The notes under the pieces are model-generated. The model was not told the DNA's origin. It ran no database searches and was given only the letters and a program-made list of their open reading frames with translations. This document shows positions 1 to 50,207 of a stretch of DNA of 50,207 nucleotides, piece by piece. Source of the DNA: a virus (lineage: Duplodnaviria; Caudoviricetes); IMG/VR virus record IMGVR_UViG_3300005253_000377, positions 1 to 50,207 of that record; one strand, 5' to 3'. Positions within the stretch are counted from its first letter, which is position 1; each line of letters opens with the position of its first letter. The translations under genes and the position numbers were made by a program.

Positions 1-1127
1 ATGTTGCAGGGCCTCATCTTCAGTTTACCACAACCTCAGACAATTATCCTTTGATGCAGATACTTAATTGGAGACATGATGACATATCTATCCGTTTTGA
101 TTCATATTGGGATGGGGCAAACAAAAGTTCAGATGCAGGGTCAAATTATGCTATTTTCAAGGTTTCTGATTCATTCAAAATAATGTACGATTCAGGAGTC
201 GCTAAAGGTGGGGCAGTCACTTGGAACGAGGGCATAGTCCTGAATACGAGTGGATTAGTAACGTTTGGTGGGGCAATAAACATCACTACGATAGCAGCCG
301 AAGGTGCTGATGTAGATAAGTTCTTGGTGGATTCTTCTGGTGTAGTTAAATATCGTACAGGAACCCAAGTATTGTCTGATATAGACGGTTCTGCGTCTGG
401 TCACAATCATAGTGGTATCTATGAACCAGCCGATGCAGGGTTGACGAGCCTTGCAGGGCTTACTTATGCAGCAGCAGCTTTTGTCAAGATGACTGGAGCA
501 AATACTTTTGCACTACGGACATTGCAGCAGACATCTGATGACCTCGAAGCGACTATCGACCACGACAATTTACTAAATTTTGCAGGGAATGAGCATTATT
601 TGCAGAGTGCAATCACAGCCGTTGGCACAATAGCAAGTGGTACGTGGCAAGGCACTACTATTGCTATTAATCAAGGTGGTACGGGCCAGACAACTGCACA
701 GGCAGCTATTGATGCCCTTAGTGCAGTATCGGGTGGGACTAATGAACACGTCCTTACAAAAGATACAGCAACGGGTAATGCCAAGTGGAAAGCTGCTGCT
801 GGTGGTGGTGGTAATTCTCAAACTTGTGATATTAATGGAACGCCAACAACAGTTTATACGAAATATTTTACTGGCACTTTAGATGCGGATTCAGAAACTC
901 TCATTGCTCACGGGATTGCTACTGGGATGACAAAAATTATAAGTGTTAATGGCTCGGCATATAATAATTCAGGGGGATATTACGAAGCTGCGGCATCTTG
1001 GCTCGCGGTATTCGCTGGTTCGGGGTCGTTTCTTATAGCATTTGACGATACAAACGTAAGAGTTTTCGGCGTAGGGGCCTCTGTACAGGGATACGGATAC
1101 AAGATTGCGATTGATTACATAGATTAG
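1..1127 (+). CDS. Tail fibre protein, C-terminal part (continues from 49677..50207 across the window ends)
   Basis: Frame is open from nt 3 (VAGPHLQFTTTSDNYPL). Gly/Thr/Ala-rich fibre motifs (GTWQGTTIAINQGGTGQTTA, LTKDTATGNAKW). First 44 nt are homologous to the last 44 nt of the window. Confidence 0.75.
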   Translation, partial: VAGPHLQFTTTSDNYPLMQILNWRHDDISIRFDSYWDGANKSSDAGSNYAIFKVSDSFKIMYDSGVAKGGAVTWNEGIVLNTSGLVTFGGAINITTIAAEGADVDKFLVDSSGVVKYRTGTQVLSDIDGSASGHNHSGIYEPADAGLTSLAGLTYAAAAFVKMTGANTFALRTLQQTSDDLEATIDHDNLLNFAGNEHYLQSAITAVGTIASGTWQGTTIAINQGGTGQTTAQAAIDALSAVSGGTNEHVLTKDTATGNAKWKAAAGGGGNSQTCDINGTPTTVYTKYFTGTLDADSETLIAHGIATGMTKIISVNGSAYNNSGGYYEAAASWLAVFAGSGSFLIAFDDTNVRVFGVGASVQGYGYKIAIDYID

Positions 1128-1145
1128 TTTCAATAGGAGAACAAT

Positions 1146-2027
1146 ATGCCAAAGATATATGAATTACCAGCAAGTTCTACTCCAGAGAATAGATCTTTAG
1201 TAATCGAACATGCACCACGTTTCAGGCAACCACAGCAGCAACAATCGCAAGGATCTGCTGATCCACGACAGATGATGGCTGGTCAGATGGACCAGGAACT
1301 TAATAGTGTGACGCAATGGTTCGATTCACAGGTGTCTGTTCTTGATCAAGGACAACTTGAACCTGATAAATATAAATCAGAATATATGAAATTACAACGG
1401 CAAGCTGCAAGTCAGCGTGTTGCAATTCAAGCTAAACATCAAGCTGCTGCTCAACAGATTAAGAATATGCAAGCATTAGTAGAAGATGGTATGCTCGCTC
1501 CAGAACAGATGCAAGCAACAATGCTGGTGATGGCTGGTGTTGATAGGGCACACGTCAAGGCAATGTTTGCACAACAAAAGCAAGCAAGCCCAAGAGTGCA
1601 GTTAAACAATGCTACGGCACTTATGAAAAAAGAAATAGCGTTCAGAAGTAATTTTGAAGATCATCGAAAAGACATTTTTGGAAAGGGTCTTTTCTATATA
1701 GATCCCGCAACAGGAAGAAAACGAAAAGCATCAGAAGCAGAACGAGATGAGTATAACAATTCAGCATCCCGATTAGGACAATTAGCTGAACGTCGAGCAG
1801 AATTATTCAACATCCTCACGCCATTAGAAAAAATGGCTGAGTCTGGAGCACAGGCCGTAGATAGATATGGTATGGGACGCGAGCCATTATCAACTGCTGG
1901 CTTTGGTGGTTTTGGATCTATGGGTGTAGCTCCACCGAGAAGAAAGCAACCAACACGTGAAGAGTTGATAAAACAAAGAACCAAAAAGGCATACGAGCAG
2001 GGTAGGAAACTGGGGTATTGGAATTAA
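1146..2027 (+). CDS. Putative internal virion/ejection protein
   Basis: 293 aa, Gln/Ala-rich and helical-looking, AGGAG RBS, lies between the fibre gene and a very large ORF as in podovirus ejection modules. Confidence 0.45.
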   Translation: MPKIYELPASSTPENRSLVIEHAPRFRQPQQQQSQGSADPRQMMAGQMDQELNSVTQWFDSQVSVLDQGQLEPDKYKSEYMKLQRQAASQRVAIQAKHQAAAQQIKNMQALVEDGMLAPEQMQATMLVMAGVDRAHVKAMFAQQKQASPRVQLNNATALMKKEIAFRSNFEDHRKDIFGKGLFYIDPATGRKRKASEAERDEYNNSASRLGQLAERRAELFNILTPLEKMAESGAQAVDRYGMGREPLSTAGFGGFGSMGVAPPRRKQPTREELIKQRTKKAYEQGRKLGYWN

Positions 2028-5000
2028 TGGGTTTTGAAACCTGGAAAAAAGACATTGAAAAAGAAGAACTAAGCGGGTTTGAGGCTTGGAAGGCTGACTT
2101 ACCTGAACCGAAGAAAGTTTATGAAGCCCCTACTGAATGGTTACGTACACAAGAAGTAGCAACCATACCTAAGAGCCTTACTACAATAGGGAAGGCTGGT
2201 CAGGCTATTACAGAAGCTGTTGCTGCTCCTGTCAGGACTATTGAATCTATGGTTGCCGGTGGCGTTGGTGGCATGATACGCATGAGTGCTGAAGCAGTAA
2301 CATTAGAGGCCGGGATAGACAGGGCAAACAAATTAATACCGGGTTATGGCACTCTCGTGGAAGGGCTTATGCGTAAGTATGGGTCTAAAAAAGCGTATTC
2401 ATTTTATGATAGGAAACTACAAAAACTTGCAGATGCTGGTAAAAAGATTTCTGATTATTGGGACGAGCAAGCAAACAAAGGTTGGGAAGCTCCTAACCCA
2501 GACATAGTTGAGGCCAAATGGAAAGATAGACCTATTAGTAAAACTGTGAGTGTTGTATCTTCCGGTTTAACATCTATAGGCACAGTTGTTGGGGCCACTT
2601 ATCTTACTGGATCTCCACATGTAGGGCTTGCGTTGTTAGCCAGTTCTGAAACAGGCGGCATGTATACGCGACTCAGGGATAGGGATGTTCCAGTTAATCA
2701 GGCTTCTAAACTCGCTCTGATGGCTGGAGCGTGGACCTATGCTACAGAGAAAGTACCCTTCGATAGACTGATGAAACCCGCTGCTCGTAGTATTGTGGGT
2801 GCTCTTAAACAGGCTGGATGGGAAGGAACACAAGAAGTAGCTGAAACTATAGGCCATAATCTTTTAGAATATTGGGGGTATAACTATAGAAAACCTGAAG
2901 ACATACCAACCGCTGTTAAGGCTATGTACGATCACGCGATGGACGGATGGTTTGATGCTTTGGTTGGTGGTGTTGGTGCTGGTGGAATAGCACATGTAGC
3001 TATGCCGCGTGGTGTCTCCAGACTCGGGACACAGATAACAGCATTAGATGATATAACAAAACAAATAGAACAATCTGATGCTCCACCACAACAGCAAGAG
3101 CAAGCATTACGATATATAGGTGATATAGAGACTAAGATTGAAGAGACGGTAGTGAATATGTTTCCTGATGAGATAAATAGTCAGGAATCGCTTGATAGAG
3201 TTGGTGATCGGATCGCTGCCGAACTTGGAATTGAAGGAATCTCATGGAATTGGGGGACAACAAAGAAAAGTCATATAGCATTTTACAGTCCACAAACAAA
3301 AGCAATTACAATTAATCCAGAGCATCCAATATTTACAAAAGATGTAGGTCAATTTTATACTATGCGTGGAGCGTTTGTTCCTATTAAAAATAAAACTCCT
3401 GGTAAATTAAACCAAGACTATCTTAAACGTGCAATTATACATGAACTTGGGCATAAAGCAGTACCTTCTTATATATCTAAAAACTATCAACAAATTGCTC
3501 ATTATGCCGAGTTCTTCGATTGGGTGAACGGCAATATTAGCAAGATGTTCGAGCAGACTCAACAGAATATGATCCCGCTTCATCGTGATGAGGCTATTGG
3601 CCCTATTACGACACCACCTACTGTAGAAGATATTACTGGTAAGACGACGGATGAAATAGAACACGCTGCTGAAGAAAAGACTGTTGACGTAATGAAACAG
3701 AATGTAGAAAAATATGGACCAAAAAAACTTACATTGATGTTCAATGAGTGGCTAAAATCACCCAAAGGTATCACAGAAAAAACTGAATTAGGCTTGCCAG
3801 AGGGTAATAAGTTTGAAGAAGTTGCTTTGTGGGAAGCGTTTAATAGATCTTTAATTCAACTCCCTGCACCTAAACCAGAGAAGCTAAAAAAGATAAAAAG
3901 AACTAAAAGAAATCTTACGGCGATGGCTCATAAGATAAAACGTGAAGCCGGACTTAGTGACAACGAATATAGTGACTATGCAGAAGCAGTAACTGGCAAG
4001 CGATCCATGAAAAACATGACTAAACAGGAACGAAATGAGTTCGTTGCGTTTCTCGAAGAGGGTTTCGGTTTCGTGCAGGAATTATCAAAAGAAGACTTCG
4101 ATATACCTATTACTGTAGCTGGTAAAGCAACAACTATGCGTCAAGTTTATAATACGGCATTAGTAGCTGTTGAAAAACTGAAAGATAAAAGTAAAATTCC
4201 AGATCTTATAAAAATTGGTGCTGATAGACCCGGCTATCTCCGGGGCTTAAAAAACTTTTTCTTCGGCATTGATAATACGCCTGTTTTTCATCTTGCAAAA
4301 ATACTTGATGGTGGTGTTGAAGGTGGTATATTTTCAGAAGTGCTCGACAAAGGAATTGAATATGGTAGAAAAACTACGGCTGCTCATACAAGATCTGTGA
4401 TGCACGCTGTTATGACGAGATTAGAAGAGTTCGGTATAACTTCTGCTGATTTGGCTAAAATGGGAAAGTCTTTAAATCCAAGATTACAAACTCATCAGAT
4501 GATAAGTGAAGGTGCAGCCACAGAAACGTTTAATGTATCATTAAACGATAAAACCTATGAAATGACTATGGCTAATTTGATTGACGTTTATCTAATGAGT
4601 GAACAAAAAGACGGAATGAGACATCTACTTTCTGGGGGCATGGTGATAAATGGAATCGAGACAGGTAAACTATCAGAAGATCAGATCCTTGAACTAAGAA
4701 CAAGAGTAGATGATAGTGCAAAAGCTATTCAAGTAGTTGCTATAATATCAGAGGTCCAAGAATTAATCTGGAAACCGTCATTAAACCAAACCTCGAATCG
4801 GCTTGAAGGTAAAGATATAGCTACTGTAGAAAATTGGTGGGGTCTTGAAGTTTATATGCCGAAGATCTTAGCAGGTAAAGTTAGAACAGGAAAACTTGGT
4901 CAGTTTAGTACCAATTTTATTGAGAATAAAAGTATCCTTAAAGATAGAACCAGAAGCAGAGCACCGTTGATTGTGCGTGATGTTTTCAGACGGTTTAACG

Positions 5001-6355
5001 CCTTTGAAAGTGCAGTAGCTGAATATGTAGGTATGGCCGAAGCTGCTCGGACATCAAGGACCCTGATTAATGATAATACTATATCTAAGGTGCTTGACCG
5101 TAAGGGATACAGTGAAGTACGCAAACGTATCTTTGATATTCATAAGCGTGCTCAAAGTGTACCAGCACCAGAGGGTAATTTTACTGCCTGGTTTGCACAG
5201 CGTTTACCAGGTTTATATCGAGCGGCCCTATATTTTAATCCAAGAATTATAGCCAGTCAATATACGTCATGTTTTAATTATGGTGCTTATGTTTCGACTG
5301 AATTTATGACTGGGATTAAAGACGGCCTAAGTGTTGAAAACTCTTTAGAAACATTAGAACTTTCAGACATCGCTTGGGACCGTTTCCACATGGGGCACAG
5401 TAGTCTTGAATTAGGAGAAATGTCTCAGTCTGACGCAGCCTTACGGATGTGGACCGGGGGCACAACTTCTGATATAAACAGAGCAGGATGGATGTTAAAA
5501 ATATCTGACCTGGGTGCTCTAACAGCCGGAATGGAAATTGCTAAACAGGAATACCTTGCAGCACAAAAAGATAAATTAGCTGGGGCTTCCGCTGAATGGT
5601 GGCTCGGCAAAGATGTATCTTTTGAAGAGGGCTGGACACAAGACGGAGAAGGAAATAAAAAAGTAAAATCAGAAGGATGGAGAAAAGTGATTTCAGACCG
5701 GGCTGAATATCTGTGGCAGAGAACACAACCATCTTGGGACAAGTGGAACAGGTCAAATCTTACATCTCAGAAGGGTGCAAGACGTTTGTTCTTAATCTTT
5801 CGTTCCTTCCATGAAAAATCACTCACAATACTTAATGATGCTATATTAAGATATGAAAATAGTTCAAAAACATTTGATGATAGAACGCGATTCATTCAAC
5901 AGACTGGTGCTGTTGCAACAAGTTATACCGTTAATATATTTTTACGTCTTGCTATATTAGCACTTATGACCAGAAAACTGGAAACACCCGCTAAATATCT
6001 TGAAGAGTTTATAACATCCTGGGTAAATATGTTTCCCGTGTTTGGTAAGGTTCTTAAATCAGCAGTTAATAGATTTATTGCTAACTTAGCAGACGAGAAA
6101 CCAACATATACTGGCGAACCTATAAAATCATATCCTGTTGATGTAGTCAATATGGTATTAAAAGTTCCAGCAGATATGACAGATGGAATAGCCCATCTTA
6201 TTGATGGTGAGAGCAAAGAAGCTAAAGAATCTTTTGCACGGGGTATTGAGAAGTTAGGTCAGGGTCTTGGGGCATTAACTGGTGTTCCTGTCTACACAAT
6301 AAAGCGAATGCTTCCAGAGGGTCAAGAAGATGAAACGCAGGAGTATAGATTCTAA
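2027..6355 (+). CDS. Large internal virion/ejection (polyvalent-type) protein with an HExxH motif and a GemA-like segment
   Basis: About 1440 aa, TAATG-coupled to the upstream gene, last large gene of the structural arm. Contains AIIHELGH and AHKIKREAGLSDNEYSDYAEAVTGKRSMKNMT. Confidence 0.6.
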   Translation: MGFETWKKDIEKEELSGFEAWKADLPEPKKVYEAPTEWLRTQEVATIPKSLTTIGKAGQAITEAVAAPVRTIESMVAGGVGGMIRMSAEAVTLEAGIDRANKLIPGYGTLVEGLMRKYGSKKAYSFYDRKLQKLADAGKKISDYWDEQANKGWEAPNPDIVEAKWKDRPISKTVSVVSSGLTSIGTVVGATYLTGSPHVGLALLASSETGGMYTRLRDRDVPVNQASKLALMAGAWTYATEKVPFDRLMKPAARSIVGALKQAGWEGTQEVAETIGHNLLEYWGYNYRKPEDIPTAVKAMYDHAMDGWFDALVGGVGAGGIAHVAMPRGVSRLGTQITALDDITKQIEQSDAPPQQQEQALRYIGDIETKIEETVVNMFPDEINSQESLDRVGDRIAAELGIEGISWNWGTTKKSHIAFYSPQTKAITINPEHPIFTKDVGQFYTMRGAFVPIKNKTPGKLNQDYLKRAIIHELGHKAVPSYISKNYQQIAHYAEFFDWVNGNISKMFEQTQQNMIPLHRDEAIGPITTPPTVEDITGKTTDEIEHAAEEKTVDVMKQNVEKYGPKKLTLMFNEWLKSPKGITEKTELGLPEGNKFEEVALWEAFNRSLIQLPAPKPEKLKKIKRTKRNLTAMAHKIKREAGLSDNEYSDYAEAVTGKRSMKNMTKQERNEFVAFLEEGFGFVQELSKEDFDIPITVAGKATTMRQVYNTALVAVEKLKDKSKIPDLIKIGADRPGYLRGLKNFFFGIDNTPVFHLAKILDGGVEGGIFSEVLDKGIEYGRKTTAAHTRSVMHAVMTRLEEFGITSADLAKMGKSLNPRLQTHQMISEGAATETFNVSLNDKTYEMTMANLIDVYLMSEQKDGMRHLLSGGMVINGIETGKLSEDQILELRTRVDDSAKAIQVVAIISEVQELIWKPSLNQTSNRLEGKDIATVENWWGLEVYMPKILAGKVRTGKLGQFSTNFIENKSILKDRTRSRAPLIVRDVFRRFNAFESAVAEYVGMAEAARTSRTLINDNTISKVLDRKGYSEVRKRIFDIHKRAQSVPAPEGNFTAWFAQRLPGLYRAALYFNPRIIASQYTSCFNYGAYVSTEFMTGIKDGLSVENSLETLELSDIAWDRFHMGHSSLELGEMSQSDAALRMWTGGTTSDINRAGWMLKISDLGALTAGMEIAKQEYLAAQKDKLAGASAEWWLGKDVSFEEGWTQDGEGNKKVKSEGWRKVISDRAEYLWQRTQPSWDKWNRSNLTSQKGARRLFLIFRSFHEKSLTILNDAILRYENSSKTFDDRTRFIQQTGAVATSYTVNIFLRLAILALMTRKLETPAKYLEEFITSWVNMFPVFGKVLKSAVNRFIANLADEKPTYTGEPIKSYPVDVVNMVLKVPADMTDGIAHLIDGESKEAKESFARGIEKLGQGLGALTGVPVYTIKRMLPEGQEDETQEYRF

Positions 6356-6504
6356 TGAACGATCACGATCTGTTAATTCAGATGAACGAAAGGCTTGGTA
6401 ATCTCTGCACGCATTTTACTAATCATATACGTCACCATTGGGCGGTCACGATCCCACTACTTGTGATCATCGCTGGTCTGGTTATTGCTTTGCTGGTTAA
6501 GTGA
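6355..6504 (+). CDS. Small single-TM protein (holin/XhlA-like candidate), not in the ORF track
   Basis: MNDHDLLIQMNERLGNLCTHFTNHIRHHWAVTIPLLVIIAGLVIALLVK. TAATG overlap with the upstream stop, C-terminal hydrophobic helix, end of the late operon. Confidence 0.55.
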   Translation: MNDHDLLIQMNERLGNLCTHFTNHIRHHWAVTIPLLVIIAGLVIALLVK

Positions 6505-6639
6505 TTCTTTTTCACAATTATATCTACCACAATTACCACATTGTGTTATCCATTCCTTCATACCACCTGGATATAATGCTCTTACTATCCCGCCGCAATG
6601 TTTACATTCCATATCACTCCCCATTATAAGCAGAATCAC
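6457..6639 (-). CDS. Small zinc-ribbon protein
   Basis: Two CxxC pairs (CKHC, CGNC). True start is probably the internal MECKHC. Confidence 0.5.
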   Translation of the reverse strand: MILLIMGSDMECKHCGGIVRALYPGGMKEWITQCGNCGRYNCEKESLNQQSNNQTSDDHK

Positions 6640-6871
6640 AAAGTAACCGGCCCACGTCTGGCTCTAACTCGTAACATTGTTCCCACCAGATCGCTCCTGT
6701 CGCATCACCATTCTTATTCTCAAACATCTCTTCCAGAATAGTCCCCGGAATAATAGCATACATCCCGCCATTACACCACAGCACCGGCATAGGCCCAAGT
6801 AGCAATGCGTCACGTATGATGTTAATGGTGTGGCCCTTGTGCTCGATTATGTAGTAGCTTTTAGTTTTCAT
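6614..6871 (-). CDS. Hypothetical protein
   Basis: 85 aa ORF tightly packed in the minus-strand operon. Confidence 0.55.
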   Translation of the reverse strand: MKTKSYYIIEHKGHTINIIRDALLLGPMPVLWCNGGMYAIIPGTILEEMFENKNGDATGAIWWEQCYELEPDVGRLLCDSAYNGE

Positions 6872-7043
6872 CGAGTTCCTTTCTGATTATATCTGCTGAG
6901 ACAACAGGAATAGAATAGGCAATAGATGTCTCGTTAGATAATGCCCATCCCAAAGCTGCTTTCCAAACACAATATGCTATTGTTTTATATTTATCATTAT
7001 TTGAACACAGTTGTTCAGACCACCATTTCTCAAATTCTTTCAT
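6861..7043 (-). CDS. Small protein, W-x-AAL paralogue family
   Basis: MKEFEKWW...VWKAAL...IRKELD, ATGA-coupled. Confidence 0.65.
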   Translation of the reverse strand: MKEFEKWWSEQLCSNNDKYKTIAYCVWKAALGWALSNETSIAYSIPVVSADIIRKELDEN

Positions 7044-7210
7044 TCGAGTTCTTCCTGTATTTTATCTTTTATTTTTTCGTGTTCTGTTGAATAGTCAAGC
7101 CAGCCGAACACTTCTTCTAAAGCTGCTCGCCAGCCTTCCTCAGTTCCTGTATACCAACCTATTCCTGCTTTACCCTTTAACCATTTTCTATATGCTTTTA
7201 ATTTTTTCAT
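7040..7210 (-). CDS. Small protein, W-x-AAL paralogue family (56 aa, not in the ORF track)
   Basis: Translated by hand: MKKLKAYRKWLKGKAGIGWYTGTEEGWRAALEEVFGWLDYSTEHEKIKDKIQEELE. ATGA overlaps at both ends. Confidence 0.7.
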   Translation of the reverse strand: MKKLKAYRKWLKGKAGIGWYTGTEEGWRAALEEVFGWLDYSTEHEKIKDKIQEELE

Positions 7211-7419
7211 TCGAGTTCCTCTTTAATCCATTTCACTATATCAGAATTTTCAAAATCCCCGCTATAAATAATATCTAATTGTTTCAACACTTTTTTTAAA
7301 GCTGCTCGCCAGATTTCTTCATCTGCTAACATACCTAAATTTTCTCTTCTCGCAGATTGACAAGTATGTGAAGATCTTGATGCTCTGTGTTTATCCCACC
7401 ACTCACTAAAATTTTTCAT
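7207..7419 (-). CDS. Small protein, W-x-AAL paralogue family
   Basis: MKNFSEWW...EIWRAAL...IKEELE. Confidence 0.65.
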   Translation of the reverse strand: MKNFSEWWDKHRASRSSHTCQSARRENLGMLADEEIWRAALKKVLKQLDIIYSGDFENSDIVKWIKEELE

Positions 7420-7730
7420 CTATCTAACTCCAAAATTAACTCATCAACCGCCCAGTCAGTCGTGTACCACTGACCGTACTTCTTCCTGGCCCGGAGTACA
7501 CAACAACAACCACTGTTAGATACCAGCCCCGTACTGATCCAGGCTCGGATTCGTGTAATTGTTATATCAAGATGATATGTCTTCTTGATGTAACGTTGTG
7601 CATCCCTGAGCCTTAAAGTTTTCTCGATTTTGTCTGTATTGTTCAGGATTATCTCCCTGCATGAATGGATTTGCAGAATTTCCAGAATTATAATGTTGCC
7701 AGGGTGGGTCTTCATCAAGCACCCACACAC
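7416..7730 (-). CDS. Excisionase/MerR-like winged-HTH DNA-binding protein (start uncertain)
   Basis: LRLRDAQRYI...ITRIRAWISTG...LRARKKYGQWYTT pattern. Confidence 0.5.
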   Translation of the reverse strand: MCGCLMKTHPGNIIILEILQIHSCREIILNNTDKIEKTLRLRDAQRYIKKTYHLDITITRIRAWISTGLVSNSGCCCVLRARKKYGQWYTTDWAVDELILELDR

Positions 7731-7956
7731 AATAGCTTACATTAGTAAGAGGACTCAATCTAACGACAACATGCCACACTAAAGTAGTAATAGTGGATCT
7801 CACTATTATCACCCAGCCCGAAAAGTTAGATCCTGGCAAAGTGGAGAACCACCCCAAGAACTCGACCGACCCCTGCCCCACAGCCCGACGTATGGATGCT
7901 GTGGGGGCGTTCTCTTCTAACCAGTTCATCAGTTGTGTTCGTGTGTGTAGGATCAT
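7567..7956 (-). CDS. Hypothetical protein
   Basis: 129 aa, TGATG-coupled to the upstream gene. Confidence 0.55.
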   Translation of the reverse strand: MILHTRTQLMNWLEENAPTASIRRAVGQGSVEFLGWFSTLPGSNFSGWVIIVRSTITTLVWHVVVRLSPLTNVSYCVWVLDEDPPWQHYNSGNSANPFMQGDNPEQYRQNRENFKAQGCTTLHQEDISS

Positions 7957-8432
7957 CAGTCTGCCCTTCTCTTAGCCTTAGCCACGACCTCTTCTACCTC
8001 TGACGGGCTATAGTCACCTTTACGTTTAATCATCCTACCTATAGCAGTACCGCCTGTGAATCCAGCTAAAATCCCCAGCAAACTGAAATCTGTATTCGGG
8101 CCACCAATAACGAGTTCTTGAAGCTCCTGAGCAGCCTTGATCTCAGCCAGAACAGAATCTCTGGCATCGCCGTATGCGTAGTTTTCATCTTCAATCATAC
8201 GCATTAGGTCAACAAGAGATGTGCGATGCTGTATAATCATTTTGTTACGAAGTTTCTTCACATCATATAATGAAGTGACTTCTTTGTAACCATCCAGGGA
8301 ACCAGTTACAAATTCATACGTCTGCTCCGATACTTCACATGGCGTTACTCTGTCCATTACCGATTGGCAACTGATTACTGTCAAACAGATAACGCACGCT
8401 ACCACCAACAATAAATTTTTCTTGTCTTTCAT
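7956..8432 (-). CDS. Predicted lipoprotein with a C-terminal hydrophobic segment
   Basis: Basic N-terminus, hydrophobic stretch, lipobox-like TVISC, later FSLLGILAGFTGGTAIG. Confidence 0.6.
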   Translation of the reverse strand: MKDKKNLLLVVACVICLTVISCQSVMDRVTPCEVSEQTYEFVTGSLDGYKEVTSLYDVKKLRNKMIIQHRTSLVDLMRMIEDENYAYGDARDSVLAEIKAAQELQELVIGGPNTDFSLLGILAGFTGGTAIGRMIKRKGDYSPSEVEEVVAKAKRRAD

Positions 8433-8704
8433 TCAACACCTGCTTTTCTTAATTGAAGTTTAACATAATTTACAAAGCTACGTGCACCATTTTTATTTTC
8501 AAAAAGAACCATTACCTCAAAGGGTATTGGATAATAATCATTATCAATCCATACGTTTATAAATTGTTCTTTTTCATCAAGTACAAGGTGGAAATCTTCA
8601 GTAACAAAATGTACTAAAGTATAATAAAGTAATTCTTTCATTTGCTCTAATGTTATAGCATTTGATGGAAACACCCACCGTTTTAATCGTTTTAACAATC
8701 TCAT
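8429..8704 (-). CDS. Hypothetical protein
   Basis: 91 aa with ATGA overlaps on both sides. Confidence 0.6.
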   Translation of the reverse strand: MRLLKRLKRWVFPSNAITLEQMKELLYYTLVHFVTEDFHLVLDEKEQFINVWIDNDYYPIPFEVMVLFENKNGARSFVNYVKLQLRKAGVE

Positions 8705-10983
8705 GTTGGACTCTCCAAATATCTCACCGCCGCATCAGGTAATATCGACACACTCTTGCGACCACGAACTTTATCTCTTACAATATCTTTCAAACGCGGG
8801 AAGACAACAGAAAATGTTCTGCCAAACCAGACGCGACTGTAGACTGAATAACCACTTTCTTTAAACCAAGCTCGATGCAGGTCAAACAGTTGATCATTAG
8901 AAACCCAAGCATTAGAATCGTCAAAGTTAAAGCATTGTTTACCCATTGCTGCCATCGGTGATGTCATATATCGTAGTTCTTCTTTAGCAACTTTTGAAGT
9001 CGCTGGCACTATAAACTTATTAGTTTGCTTCAGATCACGCAACCCCTCGATAGCCCAGTTTATGATGCCTGGGACTTCTTTTATAAGCTGCTCTTTCAAT
9101 AAAACATTCGGGGCATCTTTGAAAGATCTACCGAAGTAGAGCATGTTAACTCTGCGTTCCAGGGCTTGTGCATTATCAACGAAACGTGGTAGCACATCAC
9201 ACTCATAAGTCAACCGGGCAAACGGCTCGGTATCATAAGAAACGCCATATTTAACACGAACACTAAAAATATTACGACCTGTTAATCGTTTAATTACTTG
9301 AAGGATCATATCAGCATCAGCTTTTTTTGTTGCTTGATCTTCAGAAAATATTACTGAGTTTTTATTAACAAGTTTTTCCATACCAAAAGTATATTTAAGA
9401 TCTTGAGATTCTAACGGCGTACACTTATCTTTTCCCAACATCTCATATAAAACTTTTGTTATTGTGCTCTTGCCAGACCCTGATACGCCGAACAGGATCA
9501 TCATAGCTTCTAAGTAATTGGTAGCAATGAGGTTATAACCATACCATTGTTGTAGTAATCGAATGGAATCATTATCTTCACCCCACCAGTCTCGCAACGT
9601 CACCTGCCAAAGCGGGTAATCAGCATCAGAATCATAATTCCAGGGTACAGTTGACGTAATGTAAAGTTCAGGTTTTAATTTTGTAAAACTATTTGTTTCT
9701 GTATTTAACACACCGTTCTTAAATACAATCTGTTTCTCACGATCAAATTCAAGCGTGCTTTTATATCCCTCAATAATAAACGGTTCATCTACATCCGAAC
9801 CGTTGCGTATCTGGGTTGCAGTTTTGAGTTCATATTTAATCCCTCGAAATTTATACTCATCACGAAGATATGGTTTGCGTGATGTGACTATTTCATCCTT
9901 CACTTTTTTTGTTTCAATGTAATATTTATCTCGTACATAATCACGAAGGTTACTGTCTAATATATCCTTCTCAACCTTCTTATAACGCACGCCGTCATAC
10001 CGCCAGAACTCTCCGCGATGATGTCGAAATAAAGTATAGATACCATCAATGTGTAACTCTTTAAGCCATTGTTCTGCTATAGTTGAAGACAATGGACTGT
10101 CTAAAAGATCATCATCAGTTTTAGTATCCGCATTAGTGTCGATGTATTTAAGTAACTCTTCATTCGTTAGCCCATGTCTGACCCAATCACGCAGATCTTT
10201 AACTCCGGTCGGCGGCATGATCTTAGATACTTGCTTACAGAACTTTTGAAGTTTAATGAAAGTAACCTCCATCCCTTCCTCGCCAGCACCACTATCATTC
10301 TCACCTATGATTATTGTCTTTTTCCCTCTAAGAACTCTTGTAAGCCCAGTGATTCCTCCGGTAGCCGAAGGTTTACCCACAGCGACGAAACCCAGGTCGT
10401 GAGCCGCGAGAACATCCGACGCACCCTCGACCACAAGGATCGGGTGCGATGAACTTGATAATAAACTATTGTTCTTGCTTGATTTGTTAGCTGATTTACT
10501 CCCATCCAACACGTGTAACCATCCAGCATCACCCACTTGTATTGTGTCTTTGGTTTTGTATTCAGATCTGGGACATATAACTTCACTTGGATCTTCCGGG
10601 TTTTGTCGTGAGACAAGACACCAATCAGGTCGCCCACAGATCGGACATTTAACACCTGCGGTCGAAACTCTAATGAAATCAGTGAGCAATGATCGTCCAT
10701 GCTTTTTCCCTTTCTTAAAATCTGGGTTTAAAATGTATGAAAGTCCACGTTTGGAACTTTCCACCATATATTTCTTACCGTTCATATATCGTCTTAACAA
10801 GCCGATGATCTCGCCCTTAGCATTTCGCTCGGCGAAGATCCAGGCTTGTTCATGGAACCAGAAGCCAACACCGAGGGCTTTAATTGCATCAGTGCTCGCG
10901 TTGAGGTCGTCCGCGAGAAGCTGAACCATGCCCTCGGTCATGTTGGCCTGATATGTTGTGAACTGATCAGATAGGTTTAGCAT
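8701..10983 (-). CDS. DNA primase-helicase (Zn finger + TOPRIM + D5_N/SF3 helicase, P4 alpha/D5-like)
   Basis: CPICGRPDWC zinc motif, TOPRIM VVEGASD...GENDSGAG...GVKDLRDW, D5_N-like IVFKNGVLN, Walker A GVSGSGKST, ALERR. Confidence 0.9.
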   Translation of the reverse strand: MLNLSDQFTTYQANMTEGMVQLLADDLNASTDAIKALGVGFWFHEQAWIFAERNAKGEIIGLLRRYMNGKKYMVESSKRGLSYILNPDFKKGKKHGRSLLTDFIRVSTAGVKCPICGRPDWCLVSRQNPEDPSEVICPRSEYKTKDTIQVGDAGWLHVLDGSKSANKSSKNNSLLSSSSHPILVVEGASDVLAAHDLGFVAVGKPSATGGITGLTRVLRGKKTIIIGENDSGAGEEGMEVTFIKLQKFCKQVSKIMPPTGVKDLRDWVRHGLTNEELLKYIDTNADTKTDDDLLDSPLSSTIAEQWLKELHIDGIYTLFRHHRGEFWRYDGVRYKKVEKDILDSNLRDYVRDKYYIETKKVKDEIVTSRKPYLRDEYKFRGIKYELKTATQIRNGSDVDEPFIIEGYKSTLEFDREKQIVFKNGVLNTETNSFTKLKPELYITSTVPWNYDSDADYPLWQVTLRDWWGEDNDSIRLLQQWYGYNLIATNYLEAMMILFGVSGSGKSTITKVLYEMLGKDKCTPLESQDLKYTFGMEKLVNKNSVIFSEDQATKKADADMILQVIKRLTGRNIFSVRVKYGVSYDTEPFARLTYECDVLPRFVDNAQALERRVNMLYFGRSFKDAPNVLLKEQLIKEVPGIINWAIEGLRDLKQTNKFIVPATSKVAKEELRYMTSPMAAMGKQCFNFDDSNAWVSNDQLFDLHRAWFKESGYSVYSRVWFGRTFSVVFPRLKDIVRDKVRGRKSVSILPDAAVRYLESPT

Positions 10984-11078
10984 ATTATTCCGACGCTGGT
11001 GGTCGACAATGTTAAGGAAGGGCTATTTCACACCAGAAATATAATTTATCCACCCACCAGCGTCCATGTTAGGAAACT

Positions 11079-11966
11079 TTAAAACGGTATATCATCTTTA
11101 ACCTGTGCAACTACAATCCGTCTGATGTTAGCCCAGCCTTCAGGTGACAACTGATCTTCGTCGCCGTCTGGAGCATTAGCTTCAACAGTTTTCAACCAAA
11201 GATCAGCAAGCTGTTGTTCAGTAACAGATTCAGGTGCAGCCTTCTTACAAGCTACCCAGGCTTCTGTCTGTGTGCACTTATCAGCTTTAGTGGCTTTCTT
11301 CGGCTTTGCAGTCTTCTTAGGTGGCTTCGCTGTTTTCTTCGGCGGTGCTTCGCTGGCTCGTTCTGACACACTTCTTAATGATGTTGTTTCAGGTACATCC
11401 TCTGCTTCAGCTACTTGATCGTCTGTAGGTGGTGCTGCCTTCGGCTTCACAACAGGCACAACTGGCTTACCGACAGTCTTCGGTTTCTTCTCGCCAGAAC
11501 GCTTCCTGAAAAACGCAGCGTACTTAGCATCAAGTCCCTTGACCTCTGCTGCATCGAGCTTCTGAACTGTGCGACCAGGCTCTGCATCGTAGTGGTTGAT
11601 ACCAGCTACCTGAATCGTGGTGTTGCCGTCGTATTCGTTTTCTTTAGTAGTGAACTGGATGCCAGAGTTCTGATAGTCGATGTCATTCAGCGAACTCAGT
11701 GACGCACCATCCCAGCCAAGTGCCTTCTCGATTGCTTTGCAATGGAAGATCTCGTTGTCTTTCTTACCTACAAGCACCAGATACGCGGTGATCTCACGCT
11801 CTTCAACATCATCCCAGGGGACCCAGCACTTCTCATCGAAGTCGTAGATCTCATCAGCCCTCAACGAGAGGGACAACTGCGGCAGACCTGTTGATGTCTG
11901 TCCCAGGCCACCGTCCACGATGTTCTTGGTACGGAACGTACCCTCGCGGTCTATTAATTTTCCCAT
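11079..11966 (-). CDS. Putative single-stranded DNA-binding protein
   Basis: Beta-rich N-terminal domain, Lys/Pro linker, SSB-type acidic tail DDIPF, adjacent to Sak4-like and exonuclease genes. Confidence 0.65.
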   Translation of the reverse strand: MGKLIDREGTFRTKNIVDGGLGQTSTGLPQLSLSLRADEIYDFDEKCWVPWDDVEEREITAYLVLVGKKDNEIFHCKAIEKALGWDGASLSSLNDIDYQNSGIQFTTKENEYDGNTTIQVAGINHYDAEPGRTVQKLDAAEVKGLDAKYAAFFRKRSGEKKPKTVGKPVVPVVKPKAAPPTDDQVAEAEDVPETTSLRSVSERASEAPPKKTAKPPKKTAKPKKATKADKCTQTEAWVACKKAAPESVTEQQLADLWLKTVEANAPDGDEDQLSPEGWANIRRIVVAQVKDDIPF

Positions 11967-11976
11967 GTTTTTCCTT

Positions 11977-12141
11977 TCAAGAATTGGTTATGTGTTCAAT
12001 TTTACCTAAAAGATTAATACTACGAATCTCCTTATCTGGATTAATCCTATCTATTACATCAGAAAGTTTACTGGCACTAAAATATATAGGGTCATCCGAT
12101 GAAGTTCTTGCGTAATTAACTTTGTACAATTTTTGTTTCAT
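11977..12141 (-). CDS. Hypothetical 54-aa protein (not in the ORF track)
   Basis: MKQKLYKVNYARTSSDDPIYF..., with the same AAGGAAAAACATG start region as the SSB gene. Confidence 0.55.
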   Translation of the reverse strand: MKQKLYKVNYARTSSDDPIYFSASKLSDVIDRINPDKEIRSINLLGKIEHITNS

Positions 12142-12164
12142 GTTTTTCCTTCCAGTAAATATTT

Positions 12165-12377
12165 TTACATATATTTATTTAAATTTGCAAGTTTTTCATC
12201 TGTAAGAACATAAATTATTTTAATTAACCGCTCTTTATCAAACGTTTTAATAGGAACACCACCCCAGTACATAGTTCCTTCCACTATTATATCGTCAAGG
12301 TCAGTTACAGCTATGGATTTACTTGGTGTTACTCTTGTATCAATTACAATATGGCCGTGTTTAAATCTAATCATCAT
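12165..12377 (-). CDS. Hypothetical protein
   Basis: 70 aa ORF in the operon. Confidence 0.5.
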   Translation of the reverse strand: MMIRFKHGHIVIDTRVTPSKSIAVTDLDDIIVEGTMYWGGVPIKTFDKERLIKIIYVLTDEKLANLNKYM

Positions 12378-12630
12378 CTTCTCCCTCTAATTCAAGTTCT
12401 TGTGGACCCACGCAATCAACACACTTCTCGCCTGTCGGAACACCATGCTGACAGATCAACCCCTTTTTAATCTTCTCAGCAATAATCAGGTGGAACATGT
12501 GCTCACGCACGACAGCTTCACATGCTGCTTTCTTAGCAAAATCATCGTGACAGTGTTTGAACTTCAACCCGGACTCACACGGACACGGTGCGTTGGGTAA
12601 TACTTTTCTGCCTTTTAGCTGGATTGTCAT
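12367..12630 (-). CDS. SEC-C motif-containing protein
   Basis: PNAPCPCESGLKFKHCH matches the SEC-C metal-binding motif, second Cys/His cluster near the C-terminus. Confidence 0.75.
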   Translation of the reverse strand: MTIQLKGRKVLPNAPCPCESGLKFKHCHDDFAKKAACEAVVREHMFHLIIAEKIKKGLICQHGVPTGEKCVDCVGPQELELEGEDDD

Positions 12631-12893
12631 TAAATATCTCCTAACGGGGGCATACCATAATCTTCTTGTATCCCATTTTTTAATACTTGTTTTAAATGAA
12701 AATATAAAGTTTTATAATCTTCATCTGTTTGGCAATCTTTTTCACATCCTGCTGCAATTGATTGATACCATTTCAAAGCTGCTTGCCAACCCTCTCCACA
12801 ATATTCATATTGAACAAGCCCTTGCGTTGCAGGATCAGGAAATGCTTTTTCTATTAACCATTTTCTAAATGCACTCGCCATATCATTCTCCAA
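12630..12893 (-). CDS. Small protein related to the W-x-AAL family
   Basis: AFRKWL...GEGWQAALKW. Confidence 0.55.
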   Translation of the reverse strand: MENDMASAFRKWLIEKAFPDPATQGLVQYEYCGEGWQAALKWYQSIAAGCEKDCQTDEDYKTLYFHLKQVLKNGIQEDYGMPPLGDI

Positions 12894-13674
12894 AAATTAA
12901 ACGCCAAATCGAATCATCATTAACATCTGCAAACGTAACAACGTCAAATTCCTTGCCAATAGTCCTGCTCTTAGCATGGAAATGCGGCTGCGGGTGCACA
13001 TACACAGCACGCTCGTTAGAATCACCGCCAGCCTTGCCCTTATCCACTATCACACTACAGTTAGCGATCCGCAACACGTGGTCAGCCCATTCTACATATG
13101 CGTTCATCGTGGACACGTTCCTGTCGTGATGCAGAGCCGGACCTTCCTTCACGAAGTCTTCAGTCCCGGCCTGGACACTCTTGCAGATTGTGGACTGTGC
13201 TACCATCACAACATTCACACCACGTCGGATCAGTTCAGAACAATCACCCAAGATCAGACCCATAATATCGTACCAGCGACGATAGCCTTTATGGTAGCCG
13301 TAATCTTCGATGTTCTTAACAATCCCGCCGGACTGATTCTTGGGTACGGTCTTGAACATATGTGGTATTGCCCAGCGTTCAAGCTCAGTGACATTATCTG
13401 TGATCACTGTCATACCTGGCTTCCAGATGTTACTCTGCAATGCAAGCCGGACCGATGCGAAGTCAGTGATGCCTTCAACTACCTTGAGCGTACCCATCAA
13501 CCGACCGCCATCGTCTGTTGGAATGTAAGCAGCGTTCTTAATGAGCGAAGCTAAGGTGGTCTTACCAATGCCAGATACACCATAGAGAAGGATCTTCTGG
13601 CCCTGGTTCTCGTTGGTCCAGTTGACTATCTTAAAGCTGGTTTTCTTTTTAGTTGATGGGGGTTTGTCTATCAT
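12883..13674 (-). CDS. AAA_24 / Sak4-like ATPase (single-strand annealing recombinase)
   Basis: KILLYGVSGIGKTTLA Walker A, GYHKGY, EWADHVL, HFHAKSR, flanked by exonuclease and SSB. Confidence 0.85.
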   Translation of the reverse strand: MIDKPPSTKKKTSFKIVNWTNENQGQKILLYGVSGIGKTTLASLIKNAAYIPTDDGGRLMGTLKVVEGITDFASVRLALQSNIWKPGMTVITDNVTELERWAIPHMFKTVPKNQSGGIVKNIEDYGYHKGYRRWYDIMGLILGDCSELIRRGVNVVMVAQSTICKSVQAGTEDFVKEGPALHHDRNVSTMNAYVEWADHVLRIANCSVIVDKGKAGGDSNERAVYVHPQPHFHAKSRTIGKEFDVVTFADVNDDSIWRLIFGE

Positions 13675-14864
13675 TTTTTCTCCTTATTCATTTGTTCTGC
13701 ATGGCAATAATCACACATCACCACGCCATCTATTATATTTTCATTACCACGAACACCACCCTTCACTCCTTTACATACTTCACAATTATCAAGCTGTTTT
13801 CTTACAGCATAGCCATCCGGGGGATCAGCAGGATCAACCACAACGCCATTATCACACAACGCTTTGTACTCACACCGGAACCGGGCATTGCACTGTTTGT
13901 CATTCGTGTACCACAGTTCATTCTTAAGCTGGTACTTCATCATCGTGTAGATATTAAGCAGTTCTGCTTGGAACTTCACCATCTGCTCAGGAGTGCGGCA
14001 GAGTTCCTTCTGTTGGAAATAGAACTCGGGACGCTCCACAACATCCTGGAGCAGACGTGCACCGAACATGTCTGGCGTTTCATAGATAGCGAATGTGCCT
14101 TCTTTCTTGCCCGGCTCGATAATTGCTGTAACATTGTTAATAAATATTTCTAATCCATCAATTATTTTAAATTTTTGCTCACAATACACCCCAGTCTCGA
14201 CCAGTTCCTTGCTGGCCTTCTGTGTAATAAACTTCGGGCCGATCTTCGGTTTGTGCCATACGTTGTAAAGCACGCGTCGAATCATCGGTGTTCGATTGCC
14301 TATACCATACTCCCCAAGCATACCATTAACTCGTAGCCAGTTCGCAGCCTGGACGTAAATGCTAACCTGCGGATCGAGATTCAGATGGTCCCAGTATTCA
14401 TCGTTAATAGTCAGGCTCGTGCTCTTGAACTCACGCACGTAGAGATTACCATATTCATCCTGCACGATCTGGTCGATCTTACCTACGACAGTAACACCTT
14501 TGATCTCATTACCGTCAGCATCATACAGTGGCATCTCGAACTCAATTTCAATTGCTACTATTGTATACTGGTCCGGCTGTTGGTCATAGTACCAATTATA
14601 TCCTGAGAAGCAGTAGAGCAGAATCACTCGCTCGATCTCCCACTCTTCGGCTGTTTTGTATGGTGGGACTGTAGTGTACTGCTCGTTGATGTACTCTGTA
14701 ATCTCGTCCATATCACGATTCAGTTCATGGACCTTGTGCCAGGATGTACCTGTTCTACGAGAATCAGTTTCTTCAACCTTGCGTACCCTGTGGATGTTCG
14801 AGTTCAGCCACCTGGTCGGGCAGGACTTCCAATTATCTATTGCTGACGCACTAAGTCTTATCAT
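13671..14864 (-). CDS. PD-(D/E)XK RecB/Cas4-like exonuclease
   Basis: LSASAIDNWKSCP, GTSWH, VGKIDQIV...EFKST, QVSIY, C-terminal CNARFRCEYKALC. Confidence 0.85.
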   Translation of the reverse strand: MIRLSASAIDNWKSCPTRWLNSNIHRVRKVEETDSRRTGTSWHKVHELNRDMDEITEYINEQYTTVPPYKTAEEWEIERVILLYCFSGYNWYYDQQPDQYTIVAIEIEFEMPLYDADGNEIKGVTVVGKIDQIVQDEYGNLYVREFKSTSLTINDEYWDHLNLDPQVSIYVQAANWLRVNGMLGEYGIGNRTPMIRRVLYNVWHKPKIGPKFITQKASKELVETGVYCEQKFKIIDGLEIFINNVTAIIEPGKKEGTFAIYETPDMFGARLLQDVVERPEFYFQQKELCRTPEQMVKFQAELLNIYTMMKYQLKNELWYTNDKQCNARFRCEYKALCDNGVVVDPADPPDGYAVRKQLDNCEVCKGVKGGVRGNENIIDGVVMCDYCHAEQMNKEKK

Positions 14865-15090
14865 TTTTCTCTCCTTCTGGGATAGCTCCCCTTACTAAAG
14901 CACCAGTTGAATAATTTGTTAGCATTTCAATAAGTTGTTTTGGTAGATTCTCTCTAAGAAACCGATCTAATAAGGTAAGTACCAGCCTGTCTGGTGTTCG
15001 TCCACGATGATCTGCACCAAGAAAAACAGGACATCCCCTAAAACTTAAACCAGTATCAATCATTGAATAATTTGTTGGTAATATGTTCAT
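14851..15090 (-). CDS. Hypothetical protein
   Basis: Start moved to MNILPTNY, preceded by a TAGGA RBS. Confidence 0.45.
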   Translation of the reverse strand: MNILPTNYSMIDTGLSFRGCPVFLGADHRGRTPDRLVLTLLDRFLRENLPKQLIEMLTNYSTGALVRGAIPEGEKNDKT

Positions 15091-15104
15091 TCTGTTTTTT
15101 CCTA

Positions 15105-15272
15105 CTATGGCCACTGACCTGTTTCTGCACATAACCTTGAATGACGTAGATCACCAGAATTATCTTCCCACTCATCCCTTAATTGCTTTTCAGGAACATG
15201 AGGGTATTCTGCTTTATATTTTATAAACTCACTTTCTGGTTTATGATTATAGAAGTTTATTTTATCTGTCAT
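15105..15272 (-). CDS. Hypothetical 55-aa protein (not in the ORF track)
   Basis: MTDKINFYNHKPESEF..., ATGA-coupled to the HD gene. Confidence 0.55.
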   Translation of the reverse strand: MTDKINFYNHKPESEFIKYKAEYPHVPEKQLRDEWEDNSGDLRHSRLCAETGQWP

Positions 15273-15868
15273 ACTTCTTTTTCCTCTTGTAATACTGCAT
15301 ATATGTCATCAACTTTACGACTGGCACAGTAGTCGGCCAGGTGGATTAGATTGGCGAAAGCTGTACTTGGCCTGTAAAAGGGATCGATTGTCCAAACACC
15401 CATGTGACCAGCAATTCCATCAAATATTCTCTCGCAAGATTCAAGACTTAATTCATTGTCAAGTTCTTCGCTAACTATTCTCTGTGCCAGCGTTACTCCG
15501 TGTGTCCCTGTTACACCAGATTCAAGCGGACGACCATTTGGACCCAAACCTTTACCGTTCTTGAGCAGATCATGTAGCAGAAGTGTTGCAACAACCTCAT
15601 CTTGTAATGTAGGAATATCTTTCAATTCAGGCTCTTCACTCAACACCCTCAGCAATTCAATCCCCCACCACACAGCGAGCTTAGTATGCCGAACCAGACC
15701 ACCTTCACCGAGTGACACCTGCGGGTGGTACTTACCTGACGTGCTGCATGGGCAGGTCCAGAAGTAGTCCGGGCAGAGTTTATCGAACACGTCGAGGACG
15801 AATTGTTTGGTTTCTTTACTCTTGATTAACGATAGTTCGTATTCAAAAATTTTATCTACAAAATTCAT
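15269..15868 (-). CDS. HD-domain phosphohydrolase
   Basis: GKYHP, GGLVRHT, LLHDLLK, HMG, HLADY. Confidence 0.85.
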   Translation of the reverse strand: MNFVDKIFEYELSLIKSKETKQFVLDVFDKLCPDYFWTCPCSTSGKYHPQVSLGEGGLVRHTKLAVWWGIELLRVLSEEPELKDIPTLQDEVVATLLLHDLLKNGKGLGPNGRPLESGVTGTHGVTLAQRIVSEELDNELSLESCERIFDGIAGHMGVWTIDPFYRPSTAFANLIHLADYCASRKVDDIYAVLQEEKEV

Positions 15869-16326
15869 ACAAAATCTCCAAAATAATGATATTCGAGTTC
15901 TTCAACTCCATGTATTATGAGATAGATACCACCAGCATAAGTAACATCATGTTTTCGTTTCTGCTGACCAGGACTAAGCCTACCACCTTTGCCAGCTTTA
16001 CATTCAATCTCAAAATGTGTACCATAGTCACCAACTATGCCGATGATGTCACCAGCACCCTTGATACCATACACACCCCACTGTCCGCGATCATTCTGAA
16101 ACGAAGCAGCATCATGACGGTTGCACATAATATGGTGTCGGTGTAACCACACCAGACAGTCATGCACTACATCTTTTTCAGGATAAGGACAACGTACTGG
16201 CACAACTGACTTAGTCGGAATTGAACCATCTTTGTATGTACTGCGTTTCACTTTCTTACCCTCGTTTATACACTTCACCGCATCAGCGATGTCAGCGTAC
16301 TGTAGTGCTTTGGTGCGTCGTTTCAT
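15865..16326 (-). CDS. VRR-NUC-like endonuclease / Holliday junction resolvase
   Basis: GAGDIIG...FEIECKAGKGGRLSPGQ...AGGIY. Confidence 0.8.
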   Translation of the reverse strand: MKRRTKALQYADIADAVKCINEGKKVKRSTYKDGSIPTKSVVPVRCPYPEKDVVHDCLVWLHRHHIMCNRHDAASFQNDRGQWGVYGIKGAGDIIGIVGDYGTHFEIECKAGKGGRLSPGQQKRKHDVTYAGGIYLIIHGVEELEYHYFGDFV

Positions 16327-16332
16327 GTTAAT

Positions 16333-16581
16333 TTACCAGCGAAATGGTGGCTCAAATGGGTGCACCAAAAATGCTGCCCTAAGTTGATCTAATAATCTTT
16401 TATTTGCTGGTTTATATGTAGCATAATAACTCTTCCATAAATGTTTACGCCATCCTGGTTCAAATTTAACGTCATAAAATCCGGGCTTAGGACCGGGCTT
16501 ACTCTTCAATAACTCAGCCGGACACGCAATCGTAGCCCCGCAAACAATACCCAGTTTTTTAAGGAAGCCTCGTCGGTTCAT
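16333..16581 (-). CDS. Small protein with a twin-arginine signal-like N-terminus
   Basis: MNRRGFLKKLGIVCGA, ATGA overlap. Confidence 0.6.
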   Translation of the reverse strand: MNRRGFLKKLGIVCGATIACPAELLKSKPGPKPGFYDVKFEPGWRKHLWKSYYATYKPANKRLLDQLRAAFLVHPFEPPFRW

Positions 16582-16862
16582 TCTTTCAACGGCCACTCAC
16601 AAGCCAGTCCCTCACAATCATCATCCTCTTCATCATCTATCCAGCCACGTGCGGCGAGTGCTGCATCTAATATGTATTCTGATGAACTGGTTCTATCATA
16701 TCTATCATAAATATCATTATCATCCCAATCACTTTCGAGCACAGCAATCTGAGCGTCAACACTACCCAGATTATCGTCGCCGAACATACTTGTTGGACGT
16801 ACATTTGGCCGGACTGTTTTTAACGCTTCAATTTCTTTTTGAATCTGTTCTTTAGTTTTCAT
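16578..16862 (-). CDS. Hypothetical acidic protein
   Basis: GAAAGG RBS before MKTKEQ, first gene after the promoter at 16887-16915. Confidence 0.6.
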   Translation of the reverse strand: MKTKEQIQKEIEALKTVRPNVRPTSMFGDDNLGSVDAQIAVLESDWDDNDIYDRYDRTSSSEYILDAALAARGWIDDEEDDDCEGLACEWPLKE

Positions 16863-16886
16863 TTTGGTTCCTTTCATCATTTTAGT

Positions 16887-16915
16887 ACTATACCACAATC
16901 CAACTTCTCAGTCAA
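16887..16915 (-). promoter_or_regulatory. Sigma70-type promoter (TTGACT-17-TATAGT, extended -10 TG)
   Basis: GCTTGACTGAGAAGTTGGATTGTGGTATAGT, core identical to the promoter at 30067. Confidence 0.8.
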
Positions 16916-16916
16916 G

Positions 16917-17825
16917 CTATTTCTTATAATAAGGTGTCAACTCACCCTCACCAGCTATCGGTAAACTCTTTGCCCAGCTTGGCTTAACACAAAATATATC
17001 AATCGCTTTTTCTAAAGATTTCTCTGCATTTTTTTCCTGCAATAGCACCACAACCTCATCATGACTGCGAAGAATCACAGACACATCAGCAGCGTCCAAT
17101 CGCAGCACACCCTCAACGAATATGTCACGAGCAATCGCTTGGACCACGTTCTCAGTAATCGAGCCACCCCAGAGATAATACTTCTTGTACTTGAGCTTAC
17201 CACCACGTCTATCTTTGACGATCCGGGCCTGGGGGTACTTCAGACAACGAGTGGATGGTAGCTGGATATTAACCATACCGTTGTCGTTCCAAAAGCGGAA
17301 TATAAAATGATCAACCATAAGCTTTTTAGCAAGCTCTGAACAAGGTTCTTTCTTTTTTGAAAGCCACTGATGATTTAAAGTATATGTTGTTATTTGATTA
17401 GGATACTTCACCACCCACCTGAAAGCTTTCTCAATGTTGGTCCAGAACTTAGAAATTTTAGGATATTTTTTATGATATAGTTTGCCTAATTTTTGAATAA
17501 AAACAAAATTATACTCGCCAGAATCAAAATGCGGTTTAAGATCAGCATTTGATAAACAGCGATCAAAGAACTTCTGATCTCCCATTCCATAACCGCGTCC
17601 GAGGATAGCATCTTTACCAAATCCCCTTCGGATAGTAAGAATTTTCCCGATCTCTTTTGGATCAGTTTTGCGTGCTTTACGTACAGGTACGCCGAATAAA
17701 GTAGTAGCAAACTCACTATATATATCTTCTCCATCTGCAAATCCTTTCAATAGGTCGTCTTGCCCGGCAATCCAACTGAGGATGCGAGCTTCTATCTGAG
17801 CTAAGTCTATAATACCGAGGATCAT
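16917..17825 (-). CDS. polA: Family A DNA polymerase, C-terminal (polymerase) fragment
   Basis: Motif A IIDLAQIEARIL, motif B RGFGKDAILGRGYGMG, ENVVQAIARD, motif C SHDEVV. Start set at MILGIID by the ATGA overlap. Confidence 0.9.
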   Translation of the reverse strand: MILGIIDLAQIEARILSWIAGQDDLLKGFADGEDIYSEFATTLFGVPVRKARKTDPKEIGKILTIRRGFGKDAILGRGYGMGDQKFFDRCLSNADLKPHFDSGEYNFVFIQKLGKLYHKKYPKISKFWTNIEKAFRWVVKYPNQITTYTLNHQWLSKKKEPCSELAKKLMVDHFIFRFWNDNGMVNIQLPSTRCLKYPQARIVKDRRGGKLKYKKYYLWGGSITENVVQAIARDIFVEGVLRLDAADVSVILRSHDEVVVLLQEKNAEKSLEKAIDIFCVKPSWAKSLPIAGEGELTPYYKK

Positions 17826-17998
17826 ATTTTGTTTTTCCATAAATGATTAAAAAATCTTTTTATACGAACTAACCATTTTTTGTCGTAACATTCTACACAT
17901 AAGTATCCAGCAATATGAGCGAGCATAGCAAGACTCCATCGTTCATAATAACCACCCAAGCCTTTGTGGAGTTCTTTTTCACACCACCAACACTTCAT
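17822..17998 (-). CDS. 58-aa Cys-rich (CxxC...CxxC) protein inserted within the split polymerase (not in the ORF track)
   Basis: MKCWWCEKELHKGLGGYYERWSLAMLAHIAGYLCVECYDKKWLVRIKRFFNHLWKNKI, ATGA overlaps at both ends. Confidence 0.7.
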   Translation of the reverse strand: MKCWWCEKELHKGLGGYYERWSLAMLAHIAGYLCVECYDKKWLVRIKRFFNHLWKNKI

Positions 17999-18039
17999 TT
18001 CGGTGCTCTCAATTTAAAGTCTATAATTCCGAGGATCAT
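17995..18039 (-). repeat. 14-codon mini-ORF duplicating both polymerase junction sequences (MILGIID + LRAPK)
   Basis: ATGATCCTCGGAATTATAGACTT is 22/23 identical to the start of the pol C-fragment. LRAPK echoes LKAPK at the end of the pol N-fragment. Confidence 0.85.
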
Positions 18040-18042
18040 TAT

Positions 18043-18480
18043 TTACCTATTCCTGCAATTTTCGTCATGGGTTACAAACCTAATGTTTCCAGGTTCATAG
18101 TTACCATCATTATTAATTCTATCAATTTGCAATCCATGTGGATTAACTTGTAATTCATTAATAATGTAATCTATAAATTCGTTAGCATTTTTGAACAAAC
18201 ATTTAATGCCACGGCCACCATAGTTTTTATATTGTTTATAATTTGGATTAGTACAGCGTTTCTTCATTTCGTGAAAGCGTTGGCGAAGATAACCCATAAA
18301 AGTTTTTCTATATTTTTTCATATATTTAGCATGTTCAATTTTATGAGTCTGTTTATACTTTCGAGATTTTTCTTTAAGACAAACTTTACAACACGAGCTA
18401 AGCTTGCTTTTCAAATGATTATCTTTATAAAATTCAGATAAAGATTTAGTTTTCTTACATTTAGTGCAAGTTCTTTTCAT
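18043..18480 (-). CDS. HNH-family homing endonuclease-like protein
   Basis: N-terminal CTKC...CKVC, MKKRC.NPN...YGGRGI, QIDRINNDGNYEPGNIRFVT..NCRN. Confidence 0.85.
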   Translation of the reverse strand: MKRTCTKCKKTKSLSEFYKDNHLKSKLSSCCKVCLKEKSRKYKQTHKIEHAKYMKKYRKTFMGYLRQRFHEMKKRCTNPNYKQYKNYGGRGIKCLFKNANEFIDYIINELQVNPHGLQIDRINNDGNYEPGNIRFVTHDENCRNR

Positions 18481-19652
18481 CCTTTTGGAGCCTTTAGTAA
18501 ATTTCTTATTTTTTGTAATACCTCTGGAGTTCCAGCACCAGCACGGCCACGCCCAGGTAAGTTCTGCATGTTCACATTCTGTGTACCACTGTCACGCCCA
18601 GTATGCCCACCGTAGTAAAGTAGTGGACAGGCGAGCTTACCCCCCCGAAGTTCAGCCTGTCGTCGCATAGATTCCACTCGTTTGATCCAAGTAGGCCACG
18701 ACTTTGCAGCCTTGCGAGCCAGAGCAAGCTCGCGTACTATTGCTTCTGGATGTATGAGAAGCCGTTGAAAGAACAGATCGTCTTGAGCAAGTGCTGGAAT
18801 GTTGCCAATCTTACCAGCTTTCATCCCGACAGTTTCACCTTTAGGAAGCACGCTGGCTAATGCTTTAACAAATTGTGCTGATCTGATCGTTTCAATTATT
18901 GCTTTATGTTTTTTTAATTTATATTTCCACACCCATTCGGCTTTATTAAGAGCACTATATAATTCAATTTCCATCTCTGTTATAATCTCTTTAGCAAGCT
19001 CGAAGTCAAACTCGAACTGCGGGATCAGGAACATCTCCAGGGTGTGTTGCTGGAGTGGCAACTCCACCGCTGGATTCGTAAGAAGTGGGAGTAGTAATCT
19101 AAATAACAAAGTAGTGGCAATGGTGTCACCACGACAGTATTCTGCCGCTTTCTGTTGCTGCGTAGGCGACATGTCTCGCCAGTGTAAACCTTTTATCCAT
19201 GTATTGTCACCTTTTTGTACTCCTATATCATAACATTCACACAGTTTCTCAAGTTTATTTGGTCGCCTGGAGTCTTCGTGTCTCGCCAAATTCAGGGTAT
19301 CCACAGTATACTTCGGCGTGATGCCGAACTTCTCATGTAGAATCATCGCATCGAACATGAGGTTCTGGCCGACGAGTGTGCAGCCTTTGAGGTTCTTACC
19401 ATAATTATTCTGTAAGAAAGATATTGCATCTTCGATACGTTCTGGTGTAAAAAAACAACAGTTTTCAGGATCGCCAAACGGTTGCGTTGCTACAAACGCA
19501 CCCAGCCCACTGAACTCGAACCGATCATCGCAGATGTACTCGATGTAGCTGAGGTTGCTCAGCGAGTAATCCTTATCGAAGTAACTCTCGAAGTCGAGCG
19601 TGACGGCTGTTGTTGGGTAATGATATTTAGCTAAGATCTGTTGCCAGTTCAT
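18477..19652 (-). CDS. polA: Family A DNA polymerase, N-terminal fragment (3'-5' exonuclease + thumb)
   Basis: ExoI TLDFESYF, QNLMFD, YCRGD, HTGRDSG..NMQNLP, ends IRNLLKAPKG immediately before where motif A should follow. Confidence 0.9.
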   Translation of the reverse strand: MNWQQILAKYHYPTTAVTLDFESYFDKDYSLSNLSYIEYICDDRFEFSGLGAFVATQPFGDPENCCFFTPERIEDAISFLQNNYGKNLKGCTLVGQNLMFDAMILHEKFGITPKYTVDTLNLARHEDSRRPNKLEKLCECYDIGVQKGDNTWIKGLHWRDMSPTQQQKAAEYCRGDTIATTLLFRLLLPLLTNPAVELPLQQHTLEMFLIPQFEFDFELAKEIITEMEIELYSALNKAEWVWKYKLKKHKAIIETIRSAQFVKALASVLPKGETVGMKAGKIGNIPALAQDDLFFQRLLIHPEAIVRELALARKAAKSWPTWIKRVESMRRQAELRGGKLACPLLYYGGHTGRDSGTQNVNMQNLPGRGRAGAGTPEVLQKIRNLLKAPKG

Positions 19653-20107
19653 AAACTATATCCAGCTAATACAATTTGATAAGTTATGTTTACAGGGGGC
19701 CATTCTAAATTAATGCCTATACTTTTCATTGTAGATGTTACATTTACGCCATCACCTTCAGGACAGTTTATAATTATAAATTTTTTATGTTCTAATAAAA
19801 ATTTATGAACATATTCTTTTAATTGTTTCCTGGCCGTCGGTTGCCAATAAAGACAACATTCAATCTGACGTTTTGACCAATTAGAATGTTTTTCTTTCAT
19901 TTTTTTGCAATGAGCAGCAAAATTAAAAACACTCCAAATAACAAATACAGGTTTGCTTAAATTAATTTTTTCATCAATGGTTCTGCTGATTGGTGGACAT
20001 CCAACTTTATGATTATAATTGGGACAGCCTTTAGGATGATTAGTATATGCTCTAAAACAGAGCTGTCGTACACTAAAATCTAAAATTGGATTAATTTGTT
20101 TATACAT
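19649..20107 (-). CDS. DUF2284-like predicted metal-binding protein
   Basis: C...GCPNYNHKVGCPP and PEGDGVNVTST motifs. Confidence 0.55.
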   Translation of the reverse strand: MYKQINPILDFSVRQLCFRAYTNHPKGCPNYNHKVGCPPISRTIDEKINLSKPVFVIWSVFNFAAHCKKMKEKHSNWSKRQIECCLYWQPTARKQLKEYVHKFLLEHKKFIIINCPEGDGVNVTSTMKSIGINLEWPPVNITYQIVLAGYSL

Positions 20108-20294
20108 TTTTTGTACTTCCAAGATGATCATGGTGATAACTTGCAATACTAAAAACATTACAAAGTGGATATTTCATAATTAACGCATCTTTATATTCAA
20201 CACATAATAGATCACCTTTTGTATAAACAGCAATCACATTAATACATTTTTTAGGTGTTGATGATGTGTGAAAAATTATTTCAATCTTCATCAT
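20100..20294 (-). CDS. Hypothetical protein
   Basis: 64 aa, coupled ORF. Confidence 0.55.
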   Translation of the reverse strand: MMKIEIIFHTSSTPKKCINVIAVYTKGDLLCVEYKDALIMKYPLCNVFSIASYHHDHLGSTKNV

Positions 20295-20731
20295 TCCCCC
20301 TTCGGCGGCTTAAACTCGTAACCAGCTTCATCAGAACCCTGGATTGGCAGATCAAGCTGATGTGAAGTAATAAACTCGATCTTATCAAACAACGTTTCCA
20401 ATGTCTTCACACACTTTTGTCGCTGCGTAGGTGATAAGTCTTCTTCACAATACTTGTGCCAGGTTTCGATCATAGTTGTTACTAACGCAAACAAACATTG
20501 TGCAGCGTTCTTTTTCTCAGCCTTACTACCCTTCTTAGATTCATAGGGAAACTCGACTACATCTTTAATTTTACCACCCAGCGGCTTCCAGATGTTCATA
20601 TATCTATCTACAACCTGGATGTTTCGTGCCGAACCTTTGAATAGTTTATACATAGATTGTATAGTTCGGTACACACGCTTGCGTAGTTCAGAATTATGTT
20701 GTACTTGAATTTCATCAACTAATGTCATCAT
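20291..20731 (-). CDS. Hypothetical protein
   Basis: 146 aa with AGGAG RBS. Confidence 0.65.
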   Translation of the reverse strand: MMTLVDEIQVQHNSELRKRVYRTIQSMYKLFKGSARNIQVVDRYMNIWKPLGGKIKDVVEFPYESKKGSKAEKKNAAQCLFALVTTMIETWHKYCEEDLSPTQRQKCVKTLETLFDKIEFITSHQLDLPIQGSDEAGYEFKPPKGE

Positions 20732-20858
20732 ATTCTCCTGATATTAATACAATACCGTCATCTAAGGTTTCTATATCAACAATGTCACCACCATGAACTT
20801 TCACTGAGGCTTCCTGGTCGTATTCATCGAGTTCTGCTCTAAGCTGGCCGACATTCAT
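20715..20858 (-). CDS. Hypothetical 47-aa acidic protein (not in the ORF track)
   Basis: MNVGQLRAELDEYDQEASVKV..., GAAAGG RBS. Confidence 0.55.
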   Translation of the reverse strand: MNVGQLRAELDEYDQEASVKVHGGDIVDIETLDDGIVLISGEYDDIS

Positions 20859-20917
20859 TTCAATATCCTTTCATTAAGGAGATATGCGAGGATTTAAATC
20901 CTCGCACAGTGTCCACG

Positions 20918-21106
20918 TCATGAAGACTTATTACGAAAAGTATTACCAATTCGCAACCCATCTCTTTTAATTAAACCACGTTTCATTAATGCTTTGTATT
21001 TCTTTTCATAAGTAGCAAAACCAATCCTACCATTCATATACAAGTCACGAAGGTTCTGCTCTTCTCTGGTTGTACTGCGTGGTCTGCGTTTATCGCCCTT
21101 ACTCAT
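20918..21106 (-). CDS. Hypothetical basic protein
   Basis: MSKGDKRRPR N-terminus, TAATG coupling. Confidence 0.6.
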   Translation of the reverse strand: MSKGDKRRPRSTTREEQNLRDLYMNGRIGFATYEKKYKALMKRGLIKRDGLRIGNTFRNKSS

Positions 21107-21363
21107 TAGACTGACTCCACAATAATCTCAGTAATTTTACCAAGAACTCTTGTAATAGGTTCATCTCCCCATCCACCAGCCTCGCTAAACCACCAGGCAT
21201 CATTATTAGTTAAGAGCATTAATGTGTTTCCTGCATCATTAACTTTTTCAATAACAATAGCTTTTACAGAAGAATCAAGCTGAACTACTGTCCCTGGTTT
21301 GAGGTTTTGAAGTTTAATTTCTTTTATTCTTAATTGAATTGGTTTTTTGATTGTGATTTTCAT
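21106..21363 (-). CDS. Hypothetical protein
   Basis: 85 aa, similar layout to 26047..26268. Confidence 0.55.
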   Translation of the reverse strand: MKITIKKPIQLRIKEIKLQNLKPGTVVQLDSSVKAIVIEKVNDAGNTLMLLTNNDAWWFSEAGGWGDEPITRVLGKITEIIVESV

Positions 21364-22067
21364 TTTCTACTCCTGAATTTACTATCGTGATACTTCTCAC
21401 CCTTGCCGCAACACATTATAATATGCTGTGGTATTCCATCAATAACTACAGCAGCTGATAATACTGACCTGATAGTAGCAAACTTACCATAAGCAAACGC
21501 CATAGATTTATCATTTATTAATGACCCTACATCCATCCCAAACATCCTGCGTAATGGATTCACAAGCCACTTAATTCCACCAGCAGCATGAAAATGACCG
21601 AGAACACATGACATTCCCATTTTCTTCATTTTATTATATGCTGGATACATACTTGTACCTGCACCCTCACCATGTGAGTACAAAACACCATCAATGATAA
21701 ATTCATGTCCCCAAGTCCACCCAGGTGTTTTCCAAGTTTCTCCATATCCTCGAATAAACTGTTTAGGTATGTTGACAGATTCAGCAAGTCTTACAATTCG
21801 TCTGTCATGGTTTCCTAAACATATCCTTGCTTTTGGAAATGCTCTATGCCACCTTTTAAGACATTTAGAAGCAAGTTTGAACTCATCTTTTGGCCCCGGC
21901 ATTTCGGGATGGTGTGCGTGAAACGAGATTGAGTGCCAATCTGTCACATCACCAATGAATATGATTGTATCACATTTGTGTTCTTTTTTTATAGCTTTAC
22001 AAAACTGTAAAGCACCAGGGCGTGTAGATGGTTCATGTAAATCTGGAATTATGAGAACTCGGCTCAT
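21360..22067 (-). CDS. Calcineurin-like metallophosphoesterase
   Basis: PDLH, GDVTD, GNHD, SHG, GHFH motifs in canonical order. Confidence 0.9.
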   Translation of the reverse strand: MSRVLIIPDLHEPSTRPGALQFCKAIKKEHKCDTIIFIGDVTDWHSISFHAHHPEMPGPKDEFKLASKCLKRWHRAFPKARICLGNHDRRIVRLAESVNIPKQFIRGYGETWKTPGWTWGHEFIIDGVLYSHGEGAGTSMYPAYNKMKKMGMSCVLGHFHAAGGIKWLVNPLRRMFGMDVGSLINDKSMAFAYGKFATIRSVLSAAVVIDGIPQHIIMCCGKGEKYHDSKFRSRK

Positions 22068-22639
22068 ACTATTCTCTCCCCTTTAAGTTTATTATATATA
22101 AACAAGAATGTTTTTTCTGCTACTGAAGGATTCCAACATTCTATTCTATTATTTAAAGGTTTCAAGTTTCCCCTCCATCTTCTAAACTCTTCAGATAAGG
22201 GCATCAAATCCCGAATTTCCGTAAAATACATGTGATCGTCAGCTATTTTAACCTCCGCAGAATAGCTAAGATCAATCCCTAACGCTGTTCCAATAATCTT
22301 TTGAATTTTACTTTCCCATTCATGAACTGGTACGTAATGCTGGTTTACACTGACGGTTTCAGGTACATCTACTTGAAGAAGTTGTTTCCAGGGACTTGCA
22401 ATATCCCCAACATAAGCTTCCCCAGCATCGTGTAATAATCTTTTTAACGAATCACCCGGCAAGTCGGCCATAGCCGTCAATACACAATGTTGAGCTACCG
22501 AATAAAACTGCCGAACATGACCTGTATATCTACACATGTTCGCCAGTGAATGTGCAATATCTTCAATGCAAACCATATCTGGAGATGGGTTCAGTAAATC
22601 AAAAGATTTACCTGTATACGTTACAATCTTTGTGTTCAT
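22064..22639 (-). CDS. HD-domain 5'-deoxynucleotidase-like (YfbR-type) hydrolase
   Basis: IEDIAHSLA..CRYTGH...YSVAQHC...LLHDAGEAYVGDI.SPWK. Confidence 0.85.
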   Translation of the reverse strand: MNTKIVTYTGKSFDLLNPSPDMVCIEDIAHSLANMCRYTGHVRQFYSVAQHCVLTAMADLPGDSLKRLLHDAGEAYVGDIASPWKQLLQVDVPETVSVNQHYVPVHEWESKIQKIIGTALGIDLSYSAEVKIADDHMYFTEIRDLMPLSEEFRRWRGNLKPLNNRIECWNPSVAEKTFLFIYNKLKGERIV

Positions 22640-22901
22640 TTCGTTCCTTTCGTATGTAATAAGCCATCATTATAATCCACCAAACATTCATCGCAACAAT
22701 AAGTAAGCCACCAACTAAACTCATCCACTGTCTAAGAAACGGATAATAATACATGTTCCAAAAACCCCATAGAGCAAAATAACCTGTTGCTACAAAACTA
22801 ACACCCCTCACCTTTTTGTCTTTACGGAGTTTAAGACAATGTAGCATAACAAACATGCCACCACAAAGTTCAAACAGTCCATTTACGTTATCCTGCCACA
22901 T
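22608..22901 (-). CDS. Small 3-TM membrane protein, PQ-loop/SemiSWEET-like
   Basis: Start at MWQDNV. Three hydrophobic helices with a K..KVRGVS linker and WG.W..YY. Confidence 0.55.
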   Translation of the reverse strand: MWQDNVNGLFELCGGMFVMLHCLKLRKDKKVRGVSFVATGYFALWGFWNMYYYPFLRQWMSLVGGLLIVAMNVWWIIMMAYYIRKERNEHKDCNVYR

Positions 22902-23475
22902 CTTGCTTTTCCAAATACTGCTGCAACGCAGCTTTCGCGTCTGCTTCTGTTGGCCAGTAGCCGGGAGCTTCGCCGAATTTGTGACCATCTCCTTTGCCTG
23001 TACCATTACGAGTATGGAGCATCTCGTCTTTACGCAGATACATATCATCATGACCAAAATATGATGTATCAAGTGATTTTTTACAAACATACCATCCGCA
23101 ATCATCACCACGACCACCATAAAGGCATATCACCCACCCTTCAGGAACGATGAACTCAAAATACTTCTCTGTTAGCAAACCCTGAAGCAGCATACTATAA
23201 TTACGATCATCAGTAAGTTTCTCAACCCACCAGGCTTCAGGACGACAATCCTTGCCATTTAACAGTTCATCCAACCCCTGCCGAAGCGAACAGCGATGCT
23301 TGAGCCACATGCCACGTAGAGCTTCAATAGGTGATATGCCGTCCAGTTCAGCCGCGAGCTTGAAATTGAACAGTTTATCGGTCCCGTCAGCGTAGTCCGC
23401 TGACTTGCTACACATCACGTCTTTCATTCGTTGTGTTTCTCGTTCTACAAGTTTGTCGAATATCTGTATATCCAT
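22888..23475 (-). CDS. Nucleotide-modification-associated (DUF1599/MazG-like all-alpha) protein
   Basis: KSADYA...DKLFNFKLAA...KH...DDRNY pattern, next to nucleotide hydrolases. Confidence 0.55.
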   Translation of the reverse strand: MDIQIFDKLVERETQRMKDVMCSKSADYADGTDKLFNFKLAAELDGISPIEALRGMWLKHRCSLRQGLDELLNGKDCRPEAWWVEKLTDDRNYSMLLQGLLTEKYFEFIVPEGWVICLYGGRGDDCGWYVCKKSLDTSYFGHDDMYLRKDEMLHTRNGTGKGDGHKFGEAPGYWPTEADAKAALQQYLEKQDVAG

Positions 23476-23513
23476 AGTTTTCCTTTCAGATTATTTGCTC
23501 TTCGATTGTTAGT

Positions 23514-23542
23514 ATTATACCACAATCCAGCACCTGAGTCAA
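23514..23542 (-). promoter_or_regulatory. Sigma70-type promoter (TTGACT-17-TATAAT)
   Basis: GCTTGACTCAGGTGCTGGATTGTGGTATAAT. Confidence 0.8.
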
Positions 23543-23597
23543 GCTTTTTCTTTGAGTTTTATGAAATTTATTCGCACGCTTGCCACCGACCCACAGA

Positions 23598-23939
23598 TTA
23601 TAATAGTGTAGCTTGTTGAAGCGTATAAATGATTCGCCAACGCTTCTTAATTTGGTCAAATTGACACTGTGGATGGTCAACAAAGAAAACGTTAAAGACC
23701 ATATCATCCTCCTGTACACTGACCCAATCGAACGATGCCTCTTTATTTGCCCCATAAAAAGCCATGAAATCCTCTTTTCCTCCTTGTGAAACAGGGAAAC
23801 ATATATATTTCCAAACTTTAGGGGCAAATGTAAATAACTTGTTAAGTATTGGTCTTCCCGAGGCTGCATATTGTTTATCTACAATGTCAATGTATGTTAC
23901 TTCTAAACGTTCTAAAGCTAATACCGGAAAGTTTTTCAT
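23598..23939 (-). CDS. Hypothetical protein
   Basis: 113 aa, ATGA overlap with the upstream ORF. Confidence 0.5.
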   Translation of the reverse strand: MKNFPVLALERLEVTYIDIVDKQYAASGRPILNKLFTFAPKVWKYICFPVSQGGKEDFMAFYGANKEASFDWVSVQEDDMVFNVFFVDHPQCQFDQIKKRWRIIYTLQQATLL

Positions 23940-24142
23940 TCTTTCACCCTCTCATTCTTATGCTTAATAACTTCTACTAATCGCTGCCTAATAGCAGCAT
24001 CATCTGGCCCGAACTCCCAGGCATACGGAAAATATTCCAGCAGGTCTTCAACGGTATACACGCCGAGTTTGTTGAACAACTTGGCTCGGGCTGGCCCCAC
24101 GCCTGATACAAATTTAATTTCTGTATTTAGTTTCAAGCTCAC
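23936..24142 (-). CDS. Stand-alone helix-hairpin-helix protein resembling the RecG N-terminus
   Basis: IKFVSGVGPARAKLFNKLGVYTVEDLLEYFP. Confidence 0.7.
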   Translation of the reverse strand: MSLKLNTEIKFVSGVGPARAKLFNKLGVYTVEDLLEYFPYAWEFGPDDAAIRQRLVEVIKHKNERVKE

Positions 24143-24259
24143 AAGCTACCCCTACCGCAGTAGGGGACGCTTGGGAGTTTCACAATTAGAGATTTAGTAT
24201 TTTCCACATAGACCTTATTTTTTACCCCTCATGTATGCTTCTGTTACGAAGACTTAGTG

Positions 24260-24475
24260 TTAACGTATTGTTTCATTAAGTTTGGTCCACAGTTCACTAC
24301 GGTGGACAGTAGTAAAAGGATTAAGTTGTATATACCAACTATGTAATGCAGGAAGTGCGTGGCTAATTTTACAATGGTTACCTATCGCATGGAGTGAATC
24401 CACTTCCTCTTGACTTTCCAGCGTGACTATCACTGGCACAAACTGCTGTTTCGGTTTTGCTTGTTCTGCTTTCAT
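24260..24475 (-). CDS. Hypothetical protein
   Basis: GAAAGG RBS before MKAEQ. Confidence 0.55.
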   Translation of the reverse strand: MKAEQAKPKQQFVPVIVTLESQEEVDSLHAIGNHCKISHALPALHSWYIQLNPFTTVHRSELWTKLNETIR

Positions 24476-24486
24476 TTCTGTTCCTT

Positions 24487-24768
24487 TCAAAATTTCATTA
24501 TAATGTGGTTATCCATCCAGGATTCATAAGACAATATCTTTCCATGATTGTCATAATCATTCAGATTACCAGTATGCGGAGTTCGTGGTCGAATAAAACC
24601 CTTATAGAACAACTGCGGAGCTTTAGCTTTGAGTCGCTTGAGCTGCACATAGACCGTGTTCAAATGACAGTGTAATAACAAGGCTGCGTTCTTATAAGCC
24701 AGCCCGTAATGGTCTGGTGAACATAGCCGATAAGCTTCTTCTTCGTTTTCTGTAATCAAACGGTTCAT
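24487..24768 (-). CDS. Sigma70 region-4/LuxR-like HTH protein
   Basis: ITENEEEAYRL...GLAYKNAALLLHCHLNTVYVQLKR. Confidence 0.6.
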   Translation of the reverse strand: MNRLITENEEEAYRLCSPDHYGLAYKNAALLLHCHLNTVYVQLKRLKAKAPQLFYKGFIRPRTPHTGNLNDYDNHGKILSYESWMDNHIIMKF

Positions 24769-24929
24769 ACTATCTCAAAATTTACATCTTGAAAGTCATC
24801 ACTGTCGAGAACAATGTCACCGTTTCCGTAATCTTCTCGTACTTTGTCTTCAGCGTCATCACTGTTCTCTGCTTCTACTGTCACGATACGGCTTAACGTT
24901 TCTTCGATTTCTACTTCATACTCATCCAT
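24765..24929 (-). CDS. DpnD/PcfM-like small acidic protein (not in the ORF track)
   Basis: MDEYEVEIEETLSRIVTVEAENSDDAEDKVREDYGNGDIVLDSDDFQDVNFEIV, GAGG RBS. Confidence 0.75.
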   Translation of the reverse strand: MDEYEVEIEETLSRIVTVEAENSDDAEDKVREDYGNGDIVLDSDDFQDVNFEIV

Positions 24930-25073
24930 AATTTACCTCACTTTCATTTTGTCGGCGGTGGCAAGATTGCCTACATTATTGGCATCAGATACATGATGGT
25001 ATCCCAATAACGGACGGTGTCGACCCGCCATTCGCCACTATCGGCATATCTTGTCACGGCCTTTCATTTTAGT

Positions 25074-25102
25074 ATTATACCACATTCAATAACCCAAGTC
25101 AA
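25074..25102 (-). promoter_or_regulatory. Sigma70-type promoter (TTGACT-17-TATAAT)
   Basis: GCTTGACTTGGGTTATTGAATGTGGTATAAT. Confidence 0.8.
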
Positions 25103-25103
25103 G

Positions 25104-25514
25104 CTATTTCTGAAACTTTTTTTCAAAATCATCGACTGCACCGTGTAATCTACTGGCAATAATAGCAATCTGCTCGCTTTCCCATTCGTAATTACCGCGA
25201 GCCGATAGGTTGCCGAGCTTACGCATATCATCCAGGGTCTTAGTAAGCCGCTGCGTGGCCAATCGCGTGAAGTTAGCTGCTTTCACCTTGTTTGTGGGCA
25301 GCACAACGTCTGGTACAAGCGGCCTGACTACTTCTGGCTTGCGGTCTTTCAAAGATGGTGGCTTACTGTCTGGCTCGATGTCCTGGTCTGAGATTAGCTG
25401 CGGGTCGAGTTCATAGTTCTTGCAGGGCAGCTTGCCGAGCTTAACCTTATCTCTACCGACACAAGTTTTGACTCGATACAGAGTACATTCTTGACATAGT
25501 TTTGATATTTTCAT
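25104..25514 (-). CDS. Hypothetical protein
   Basis: Cys-rich N-terminus, helical C-terminal domain FTRLATQR...LGNLSARGNYEW. Confidence 0.6.
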   Translation of the reverse strand: MKISKLCQECTLYRVKTCVGRDKVKLGKLPCKNYELDPQLISDQDIEPDSKPPSLKDRKPEVVRPLVPDVVLPTNKVKAANFTRLATQRLTKTLDDMRKLGNLSARGNYEWESEQIAIIASRLHGAVDDFEKKFQK

Positions 25515-25517
25515 TTC

Positions 25518-25718
25518 TCATCCCCCCAATCCACAGGCCTTCATAAATTGTTCCCGGTCGAATCGCGGGTCTTGTGTTATGAAATAGTCGGCAAGATGTT
25601 CTGCAATATCTTCTGTTGCACCATGCCAGCCTATTTCAAAATTTGTACAATCACTTTTACCACCGATTACTGTTTTGATAATCTCCGCGACCGCCTTAAA
25701 ATCTTTTTTTGTTAGCAT
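25518..25718 (-). CDS. Small phage protein (MLTKKDF...PRFDREQFMKAC type)
   Basis: GAAAGGG RBS, motif common in phage early genes. Confidence 0.65.
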   Translation of the reverse strand: MLTKKDFKAVAEIIKTVIGGKSDCTNFEIGWHGATEDIAEHLADYFITQDPRFDREQFMKACGLGG

Positions 25719-25733
25719 CTGTTTCCCTTTCAG

Positions 25734-25970
25734 TTATTTTGCTTTTTCAATGGCAGTTTGTCTATCTATTCTAATCCACGACACACAACAATTATAAAAC
25801 TGTTGATATGTTTGGCTTTCTAACTTAACTGGAAAGTTCTCTAACGCAGCCAGTAAATCAGGTGCGGCAGCTTCCAGCTTCTCGCGTGCTTCACGTTCTG
25901 CTTGTTTGCGTTCTTGTTCTGCTTTGTGTTCTGCTGATAATGCTATATCAAATTGATGTCCATGATTCAT
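25734..25970 (-). CDS. Hypothetical protein with an AAAPDLLAAL motif
   Basis: Start moved to MNHGHQF because the upstream sequence is a hairpin element. Confidence 0.6.
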   Translation of the reverse strand: MNHGHQFDIALSAEHKAEQERKQAEREAREKLEAAAPDLLAALENFPVKLESQTYQQFYNCCVSWIRIDRQTAIEKAK

Positions 25971-25987
25971 TTTACACTCTTTCAAAT

Positions 25988-26049
25988 TAAACTCAGTAAG
26001 CTCAAGCCGTCCGTTTATGGAGTCAGACGGCTTTCGCTTGCGGGGTTTA
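25988..26049 (-). ncRNA. Conserved intergenic RNA hairpin, copy B
   Basis: UAAACCCCGCAAGC-GA-AAGCCGUCUG...CGGACGGCUU-GA-GCUUACUGAGUUUA, homologous flanks to 28625..28680. Confidence 0.6.
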
Positions 26050-26268
26050 GTCCACGATATGGATTTCTGCATTGACAAGATATACTGCTTCACCGCATAA
26101 GTCGGAGCCATATTCCCCATCTATTAAGTTAACAGCATCTTGCTCGTAATTGGTTTTCATCCATATATTAGCATCAGTCTCGGCCGCAAACCAAAAACAA
26201 TCCCCTTCGTTCAAATCCTCAAACAATGTGCTTTTTAATTCTTTCTTTTCAGGTTTTACAATCTTCAT
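26047..26268 (-). CDS. Hypothetical protein
   Basis: 73 aa, GAGG RBS. Confidence 0.6.
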   Translation of the reverse strand: MKIVKPEKKELKSTLFEDLNEGDCFWFAAETDANIWMKTNYEQDAVNLIDGEYGSDLCGEAVYLVNAEIHIVD

Positions 26269-26278
26269 CTACATTACC

Positions 26279-26530
26279 TCACTTTCTACAATCACATTTA
26301 TGTTTCCGACCTGTACTATCCAGGCCGACAATCACACCATGTTCACATGTCACCAGGTCTGGGAGCTGCCTGTATATCTTAGAACGCAGACAGTTTCCAC
26401 ATGTTGCGTCTTCGCGGTTCCGCGTCACACTGTCACCGTACTTCTCGCGGCTCACGTAGATGCCGCATGCGGCTCGTCCTGTCGCATCCAGGATGCTTGT
26501 TTCTTTGCTGATGTAATGTGTTGGTTTCAT
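26279..26530 (-). CDS. Small Cys/His-rich protein
   Basis: H...ACG...TCGNC, GGAG RBS before MKPTHY. Confidence 0.5.
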   Translation of the reverse strand: MKPTHYISKETSILDATGRAACGIYVSREKYGDSVTRNREDATCGNCLRSKIYRQLPDLVTCEHGVIVGLDSTGRKHKCDCRK

Positions 26531-26716
26531 ATCATAGTCTCCAGTAATACCATAGCCATATTCCAATTATCACTATCAGACCTAATACTAAGGCCAATAG
26601 TGCCGCACCTAATGTAAATCCCAGCCAATACATCATTATACCCTCACTTTCCGGCCAATCGGCCACATTCGGTTCCCGGACGTTCACTGTACTGGACAAA
26701 CGCTGGGCGGTCGGTG

Positions 26717-27334
26717 TTAAACTATCACCCACAACGCTCGTAATTCGTCTGAAAACATATCTGGCGTTCCCGTGCAAAATGATTGCCAGCGTAGGTCTTC
26801 AAATGATTCATCCTCACGTTCGCCATCGTGGTACTCTTTACAATCAGAGCAGATATAACTGAAGTCGTAGTGTTCGTCTGGATTCACTTCGACAATCTCG
26901 GTATCGCCTACGTACGATTCGCAGCAGGGACACCCACCAGACGAATAACATTCAACACAAAACAAATCTTTATCCTCAATAACCATATCATCACAGCTAT
27001 CTATTCCGCATTCACAAGCCAAACATACTGCAAAAAACTCGATGTTCCCATTGTCGTTGAACCATTGCAGAACGCCGAACACGTGGACAGGGTGCGTTTC
27101 TTTGCTAAATGTCTTGATGTCGTCTTTATTACTCATATCATAGATATATGTTCCACTACAATTAGCCCAAAATAATTCTTTGGCGTTTTCAATACTGGTA
27201 ACGGCTTTACGTCCAGATGATTGTATATCGTGGAACGTTCCTTGCTTGTCTATGTAAAAGTAATTCCATTCCCAATAACAGCCGTCATATCCGCCGCCCT
27301 GGTATTGTACTAAAATATTAGTTCTCATAATCAT
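26717..27334 (-). CDS. Cys-rich hypothetical protein
   Basis: 205 aa, YQGGGYDGCYWEWN plus four CxxC pairs. Confidence 0.7.
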   Translation of the reverse strand: MIMRTNILVQYQGGGYDGCYWEWNYFYIDKQGTFHDIQSSGRKAVTSIENAKELFWANCSGTYIYDMSNKDDIKTFSKETHPVHVFGVLQWFNDNGNIEFFAVCLACECGIDSCDDMVIEDKDLFCVECYSSGGCPCCESYVGDTEIVEVNPDEHYDFSYICSDCKEYHDGEREDESFEDLRWQSFCTGTPDMFSDELRALWVIV

Positions 27335-27483
27335 TCTCCGTGTCTATGAGCAAACGATTCCGGCTGTGCGATAGCATAATCGCGGCGAGTAATATCGTCC
27401 CGCGTTCCGCACATCGGGCAGCCGTAGTTATGGTCATCAAGCCAAACGTAGCCACATTCGCATTCGTATTCGTTCATTTTCAT
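27331..27483 (-). CDS. Small zinc-ribbon protein
   Basis: YECECG...CPMCG, directly downstream of the promoter at 27505-27533. Confidence 0.55.
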   Translation of the reverse strand: MKMNEYECECGYVWLDDHNYGCPMCGTRDDITRRDYAIAQPESFAHRHGE

Positions 27484-27504
27484 ATTCTCATTTTCCATAA
27501 TGTT

Positions 27505-27533
27505 ATTATAACGTTTTAGATAATGTAAGTCAA
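27505..27533 (-). promoter_or_regulatory. Sigma70-type promoter (TTGACT-17-TATAAT)
   Basis: GCTTGACTTACATTATCTAAAACGTTATAAT. Confidence 0.75.
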
Positions 27534-27627
27534 GCCTTTTTTCTACGATTATTATAGCTATAAATATTATGCTTATCATAAAACCAGTGCCGGACATTGC
27601 ATCCGGCTGGCTGCTGATTCAGTCTGG

Positions 27628-27795
27628 TTATTTACCGTAAGCGTGTTCGGCTGGATTCGTTATAAACCAGTCTTTGCATTGTTCACATTTTACAACTTCT
27701 AATATCTCAATTTCTGTATTAAAATGTTCACACGATGGACAAATCCATTCATAACCGCGTGCGATTATGTCAACTGTTGATTCTTTTTTACTCAT
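27628..27795 (-). CDS. 55-aa zinc-ribbon protein (not in the ORF track)
   Basis: MSKKESTVDIIARGYEWICPSCEHFN...KCEQC, AGGGG RBS. Confidence 0.65.
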   Translation of the reverse strand: MSKKESTVDIIARGYEWICPSCEHFNTEIEILEVVKCEQCKDWFITNPAEHAYGK

Positions 27796-27807
27796 AATCA
27801 ATCCCCT

Positions 27808-28098
27808 TTAATCTTGAACATAATCTGTTTTCAATAGCTCACATCGAGCTAATTCTGCACCGATATATGCCGCGTGTTCGGGTTGTAGTAATATCGGCCA
27901 ATCCTGCATCATACGCTTGCGAACATCACTTGCCGCACCTTGATAACTGATAACCGGATAGTCCGTGGGGTTAATCGAATCTGCGATACCCATTACATCC
28001 AGCCGGACAGTATTATCGTCAATCCAGTTTATCAAGGTATAATATCCGCTGTTGTCTTTAATCCAATCTGTCTTTGGTACTTTAATTAATTGCCACAT
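27808..28098 (-). CDS. Hypothetical protein
   Basis: Start MWQLIK with AGGAG RBS. C-terminal EHAAYIGAELARCE...YVQD recalls a DUF4346-type tail. Confidence 0.6.
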   Translation of the reverse strand: MWQLIKVPKTDWIKDNSGYYTLINWIDDNTVRLDVMGIADSINPTDYPVISYQGAASDVRKRMMQDWPILLQPEHAAYIGAELARCELLKTDYVQD

Positions 28099-28108
28099 AG
28101 GTTTTCTC

Positions 28109-28261
28109 CTATAAAATAGTATTTTTTCGTAAACATAAGTTAAATTTCCAACCTTGTGATTCGCCATAAAATTTAGCTTTGCGGTTTTCTAAAACAAGTG
28201 CTAAGCCAAAAAACGCAATGCGTAACGACCAAAGATGTTTTGTGTGTATATAATCATACAT
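28109..28261 (-). CDS. Hypothetical 50-aa protein (not in the ORF track)
   Basis: AAGGGG RBS before MYDYIHTKHLWSLRI. Confidence 0.45.
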   Translation of the reverse strand: MYDYIHTKHLWSLRIAFFGLALVLENRKAKFYGESQGWKFNLCLRKNTIL

Positions 28262-28359
28262 AGTTAATCCCCTTAGCATAACGCCAAATATACCAATACT
28301 ACGAGTAATAGCATATCCTGCATCTTAATATTGTTAAATAGCATTGATTTAGCTCCTAA

Positions 28360-28608
28360 TTATTTCGCATATTTGATAACCCATATATGCGTATAATTGC
28401 ATATGTCCGTCTCGTCAATCGCGTCTCCCCTATTATAACAATTATCAACAGAGATAATCAGCCAACCAAGATAAACAACCAGCCAAACTGCGTTATCATA
28501 ACCAAGCACAATACCGTTAGTAAAATGTAATGTATATCGCCCAATTATAAATAACGGCGATAAGTGCCAGCCTCGCCAAGATATTTGGAACAGCCGTTTC
28601 CTTTTCAT
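28360..28608 (-). CDS. Hypothetical protein
   Basis: 82 aa. Confidence 0.5.
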   Translation of the reverse strand: MKRKRLFQISWRGWHLSPLFIIGRYTLHFTNGIVLGYDNAVWLVVYLGWLIISVDNCYNRGDAIDETDICNYTHIWVIKYAK

Positions 28609-28624
28609 ATCATATCTTTCTCAG

Positions 28625-28680
28625 AATAAACTCAATAGCCTTGCCCAGGGTAACAACTGGGCAATGCTGCGGAGTTTATT
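28625..28680 (-). ncRNA. Conserved intergenic RNA hairpin, copy A
   Basis: AAUAAACUC-CGC-AGC-A-UUGCCCAG...CUGGGCAA-G-GCU-AUU-GAGUUUAUU. Confidence 0.6.
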
Positions 28681-28876
28681 ATTGTAACAGCTGTTCTCGT
28701 ATGGCTTGACCGCCACAATCAGCCGTGTCTTTGACTTCGCAGGTTTCACAGACTGATAGGCCGTCAAATTGTATTAACCAGCACTCACCTGTCAATTTGC
28801 TCTGGTCTATCATTTTACTTTCAGTAATGACCACTTGCCCGTTTTCGATTTTAGCTTTTTGATACAACATAATCAA
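28679..28876 (-). CDS. First leftward early gene, Cys-rich hypothetical protein
   Basis: GGGAG RBS, directly downstream of the leftward promoter. Confidence 0.6.
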   Translation of the reverse strand: MIMLYQKAKIENGQVVITESKMIDQSKLTGECWLIQFDGLSVCETCEVKDTADCGGQAIREQLLQ

Positions 28877-28910
28877 TCTCCCTTAGTTTAATTGTTCTGT
28901 TCATATGTAA

Positions 28911-28968
28911 AGTATAACACATATCAGAACATAATGCAAGCATAATCTCGTAATATTATGAAAATATA
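28911..28968 (-). repeat. Left arm of a 58-bp inverted repeat, contains a leftward promoter (TTGCAT-17-TATACT)
   Basis: Reverse complement matches 29509..29566 at 49/58 positions, ungapped. Confidence 0.85.
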
Positions 28969-29019
28969 CAGTAATCAGTAATATGTCAAGCTAATGTCAC
29001 TCACTTAGTCTGATAATCA

Positions 29020-29360
29020 CGTAGATAATGATAGTAACAAGGCCGATATGATAGTATATGATAGTAAGAAAAGGCTTACTATGGTATTATAAATGCTTAT
29101 AGTATAAGAGTTTACAAGCGAAATGATAGTATATGATAGTAAAACCCAAAAAAATAAAACTCATTAAGAGCTATACTCTATACTACCTTATATACGTATA
29201 TTGACTTGACATACATAATATCCCTATGAAACTTTTACTCATTATACTATCTATACTATACTATTCCTTCTTTATACTATCAAAAAGAAAGAAAGTATAG
29301 TATAGTAAGAGTATAGTATATGATAGTAAGCAATGGTCAATAGTAGATTATAGTAAAATC
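29020..29360. other. AT-rich putative replication origin with ATGATAGTA / TATAGTA / TACTATA repeats
   Basis: Non-coding, sits at the strand switch, several ATGATAGTA copies (about 29028, 29048, 29058, 29123, 29133, 29320). Confidence 0.5.
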
Positions 29361-29508
29361 GGGGATTACAAGTGTAATCGTACATAGTTTGATTACTTTG
29401 TTAAACATTGTTTGATAATGTAGTGGTGGGTCGGCTGTGTCCGGGCAACGCACGCACAACAGAGTATAAATCATATCAGATACGCACGCCCGCTCTATAA
29501 TGTGCCAA

Positions 29509-29566
29509 TATATTTTCATAATATTGTGAGATTATACTTGCATAATGTTATGATATAGTGTATACT
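29509..29566 (+). repeat. Right arm of the 58-bp inverted repeat, contains a rightward promoter (TTGCAT-17-TATACT)
   Basis: -35 at 29538-29543, -10 at 29561-29566. Confidence 0.85.
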
Positions 29567-29604
29567 GTGTATAGTCAATGATAACTTAATGAAAGGATAA
29601 GAAA

Positions 29605-29751
29605 ATGAAATTGCTTATTGTAACAAATGATAATCAAGTGATAGACACAATCGGGGACATCGAAGAGTACAATCTTGATAAGCCGATAGCGAGGGCAAGT
29701 CTGATTGATGATATACAAGATATTATCAAGAGACAAGAAGTAAATCAATAA
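29605..29751 (+). CDS. Hypothetical 48-aa acidic protein (not in the ORF track)
   Basis: MKLLIVTNDNQVIDTIGDIEEYNLDKPIARASLIDDIQDIIKRQEVNQ, GAAAGGA RBS after the promoter. Confidence 0.6.
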   Translation: MKLLIVTNDNQVIDTIGDIEEYNLDKPIARASLIDDIQDIIKRQEVNQ

Positions 29752-29799
<48 letters not shown>

Positions 29800-30066
29800 C
29801 CATCAAGCCAGGCACACACGCCTGGCTTTCTTTTTGCTTACGCTTGCCCCCCGGTCGTACCCTTGCATCGTGTGTGCGGGAGGAGGTTGGACCCCCCTTT
29901 CTTGGTAGATCAGAAGACACGATTTTTCCTCACTATGTCAAGAACTTCTTCGTACTGTCTACTGAAGTATATATACTACAGTAGATGGACCCGCTATAGA
30001 GTACCCTACCAGTTTGGTAGGGATTAGATAGGGGGGTGGGTATCAAGGAGAATATTTATTTTATGC

Positions 30067-30095
30067 TTGACTGAGAAGTTGGATTGTGGTATAAT
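30067..30095 (+). promoter_or_regulatory. Sigma70-type promoter (TTGACT-17-TATAAT, extended -10)
   Basis: GCTTGACTGAGAAGTTGGATTGTGGTATAAT. Confidence 0.85.
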
Positions 30096-30107
30096 AGAGA
30101 TTGAAAT

Positions 30108-30228
30108 GAAGATAGAATGAACACATGGCTTGAATTGGAATCAATGTTGGTTGCAACAGCAGTATTTCGAATTGATAGGTGATTGCAAGCACTTATTAGT
30201 TTAAGCCATGTGTTTGTTCTATCTTTTT
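30108..30228 (+). ncRNA. Candidate small RNA/leader closed by a stem of about 28 bp
   Basis: AAGATAGAATGAACACATGGCTTGAATT pairs with AGTTTAAGCCATGTGTTTGTTCTATCTT, and every non-Watson-Crick position is G-U. Confidence 0.6.
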
Positions 30229-30235
30229 AAGGGGT

Positions 30236-30427
30236 ATGATGGCTGATATTGCAATATTAGTAAAGAAGTTGATTAACATCAAACGGCTGGCAGACGGTCA
30301 GATCCTTGCTCTCGGTGCTCAAGGACAGGCTATGGACGGCTATACTGAGCTTGCTGAGTATAGATGCCTTATAAACAAACTTGAAGAGGTTGGTGGAGCC
30401 ACAATTCCACCGAAAGGAACCGAATGA
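30236..30427 (+). CDS. Hypothetical protein
   Basis: AAGGGG RBS. Confidence 0.55.
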   Translation: MMADIAILVKKLINIKRLADGQILALGAQGQAMDGYTELAEYRCLINKLEEVGGATIPPKGTE

Positions 30428-30666
30428 AGAAGAACACACTGATCGAAGTTGAGTGGAATGACACGTTTGCTACATGTTCCTGGCATACTGATGCGTCTGC
30501 GAGCAATCTGCCAGTTTGCAAGTGTAAGACGGCGGGATATTTTATCAATAAGGATAAAGTAGCACTACGAGTAAGTCATACAGTTCAGACGGGTCAGTTT
30601 GATGCACGAGACGCGAGTGCAATTCCAGTTGGCTGCATAACGAAGATCAGGAGATTGAAACATTGA
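30424..30666 (+). CDS. Conserved small phage protein (VEWxD...C.T.GY...IP.GCI..I type)
   Basis: Motif layout of a common phage small-barrel family, ATGA-coupled. Confidence 0.65.
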   Translation: MKKNTLIEVEWNDTFATCSWHTDASASNLPVCKCKTAGYFINKDKVALRVSHTVQTGQFDARDASAIPVGCITKIRRLKH

Positions 30667-30781
30667 CGGGGCTGCTACCCCGCTTTAGTGGCGTGTGAGC
30701 CACAGAACACGAGGGTTGACCTCATCCCCAGGCAGGAAATTGAGGTATTTTTCTTGAAACCACTAATAGAAAGGGCGAGAA

Positions 30782-31030
30782 ATGAATTGTACAAAATGTG
30801 TTTCATAAAAAGTATGCTTTATACAAAATCAGATTGAACATTTAGCTGACAGAATGGCTCGACAACCATTTATGGAAGAAGTTGAGATAAGTGCAGAGAG
30901 AACTTCAGTAATGTCTCAGCGATACCAGGCAAAAGTAGAAAAGTCTGAGAATGTTTGTGGTCTACTACGAGGTATAATAGCTTCAAACTGTTCATTATTT
31001 GAGGAAGTGAAAGGGATTAGATGCAAGTAG
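30782..31030 (+). pseudogene. Small Cys-rich gene interrupted by an in-frame TAA at 30806
   Basis: Strong GAAAGGG RBS, reads MNCTKCVS*KVCFIQNQ...IASNCSLF. Confidence 0.5.
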
Positions 31031-31275
31031 AAATAGTAGCAGGGACAGAAGGAAAAGCTCTATATATTAATGACTATAGAGTAACCGGACCTAAACCCTG
31101 GGCTGGTGGTACAGTAATAGCATCCTTTGACGTTCCACAAGAAGAATTAAAGTGTGCTTTGGAAAGAAGTCTAATGAAGAACTGTGAGGCTCACACAAGA
31201 GTAGAATCGCCGGGGTTATGTTCTGTTTGTCTTGTTGAAGAGCGAGATAAATTACAAAAAGCTATGAGGAAGTGA
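31021..31275 (+). CDS. Hypothetical protein
   Basis: 84 aa, LYINDYRVTGPKPWAGG. Confidence 0.65.
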   Translation: MQVEIVAGTEGKALYINDYRVTGPKPWAGGTVIASFDVPQEELKCALERSLMKNCEAHTRVESPGLCSVCLVEERDKLQKAMRK

Positions 31276-31276
31276 C

Positions 31277-31531
31277 ATGATCCCAAACCCACGCAAGACG
31301 AAACAGAGAAAACCAGGCGAAGGTGCGTTTCCACTTGAGAAGGCTCGTATGTTGTACAACAGTTTCGATGAAGCTGGGCAGGACATGACCTTCGGGCAGT
31401 TTTATAGGGAATTATGCGGAATCGCTGACCTGGATGAGATGCGTAAAGACCTCAGCCGGATTGAATTGGCAAAGGCTCGTGAGAGAAGCAGCCGTCTGTT
31501 GATCGAGAGAGGATTGTTGCGTGCAAATTAA
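31277..31531 (+). CDS. Hypothetical protein
   Basis: 84 aa, GAGG RBS. Confidence 0.6.
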   Translation: MIPNPRKTKQRKPGEGAFPLEKARMLYNSFDEAGQDMTFGQFYRELCGIADLDEMRKDLSRIELAKARERSSRLLIERGLLRAN

Positions 31532-31685
31532 ACCGATCTACGAACTCCTTATAGAACAACATAAACAGCTTCAGCAGTTTGCACAGATTGTAAACGATGC
31601 AGTTGCTGTCAATAGTTATATGTTGCTTGAGGTTGAGGCACAGTTAAGAGGGGACAAGCCGAAGGAAGAAAAACAGCATGTGTAA
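31521..31685 (+). CDS. Hypothetical 54-aa protein (GTG start, not in the ORF track)
   Basis: GAGG RBS, fills the gap between neighbours. Confidence 0.45.
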   Translation: MQIKPIYELLIEQHKQLQQFAQIVNDAVAVNSYMLLEVEAQLRGDKPKEEKQHV

Positions 31686-31932
31686 ATATTGGAAATATGT
31701 TTGTTATCAAATAGATGGTAATCTGGGGGTTTGCCTATTAACTACTGAATGGTGCAAGAACAATCGGGAGTGGTTTCCCAAAGAGAAAGTGTGGCGTAGA
31801 TGTGTGTGGCATTTGCGATTGAAATTATATATTATGAGAGGGGTACATTATGTCAAGCGATGTATTTATTTCCGATGGCTTAACCAGAGAGAGAATATCT
31901 CCGGCGACAGCCAATCTCCAAAGAGAACTTAG
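31678..31932 (+). CDS. Hypothetical protein
   Basis: 84 aa, Cys/Trp-rich, overlaps the next gene. Confidence 0.4.
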   Translation: MCKYWKYVCYQIDGNLGVCLLTTEWCKNNREWFPKEKVWRRCVWHLRLKLYIMRGVHYVKRCIYFRWLNQRENISGDSQSPKRT

Positions 31933-32248
31933 AGATCTATTACAAACGATTCAAGAAGGTAGTGCTGGTGCATATAGTATTTTAGCAGGACCAGATCAGG
32001 TAATAATTACTACAACGAGTGCGAAGTTGAATACTTTAGGTATTGTTTTCAAAGATGATTTGAGGCGTTTAACAATTATACCTGAAGGTACAAATATATA
32101 TTGGAGTTTGGGCGGTACAGCAAAAAGTGGAATAAATTTATTGCCTCTGGCTTCTTTAGAGCTTGATATAGTAAAATCATTGGCTGAGAAACTTGAGTTT
32201 GTTATGTCAACATCAACAGAAAATCTGACGATAGTGCAGGAAGGATAG
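31850..32248 (+). CDS. Hypothetical, possibly structural beta-sandwich protein
   Basis: 132 aa, GAGGGG RBS. Confidence 0.6.
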   Translation: MSSDVFISDGLTRERISPATANLQRELRDLLQTIQEGSAGAYSILAGPDQVIITTTSAKLNTLGIVFKDDLRRLTIIPEGTNIYWSLGGTAKSGINLLPLASLELDIVKSLAEKLEFVMSTSTENLTIVQEG

Positions 32249-32255
32249 GTGACAT

Positions 32256-32912
32256 ATGAAGCTGTATCCACTTTATAATAACCAGACCCTGCTTACGTCG
32301 AGTTCTCCCACGTTTGCAGGACTAATACTTGCCGGAAATAGTGCAACCTTAGAATTAGTAGATGATAGCGGAAATGACGCTATTATAAAGGCGGGTGATT
32401 CTCAGTTGACAATTTCAGCAGACCCCAATGCTGCTGTTGCGAGCACTGATATGGTGTTCAAGTTGGATGGAGCAGAAGTAGCAAGATTTCAACAAGGCGG
32501 AGAATTTCAAAGCCTTGAGTCAATAATTGCTAAAAAAGGATTTGCAACGCAATTATGGGATATAGCAGGTGGAAATTGGGAAACAGCAGTAGTAAACATA
32601 GAATATTATAGTCCTAATCAATGTGGTGGAATATATGGAACTATTTATAGGCAATATTTTACTACAGCCTTAACTTCAACTAATCCACGACTTGATAATG
32701 GGGGTATTGTTACAAAAATGGTGGATTATGTTCTTCATACTCAATATACATCATCAGCCCGTGGTGTAGGACACGGTAATATGACCGCTTATGGAAGTAG
32801 TGATAATCATGCCTATCTTATGTTAAGTGGGATATCTGGCGGTGGGGATTTGTCTTTCGCACTTGATGGTTATTCAGTACTTACTGGTTGGGTTGATTAT
32901 ACTCGTTCTTAA
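32256..32912 (+). CDS. Fibre/spike-like virion protein
   Basis: SSPTFAGL motif shared with the tail fibre at 49677, FKLDGAEVARF beta-repeat. Confidence 0.5.
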   Translation: MKLYPLYNNQTLLTSSSPTFAGLILAGNSATLELVDDSGNDAIIKAGDSQLTISADPNAAVASTDMVFKLDGAEVARFQQGGEFQSLESIIAKKGFATQLWDIAGGNWETAVVNIEYYSPNQCGGIYGTIYRQYFTTALTSTNPRLDNGGIVTKMVDYVLHTQYTSSARGVGHGNMTAYGSSDNHAYLMLSGISGGGDLSFALDGYSVLTGWVDYTRS

Positions 32913-33052
32913 AGGGAGAAGTGATGAAGAAATGGATACAAAGATGCGAAGAATCAAGAAAGAAATAATGTGTGGGTGTAATAATAAGCCGTGTGATGAA
33001 CCATGCAGAACACATAATCTTAACCATGAGTGGGGTTGGTGTGGAGCAGCGT

Positions 33053-33439
33053 ATGAAAGAGAAAAACCTAAAAGACAAATTAGAAGCCGGAGACAAAAAG
33101 CGAGCGGGTCGCCTGTTATCGACGTTTCTGCGAGAGATCGCACAGGAAAAGACAGAGATACTAAGCGTCGAAGGCGGCGTGCCGAAACAGGTTACTAAGG
33201 CACGAGCACTTGCTGCTCAGATCTGGCGTAGGGCACTCGGTACATATGTTTATATTGATCCTGTGACTGATGCTACGAAGCAGCCGCCGCCCGACAAGCA
33301 GATGATCGAACTGATTTTCGATAGGTGTGAGGGCAAGGTCGGAACCCATGATGAGGAAGTGAAGAAAGATGCGAGTGTGCCTGACAAAGTAAGTCAGGCG
33401 AACAAGGATAAATTAAACAAGATGGCGCGGAAGAAATAG
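33053..33439 (+). CDS. terS: Putative terminase small subunit
   Basis: Immediately upstream of terL, ELIFDRCEGK motif, GGAG RBS before MKEKNL. Confidence 0.65.
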   Translation: MKEKNLKDKLEAGDKKRAGRLLSTFLREIAQEKTEILSVEGGVPKQVTKARALAAQIWRRALGTYVYIDPVTDATKQPPPDKQMIELIFDRCEGKVGTHDEEVKKDASVPDKVSQANKDKLNKMARKK

Positions 33440-33440
33440 T

Positions 33441-35351
33441 ATGCCAAAGGGATTCGTACAAAAACCTGAACTGTCAACACCTTTTCCAGACTTTCCAGAG
33501 TTTTGGCATTGCCCGAAGACTGGGCTGATAGTTCCTAAACGGGATGCTGCTAATAGACAATATCGTGAAAATATTTTGAGAGAAGCTGAAGATAACCTGG
33601 TGATGCAAAAAGATTTATTAGCAGCTTGTAAAGAAAGTTTTCTTTATTGGCTCAATACTTTTGCTTGGACATACCACCAGGAAGATATTTGTCCAATAAC
33701 ACACAGAAAGAAACCATCAGAAATTGCTGATCATCCATTTATTTCGTGGCCGGTACAAGACAGGGTTGCTGATGAGTTAGAAACAATATTTACTAATGGT
33801 GGTGATCTTTTGTGTAAAAAATCACGAGAAATGGGGGCAAGTTGGGAATTTCTTGATTTTTTACATTGGTTGTGGCTGTTTAGAGAGAAAACAGAAATAC
33901 GTGAAATGTCACATAAGGAAGGATTAGTAGACGGTGTTTCAGATTCATTATTTTGGAAGCATGATTATACTAATGCTTGGTTGCCTTTATGGATGCGACC
34001 GCCTGGTGTATTAATACGTGGGCGTGAAAACAGAACAAAATTACGTATCTATAATGAGTTGAACAGTAGTACAATCGCTGGTGAATCAACTACAGCAGTA
34101 TCATTAAGCGGTGGACGGTGTGCTATATTGTTGCTTGATGAATTTTCAAAATGTGAAAATGGTCAACAGATAAGATCTGCTACACGTGATGTTGCGGCTT
34201 GTAGAATAATTAATAGTACGCCATTCGGGGCTGGTACGGAATACACGCGATGGAAAAACAGCGGTCAAATTAAAGTTATTGAAATGATGTATTGGGACCA
34301 TCCTGAGAAGGGTGCAGGACGTTATATTAGGAAGGATGATCTTGGAAGGTTCCACATAAGGTCGCCCTGGTTCGACATCGAAGACGCTGCCAGATCTCCA
34401 CAAGAAGTAGCCCAGGAGATTCTCGCCGAGGATATTGAATCGGGTGACACTGTGTTCACGATCACGAATATAGAGAAACACATGCAAGCGAATGTGCGTG
34501 AACCTAAAGTTAAGTTCAACGTAATCTTAAAACGCGACATACCAAACGCTAAAGTGATGACATTCATACAGCGACGTAGTATCGACGCTGTAGATATTAG
34601 AAAGGCACGCGATGGAAAACTCTTGTGGTACGGATCTCTTGTCTTCGGAAGACCAGACCAATCTAAACAATATATCTTTGGGATTGATACAAGTAAAGGA
34701 CAGGGTGCTTCAGAATCAGTTATCTCAATCAAATGTAAAGAAACTGGTAGAAAAATTGGAAGGTGGTCTGGTGCTAATAGTCCCCCTTACGAGTTCGCTC
34801 GGATTGTTATTGCTGCTGCACTTTGGTGTGGAGGAGCTAATCCGCGACGGTTACCTTTTCTTAAATGGGAAGAAAATGGACCAGGATGGGATCTCGGACG
34901 GCTCATTGTAAAAGAGTTTCATTATCCTTATTATTACACACCAGAGAAACCCGGTATGATAGGAAGCGGGATCCCTAAGAAGCAGCGGAAGTATGGCTGG
35001 CACAATAGCAGACAAACGAAGATGGAGCTTCTGGATTTGTATAATCGTAAACTTGCTCATGGTGGTTATGTGAATCCAGATAAGAAGTCATTAGAGCAAT
35101 GTAAGTTGTATATTCATTATCCTGGCGGTGGGCTTGGCCCGGCTGAGATGGTGTTTGAGTCTGCATCGGCACGATTGTTACATGGTGACATCGTGATGGC
35201 CGACGCTCTGACACTTGAGGACGACCGGATACCACAGGTGAGACATAAAGGGTTGCTCGCACCGAAGGGATCATTTGCATGGCGTAAAGATCAAGTGATC
35301 AAGAAGAAAAAGAAAACAAAAACTTGGCGTAAACAGTTCTCGTTTGTATAA
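33441..35351 (+). CDS. terL: Terminase large subunit
   Basis: KSREMGASW Walker A variant, LLLDEFS Walker B, INSTP, nuclease GIDTSKGQG and HGDIVMA. Confidence 0.9.
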   Translation: MPKGFVQKPELSTPFPDFPEFWHCPKTGLIVPKRDAANRQYRENILREAEDNLVMQKDLLAACKESFLYWLNTFAWTYHQEDICPITHRKKPSEIADHPFISWPVQDRVADELETIFTNGGDLLCKKSREMGASWEFLDFLHWLWLFREKTEIREMSHKEGLVDGVSDSLFWKHDYTNAWLPLWMRPPGVLIRGRENRTKLRIYNELNSSTIAGESTTAVSLSGGRCAILLLDEFSKCENGQQIRSATRDVAACRIINSTPFGAGTEYTRWKNSGQIKVIEMMYWDHPEKGAGRYIRKDDLGRFHIRSPWFDIEDAARSPQEVAQEILAEDIESGDTVFTITNIEKHMQANVREPKVKFNVILKRDIPNAKVMTFIQRRSIDAVDIRKARDGKLLWYGSLVFGRPDQSKQYIFGIDTSKGQGASESVISIKCKETGRKIGRWSGANSPPYEFARIVIAAALWCGGANPRRLPFLKWEENGPGWDLGRLIVKEFHYPYYYTPEKPGMIGSGIPKKQRKYGWHNSRQTKMELLDLYNRKLAHGGYVNPDKKSLEQCKLYIHYPGGGLGPAEMVFESASARLLHGDIVMADALTLEDDRIPQVRHKGLLAPKGSFAWRKDQVIKKKKKTKTWRKQFSFV

Positions 35352-35361
35352 GGAATAGAAG

Positions 35362-37167
35362 ATGCACATAAATATAGATCCAAAACGTTTGCAACAAGCC
35401 GCCAAAGATGGATTTGATCGGGTTAGAATATATCGTAAAGCACGAGCGATGTTCATTAAGGAGTTTACTGGCCAGTATTTCAGGAACACACACGGATTGA
35501 CCGGCGATACTCCTATTAATCTACTCTTCACGACGATTAGAGCTTATATCCCTAATCTCGTGATGAAGACTGGGATTAATAAAGTCACGACTGAGATTAT
35601 GGATCATAAGTTTACGGCTGAACTTCTGGGATATGGACTCGATGCTTTGCATAAAGACATCAAGTTGAAAGATAAACTACGTGCCTGGATTGTGGACGCG
35701 ATCTTCGGGATAGGGATCATGGAAACATCTTTAGGTATATCTGATAATCTCATTGGTATAGGTGATGTTGATATGGACCCCGGAGAGATATACTCACAGG
35801 TTATAGATCTTGATGACTTTACATTCGACCCTGCTTGTACTGATCTCAAGCGAGCGTTCTTCTTGGGCCACATAGTGCGTTGCCCCAGAGCAGAACTCCA
35901 TGCGATTGAAGATCTTGATACTGAACTTATAAATAGATTACCTAAAGCATTACTCGAAGGAAAGAAACGAGACGAGAAACAAGTAGAAAATATCAGTCAG
36001 AATACCACGAAGCAACTGGATATGCAGGATATTGAAGACTATGTGGAAATTGTTAAACTATGGATACCGAGTGCTAATGCTATAGTTTATATACCTGATC
36101 CACGCAGACTTACTTTTGATAAATTTATTGGTGTTAAAGAATTTTATGGTCCAAGTACAGGGCCATATAATTTCTTAGCACTAACGCCACCTGTGCCGAA
36201 CAATCCGTTGCCTGTAGCTCCAGTTGGAATCTGGTATGATTTGCATAATATGACGAACCGAGTGTTCAAGAAACTTATGGACCAGGTTGATAATCAGAAG
36301 GATATTATCTTCTATCGTCCTGAACTCGGTGACGTGATGCAGGATGTAATTGACGCTGGTAATCTGGATACTATCGCCTGTTCTGATCCTGAAGGTATTA
36401 AGATGCAATCGTTTGCTGGTCAGAATCAGATGAATGTAGAGATGGCTGATAGATTGCAGGGGTGGTATAATTATATAGCTGGTAATCCAGAACAGATTGC
36501 GGGAGTACAACAGAGATCAAAGACAGCTACACAGGCACAGATCATGCAAGCTAATTCAAGCATAACTTTGAACGACATGCGTGACATTATTTATGATAGA
36601 ACTGCTGAGATTAGTCAGATACATTGTTGGTATTTGTGGACTGATCCGATGATTAAAGTGCCGAAGTCGAAGCGTGAGTCAGGTGACAAGGAAGTACAGT
36701 TGTGGCTTACTCCTGAGCAGATGCAGGGTGACTTCCTTGAGTTTACATTCAAGATTCAGCAGCGATCTATGTCACGGTTGGACCCGCAGACTCGATCTAA
36801 TCGGATTGTGCAGTTTGCTGTGAATATAATACCCGGCAGCGTGATGGCAGCGATGCAGATGGGCCAGATGGGTATGCAGTTTAACTTACAGAAATATTTA
36901 ACTAATCTTGCAGAAGAACTTGATGTTGGTGATTTTATGATGGATGTGTTTTATGATCCTGAACACGAACAGAAGATGGCAACGATAGCACAGATGGGGC
37001 CACAGGATCCTGGTAAGGCTGGTGGTGGACTGACACCAGGTGGTGTGATGCAACAGGGTGGCTCACCTATTAAACAGAGTGCACCAACACAGAAACAAGA
37101 GTTTAATCAGAATGTTCAGGCTGGTGCGAATGAGGCACAGCAGGCGAGAACTTCGGGGGGGTATTGA
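35362..37167 (+). CDS. Portal protein
   Basis: 601 aa directly after terL, DDFTFDP, TATQAQI, Gln/Gly-rich tail typical of podovirus portals. Confidence 0.8.
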   Translation: MHINIDPKRLQQAAKDGFDRVRIYRKARAMFIKEFTGQYFRNTHGLTGDTPINLLFTTIRAYIPNLVMKTGINKVTTEIMDHKFTAELLGYGLDALHKDIKLKDKLRAWIVDAIFGIGIMETSLGISDNLIGIGDVDMDPGEIYSQVIDLDDFTFDPACTDLKRAFFLGHIVRCPRAELHAIEDLDTELINRLPKALLEGKKRDEKQVENISQNTTKQLDMQDIEDYVEIVKLWIPSANAIVYIPDPRRLTFDKFIGVKEFYGPSTGPYNFLALTPPVPNNPLPVAPVGIWYDLHNMTNRVFKKLMDQVDNQKDIIFYRPELGDVMQDVIDAGNLDTIACSDPEGIKMQSFAGQNQMNVEMADRLQGWYNYIAGNPEQIAGVQQRSKTATQAQIMQANSSITLNDMRDIIYDRTAEISQIHCWYLWTDPMIKVPKSKRESGDKEVQLWLTPEQMQGDFLEFTFKIQQRSMSRLDPQTRSNRIVQFAVNIIPGSVMAAMQMGQMGMQFNLQKYLTNLAEELDVGDFMMDVFYDPEHEQKMATIAQMGPQDPGKAGGGLTPGGVMQQGGSPIKQSAPTQKQEFNQNVQAGANEAQQARTSGGY

Positions 37168-37532
37168 TGGAACTCAGGCATGATTGGACGTTTATATGTT
37201 CAGAAGGCTGTGGTCGAGTAATCGAAAAGGATGAGGATCCTTATGATGGTAATTATAGCACTTACTGTTGTGGTGAAGATATGCAACGAGTGTATCCAAA
37301 TCACAAACAGTTTCATATAGTTGGTGCTGCATACATACGAACAAAATATTCTGATTCGTTGGCTGTGAGCATGAGTCAGATTGCAGAACATAGGGAGAAA
37401 TTTCCAGGTGTTAAAATAGATAGCCAGGGTAGACCTGGGTTTGATACTGTGAGACAACAAGATAAATATCTGGAAGCAAGCGGGATGATTAAGCACCCGC
37501 AGAAAATAAGAAAGTTGAAGCAGCTAACCTAA
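37167..37532 (+). CDS. Small zinc-ribbon (FmdB-like) protein
   Basis: FICSEGCG...CCGEDMQRV, lies between portal and scaffold. Confidence 0.55.
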   Translation: MELRHDWTFICSEGCGRVIEKDEDPYDGNYSTYCCGEDMQRVYPNHKQFHIVGAAYIRTKYSDSLAVSMSQIAEHREKFPGVKIDSQGRPGFDTVRQQDKYLEASGMIKHPQKIRKLKQLT

Positions 37533-37606
37533 AAATTAACCTAACCTTCTGTGTTAACCTGCTTGTTGCTGGTTAACCTGGAAGCAGCTTAGTTGAGAGG
37601 ATAGAA

Positions 37607-38758
37607 ATGACTACAGACGCAGGCAAAAAGCAATTAGACGCTGATCAAGATTTCGATATAACTGACGAAATGGAAGCCAAAATGCAAGCACGTTTGGATG
37701 GTGTAATTAAGCCAGACGATGCTGATCTCGAGGGCGTTCCTCGCCTTGAGAAAAAAAATGATAGCAAGGATGATAGCAAGGATGATGAAAAAAATGATAG
37801 CAAGGATGATGAAAAAAATGATAGCAAGGATGATGAAAAAAACGATAGCAAGGATGATGAAAAAAACGATAGCAAGGATGATGAAAAAAACGATAGCAAG
37901 GATGATGAGGATGACGAGAAAGTAGAATACGTACTTCCTGAAAACTATTTTCAGGCGATGCGACACGTAGGGTGGGAACCTGAAAGGATTAAGGAAAAAT
38001 TTGAAGAAGATCCAGAACAAGCCTTAAAGGATTTCAAGTTTTACCATGATTCTCAGAACTACATCACGCAGCAGACTTCTGATCTCGGACGCACGCAAAA
38101 GGCGGCAACTGAGCGAGCTACTGAAGAGGCTGTCAAGAAAGAAGAGAAGCCTGAGTTTAAGGGTGTGGATTTGAAGGCTGTTGAAGATGAGTTTGGTGAA
38201 GATAACCCTGCTGCTGTGGCGATAATTAAGGCGATGAATGAAAACAATAAAGTGTTATATGATGAAGTTCAATCGCTTAAAGAGGTTCGCCAACAGCAAC
38301 AGGGACCGTCTGATGAGCAGAAGGTAATTTGGAATACTATCGTTACTCATTTTGATAGTGATAGTATGAAGGGTTTCGGCGAGTTTTATGGTAAGACTGA
38401 ATCTGGTAAAAATTGGGATCAATCCTTAACAGGTGCTCAGTTACAGGCACGTATGAATGTAATACATGAAGCTGATGCGTATCATGCTGGTATGAAGCTT
38501 CAGGGAAAAGACGTAGAATTTTCTGGGGCACTTAATCGTGCTCATTTAGTTATAAGTGCTCCTATACAGGAAACTATTCTACGTGAACAACTTCATGGGA
38601 AGATTAGGAAACGCAGTAAAGGAATTACTGTGAAGAGTTCGGGCAGGAAGGCCGTAGATGATACTTCTTCTAAGAAGAAAGATACTTCTGAAAAAGGATT
38701 TATAGAAAAAACAAAACAGCGTATAAAAAAGATTACTGGTAGAACGCCAGAATCTTAA
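37607..38758 (+). CDS. Capsid scaffolding protein
   Basis: Acidic, low-complexity N-terminus and basic C-terminus, directly upstream of the capsid gene. Confidence 0.7.
   Translation: MTTDAGKKQLDADQDFDITDEMEAKMQARLDGVIKPDDADLEGVPRLEKKNDSKDDSKDDEKNDSKDDEKNDSKDDEKNDSKDDEKNDSKDDEKNDSKDDEDDEKVEYVLPENYFQAMRHVGWEPERIKEKFEEDPEQALKDFKFYHDSQNYITQQTSDLGRTQKAATERATEEAVKKEEKPEFKGVDLKAVEDEFGEDNPAAVAIIKAMNENNKVLYDEVQSLKEVRQQQQGPSDEQKVIWNTIVTHFDSDSMKGFGEFYGKTESGKNWDQSLTGAQLQARMNVIHEADAYHAGMKLQGKDVEFSGALNRAHLVISAPIQETILREQLHGKIRKRSKGITVKSSGRKAVDDTSSKKKDTSEKGFIEKTKQRIKKITGRTPES
37757..37909 (+). repeat. 24-nt tandem repeat encoding (DDEKNDSK)x5
   Basis: GATGATGAAAAAAAYGATAGCAAG, five full copies plus partial flanks. 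Confidence 0.95.
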
Positions 38759-38785
38759 ACAAAAAGAAGAAAGGGGTAGTAAATT

Positions 38786-39892
38786 ATGGCTATAAAAAAT
38801 TCACAAGCTGCTGATCTTATTATGCTGACCTTGAATGATTTACCAAAGCAATACTTTGAGGTCACTTGGGATAGCCAGGATTATGAAGCCTGTCGTATCT
38901 ATCAGCAGGATAGAATGGTTATAGACGGCGGTGAGCAGATTCAGCGTCATGTTATGTTGAATGATACTGGTAACGCAAGGTATCGCCGGATGTATGATAT
39001 TGATCAACCTAATGTACAAGATGTGATGCACAAGATTCTTGTACCCTGGTGTCAGTTGAGTACACATTATTCATGGGACAAGGTTGAGATCGCCCGCCAG
39101 ATGAACTCGGCGAAGGGTTTCATCAGTTTGATGAAGGAACGAAGGATTGACGGTCTGTGGTCGTTAGCGAAACTGATCGAAGACAGATTCTGGAAGACTC
39201 CCGCGAGTGCGACTGATGATCTGTATCCGTATGGTGTTCCTTATTACATCCGCTGGATGAATCAAGATAGTACAACTGATGGTTTTGTTGGTCAGACTAT
39301 TCGTTATCAGGATGGTAATGCTGGTACAACTTGTGCTAACATTGATTCGAGTGCTGAAGCCAGATGGCGTAATTATGCAGCCCTCTATACAACTATAGAT
39401 AATGCTATGCTGCGTAAATTCAGACTTGCGTTTTTGTATACGAACTTCAAAGCACCGCTGATCGTTAATGATCCTTCAAAACCTGTGAACGGTGCGAAGC
39501 GTATATATACCACTTTTGATAATGTAGTAGATCTTCAAGATCTGGCTGATGCTAAAGATGATAAGCATACTGGCAAGGAAGTCCTGGGTAATCTTCGGAT
39601 GGATGATACTGGTTTAGTGTATGTTAATCGTCTGCCTGTTGTGCCGATTGCGAAGTTGAACTCAGAGACTGATCCTCAGACTGGCGATGATCCTGAGTCG
39701 ATCTATTGTATTGACTTCACGAAGTTCATCCCGTTTGTTCATGAGGGTTATTGGATGGAAGAGGGCGAACCGATTCCTGGTGGCGTTACTCAGCATACAA
39801 CTTGGACAGTGTTCCTTGATGGTCAGCATCAGAATTTATGTACTAATGTTCGTCAGGCTGGTTTTGTTATGCACAAAGCACTTACGAGTTAA
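38786..39892 (+). CDS. Major capsid protein
   Basis: 368 aa after the scaffold, strong RBS, DGGEQI, WRN and C-terminal QNLCTNVRQAG pattern seen in podovirus-like coat proteins. Confidence 0.75.
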   Translation: MAIKNSQAADLIMLTLNDLPKQYFEVTWDSQDYEACRIYQQDRMVIDGGEQIQRHVMLNDTGNARYRRMYDIDQPNVQDVMHKILVPWCQLSTHYSWDKVEIARQMNSAKGFISLMKERRIDGLWSLAKLIEDRFWKTPASATDDLYPYGVPYYIRWMNQDSTTDGFVGQTIRYQDGNAGTTCANIDSSAEARWRNYAALYTTIDNAMLRKFRLAFLYTNFKAPLIVNDPSKPVNGAKRIYTTFDNVVDLQDLADAKDDKHTGKEVLGNLRMDDTGLVYVNRLPVVPIAKLNSETDPQTGDDPESIYCIDFTKFIPFVHEGYWMEEGEPIPGGVTQHTTWTVFLDGQHQNLCTNVRQAGFVMHKALTS

Positions 39893-39955
39893 GAGAGAAT
39901 ATTAATAATATAGAGATCGTAAACAACGTAGAACAAATATTGAAAGGAAAATATT

Positions 39956-40792
39956 ATGAATCCAGTAAGATTTGGAAGTACAAATGATGTTGTGGCACGT
40001 ATGCCAAGCCCGAAGATCTGGGCTGATTGTCCGGTTCTACAGTTTCAAGCTGATCCGGCAAAAGGTTTTTATGCGTTTGATGATTTTAAGAACTCTGCAA
40101 AAGAGAAGGTGCTGACATCACAATTATTAGCTATTAGTGGTGATATGAATTGGTATGGTTATACTGATGGTGATATAACAGACCTTATTCTTACCGCTGA
40201 TGATATTGGTGCTTTGAAGATTGATCAGGATGGAACTAATGATGATATTGTTGGTATTGTTACTGGTGACAATCTGACTGGTGTTATTAGGAGCCCGCTG
40301 AAAGGTGAATTGAAAAAGTTTTGGTTTGAAACCAGATTTCAGGTTAGCACAGTCACCAATACTGACTTGAGCTTCTTCATTGGTTTGATGGAACCTGGTA
40401 AATTAGCTAATGGTTCACCGCTTGGTTCTGCACCTACCGCACCAACCAGTTTTGATTATTTTGGTTTCTTTGTAGCTGAGGCTGATGGTAACGATTTAAC
40501 TATCGTTTATGAAGAGCCAGGTTCAGGATCGCCGGTAAGTGATACAGGTGAGATTACACTTACTGCTGGCAGTTATGTTCGTGTTGGTTTCAGACTTGAT
40601 GTTAGTGAAGATAAACTCCGTGTTTATAAGGATGGTGTTGATCTTGGTGATAGTGTAGCTATTGATATTAGTTCAGTTAATTTCCCAAGTAATACTAATA
40701 TGGATGTTTATATCGTTTTAACATCTGGTAATTTAGGTGAAGATGGCGATCATCTGTTAGTTGACTGGGTAAGAGTAGCACAGGAGTATTGA
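39956..40792 (+). CDS. Virion decoration protein, lectin/LamG-like beta-sandwich
   Basis: FDDF...WFETRF...VDWVRVAQ, paralogous to 42782..43819. Confidence 0.55.
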   Translation: MNPVRFGSTNDVVARMPSPKIWADCPVLQFQADPAKGFYAFDDFKNSAKEKVLTSQLLAISGDMNWYGYTDGDITDLILTADDIGALKIDQDGTNDDIVGIVTGDNLTGVIRSPLKGELKKFWFETRFQVSTVTNTDLSFFIGLMEPGKLANGSPLGSAPTAPTSFDYFGFFVAEADGNDLTIVYEEPGSGSPVSDTGEITLTAGSYVRVGFRLDVSEDKLRVYKDGVDLGDSVAIDISSVNFPSNTNMDVYIVLTSGNLGEDGDHLLVDWVRVAQEY

Positions 40793-40803
40793 TTCGTTTA
40801 ACA

Positions 40804-40832
40804 GGGGCCGGGATTGGCTCGGCCCCATTTTT
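40804..40832 (+). terminator. Rho-independent terminator
   Basis: GGGGCCGGG-attgg-CTCGGCCCC followed by ATTTTT. Confidence 0.75.
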
Positions 40833-40856
40833 GAAACCCATACTATAGAAAGGTAA

Positions 40857-41207
40857 ATGATGAAGATCAATCTAAATCAAGTATTGGTAGACTTAGCAGG
40901 AGACTCTCTTAAAGATAATATAGCTAAGAGGGACGAGGACGGAGTAGTGAAGGACGAGAGTGGTAAACCAGTGTTAGAACTGGTGGACGTAACGTTGAAT
41001 AGACTCGCCGCTAATGCTTTGCTTCATCCTGCTAAGGATGACAAAGGCGAGGACAAGGCCAGAAAATATCTCTTGGCTGTGAAGTGCTACGCCGCTGATG
41101 AGATTGATCTGACTCCAGAGGAAATTGTTGAAATTAAGGCATGTATCTCTGTAACTTACCCGCCGATAGTTGTGGGTCAAGCGTGGAAGATTTTGGATGG
41201 GAGTTAA
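40857..41207 (+). CDS. Hypothetical phage protein
   Basis: 116 aa, GAAAGG RBS. Confidence 0.65.
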   Translation: MMKINLNQVLVDLAGDSLKDNIAKRDEDGVVKDESGKPVLELVDVTLNRLAANALLHPAKDDKGEDKARKYLLAVKCYAADEIDLTPEEIVEIKACISVTYPPIVVGQAWKILDGS

Positions 41208-41209
41208 CA

Positions 41210-42727
41210 ATGAGCGAACCAACAAGTATACTGACGTTCTATGATCTAATCCTACGAACAGCCGAACTTGCTGCTGTAGCATACTTCGGAAGTGATGCTC
41301 AACAACGGGCTATGATTCCTATTGATGATGTAAATACTTTTGATAAATGTAAACGAATAGTGAATGATGGGATTCGTATGTTCATTGCTGGTGCTCCTAA
41401 ATACGGCTGGTTGTGGAAGAACAGGATACAGTCAGTGACATTTGGTTCAGTAGAAACGACAGGTGAGTGTGATAGTGCTGGTGATTCTACATCATTAATA
41501 GATACCGAACTTCAAAATGTTTATGATACTGATGACGAGATTAATGGTTACTATGTGTATGACCTTACTCAAAATATCTATGCCGTGATAACCGCTTATA
41601 GTGCAGGAACAGATGCCGTTCCTGTTGGAGATATAACTGTAGCTGCATGGTTGAATTATGATGATGCTTCAAGCAGCCTAACACCGGCTGATGGAGATAG
41701 TTATGCAATAACTGATGTCAAGACAGTAGCGGGTGACAAAGCCCGTTACTGGCTTGATCAAGATTTTGGGCGTGTAGCTGGTAAGATCACGTGGGCCAGT
41801 AATTCTAATCGTGGACATACCCTACAGTGGGGCCACGAAGCTGAAATCCGGGCCAGGCGTGAAGTGACAGTGAGCACAGGTTATCCGAATATTGCTGCTG
41901 TGCGTAGGTATCGTAACCAAAGACGATGGGAACTTATAGTTGATCCATCACCTATTGCGGCTGATACTATCGTGTTTCCATACGAACTTGGGTTTGATGA
42001 ACTGCGTATGGAAGGCGGTATTAGTAATTATGGTGGAACGACCTATCTTGTAGATGATGATCGCTGGGAACCATCAAATTATTTTAATGGATGGACAATC
42101 ACTCTGTTAGATGGAACAGGCAGGGGTAGTTATGCTACGGTGACTGATTATGATAGCACAGAAGGATCTATTACAGCGTTTGCTGACGGCACTGATACTG
42201 GTGTTACTACTAAAGTAACATCAACTCATGCTTTATCAAATGGCGATGTAGTAACAATTAGTGGGACAACCAGTTATGATGGAACTTTTGTTATTTCGGG
42301 CGTTATTTCAACAACTTCTTTCGAAATTACTAATGCCTATGTAGCTGATGACGCGACAGGAACCTGGAAGCAACGGCAGATTGAAGTTGCTGATTGGTTG
42401 AAGTCAAATGGCTCTGCTGCTGGTATTAATCCAGGTACTTCTACTGCATACATGATTGAACCTGCTTATAACAAACATCCGGCAGGACTGTTGTTTGATG
42501 ATGCGATCTTGTCTGCGTGTAAAGCTCAGGTCGAGATGCAGTATGAAGATGTGCAGGGTGGGTATGTTCAGAAGTTTTATGATAAGGATCTGCCCGATGC
42601 GTGGACGGCTGATGGACGTACAGCACCCAGGAAGTTAGGTAAATTGACGCGTGGTGGGGTGCGTTATGCTGTAGACCGATTGAATGTTAGTTATTACAAT
42701 ATTGATGGTGATTTAGTAGAAGCTTAA
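41210..42727 (+). CDS. Head-tail adaptor (tail tubular A-like) with inserted beta domains
   Basis: Helical N- and C-termini (IVNDGIRMF...WLW, DAILSACKAQ) flanking repeated beta modules and an E1-FCCH-like HALSNGDVVTISG segment. Confidence 0.55.
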   Translation: MSEPTSILTFYDLILRTAELAAVAYFGSDAQQRAMIPIDDVNTFDKCKRIVNDGIRMFIAGAPKYGWLWKNRIQSVTFGSVETTGECDSAGDSTSLIDTELQNVYDTDDEINGYYVYDLTQNIYAVITAYSAGTDAVPVGDITVAAWLNYDDASSSLTPADGDSYAITDVKTVAGDKARYWLDQDFGRVAGKITWASNSNRGHTLQWGHEAEIRARREVTVSTGYPNIAAVRRYRNQRRWELIVDPSPIAADTIVFPYELGFDELRMEGGISNYGGTTYLVDDDRWEPSNYFNGWTITLLDGTGRGSYATVTDYDSTEGSITAFADGTDTGVTTKVTSTHALSNGDVVTISGTTSYDGTFVISGVISTTSFEITNAYVADDATGTWKQRQIEVADWLKSNGSAAGINPGTSTAYMIEPAYNKHPAGLLFDDAILSACKAQVEMQYEDVQGGYVQKFYDKDLPDAWTADGRTAPRKLGKLTRGGVRYAVDRLNVSYYNIDGDLVEA

Positions 42728-42781
42728 ATTGGAGTGACTCCCGAAACCCGGAGAGTTGCTGATCCAGAAAGGGGTAGCAAA

Positions 42782-43819
42782 ATGACGATTAATTATGCAA
42801 CATTGCAAAATACAGTGTTCCCGGCAAGTACATCTGTGCCGCAGACACTAAGAAAAAATGTTGATGGAATTTTAGAAGCCTATGGTACACAGATACCTAT
42901 TGACGGTGCGGCTGGTTATCTACCTGGTTGTACATTTATCAAGACGGATGGTAGTGGTGACAATGTGTTTTATACAAATGAAGGCACTTCAATATCGGCT
43001 GACTTTAATTCTGTTAAGAACGTGCCTGATGCTTATGGTACAGCCAGTGGTCGTCTGCCAAGTCCTGTAATCTGGGCTGATTGTCCTGTGCTTGATTTAA
43101 TGTTGAACGCTGTAGATGGCTTCTTCGCTCATGAAGATTTTATCCTCGGTCCGAATGCGGGAGCAAATACTGCTGTATCAGTTCAGGGTCAAATGACCGT
43201 TTACACTGATGCTAATACTGCAATAATGAAACTTCTTACTGATGAACCAGTCGGTGCTTTGAAAATGTATCCTGGAACAACTGATAATGAAGATGCCGCG
43301 ATAGGTTTTGGTGGTGCTACAGGTGCTGGTTATTTATTTTCGCAGACCAATGCCAAAGCTTTTTGGTTAGAAGCAAGACTTAAAAAGTCAGCTACAACGG
43401 CAACTAAACTGAATTGGTTCTTCGGTATGATTGAGGAAGCCTGTTATGTTGCAACTGGTGTTATTAACGATAGTGATGATATGGCCACGAAAGATCTCGT
43501 AGGGTTTTTCCAGGTACAAGCTGACACTACTACAGTCGATACTATTATTGATACTGCTACTGCAACAATCACACAGGTCAAAGATGCTGCTGTAACAATA
43601 GCCGCAGACGTGTATACGAAACTTGGCATGAAGTTTGATCCTACTACATTAACTTTAACATTTTATCAGGATGGTGTGCCCCTGGCAGATACTGTTTTGG
43701 CAAGTGACTCTAACTTCCCAGATGGTCAGGAAATGTCTCCGATCATAGCTGTTTGTAGTGCAGATGGTACGCCAACCTTTTTAGTAGTAGATTGGATTCG
43801 TGCAGCTTGGTTAAATTAA
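42782..43819 (+). CDS. Virion decoration protein (two-module)
   Basis: C-terminal module paralogous to 39956, N-terminal module paralogous to 43886. Confidence 0.55.
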   Translation: MTINYATLQNTVFPASTSVPQTLRKNVDGILEAYGTQIPIDGAAGYLPGCTFIKTDGSGDNVFYTNEGTSISADFNSVKNVPDAYGTASGRLPSPVIWADCPVLDLMLNAVDGFFAHEDFILGPNAGANTAVSVQGQMTVYTDANTAIMKLLTDEPVGALKMYPGTTDNEDAAIGFGGATGAGYLFSQTNAKAFWLEARLKKSATTATKLNWFFGMIEEACYVATGVINDSDDMATKDLVGFFQVQADTTTVDTIIDTATATITQVKDAAVTIAADVYTKLGMKFDPTTLTLTFYQDGVPLADTVLASDSNFPDGQEMSPIIAVCSADGTPTFLVVDWIRAAWLN

Positions 43820-43885
43820 ACCCTTAAATAGAAGAAAGAGTATGCAGGTCTTCTCCCTGCTAAATAAAAATTAAAGGAGAGAATT

Positions 43886-44830
43886 ATGAGTGCAAATAGA
43901 GCAAATATTAACTGGCATTTAAGAAATTTGATAGGTGGAGATGAAGTTCCAAATCGAGGGGCGATTGGTTATGCTCCTGGTGCTCCATGTTTTAAAACGA
44001 CTGGTCGTATGCAACTTGGATTGTATATTAACCGAGGCACAAAAGAAAGTTGTGACTTTCGAGGTTTAAATGGACAGTCACCGCTACTTGCTGGTGGTGC
44101 AGAACAACTTCTCTACGAGGAAGATCTTACACAGAACTATGACATTGGTGCTAAAGAAGAACTTCCTGATGGTAGAGAATTTCGTTATTGTAAGTCTACT
44201 GGTGCTGGAATTATGCAGCCAAATATGGGTTGCAATTTTACTGACACTGGTTACATTTCGTATACATCTTTTGTTGTCTCGGCTGCTAAAGGTGACGTAG
44301 AGATAACTATCCCTGCTGATGCATCACACGCAATTTTAGCTAAAGATGCTCTAAGAGGTGGTTATGTCGTTATATTCGACGGCTCTGGGGTTAATGATGT
44401 GACACACGAGATAGTGGGGAATGATGCTTCAGCCGCCCTTGTTGCGTTCAAGGTTAGATTGGCTACACCACTTTCTGTGACAATCACAGCCGCCGATGCT
44501 TGTGAAGTTTATAGTAATCCCTGGAGTGCCATAGCACAATCTACTGCTGAAACGCTCCCCAAAGCTGGTGCTCCTATGTTTTCAGTTACTGCTGCGGCGA
44601 CCCATTTCTGGCTTCAAACAAAGGGTGCGAAGTTTATTAATCCCTATGGCACTATAGGTGCAGACAATGGTGGCATTGCGGTTTGCTGGAGACATGATGG
44701 CTCTATAGACAATACTGAAACTTCACGTGGTGATTCAGTTCCCACTTATAGCATGAACCAACCGGCTGGCGTTGTTATGGCTGGTAGTAAAGCTGGTAAT
44801 GGTCCATTGATTAATCTAACAGGCTTTTAA
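43886..44830 (+). CDS. Virion structural/cement-like protein
   Basis: DGREFRYCK and FWLQTKG motifs, AAGGAG RBS. Confidence 0.5.
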   Translation: MSANRANINWHLRNLIGGDEVPNRGAIGYAPGAPCFKTTGRMQLGLYINRGTKESCDFRGLNGQSPLLAGGAEQLLYEEDLTQNYDIGAKEELPDGREFRYCKSTGAGIMQPNMGCNFTDTGYISYTSFVVSAAKGDVEITIPADASHAILAKDALRGGYVVIFDGSGVNDVTHEIVGNDASAALVAFKVRLATPLSVTITAADACEVYSNPWSAIAQSTAETLPKAGAPMFSVTAAATHFWLQTKGAKFINPYGTIGADNGGIAVCWRHDGSIDNTETSRGDSVPTYSMNQPAGVVMAGSKAGNGPLINLTGF

Positions 44831-44916
44831 AGATTATACCGAGCAGACGCTCAATTATAACCGGGGCCGGGAGTGGCCTTATACACTCCCGGTATACCCC
44901 CGGCTTGGAGAATATT

Positions 44917-45273
44917 ATGACACTTAAAAATTATGCAGTTGATAAAGCCATCAAAGTAACATATCAAACAGATGGTGCAAAATCTGGTTTAGTTGATGTA
45001 ACAATAGAAATTTTTGATGAAACTGGTGCGAAAGATCCGGTCGATTTTCCAGATATTGTTATGACTGAAATATTAACCTCTGGAAGATACGAAGGTACTT
45101 TTACACCGGATGCTCAGGGTGAGTGGATTATTATGATTTCTTATGGTACTGGAAAAGGCAAACTGGTAAAACAATATTCAGTAGGTGGTTTTAATCTTGA
45201 TGATGTTGGACAGATTGCCAATGCTATTGGAATACAAACATCAGGAATAGATAGCCCTGCAATGATCGGTTGA
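44917..45273 (+). CDS. Small Ig-like structural protein
   Basis: MTEI...GRYEGTFTPD..GEW. Confidence 0.5.
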   Translation: MTLKNYAVDKAIKVTYQTDGAKSGLVDVTIEIFDETGAKDPVDFPDIVMTEILTSGRYEGTFTPDAQGEWIIMISYGTGKGKLVKQYSVGGFNLDDVGQIANAIGIQTSGIDSPAMIG

Positions 45274-45277
45274 TAAA

Positions 45278-45544
45278 ATGCGTATCTTCTACAAAGCGAC
45301 AAACTTTGCTGAAGATATAGAAGTTACTGTATTTTTTGTTAGGCCAGATTTAGTACAAAGTGATACATATACTCTTATATATTGGGGCCAGGGATTGTAT
45401 TACTTAGATATTAGTTTTGTAAACGACGGTTCTTATTGTGGTAAATTCTTTGAGAACGGCGTTGCAAAAATTATTAAAACATTTAACACTGAACCTATGT
45501 ATGGGGCTGTAACCTATCGTGTTAAGGGCGTTACAGAAATTTAG
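45278..45544 (+). CDS. Small Ig-like structural protein
   Basis: GQGLYYLDISFVNDGSY, same layout as the preceding gene. Confidence 0.45.
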   Translation: MRIFYKATNFAEDIEVTVFFVRPDLVQSDTYTLIYWGQGLYYLDISFVNDGSYCGKFFENGVAKIIKTFNTEPMYGAVTYRVKGVTEI

Positions 45545-45553
45545 GAGAATGTT

Positions 45554-45757
45554 ATGGCTCGAAAGAAGATAGTCAAACCAACGCTCAAGGAAGCAAAAAG
45601 GATTAAAGCCAAGTTGCAACGTCAGTACCCGCAAATGTTTGAATATCCTGCTGCAAGTAGAGCGGCGGTTAAACATTTGTCTCCTGCTGATAGGGAAGCG
45701 ATCCTGGAAAAGACTACTGCTAAGAGATTGAAGAAAGCTTATAGGAGTAACAAATAA
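45554..45757 (+). CDS. Small basic hypothetical protein
   Basis: 67 aa, AGGAG RBS. Confidence 0.6.
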   Translation: MARKKIVKPTLKEAKRIKAKLQRQYPQMFEYPAASRAAVKHLSPADREAILEKTTAKRLKKAYRSNK

Positions 45758-45975
45758 TGATACTTGGATTCCCAGTAAAAGGATTATTTCTTGGCTTGCA
45801 GTCAAGTAAACAGATTCCAGATACGAGCAGAGATCTCAATAATGTAAGGCCACTTTTTGATGGCCGTTTCGTAGGTGGTCAGCGTCCAGGACTTGATAAA
45901 TGGGGTGCGGGTACGCAGGTCGGAGATGCGGAACAGCCTGTGGTTGCAATGTGTACTGTAAGCTCGGTGGTATAA
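45757..45975 (+). CDS. N-terminal piece of a tail nozzle / DNA-stabilisation protein
   Basis: FPVKG...DLNNVRP...GGQRPGL resembles the opening of podovirus nozzle proteins. Confidence 0.5.
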   Translation: MILGFPVKGLFLGLQSSKQIPDTSRDLNNVRPLFDGRFVGGQRPGLDKWGAGTQVGDAEQPVVAMCTVSSVV

Positions 45976-46968
45976 ATGACTATTAGTTGGGCAGAAACAC
46001 GACCAGCAGGTGATGCAAACAAAAACTGGAGGGGTGTTGCATCAGATTCAGATGGCTCTAATTTGATAGCAGCCGATTTCGGTGGAAGACTTTGGACTTC
46101 AGATGATTCAGGAGTGTCTTGGACGGAACGTCGACCAGTAGGTGATGTAAATAAAGATTGGTTATGCGTTGCGTCAGACTCAGATGGTTCTCATTTGATA
46201 GCAGGAATATATGGTGGGAGACTTTATACATCAGCTAATTCTGGAGTTGATTGGACAGAGCGGCAACCGGCGGGAGCAGTTGATATAAATTGGTTTAGTG
46301 GAGCATCAGACTCGGATGGATCTAATTTGATTGTTGGTGCATCTTCTGGGAGACTATATGTTTCTATTGATTCTGGAGCTAATTGGACAGAGGAACGACC
46401 AGCAGGTGATGCCTCTAAACAATGGATATGTGTAGCATCAAATTCAGATGGTTCTCGTTTGATAGCTGGAGCATACGCAGATAGATTATATATTACAGTA
46501 TCTTTACCTGGTAAACCAACAAACCCATCACCTACTGATACAGCGTCAAGTATTACATTAGATGAAACTCCGTTAAGCTGGGATGCTTCTAATCCTGCTG
46601 CTGATACTTATGAAGTTTACTTTCGTAAATCAGGGGATGCTTGGGGACTGGTCGGAGTAGCTCAAGCGGGTGTTTCGTGGGCTGTTTCTTTTGGTACACT
46701 GGCTTATGGAACTACTTACGAATGGAGAATAGATGCTACAAATGATGCTGGACCAACAACGGGAGATACTTGGTCGTTTGATACTATTAGTTTTGATCAA
46801 CCGCGAATAAGTTATAGACTTATAAGCGGTGGAAATGGTCGAGGGCCGTATGATAGTCCGCCGGGAGTGCAAGGAACAGATTGGGAATATACGGGTGAAA
46901 ACAATATGTTGACAGTCAGGAAATTAGTAGTGGCCGCTAATGATAAAATCTGGCATGAGAGTATATAA
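45976..46968 (+). CDS. BNR/Asp-box repeat + FN3-like virion protein
   Basis: Four repeats of about 44 aa (W.E.RPAG..NK.W..VASDSDGS.LIA...GRL.TS.DSG), then PTNPSP...YEWRIDA...WSF. Confidence 0.75.
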   Translation: MTISWAETRPAGDANKNWRGVASDSDGSNLIAADFGGRLWTSDDSGVSWTERRPVGDVNKDWLCVASDSDGSHLIAGIYGGRLYTSANSGVDWTERQPAGAVDINWFSGASDSDGSNLIVGASSGRLYVSIDSGANWTEERPAGDASKQWICVASNSDGSRLIAGAYADRLYITVSLPGKPTNPSPTDTASSITLDETPLSWDASNPAADTYEVYFRKSGDAWGLVGVAQAGVSWAVSFGTLAYGTTYEWRIDATNDAGPTTGDTWSFDTISFDQPRISYRLISGGNGRGPYDSPPGVQGTDWEYTGENNMLTVRKLVVAANDKIWHESI

Positions 46969-48866
46969 TGGCAGTAGATTTTGATGAATTGAAAAAAAGA
47001 GTGGCTATTAAACGGCTTGTAGTTGCAGGGAATGATGATATATATTACGAGGATTTAGACGTGAGTGCTGGAACGATGACAGAACTTGATACGAGTAGCG
47101 GGGCTATTGATACTTCTGATCAACTTATGATGTTCGAGGCTTATCAGAAAGTGTTTGTAGTGAATGGTGCTAATCTTAAAGTGGCAGATTTTGTTAATAC
47201 TAAAATAACTGTATCTGCTATGACCGCACCACCGGGGAAGGGTGACATTCTTACGCAAGCTCAAGGGGGTAGTGATAAAGCCTATATGGTTGTCGATTTT
47301 GTAAATTCTGATAAGACCCTAATATATGGTTACGCATATTATGGTGGTAGTGCTACAGCGTTTAACACTACTGTTGATATTTCAAGCAACAATGCAACCG
47401 CTACTATGAATCCAAGTCCAATTCCTCACGCTAATATTTCTGATATAGCGGGTTTTATAAATGCAAGGCTCACACATAGTGCGTTAGGTACGGCTCATGC
47501 CAGTGGAGATATATTAACCCAGGCAAACACTGGAGCTAAAATGACAGCGGGCCATACAAATACAGCCAAAACAGCAACCTATGGGGCTGTAACAACTGGA
47601 ACATTTAACACTACTGATCAAGTAACAGGAAGTGGTTCAGGTTCTGCTTTCACACCAACCGCTGTTAGATTACCCGGGCCGCATTGGTATGATTGGACTG
47701 TATCTCCTGATATAGTGCTTACTTCTGATGGTTCAACTAAGTCTTATGGTACTATGCCTAATAAACTATATCTTGGTTGTCTTTATAAAGGACGTGGAAT
47801 TGGTAGTGGAAATCCAGAACATCCCGAACAATGGTACATGACCAGACAGGGCAATCTTTATGATTTCGCTTATATTGCAAATGATACTGGTACTCCAGTA
47901 GCGGGTGGTAATGCTGATGCTGGTGAGTCCGGTGACATCGTGCGGGCGTTGATCCCCTATAAAGATGACTATTTAATCTTTGGTTGTGCAAGCACATTGT
48001 GGTATATAGTTGGTGATCCAGCTTACGGTGGAGATCTTCTTGAATTAGACCTTACCGCAGGGATTCTTGGGGCAAAAGCACATTGTTGGGACAATGCAGA
48101 GAACTTATATATTTTAGCAACTACTGGCCTACTTAAAATTCCAAAGGGATTCGGAGCACCAGAGAACCTTACTACATTATCTTATCCTAATTTTATTAAG
48201 GCGTTGGCTTATGATGCTGCACTTCATAGAATTACAATGGGGTATGATCGTATAAGACAAGGTATTGTTATTTCTAAGACTACATTAGCCGATGGAGTTA
48301 ACTCTTGTTGGTGGTATGATTTAAGAACTGATGGTTTATTTCCAGAATCGTATCCTAATCAATGTGGAATGTATTCAATGTTTTACTATGAAGCAAACGA
48401 TCCAGATTATAAAGAATTATTGTTTGGTTGTAAAGATGGTTATATTCGGACTGCTGATGATACAGCTAAGAGTGATGATATAGGCGACTCTGATGAGGCC
48501 ATAGATAGTTATTATACTCTTGGGCCAATAAGGATGGGGTCAGAAACCAGAGAGGGAGTTTTTACATCCTTACTTGGTGTCCCGGCTGGTGGCAGAACAG
48601 TTGGAAGTCTAACAAACTCAAGTGACATTGACTGGAAATTGTGGACAGCAGAAACAGCAGATGAACTCGTAGAGAAATTATTAGCGAATACCAGTCCGAA
48701 GATTGCCGGAACAATGGCAGCTTTGGGAAGTATACGCGGAGCACGCAAACGGCGTGATGTACGTGGGATGTATATGGGTATTCGTTTAGGGAATGATACA
48801 GCAGCCGAAACATGGAGCCTTGAACGGTTGCAGGTTAACATTAGGCAAGGCGGGAGGTTAAAGTAG
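46968..48866 (+). CDS. Tail nozzle (tail tubular B / stabilisation-like) protein, main part
   Basis: 632 aa with beta-propeller-like motifs, ends IRLGN...WSLE, TAATG-coupled. Confidence 0.6.
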   Translation: MAVDFDELKKRVAIKRLVVAGNDDIYYEDLDVSAGTMTELDTSSGAIDTSDQLMMFEAYQKVFVVNGANLKVADFVNTKITVSAMTAPPGKGDILTQAQGGSDKAYMVVDFVNSDKTLIYGYAYYGGSATAFNTTVDISSNNATATMNPSPIPHANISDIAGFINARLTHSALGTAHASGDILTQANTGAKMTAGHTNTAKTATYGAVTTGTFNTTDQVTGSGSGSAFTPTAVRLPGPHWYDWTVSPDIVLTSDGSTKSYGTMPNKLYLGCLYKGRGIGSGNPEHPEQWYMTRQGNLYDFAYIANDTGTPVAGGNADAGESGDIVRALIPYKDDYLIFGCASTLWYIVGDPAYGGDLLELDLTAGILGAKAHCWDNAENLYILATTGLLKIPKGFGAPENLTTLSYPNFIKALAYDAALHRITMGYDRIRQGIVISKTTLADGVNSCWWYDLRTDGLFPESYPNQCGMYSMFYYEANDPDYKELLFGCKDGYIRTADDTAKSDDIGDSDEAIDSYYTLGPIRMGSETREGVFTSLLGVPAGGRTVGSLTNSSDIDWKLWTAETADELVEKLLANTSPKIAGTMAALGSIRGARKRRDVRGMYMGIRLGNDTAAETWSLERLQVNIRQGGRLK

Positions 48867-48867
48867 A

Positions 48868-49677
48868 ATGGCGACTTATTATAGAGGTGGGCGGTCTATT
48901 ACTATTTCTGATCCCCGAAGTGAGGCTAATCTTCGTTCAGGTGGGTGGTCAACACAGCGTCCTTCTGCACCAAGAATAACTGGGCGTAGCGGTGGTGGCG
49001 GCATGGACCCGGCAGCACTTGAAGCTCTTACAAAAGCCAAAGCATATTATGAATCTGGTGGGGATTTTGGTAAGGGTGTCGAAGCGGGATTGGAACGTGA
49101 ACGAACGCAGGCTATGTCGTCAGGTATGCAGTCTCTTGTGGCTTCTGGTTTTGCAGGAACAACGATGGCTGCTGGACTTGGTAAGAAGTTTGCGGAAGAA
49201 GTTGGTATGCCGACGCGAGCAAGAATCGAAGAGACGAGGGCAGAACGATTGTCTGCTCTTGATGTATTAAAAGCACAATTAACGCAGGGAGCTTCTGAGT
49301 CAGCACAACAGAGAGCGTTACAAGAGTTCATAACTCGTATGAGTTCAGAGACATCATTAGCATTAGGTGGTATGCGTGGTGGTGGGGATGGTGCTCGGTC
49401 GCCCAGCATACAGTATGCACCGCAATCAAGAAACAGAACTGCTACGTTTACTGGTGGCGGGTTGCCATCTAATACTGGTGCGGGTGCGGCCATGTATGGT
49501 ATCGGTGATGACTCTGGTATGCCAACGATGGCCCCCTTTGGTGGAAATGTATATGGTTCACAAGAAGCTTTTGAACAGAATATTCCGGGACAGTATACAC
49601 CCTCTGCGATGGATGAATATTTGAAAACCTATGTTCCTAAGTCTGGTGATTTTAGCACTTTTTCTTGGGGGGCATAA
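48868..49677 (+). CDS. Putative internal virion/ejection protein
   Basis: Gly/Ala/Ser-rich with a helical core, follows the nozzle gene. Confidence 0.5.
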   Translation: MATYYRGGRSITISDPRSEANLRSGGWSTQRPSAPRITGRSGGGGMDPAALEALTKAKAYYESGGDFGKGVEAGLERERTQAMSSGMQSLVASGFAGTTMAAGLGKKFAEEVGMPTRARIEETRAERLSALDVLKAQLTQGASESAQQRALQEFITRMSSETSLALGGMRGGGDGARSPSIQYAPQSRNRTATFTGGGLPSNTGAGAAMYGIGDDSGMPTMAPFGGNVYGSQEAFEQNIPGQYTPSAMDEYLKTYVPKSGDFSTFSWGA

Positions 49678-50207
49678 TGGCCCAAACAGGTAAAATAATA
49701 CCAACTATTCCACCGAATGATCCTGAAGCTACAAGACGAGCTTTGCAAAAACTCGCTTCAGTGAAACTCGGACCTGGTGCAAGCCCTACGTTTGCAGGAC
49801 TGACACTTACTGATCTTACTGCGTCTGCTTTAGCTGGTACTAATGCCAGCAAACTGTTAGAGTCAGTGACAGTTGGAACTGGTCTTGACTATACCCGGCC
49901 AACTCTATCATTATCTCATCTTGGGATAGAAGACCTCACTGATCCTGATGCTGATAGGATTTTATTCTGGGATGATACTGCGTCTGCATCTAAATGGTTG
50001 GGTATGGGTGACTCCATAGTAATCACTGATGTCACTATTGACACCATTCAAGATATTAGAACATCAGCAAGCCCAACATTTGAGAAAGTTGGGGTTGGGA
50101 CGGCAACTATCCCTCATGGTGGGGTGGGATATGCAAAGCTCGCTATAGATGGGACAAGTTCAAATGCTGCGGGGCCTCATGTTCAGTTTACCATAACCTC
50201 AGACAAT
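49677..50207 (+). CDS. Tail fibre protein, N-terminal part (runs off the window end, not in the ORF track)
   Basis: 177 open codons from MAQTGKIIP, SPTFAGL and SPTF motifs, DPDADRILFWDD, ends GPHVQFTITSDN. Confidence 0.75.
   Translation, partial: MAQTGKIIPTIPPNDPEATRRALQKLASVKLGPGASPTFAGLTLTDLTASALAGTNASKLLESVTVGTGLDYTRPTLSLSHLGIEDLTDPDADRILFWDDTASASKWLGMGDSIVITDVTIDTIQDIRTSASPTFEKVGVGTATIPHGGVGYAKLAIDGTSSNAAGPHVQFTITSDN

What the first reader, a model, noticed from the sequence alone, without database searches (positions are those of the whole stretch)
16917..19652. Family A DNA polymerase split just before motif A by an intron-less, fully coding cassette array
Seen: the N-fragment ends ...IRNLLKAPKG-stop and the C-fragment begins MILGIIDLAQIE, which together read as one contiguous PolA. 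The roughly 650 nt between them is almost entirely ORFs (HNH nuclease, 14-codon mini-ORF, 58-aa CxxC protein), linked by ATGA overlaps or a 3-nt gap. No non-coding space is left for a group I/II intron core, and the stop codons exclude an intein. Established: phage PolA genes are usually interrupted by self-splicing introns (SPO1-type), and non-splicing splits by free-standing HNH genes are known (Aeh1 nrdA/mobE). Inference: a two-subunit PolA whose split point has become a tolerated insertion site, with translational coupling relaying ribosomes to the C-fragment.
Basis: partly seen in the sequence, partly recalled or inferred. Interest (0 to 1): 0.9.

Follow-up and report, generated by a model that had tools for sequence, protein, structure and literature searches.

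The report
Phage DNA polymerase split by stacked cassettes
A marine-sediment phage carries its only DNA polymerase as two separate genes, and the gap between them holds a mobile nuclease gene and a small zinc-ribbon gene joined by a recombination scar; many related phages use the same gap to carry other extra genes.

Summary
On the minus strand lie a PolA N-fragment (18477-19652), an HNH gene (18043-18480), a 14-codon mini-ORF (17995-18039), a 58-aa CxxC gene 'Z' (17822-17998) and a PolA C-fragment (16917-17825). They are joined by three ATGA overlaps and one 3-nt gap. No intron model matches, the insert RNA is not unusually structured, and there are no intein residues: N-end plus C-start align residue for residue with intact relatives.

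The split is not a one-off. The window sits in an all-split clade of 16, and both halves evolve under purifying selection (dN/dS 0.11-0.17). Relatives carry different cargo at the same loop: HNH alone, another Zn-ribbon ORF, a decayed remnant, an Endonuclease VII nuclease, three kinds of methyltransferase, or nothing (stop/start overlap).

New here: the mini-ORF is a scar. Its head is a 28-nt duplicate of the C-fragment start. Its last 15 nt are identical to the 3' end of the N-fragment gene of two relatives, not to the window's own. So two single-cassette alleles recombined into a stack.

Verdict: a functional two-piece PolA, a PolA analogue of HEG-split nrdA and gp43. It is a new variant of a known kind. 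Activity, lack of splicing and HNH cleavage are untested.

The parts
18477..19652 (-). PolA N-fragment gene (391 aa): 3'-5' exonuclease plus the polymerase part up to the loop before motif A; ends LLKAPKG-TGA.
   Evidence: ORF. PF01612 E 2.6e-6. phrog_17 positions 669-1005. 14 stand-alone homologues of 390-421 aa at 79-88% identity. dN/dS 0.12 against L107.
18043..18480 (-). Free-standing HNH-family homing-endonuclease gene (145 aa). ATG overlaps the N-fragment stop (ATGA). GC 28.5% against 41% for the genome.
   Evidence: phrog_374 HNH endonuclease E 4.1e-26. No Pfam match. Homologues lie at the same site (L107 53%, L121) and beside or inside pol genes elsewhere (L010, L014, L015, L016, L021). 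Composition.
17995..18039 (-). 14-codon mini-ORF, a recombination scar: 7 codons copied from the C-fragment start (MILGIID) fused to the last codons of an N-fragment gene from a different allele (..LRAPK-stop).
   Evidence: Sequence. Repeat D1. The 15-mer at 17998-18012 occurs once in the window (0 expected) and otherwise only at the 3' end of the N-fragment genes of L108 and L109. 5 of 14 near relatives' N-fragments end LLRAPK-stop.
18017..18044 (.). Upstream copy of the 28-nt direct repeat (duplicated C-fragment start with its leader).
   Evidence: family D1: 25 of 28 identical to 17803-17830, spacing 214 nt.
17803..17830 (.). Downstream copy of the 28-nt direct repeat (the real C-fragment start).
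   Evidence: family D1.
17822..17998 (-). Z: 58-aa CxxC...CxxC zinc-ribbon-like protein of unknown function. Start overlaps the mini-ORF stop; stop overlaps the C-fragment start (both ATGA). GC 34%.
   Evidence: ORF. Homologues P0002 and P0003 at 68% identity. P0176 and P0177 by exhaustive profile search, with invariant C34, C37, W21, M25, A27. No phage-database match. Low-confidence model: two strands plus a C-terminal helix.
16917..17825 (-). PolA C-fragment gene (302 aa from ATG 17825): motif A (MILGIID..QIEAR), motif B region, motif C (HDE).
   Evidence: PF00476 E 3.6e-10. phrog_17 positions 1011-1230. Profile positions 5-49 align to Taq polymerase residues 606-650. D7, E12, K71, D256 and E257 invariant in 49 stand-alone C-fragments. 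dN/dS 0.11-0.17.

Best explanation
The phage's only recognisable DNA polymerase is made as two polypeptides that assemble non-covalently. One carries the exonuclease and the N-terminal part of the polymerase. The other carries motifs A, B and C. The gene is cut in a surface loop a few residues before the motif A aspartate.

The break is old within this lineage and is tolerated, and it now serves as a docking site for extra genes. In this genome it holds two cassettes in tandem: a free-standing HNH homing-endonuclease gene and a small zinc-ribbon gene (Z).

The stack arose when two different single-cassette alleles recombined: N|HNH|C, and N|Z|C from a relative like L108 or L109. The event left a scar, the mini-ORF, made of the first 7 codons of the C-fragment joined to the last codons of the donor's N-fragment.

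All five reading frames are chained by ATGA overlaps or a 3-nt gap. Ribosomes are therefore probably passed on by termination-reinitiation, which would keep the two polymerase halves co-expressed.

Shown: the anatomy, absence of intron and intein signatures, recurrence and cargo diversity at the site, the scar, and purifying selection on both halves. Inferred: assembly and activity of the heterodimer, homing activity of the HNH, the order of events, and translational coupling.
For: 1. Anatomy and contiguity.

2. No intron. There is no Rfam intron hit at E<=10 over 16000-20500. The 251 nt covering mini-ORF and Z fold no better than shuffles (z = +1.15). Only 3 nt are non-coding.

3. No intein or split intein. 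N-end plus C-start equal the intact sequence in length, with the ancestral Tyr codon replaced by the ATG.

4. A conserved two-gene state.
- The 14 N-fragment homologues at 79-88% identity are all 390-421 aa and end at the junction.
- 49 of the 50 C-type proteins fetched start 0-19 residues before the motif A Asp; P0019 starts later.
- In a FastTree of 137 rows the window lies in a 16-row all-split clade (support 99).

5. Purifying selection among split genomes: dN/dS is 0.12 for N and 0.11-0.17 for C in 7 pairwise comparisons of the window, L107, L108 and L109. Catalytic residues are invariant.

6. It is the only polymerase. There is one PF00476 match and no PF00136 match in the complete 50,207-bp record.

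7. Different content at the same loop in relatives.
- L107: HNH alone.
- L109: an unrelated 61-aa CxxC ORF.
- L108: 146 nt with decayed CxxC remnants.
- L121: HNH of the same family.
- L131: Endonuclease_7 (E 9e-19).
- L136: N6_N4_Mtase (E 2e-33).
- L137: MT-A70 (E 1e-31) plus HNH (PF01844).
- L141: a 185-aa ORF with only a weak C-5 methylase hint.
- L002, L115, L132, L127: no insert, stop/start overlap.

8. The scar: 28-nt repeat and the 15-mer identity to the N-gene ends of L108 and L109.

9. Foreign composition of the cassettes: GC 28.5% and 34% against 40-45% for the pol halves.

10. The HNH differs much more from L107's (53%) than the flanking pol halves do (88-89%).

11. Heterodimer model: ipSAE 0.86 against a best control of 0.01. 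The mark was reached by 58 of 80 solved complexes and 2 of 110 mismatched pairs. The runs share >=94% of contacts and partner pLDDT is >=87. The pass may come from memory of solved single-chain PolA structures.

12. Independent contigs bridge all junctions.
Against: There are no RNA, protein or activity data.

Pfam HNH models do not match the nuclease. Its assignment rests on PHROG profiles and on homologues annotated by others.

Most relatives are intact at this site (139 of 152 unique assessable loci), so the split is not required for function.

The state of protein-only relatives rests on gene calls whose DNA I could not see. One no-insert case (L127: GTG start, 11-nt overlap) could be a 1-nt sequencing frameshift, and L114 contains Ns.

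The donor allele N|Z|C itself was not found as DNA.

HNH genes lying between pol pieces in Pectobacterium phage CB7 do sit in introns that splice (RT-PCR; passages read). Absence of a detectable fold is therefore not proof of no splicing.

dS values of 0.45-1.4 are partly saturated.
Confidence: 0.78

Rival explanations
1. The 651-nt insert is a self-splicing group I or II intron whose ORFs overlap the ribozyme core. The mature mRNA encodes one polymerase.
For: HNH genes between DNA polymerase pieces are often intron-borne. In phage CB7 two such introns in the polymerase gene splice (passages read).
Against: - No intron family matches at E<=10.
- The 3' 251 nt fold worse than shuffles.
- 648 of 651 nt are in ORFs.
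- The C-fragment has its own ATG in place of the ancestral Tyr codon, and the N-fragment stops exactly at the junction, in all 16 clade members.
- Relatives are split with zero insert (L002, L115, L132), where no intron can exist.
- Inserts at the site are unrelated to each other.
Confidence: 0.04
2. A 'fractured gene': the halves carry split-intein parts and are ligated by protein trans-splicing around a free-standing endonuclease gene.
For: This arrangement (split inteins flanking a free-standing HEG) was described from metagenomes by Dassa et al. 2009 (abstract seen in the listing). Real inteins occur in this pol family (L021, L034).
Against: The N-fragment ends and the C-fragment begins with polymerase residues that align one to one with intact relatives. 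There is no extra ~100-aa N-intein or ~35-aa C-intein, and no Cys/Ser/Thr nucleophile context.
Confidence: 0.01
3. The polymerase gene is dead: it was disrupted by mobile DNA, and the phage relies on a host polymerase.
For: The gene is interrupted. No expression data exist.
Against: - dN/dS is 0.11-0.17 on both halves among split genomes.
- Exonuclease and polymerase catalytic residues are invariant.
- The split state is kept across a 16-member clade with C-fragments down to about 71% identity.
- Stop/start overlaps are kept tight.
Confidence: 0.05
4. The tandem cassette array is an assembly chimera of two co-occurring alleles (HNH allele and Z allele) in the metagenome.
For: Both allele types exist in similar samples. 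The join lies in a short repeat, which is where assemblers make mistakes.
Against: A 727-nt contig from a different sample covers 17772-18498 with 0 differences. A 274-nt contig covers 17807-18080. A 6646-nt contig at depth ~40 spans everything. No alternative joint at the repeat was reported. Caveat: all are from one study, and they are contigs, not raw reads.
Confidence: 0.03

Closest known systems
Aeromonas phage Aeh1 nrdA split by mobE (Friedrich et al. 2007, recalled; Crona et al. 2011, PMC3045599, abstract read; review PMC2988022, passages read)
   Same: A free-standing mobile endonuclease gene splits an essential replication-related gene into two genes. The products reassemble without RNA or protein splicing.
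   Different: In Aeh1, novel tail sequences created by the insertion are essential for assembly (abstract). Here no tails exist: the halves end and start on native residues. The target here is PolA, the site holds two cassettes plus a scar, and the split is shared by a clade and recurs with many kinds of cargo.
Split PolB gp43 (43A/43B) of T4-related Aeromonas phages 25 and 44RR (Petrov et al. 2010, known only through review PMC2988022, passages read)
   Same: A replicative DNA polymerase is encoded in two genes. One phage has a HEG (seg) in the gap and a relative has a different spacer (IC-UTS). The review says the halves co-purify and are active, and suggests the HEG may have invaded an already split gene.
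   Different: That is family B, not family A, and the split point differs. Two phages are involved there, against dozens of lineages here. No stacked cassettes or exon-end scar were described in the passages I read.
MEP401-type OM43 phages: split DNA polymerase with a small unknown ORF (PMC10580990, passages read)
   Same: [quoted passage not shown] The authors leave open whether it is an intron.
   Different: These are not close relatives: no phage-database hit to the window's C-fragment exceeds 31% identity among the rows listed. I did not see that paper's figure or supplements, so I cannot say whether the split point is the same. No HEG, scar or cargo diversity is reported in the passages read.
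SPO1/SP82-type group I introns with HNH (I-HmuI) in PolA genes, and the CB7 polymerase introns (CB7: PMC7344957, passages read; SPO1: recalled, and reference titles seen)
   Same: An HNH endonuclease gene interrupts a phage DNA polymerase gene near conserved motifs.
   Different: Those inserts are ribozymes that splice. Here no ribozyme is detectable and each piece has its own start and stop.
Inteins in PolA of this same family and of Salmonella Jerseyviruses
   Same: The same HNH family (37-38% identity) and the same host gene family are involved.
   Different: Those are in-frame inteins at motif B with the HNH read in another frame. The window has no intein.

Membership tests
Family A DNA polymerase (with 3'-5' exonuclease) | Match to the DNA_pol_A and DNA_pol_A_exo1 profiles above the curated cut-offs | tested here: met
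   PF00476 scores 39.8 bits (cut-off 34.3) on the C-fragment. PF01612 scores 27.8 bits (cut-off 23.6) on the N-fragment. phrog_17 covers both, end to end.
Family A DNA polymerase (with 3'-5' exonuclease) | Conserved catalytic motifs A (D..QIE.R), B (R...K...G.GYG) and C (HDE), and exonuclease acidic residues | tested here: met
   D7, E12, R14, K71, D256 and E257 are invariant in 49 C-fragments. D20, E22, D101, Y172 and D176 are invariant in 16 N-fragments. Motif A aligns to Taq 606-650. Motif names and roles are recalled.
Gene split by a free-standing homing endonuclease ('genes in pieces', mobE/nrdA type) | Endonuclease ORF lies between two halves of a gene that is contiguous in relatives, with its own start and stop, not in frame with the host gene | tested here: met
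   intact relatives.
Gene split by a free-standing homing endonuclease ('genes in pieces', mobE/nrdA type) | No self-splicing RNA or protein element around the endonuclease gene | tested here: met
   No Rfam hit at E<=10. RNA fold z = +1.15. No intein residues. This is computational only.
Gene split by a free-standing homing endonuclease ('genes in pieces', mobE/nrdA type) | Patchy distribution of the endonuclease gene among close relatives | tested here: met
   Of 4 near relatives with DNA at the site, the window and L107 have an HNH; L108 and L109 do not. Homologues sit at other places near pol in L010, L014, L015 and L016.
Gene split by a free-standing homing endonuclease ('genes in pieces', mobE/nrdA type) | The endonuclease cleaves the endonuclease-free allele near the insertion site, and the split enzyme is active | not testable with these tools
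   Needs cleavage assays and co-expression. Indirect support only: dN/dS and the complex model.
HNH endonuclease superfamily | Match to curated HNH profiles | tested here: inconclusive
   PHROG HNH families match (phrog_374 E 4e-26, phrog_3377 E 3e-24). No Pfam family matches even at E<=1.
Group I / group II intron | Conserved ribozyme core detectable by covariance model | tested here: not met
   7 hits, all snoRNA/CRISPR/other noise at E 1.4-9.3. No intron family.
Intein or split intein (fractured gene) | Extra in-frame intein blocks at the break, flanked by nucleophile residues | tested here: not met
   Junction alignment. For contrast, true inteins in L021 and L034 were recognised.

The most novel reading that the evidence does not exclude
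The loop before motif A of this PolA family acts as a shared cargo dock inside an essential gene. Once the gene is split, the two conserved exon ends serve as portable homology arms. Homing endonucleases, DNA methyltransferases and small Zn-ribbon genes can then be swapped, and even stacked, between co-infecting phages. Stacking leaves exon-end scars like the window's mini-ORF.

This would resemble an integron-like exchange point that needs no integrase. It would be driven by HEG breaks and kept expressed by translational coupling to the polymerase. The recurring Zn-ribbon ORFs might be partners of the split enzyme or of the nuclease rather than junk.
Probability: 0.3. Interest if true: 0.7.

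Novelty: new variant of a known kind. Interest (0 to 1): 0.55.

Why it matters
Splitting of essential phage genes by free-standing homing endonucleases is known from a few model cases: nrdA, topoisomerase and PolB gp43.

This locus and its relatives extend the phenomenon to family A polymerases, and they add three points.

- One surface loop just before the catalytic motif A has changed between split and intact at least 11-15 times on the tree. It can apparently be cut without adding assembly tails.
- A whole clade keeps the two-gene polymerase under purifying selection. That makes it a natural design for split PolA enzymes.
- The gap is reused for varied cargo, and the scar in this genome is direct sequence evidence of how cassettes are stacked by recombination between alleles.

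The finding also offers an explanation for the unexplained 'split DNA polymerase with a small ORF' reported in marine phage isolates.

Tried and rejected
- Intron search: Rfam at E<=10 gave only noise. RNA folding of the 3' insert showed no excess structure.
- Promoter and terminator scan of 16500-20400: counts were no higher than in shuffles, and nothing lay inside the insert on the minus strand except weak promoter-like sites elsewhere. Not used.
- DNA search of the phage database with the whole locus: it found only an 82-nt stretch of the HNH 3' end, in Salmonella and Staphylococcus phages. No close phage exists there.
- Z: no tblastn hit in phages at E<=1. No Pfam hit better than E 0.25. 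A PHROG hit only at E 1.4e-4 to a family of unknown function. The Atlas gave only unnamed viral clusters. The structure model had mean pLDDT 65, too poor to search with, so no fold search was run. Z and the 61-aa ORF of L109 show no BLASTP similarity.
- N-fragment profile against PDB sequences: no hit.
- Expression: no RNA holder was listed for the stretch, so nothing can be said about transcripts.
- Literature: five full-text searches found no paper describing a family A polymerase split at motif A by a free-standing HEG, apart from the OM43 phage note. This is not proof of absence. Subscription papers (Petrov 2010, Friedrich 2007) were not readable, and supplements and figures were not seen.
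- Cultured phages checked for the same split: Bacteroides phage F2 and Streptococcus phage Javan405 are both intact.

Rows dropped.
- Tree: left out were loci under 39% identity, C-parts under 230 or over 419 aa, C-parts with X, C-parts at contig edges, P0014, P0019, unfetched proteins, and two duplicates (P0005 = L107, P0011 = L109).
- Counts come from the best 80 hits of each scan, so they are not a random sample.
Full report
**What is there.** The window is a complete 50,207-bp virus record from marine sediment metagenomes. Five chained ORFs lie on the minus strand.

- PolA N-fragment, 18477-19652, 391 aa, ending LLKAPKG-TGA.
- HNH ORF, 18043-18480, 145 aa. Its ATG overlaps that TGA.
- A 3-nt gap.
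- A 14-codon mini-ORF, 17995-18039.
- A 58-aa CxxC...CxxC ORF 'Z', 17822-17998. Its ATG overlaps the mini-ORF stop.
- PolA C-fragment from ATG 17825 to 16917. Its ATG overlaps the Z stop.

Pfam and PHROG place the exonuclease in N and motifs A-C in C. The record has one PolA match and no PolB match.

**The halves are one polymerase cut in a loop.**

- In Pseudomonas phage KPP25 the two halves match adjacent in-frame stretches of one gene.
- In 20 of the 23 IMG/VR relatives printed, the junction reads ...LL.AP.GY.L.I.DSAQIEAR in one frame.
- The same holds in the full-length proteins P0139-P0142, P0146 and P0147.
- The window reads ...LLKAPKG | MILGIIDLAQIEAR, so the ATG replaces the ancestral Tyr codon and nothing else is added or lost.
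- C-fragment profile positions 5-49 align to Taq polymerase residues 606-650. The cut is therefore a few residues before the motif A strand. The catalytic role of that Asp is recalled.

**Not an intron, an intein or an artefact.**

- Infernal against 4227 Rfam families at E<=10 gave seven noise hits and no intron.
- The 251 nt covering mini-ORF and Z fold worse than shuffles (z = +1.15).
- There are no extra residues that could be split-intein parts. True inteins in relatives were readily seen: L034 has a LAGLIDADG intein at HTGRWSG|C, and L021 has one at motif B.
- A contig from another sample of the same study covers 17772-18498 with no difference. A 6646-nt contig of the probable source run spans the whole stretch.

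**The split is a lineage trait under selection.**

- Word-indexed searches of 5.8 billion proteins found stand-alone N-fragments. All 14 hits at 79-88% identity are 390-421 aa and end at the junction.
- They also found stand-alone C-fragments. Of the 50 fetched, 49 start 0-19 residues before the motif A Asp.
- Scans returned DNA for three near relatives and nine more distant split loci.
- Of 152 unique loci where the site could be judged, 139 are intact and 13 split. The sample is biased, being the best 80 hits per scan. L114 contains Ns and L127 may be a frameshift.
- A FastTree of 137 C-parts (59 split, 78 intact) needs at least 15 changes of state, with 11 forced by well-supported branches. 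The window lies in a 16-row all-split clade with support 99, next to three intact sequences.
- The state of protein-only rows rests on gene calls, and the tree is a quick one with several long branches flagged.
- Among the window, L107, L108 and L109, dN/dS is 0.12 for N and 0.11-0.17 for C. The HNH gives 0.31.
- Catalytic residues are invariant.
- A complex model of N with C scored 0.86 against 0.01 for the best of three controls. The mark was reached by 58 of 80 solved complexes and 2 of 110 mismatched pairs, with >=94% shared contacts and partner pLDDT >=87. Halves of a fold solved many times as one chain can pass from memory.

**The gap is a cargo site.** Content at the same loop differs between relatives.

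| Locus | Content between N and C |
|---|---|
| L107 (86-88% identical pol) | An HNH only, 53% identical to the window's |
| L109 | An unrelated 61-aa CxxC ORF (no BLASTP similarity to Z) |
| L108 | 146 nt with decayed CxxC remnants |
| L121 | An HNH of the window's family |
| L131 | An Endonuclease_7-type nuclease |
| L136 | An N6_N4 methylase |
| L137 | An MT-A70 methylase plus a PF01844 HNH |
| L141 | A 185-aa ORF with only a weak C-5 methylase hint |
| L002, L115, L132, L127 | Nothing; stop and start overlap by 4, 1, 8 and 11 nt |

P0133 has a Zn ribbon fused in frame to the N-fragment end. In all 12 split loci where the preceding stop could be read, the C start lies between -14 and +4 nt of it. 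This fits translational coupling but does not show it.

The cassettes in the window are AT-rich: GC 28.5% and 34% against 40-45% for the pol halves.

**The mini-ORF is a scar.**

- Its first 23 nt, with a few leader bases, form the top direct repeat of the region: 18017-18044 against 17803-17830, 25 of 28 identical. That repeat is a second copy of the C-fragment start.
- Its last 15 sense nucleotides (17998-18012) occur once in the window, with none expected. Among 187 loci they occur only in the window's own copies and at the very 3' end of the N-fragment genes of L108 and L109.
- The window's real N-fragment end has a different nucleotide sequence.
- Five of 14 near relatives' N-fragments end ...LLRAPK-stop, exactly like the mini-ORF. 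Six others end one residue later, like the window's real N-fragment.
- The simplest reading is that an N|HNH|C allele and an N|Z|C allele recombined illegitimately between the C-start of one and the N-end of the other. That stacked both cassettes.
- The N|Z|C donor was not recovered as DNA.

**Z.** Z is a real but rare small protein family. Two clusters have 68% identity, and two more were found by exhaustive profile search of 1.84 billion representatives. The cysteines and a W.L[SA]M.A motif are conserved. Its function is unknown, and the model was too weak to use.

**Comparison with the literature.** The review PMC2988022 (passages) lists mobE in nrdA, mobA in the topoisomerase gene, and the split PolB gp43 of phages 25 and 44RR. 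For gp43, a HEG or an untranslated spacer sits between 43A and 43B, and the halves co-purify and are active. Crona et al. (abstract) show that the Aeh1 NrdA halves need insertion-derived tails. No such tails exist here. PMC10580990 (passages) notes split polymerases with a small unknown ORF in OM43 phages and leaves the intron question open.

**Verdict.** This is a family A counterpart of known HEG-split genes. Three features are new: a recurrent, tail-less split point, a wide range of cargo, and a sequence scar documenting cassette stacking. Activity, absence of splicing, nuclease specificity and coupling all await experiment.

Noticed in passing
L190 (Salmonella phage vB_SalS-S10, OL770276.1) 1313-4411 and 2746-3489; L021 2841-5609 and 4316-4963: In two PolA genes an in-frame canonical intein at motif B contains, in a different reading frame, a complete ORF (247 and 215 aa) for the same HNH family as the window's. 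Both frames stay open for more than 640 nt. This looks like an overprinted free-standing endonuclease gene inside an intein.
   Followed up: partly
L004 3394-5894; L016 3713-5840: There is a second split point of the same polymerase family at about N-fragment residue 244. L004 has an Endonuclease_7 gene in the gap (E 3e-17). L016 has a 34-nt gap and no gene. Many 428-448-aa proteins fit this form.
   Followed up: partly
L034 about 2990-4012: A LAGLIDADG-containing intein is inserted in frame at HTGRWSG|C, about 35 residues upstream of the window's split point.
   Followed up: partly
L001 1589-4363: An intact relative has a Mom-family domain (PF25680, E 4.7e-42) fused to the N-terminus of the polymerase in one 924-aa ORF.
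   Followed up: no
window about 17290-17360 (C-fragment residues ~155-178): The window's C-fragment has a 23-residue insertion (LNHQWLSKKKEPCSELAKKLMVD) that L001 and L002 lack. Near relatives carry other sequences of varying length at this spot, so it is a hypervariable loop of the polymerase.
   Followed up: no
protein P0133 (421 aa, no DNA seen): One near relative's N-fragment runs on in frame into a 30-residue CxxC...CxxC zinc ribbon instead of stopping at the junction. A cargo ORF may have become fused to the polymerase half.
   Followed up: no
L127 3985-4000: The N stop and a GTG start of the C-fragment overlap by 11 nt. A single extra base would restore an intact LLRAPDNIF... reading. 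This may be a sequencing frameshift, a very young split, or programmed frameshifting.
   Followed up: no
window 15269-22067, minus strand: The polymerase array sits in a long run of tightly packed or overlapping minus-strand genes: metallophosphatase-like, DUF2284, pol, a gene homologous to those downstream of pol in L001 and L021, and an HD-domain protein. The N-fragment start overlaps the upstream DUF2284 gene by 4 nt.
   Followed up: no

What the first reader, a model, noticed from the sequence alone, without database searches (positions are those of the whole stretch)
17995..18039. Permuted junction scar: start of pol-C fused to the end of a foreign pol-N between two cassettes
Seen: the mini-ORF MILGIIDFKLRAPK begins with 23 nt that are 22/23 identical to the pol-C start, and ends TTG AGA GCA CCG AAA (LRAPK), a diverged version of the pol-N end CTA AAG GCT CCA AAA (LKAPK). 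Each inserted gene is therefore bracketed by [pol-N end]-gene-[pol-C start]. Inference: two different split-pol alleles were stacked in tandem, or gene cassettes integrate serially using the pol junction as an attachment-like site. That would be an integron-like array inside an essential gene.
Basis: partly seen in the sequence, partly recalled or inferred. Interest (0 to 1): 0.85.

Follow-up and report, generated by a model that had tools for sequence, protein, structure and literature searches.

The report
Recombination scar between two polymerase-gene inserts
A phage DNA polymerase gene that is naturally split in two carries two unrelated inserted genes, and the 45 bases between them are a leftover joint showing that two differently occupied versions of the split gene were stacked by sloppy recombination, not by an integron-like system.

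Summary
On the minus strand, 18039-18017 repeats the real polC start (17825-17803) at 22 of 23 bases (0 expected by chance). The mini-ORF ends LRAPK-stop. That is the exact C-terminus of 5 of the 14 closest split polN proteins, whereas the resident polN ends LKAPKG.

The order is polN / HNH-like gene / [polC start + foreign polN tail] / 58-aa zinc-ribbon gene / polC. Every junction is an ATGA overlap or a 3-nt gap. Contigs from a second sample carry the identical arrangement, so it is not an assembly chimera.

Best reading (0.6): two alleles of an already split PolA, each with a different occupant, were joined by one homologous and one illegitimate crossover. This was probably one-sided repair of a double-strand break.

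The integron-like reading is not supported. The genome has no integrase. None of 17 other insertions has flanking repeats. No relative carries the scar. The small gene sits elsewhere without any pol pieces around it.

The same site does hold varied content in relatives: nothing, a methyltransferase gene, or another zinc-ribbon tail. The scan has reported split polymerases with endonuclease scars on other DNA before. This is a modest new variant of a known kind. DNA of the closest relatives could not be fetched.

The parts
18477..19652 (-). polN: the N-terminal piece of a family A DNA polymerase (391 aa, 3'-5' exonuclease plus thumb). It ends IRNLLKAPKG-stop.
   Evidence: Seen as an ORF. It matches Pfam DNA_pol_A_exo1 and phrog_17 DNA polymerase. 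It is collinear with unsplit relatives up to the residue before motif A.
18043..18480 (-). HNH-like homing-endonuclease gene (145 aa). Its ATG overlaps the polN stop (ATGA at 18480-18477). After its TAA stop come 3 nt (ATA, 18042-18040).
   Evidence: It matches phrog_374 HNH endonuclease at E=4e-26. Homologues sit at many different places in related phages. The motif reads IDRINNDGNYEPGNIRFVTHDEN, with Asp where canonical relatives have His. Pfam gives no hit. The fold search gives only weak matches to PacI and Hpy99I.
18017..18039 (-). Scar, part 1: a copy of the first 23 nt of polC (ATG ATC CTC GGA ATT ATA GAC TT, MILGIID).
   Evidence: It matches 17825-17803 at 22 of 23 positions, with 0 matches expected by chance.
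18013..18016 (-). Scar, part 2: 4 nt (T AAA) that cannot be assigned to either parent. The illegitimate joint lies here.
   Evidence: Read directly. The likeness to polC ends after GACTT, and the likeness to polN tails begins at TTG (Leu).
17995..18012 (-). Scar, part 3: the tail of a foreign polN allele, TTG AGA GCA CCG AAA TGA (LRAPK-stop). The stop overlaps the next ATG.
   Evidence: It is identical to the C-terminus of P0006, P0008, P0011, P0014 and P0017. It matches the resident tail at 9 of 15 nt and lacks the Gly codon.
17822..17998 (-). A 58-aa CxxC...CxxC (zinc-ribbon-like) gene of unknown function. It has ATGA overlaps at both ends.
   Evidence: Relatives at 68-74% identity keep all four Cys. 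DNA likeness is confined to the ORF in three different contexts. It has only a weak phrog_7346 match, and its nearest Atlas clusters are unnamed viral proteins.
16917..17825 (-). polC: the C-terminal piece of the polymerase (302 aa from MILGIIDLAQIEAR, which is motif A). Its first 23 nt (17825-17803) are the second copy of the repeat.
   Evidence: It matches Pfam DNA_pol_A. The protein collection holds the window's own product as a 302-aa protein, P0055. Relatives start at the same Met.

Best explanation
The 45-nt mini-ORF is a recombination joint. It is a fossil of the event that stacked two differently occupied alleles of a PolA gene that was already split just before motif A.

One parent carried polN(..APKG-stop)/HNH-like gene/polC. 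The other carried polN(..LRAPK-stop)/58-aa gene/polC, or the same allele still empty, with the 58-aa gene slotting into its ATGA junction later.

One crossover was homologous, within the pol coding sequence. The other was illegitimate. It joined base 23 of the polC that follows the HNH gene to a point about 18 nt before the stop of the other allele's polN.

The most likely trigger is a double-strand break near the junction, made during co-infection by the HNH-like endonuclease or otherwise, and repaired on one side without homology. The product keeps both cargo genes.

All five reading frames stay chained by ATGA overlaps or a 3-nt gap. The scar, which retains the original polC ribosome-binding region and start, probably serves as a short leader that passes ribosomes on to the 58-aa gene and then to polC.

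What is shown: the anatomy, the two junction types, that the arrangement is real, and that this site has varied occupants. What is inferred: the break, which element came first, and the translational coupling.
For: 1. Repeat and tail are not chance.

2. Two junction types sit in one locus. The resident polN ends KAPKG-stop and the scar ends RAPK-stop. Among the 14 closest polN proteins (79-88% identity, all 390-421 aa and so all split here), 5 end LRAPK, 1 ends LKAPK and 1 ends LRVPK. Five end in x-G, 1 ends APKE, and 1 is fused to a 30-aa zinc-ribbon tail.

3. The two halves of the scar differ in divergence: 1 of 23 bases against 6 of 15 bases plus a missing codon. This argues against a simple internal duplication.

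4. The locus is real. A 727-nt contig from another sample covers 17772-18498 with 0 differences, and a 274-nt contig covers 17807-18080.

5. The site has varied occupants.
- Unsplit in 17 of 18 loci. In the wider survey, 4 of 89 loci are split.
- Empty ATGA splits in L003 and L046/L047.
- A phrog_757 methyltransferase gene in L044.
- A different in-frame tail in P0013.
- A different upstream neighbour implied by the 13-residue extension of P0065.

6. Both cargo genes move independently. HNH homologues lie at many sites. The 58-aa gene lies after a UDG-PolA fusion gene in L025 and after an unrelated ORF in L026, with likeness limited to the ORF.

7. There is precedent. One-sided homing with illegitimate break repair at microhomology is described in passages of PMC2988022. 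Endonuclease-driven tandem repeats with a microhomology joint are described in passages of PMC13096335.
Against: No parent allele has been seen at the DNA level. So it is not shown that any LRAPK-stop allele carries the 58-aa gene.

None of the contigs that hold the close polN proteins has the length of the contigs that hold the two protein homologues of the 58-aa gene.

The difference in divergence rests on 38 bases and is partly explained by codon degeneracy.

The HNH-like protein has Asp where canonical family members have the catalytic His. It gets no Pfam HNH hit. Its nuclease activity is therefore uncertain.

No clear microhomology is visible at the joint. Only one such scar exists in everything examined.
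Confidence: 0.6

Rival explanations
1. Campbell-type insertion of a circular cassette. A circle carrying [polC start + foreign polN tail + 58-aa gene] was cut out of another allele. It then integrated by homologous recombination across the 23-28-nt polC start of an HNH-bearing allele. This leaves the direct repeats and allows reversible loss.
For: The 58-aa gene plus the polN tail is flanked by 25/28-nt direct repeats, which is exactly what such an integration leaves. The gene occurs in three or more unrelated contexts, bounded by start/stop overlaps.
Against: This still needs an illegitimate joint to make the circle, so it is a variant of the best explanation and not a separate system. In L025 and L026 the gene has no pol pieces beside it. 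No circle or deletion joint was seen, but only contigs could be laid, which cannot show rare forms. Twenty-three bases is very short for homologous recombination.
Confidence: 0.15
2. Internal tandem duplication of [polN tail - cassette - polC start] within one genome. One copy of the cargo was later replaced, and the duplicated polN tail drifted.
For: An end-to-start joint is what a tandem duplication makes. Endonuclease-driven segmental amplification is documented in T-even phages (PMC13096335 passages).
Against: The two cargo genes are unrelated. The duplicated polN tail differs at 6 of 15 bases and lacks a codon, while the duplicated polC start differs at 1 of 23. The scar's tail equals a junction type found in other phages.
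Confidence: 0.1
3. Integron-like platform. The pol junction is an attachment site, and cassettes are added serially by site-specific recombination.
For: Two cassettes lie in tandem, each between a polN end and a polC start. The site has varied content in relatives.
Against: No PF00589 or PF00239 recombinase is present in the complete genome. No inverted repeat lies at the scar. None of 17 other insertions has flanking repeats. The scar was found nowhere else. The cassettes lack pol pieces in other contexts.
Confidence: 0.03
4. Assembly chimera. Two strains, one with the HNH gene and one with the 58-aa gene, were merged at the 23-nt repeat.
For: The repeat sits exactly at the seam. Related strains co-occur in the same samples (records 2, 12, 20, 30).
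Against: Separate per-run assemblies of two samples give identical contigs across the seam. These are X1 record 1 (6646 nt), X2 record 13 (727 nt, 17772-18498) and X3 record 21 (17807-18080), all with 0 differences. The repeat is shorter than the 31-letter words the run index is built on and is imperfect.
Confidence: 0.03

Closest known systems
Genes in pieces made by free-standing homing endonucleases: Aeromonas phage Aeh1 nrdA-a/mobE/nrdA-b, T4 gene 39/mobA/gene 60, and the split gp43 of phage 25 (passages of the review PMC2988022)
   Same: An essential replication gene is cut in a conserved region by an HNH-type endonuclease gene. The two pieces are expressed as separate proteins. Relatives have the gene uninterrupted.
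   Different: Here the split holds two unrelated genes plus a permuted joint. The close relatives are all split, and some more distant ones are split with nothing inside. The HNH-like protein lacks the canonical catalytic His.
[quoted passage not shown] I saw this only as summarised in PMC2988022; the paper itself is not held.
   Same: One homologous and one non-homologous junction. The mobile DNA is copied together with a stretch of donor flank into a site that lacks homology on one side.
   Different: That was a laboratory system with engineered homology. Here it is a natural product inferred from sequence, and no microhomology is evident at the joint.
SegB-driven segmental amplification in phage T6/T4 (PMC13096335, passages)
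   Same: A homing endonuclease promotes tandem arrays whose novel joint fuses the end of a unit to its start.
   Different: Those units are identical copies and are unstable. Here the two units carry different genes and different junction types.
mobE-promoted trans homing of the defunct I-TevIII element (PMC2790892; I saw only the abstract in the search listing)
   Same: An endonuclease gene mobilises a neighbouring passenger. The 58-aa gene next to the HNH gene could spread in the same way.
   Different: Hitch-hiking is not shown here.
[quoted passage not shown]
   Same: A split phage DNA polymerase with a small ORF of unknown function in the gap.
   Different: No likeness to the 58-aa gene was found in cultured phages. 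No scar is described there.
Integrons
   Same: Tandem promoter-less cassettes at one site.
   Different: No integrase, no attC-like sites, and no repeated scar.

Membership tests
Free-standing homing-endonuclease insertion that splits a host gene | The host gene is contiguous in relatives, and the split lies exactly at the insertion | tested here: met
   Seventeen of 18 loci are unsplit at this codon. P0019-P0022 are unsplit at 64-67% identity. polN plus polC is collinear with ..APxG(Y/H)ILGI...
Free-standing homing-endonuclease insertion that splits a host gene | The inserted ORF belongs to a homing-endonuclease family with an intact catalytic motif | tested here: inconclusive
   It matches phrog_374 HNH endonuclease at E=4e-26. 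However, it has Asp in place of the His of canonical homologues such as those in L013 and L059. Pfam gives no HNH hit. The fold matches to PacI and Hpy99I have E>0.1.
Free-standing homing-endonuclease insertion that splits a host gene | Patchy presence at different positions among related genomes | tested here: met
   Homologues lie upstream of pol, directly after polC, inside polC about 80 residues further on, and elsewhere. One lies inside an intein region of the DNA polymerase of Salmonella phage VT223.
Free-standing homing-endonuclease insertion that splits a host gene | The endonuclease cuts the allele that lacks it | not testable with these tools
   Needs a cleavage assay.
Integron-like cassette array | A site-specific (tyrosine) recombinase encoded with the array | tested here: not met
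   PF00589 and PF00239 both give 0 matches in the complete genome, with the controls positive.
Integron-like cassette array | Each cassette ends in a structured attC-like imperfect inverted repeat | tested here: not met
   No inverted repeat lies at or beside 17995-18044 among the pairs listed. The stretch is fully coding.
Integron-like cassette array | Arrays of varying length in relatives, separated by the same site | tested here: not met
   No other scar was found. None of 17 insertions has flanking repeats. The 23-mer is absent from IMG/VR. Splits hold 0 or 1 gene in L003, L046/47 and L044. The contigs of the closest relatives were not seen.
Tandem segmental duplication (accordion) | Repeated units are copies of one another | tested here: not met
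   The HNH gene and the 58-aa gene are unrelated, and each is single-copy in the genome.
Group I intron or intein in a polymerase gene | A ribozyme fold, or an in-frame Hint domain | tested here: not met
   No Rfam intron family matches at E<=1 in 16900-19700. The gap is filled by separate ORFs with stops.

The most novel reading that the evidence does not exclude
The junction just before motif A of this PolA clade is a docking place for tiny promoter-less genes that begin and end in ATGA. These genes slot into overlapping stop-start junctions, so that translation is passed along the chain. Stacking leaves permuted scars whose direct repeats allow cassettes to be lost and regained. This would be a recombinase-free, endonuclease- and homology-driven counterpart of an integron inside an essential gene.
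Probability: 0.12. Interest if true: 0.7.

Novelty: new variant of a known kind. Interest (0 to 1): 0.35.

Why it matters
Split phage polymerase genes with endonuclease passengers are well known. How a second passenger gets in beside the first is rarely visible. This scar records the event base by base. It shows that an occupied site can be invaded again by non-homologous joining, so that cargo genes pile up inside an essential gene without breaking it. It also predicts where the break was made. If more such joints turn up, they would give a way to date and order the invasions of hot spots in phage replication genes.

Tried and rejected
Near-identical DNA was sought in cultured phages with megablast of 16900-19700. 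There was no match. The best protein likeness for polC is about 31%.

The 23-mer was sought in IMG/VR with no match. The 58-aa gene was sought in IMG/VR and in cultured phages, both without a match.

I looked up cluster members for five polN/polC pairs, hoping for gene order. No accessions were given, so nothing was learned beyond contig lengths. A scan of the species genomes gave 5 loci. In all of them polN and polC abut, and none is close.

Laying contigs showed no joint that deletes the 214 nt between the repeats. Contigs drop rare forms, so this says nothing either way. It is not used as evidence.

A ribosomal hop between the two MILGIID starts was considered and dropped. The distance is 214 nt and it contains a conserved gene.

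An intron or intein was rejected (and the ORF layout).

The structure of the HNH-like protein was predicted (mean pLDDT 86). Foldseek against the PDB gave no match at E<=0.001. NCBIfam and the PDB sequence search gave nothing meaningful.

Supplementary files of the papers were not opened. They might hold junction sequences for PMC13096335.

Full report
What is there. The window is a complete 50,207-base virus record. The region of interest is read on the minus strand, in this order:
- polN (19652-18477, 391 aa) carries the 3'-5' exonuclease domain and ends IRNLLKAPKG-stop.
- An HNH-like gene (18480-18043, 145 aa; phrog_374 at E=4e-26) starts inside the polN stop (ATGA).
- Three bases (ATA) follow.
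- The 14-codon mini-ORF of the finding (18039-17995) comes next.
- A 58-aa CxxC...CxxC gene (17998-17822) starts inside the mini-ORF's stop (ATGA).
- polC starts at the MILGIID ATG (17825), which lies inside the 58-aa gene's stop (ATGA again).
MILGIIDLAQIEAR is motif A of family A polymerases (Pfam DNA_pol_A). The motif name is from my own knowledge.

The first 23 nt of the mini-ORF match the polC start at 22 of 23 positions. This pair is the top direct repeat of the region (25/28, spacing 214). It gives the only two matches in the window at up to 3 mismatches, with none in 100 shuffles. The last five codons read LRAPK, against LKAPK(G) at the end of polN. That is 4 of 5 residues and 9 of 15 bases. 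A match this good has a chance of about 3e-5 to 1e-4 per register.

The tail belongs to a real, different allele type. The protein search with polN gave 51 proteins at E<=1e-20. Fourteen of them (P0005-P0018, 79-88% identical) are 390-421 aa long, so they end at this same junction. Their ends are:
- LRAPK in 5
- LKAPK in 1
- LRVPK in 1
- x-G (APGG, APAG, APKG, ASRG, ASKG) in 5
- APKE in 1
- a fusion to a 30-residue CxxC...CxxC tail in 1 (P0013)
Four more distant proteins (P0019-P0022, 64-67%) are unsplit and read ..AP-x-x-(Y/H)-ILGI... The resident polN is therefore of the 'KG-stop' type, collinear with the unsplit enzyme. The scar is of the 'K-stop' type, one residue shorter. Two junction types in one locus are hard to derive from an internal duplication and easy to derive from two parents. 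The polC side is uniform. Of the 18 relatives P0056-P0073, 15 begin MILGI(I/V)D, one has 13 extra residues in front, one begins MKKILGIID, and one is truncated.

The arrangement is not an assembly artefact. Logan contigs of four runs were laid on 16900-19700. Run X1, possibly the source, has a 6646-nt contig with 0 differences. Run X2, from another sample of the same study, has a 727-nt contig that covers 17772-18498 with 0 differences. Run X3, from the same sample as X2, has a 274-nt contig that covers 17807-18080. In all four runs, other contigs that are 83-89% like polC lose their likeness to the window at 17825-17830, exactly at the polC start (records 2, 12, 20, 30). Co-occurring relatives therefore have something else upstream.

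What relatives hold at this site. In IMG/VR, 17 of 18 first loci are unsplit at this codon. In the wider set of 89 loci, some of which come from the same contig, 4 are split here and 3 end too close to the contig edge to tell. The 4 split loci are:
- L003, which is empty and has an ATGA overlap.
- L046 and L047, which are empty and have an ATGA overlap.
- L044, which holds a 185-aa gene matching phrog_757, DNA methyltransferase (E=2e-67), with an ATGA at its start.
Among 153 further loci, my motif-A pattern found the junction in 118. Only L098, the same contig as L044, is split. The protein searches show many more two-piece enzymes starting just before motif A in other branches. So the site is a recurrent break point with varied or no content. 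No relative shows two cassettes or a scar.

Both cargo genes move on their own. HNH homologues lie in many positions: before pol, directly after polC (L010), and inside polC about 80 residues further on (L019, L081, L086, L091, L092). The 58-aa gene has two protein relatives (68% identical) and two metagenome loci. In L025 it follows an 874-aa polymerase gene, with ATGA overlaps on both sides. In L026 it follows an unrelated ORF. DNA likeness starts at its ATG and ends at its stop, and the flanks are unrelated. I tested the flanks of 17 other insertions for direct repeats. None exceeded its shuffles, whereas the 58-aa gene in the window scored 20 against a shuffle maximum of 12.

Mechanism. 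A joint that fuses the start of polC to the end of polN is what an unequal, non-homologous exchange between two occupied alleles leaves. One-sided homing in T4, with microhomology joints and long resection, is the laboratory precedent (PMC2988022 passages). SegB-driven tandem arrays give another precedent (PMC13096335 passages). Which element came first cannot be told. If the HNH element invaded an allele of the K-stop type, the joint marks roughly where the recipient was cut, about 18 nt before its polN stop. Two cautions apply to the endonuclease. It has Asp where canonical homologues have His. Its fold search is weak. On the other hand, its family is tied to polymerase genes elsewhere. The chain of ATGA overlaps suggests translational coupling, which is an inference.

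The integron idea fails its defining tests. The genome has no tyrosine or serine recombinase. No inverted repeat lies at the scar. No repeated scar is seen. No intron is present.

Limits. The two parent alleles are therefore inferred from protein ends, not seen as DNA.

Verdict. The scar is real and neatly informative, and it supports 'two alleles stacked'. It is a modest new variant of known endonuclease-driven gene-in-pieces biology. The scan has already reported split polymerases with endonuclease scars on other DNA.

Noticed in passing
L044 1571-2128 (IMG/VR locus): The same split site before motif A holds a 185-aa gene matching phrog_757, DNA methyltransferase (E=2e-67). Its ATG overlaps the polN stop (ATGA). 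This is a cargo gene in a polymerase split.
   Followed up: partly
Protein P0013 (421 aa, on a 50,541-nt contig): The polN of a close relative runs on in frame at ..LLRAP into a 30-residue CxxC...CxxC tail. This is yet another occupant of the same junction, here fused to polN.
   Followed up: no
L019, L081, L086, L091, L092 (about 5000-6000); L004, L014/L063, L038, L039; L051: The clade has further break points. An HNH homologue lies inside polC about 80 residues after motif A. A split lies about 150 residues upstream of the junction. L051 has a 978-nt in-frame insert that may be an intein.
   Followed up: partly
L251 (Salmonella phage VT223, PP280813.1), 2237-2980 within CDS 735-3881: A 247-aa HNH homologue (phrog_374, E=4e-46) is open in a second frame inside the intein-like middle of the annotated 1048-aa DNA polymerase ORF. 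That ORF stays open in its own frame across the same stretch.
   Followed up: partly
L025 3805-3981 and L026 277-483: The 58-aa zinc-ribbon gene sits between unrelated genes, with ATGA (or ATGG) overlaps at its ends. The 11 bases before its ATG in L025 (ACAAAATATGA) equal the last 11 bases of the gene in the window. This may be chance in A-rich sequence.
   Followed up: partly
window 18043-18480: Nine of the 12 aligned HNH-like proteins, the window's among them, read I-D-R...N...N. Two (L013, L059) read I-H-R...H...H. This is a His-less branch that nevertheless looks mobile.
   Followed up: partly
window 16917-17825 (polC), alignment A1 columns 155-177: The window's polC has a 23-residue insert (TLNHQWLSKKKEPCSELAKKLMVDH) that is absent from L002 and L003 and, judging by length, from many close relatives (277-289 aa).
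   Followed up: no
L002 1589-4363: An unsplit polymerase is fused at its N-terminus to a Mom-family domain (PF25680, E=4e-42), giving a 924-aa protein.
   Followed up: partly
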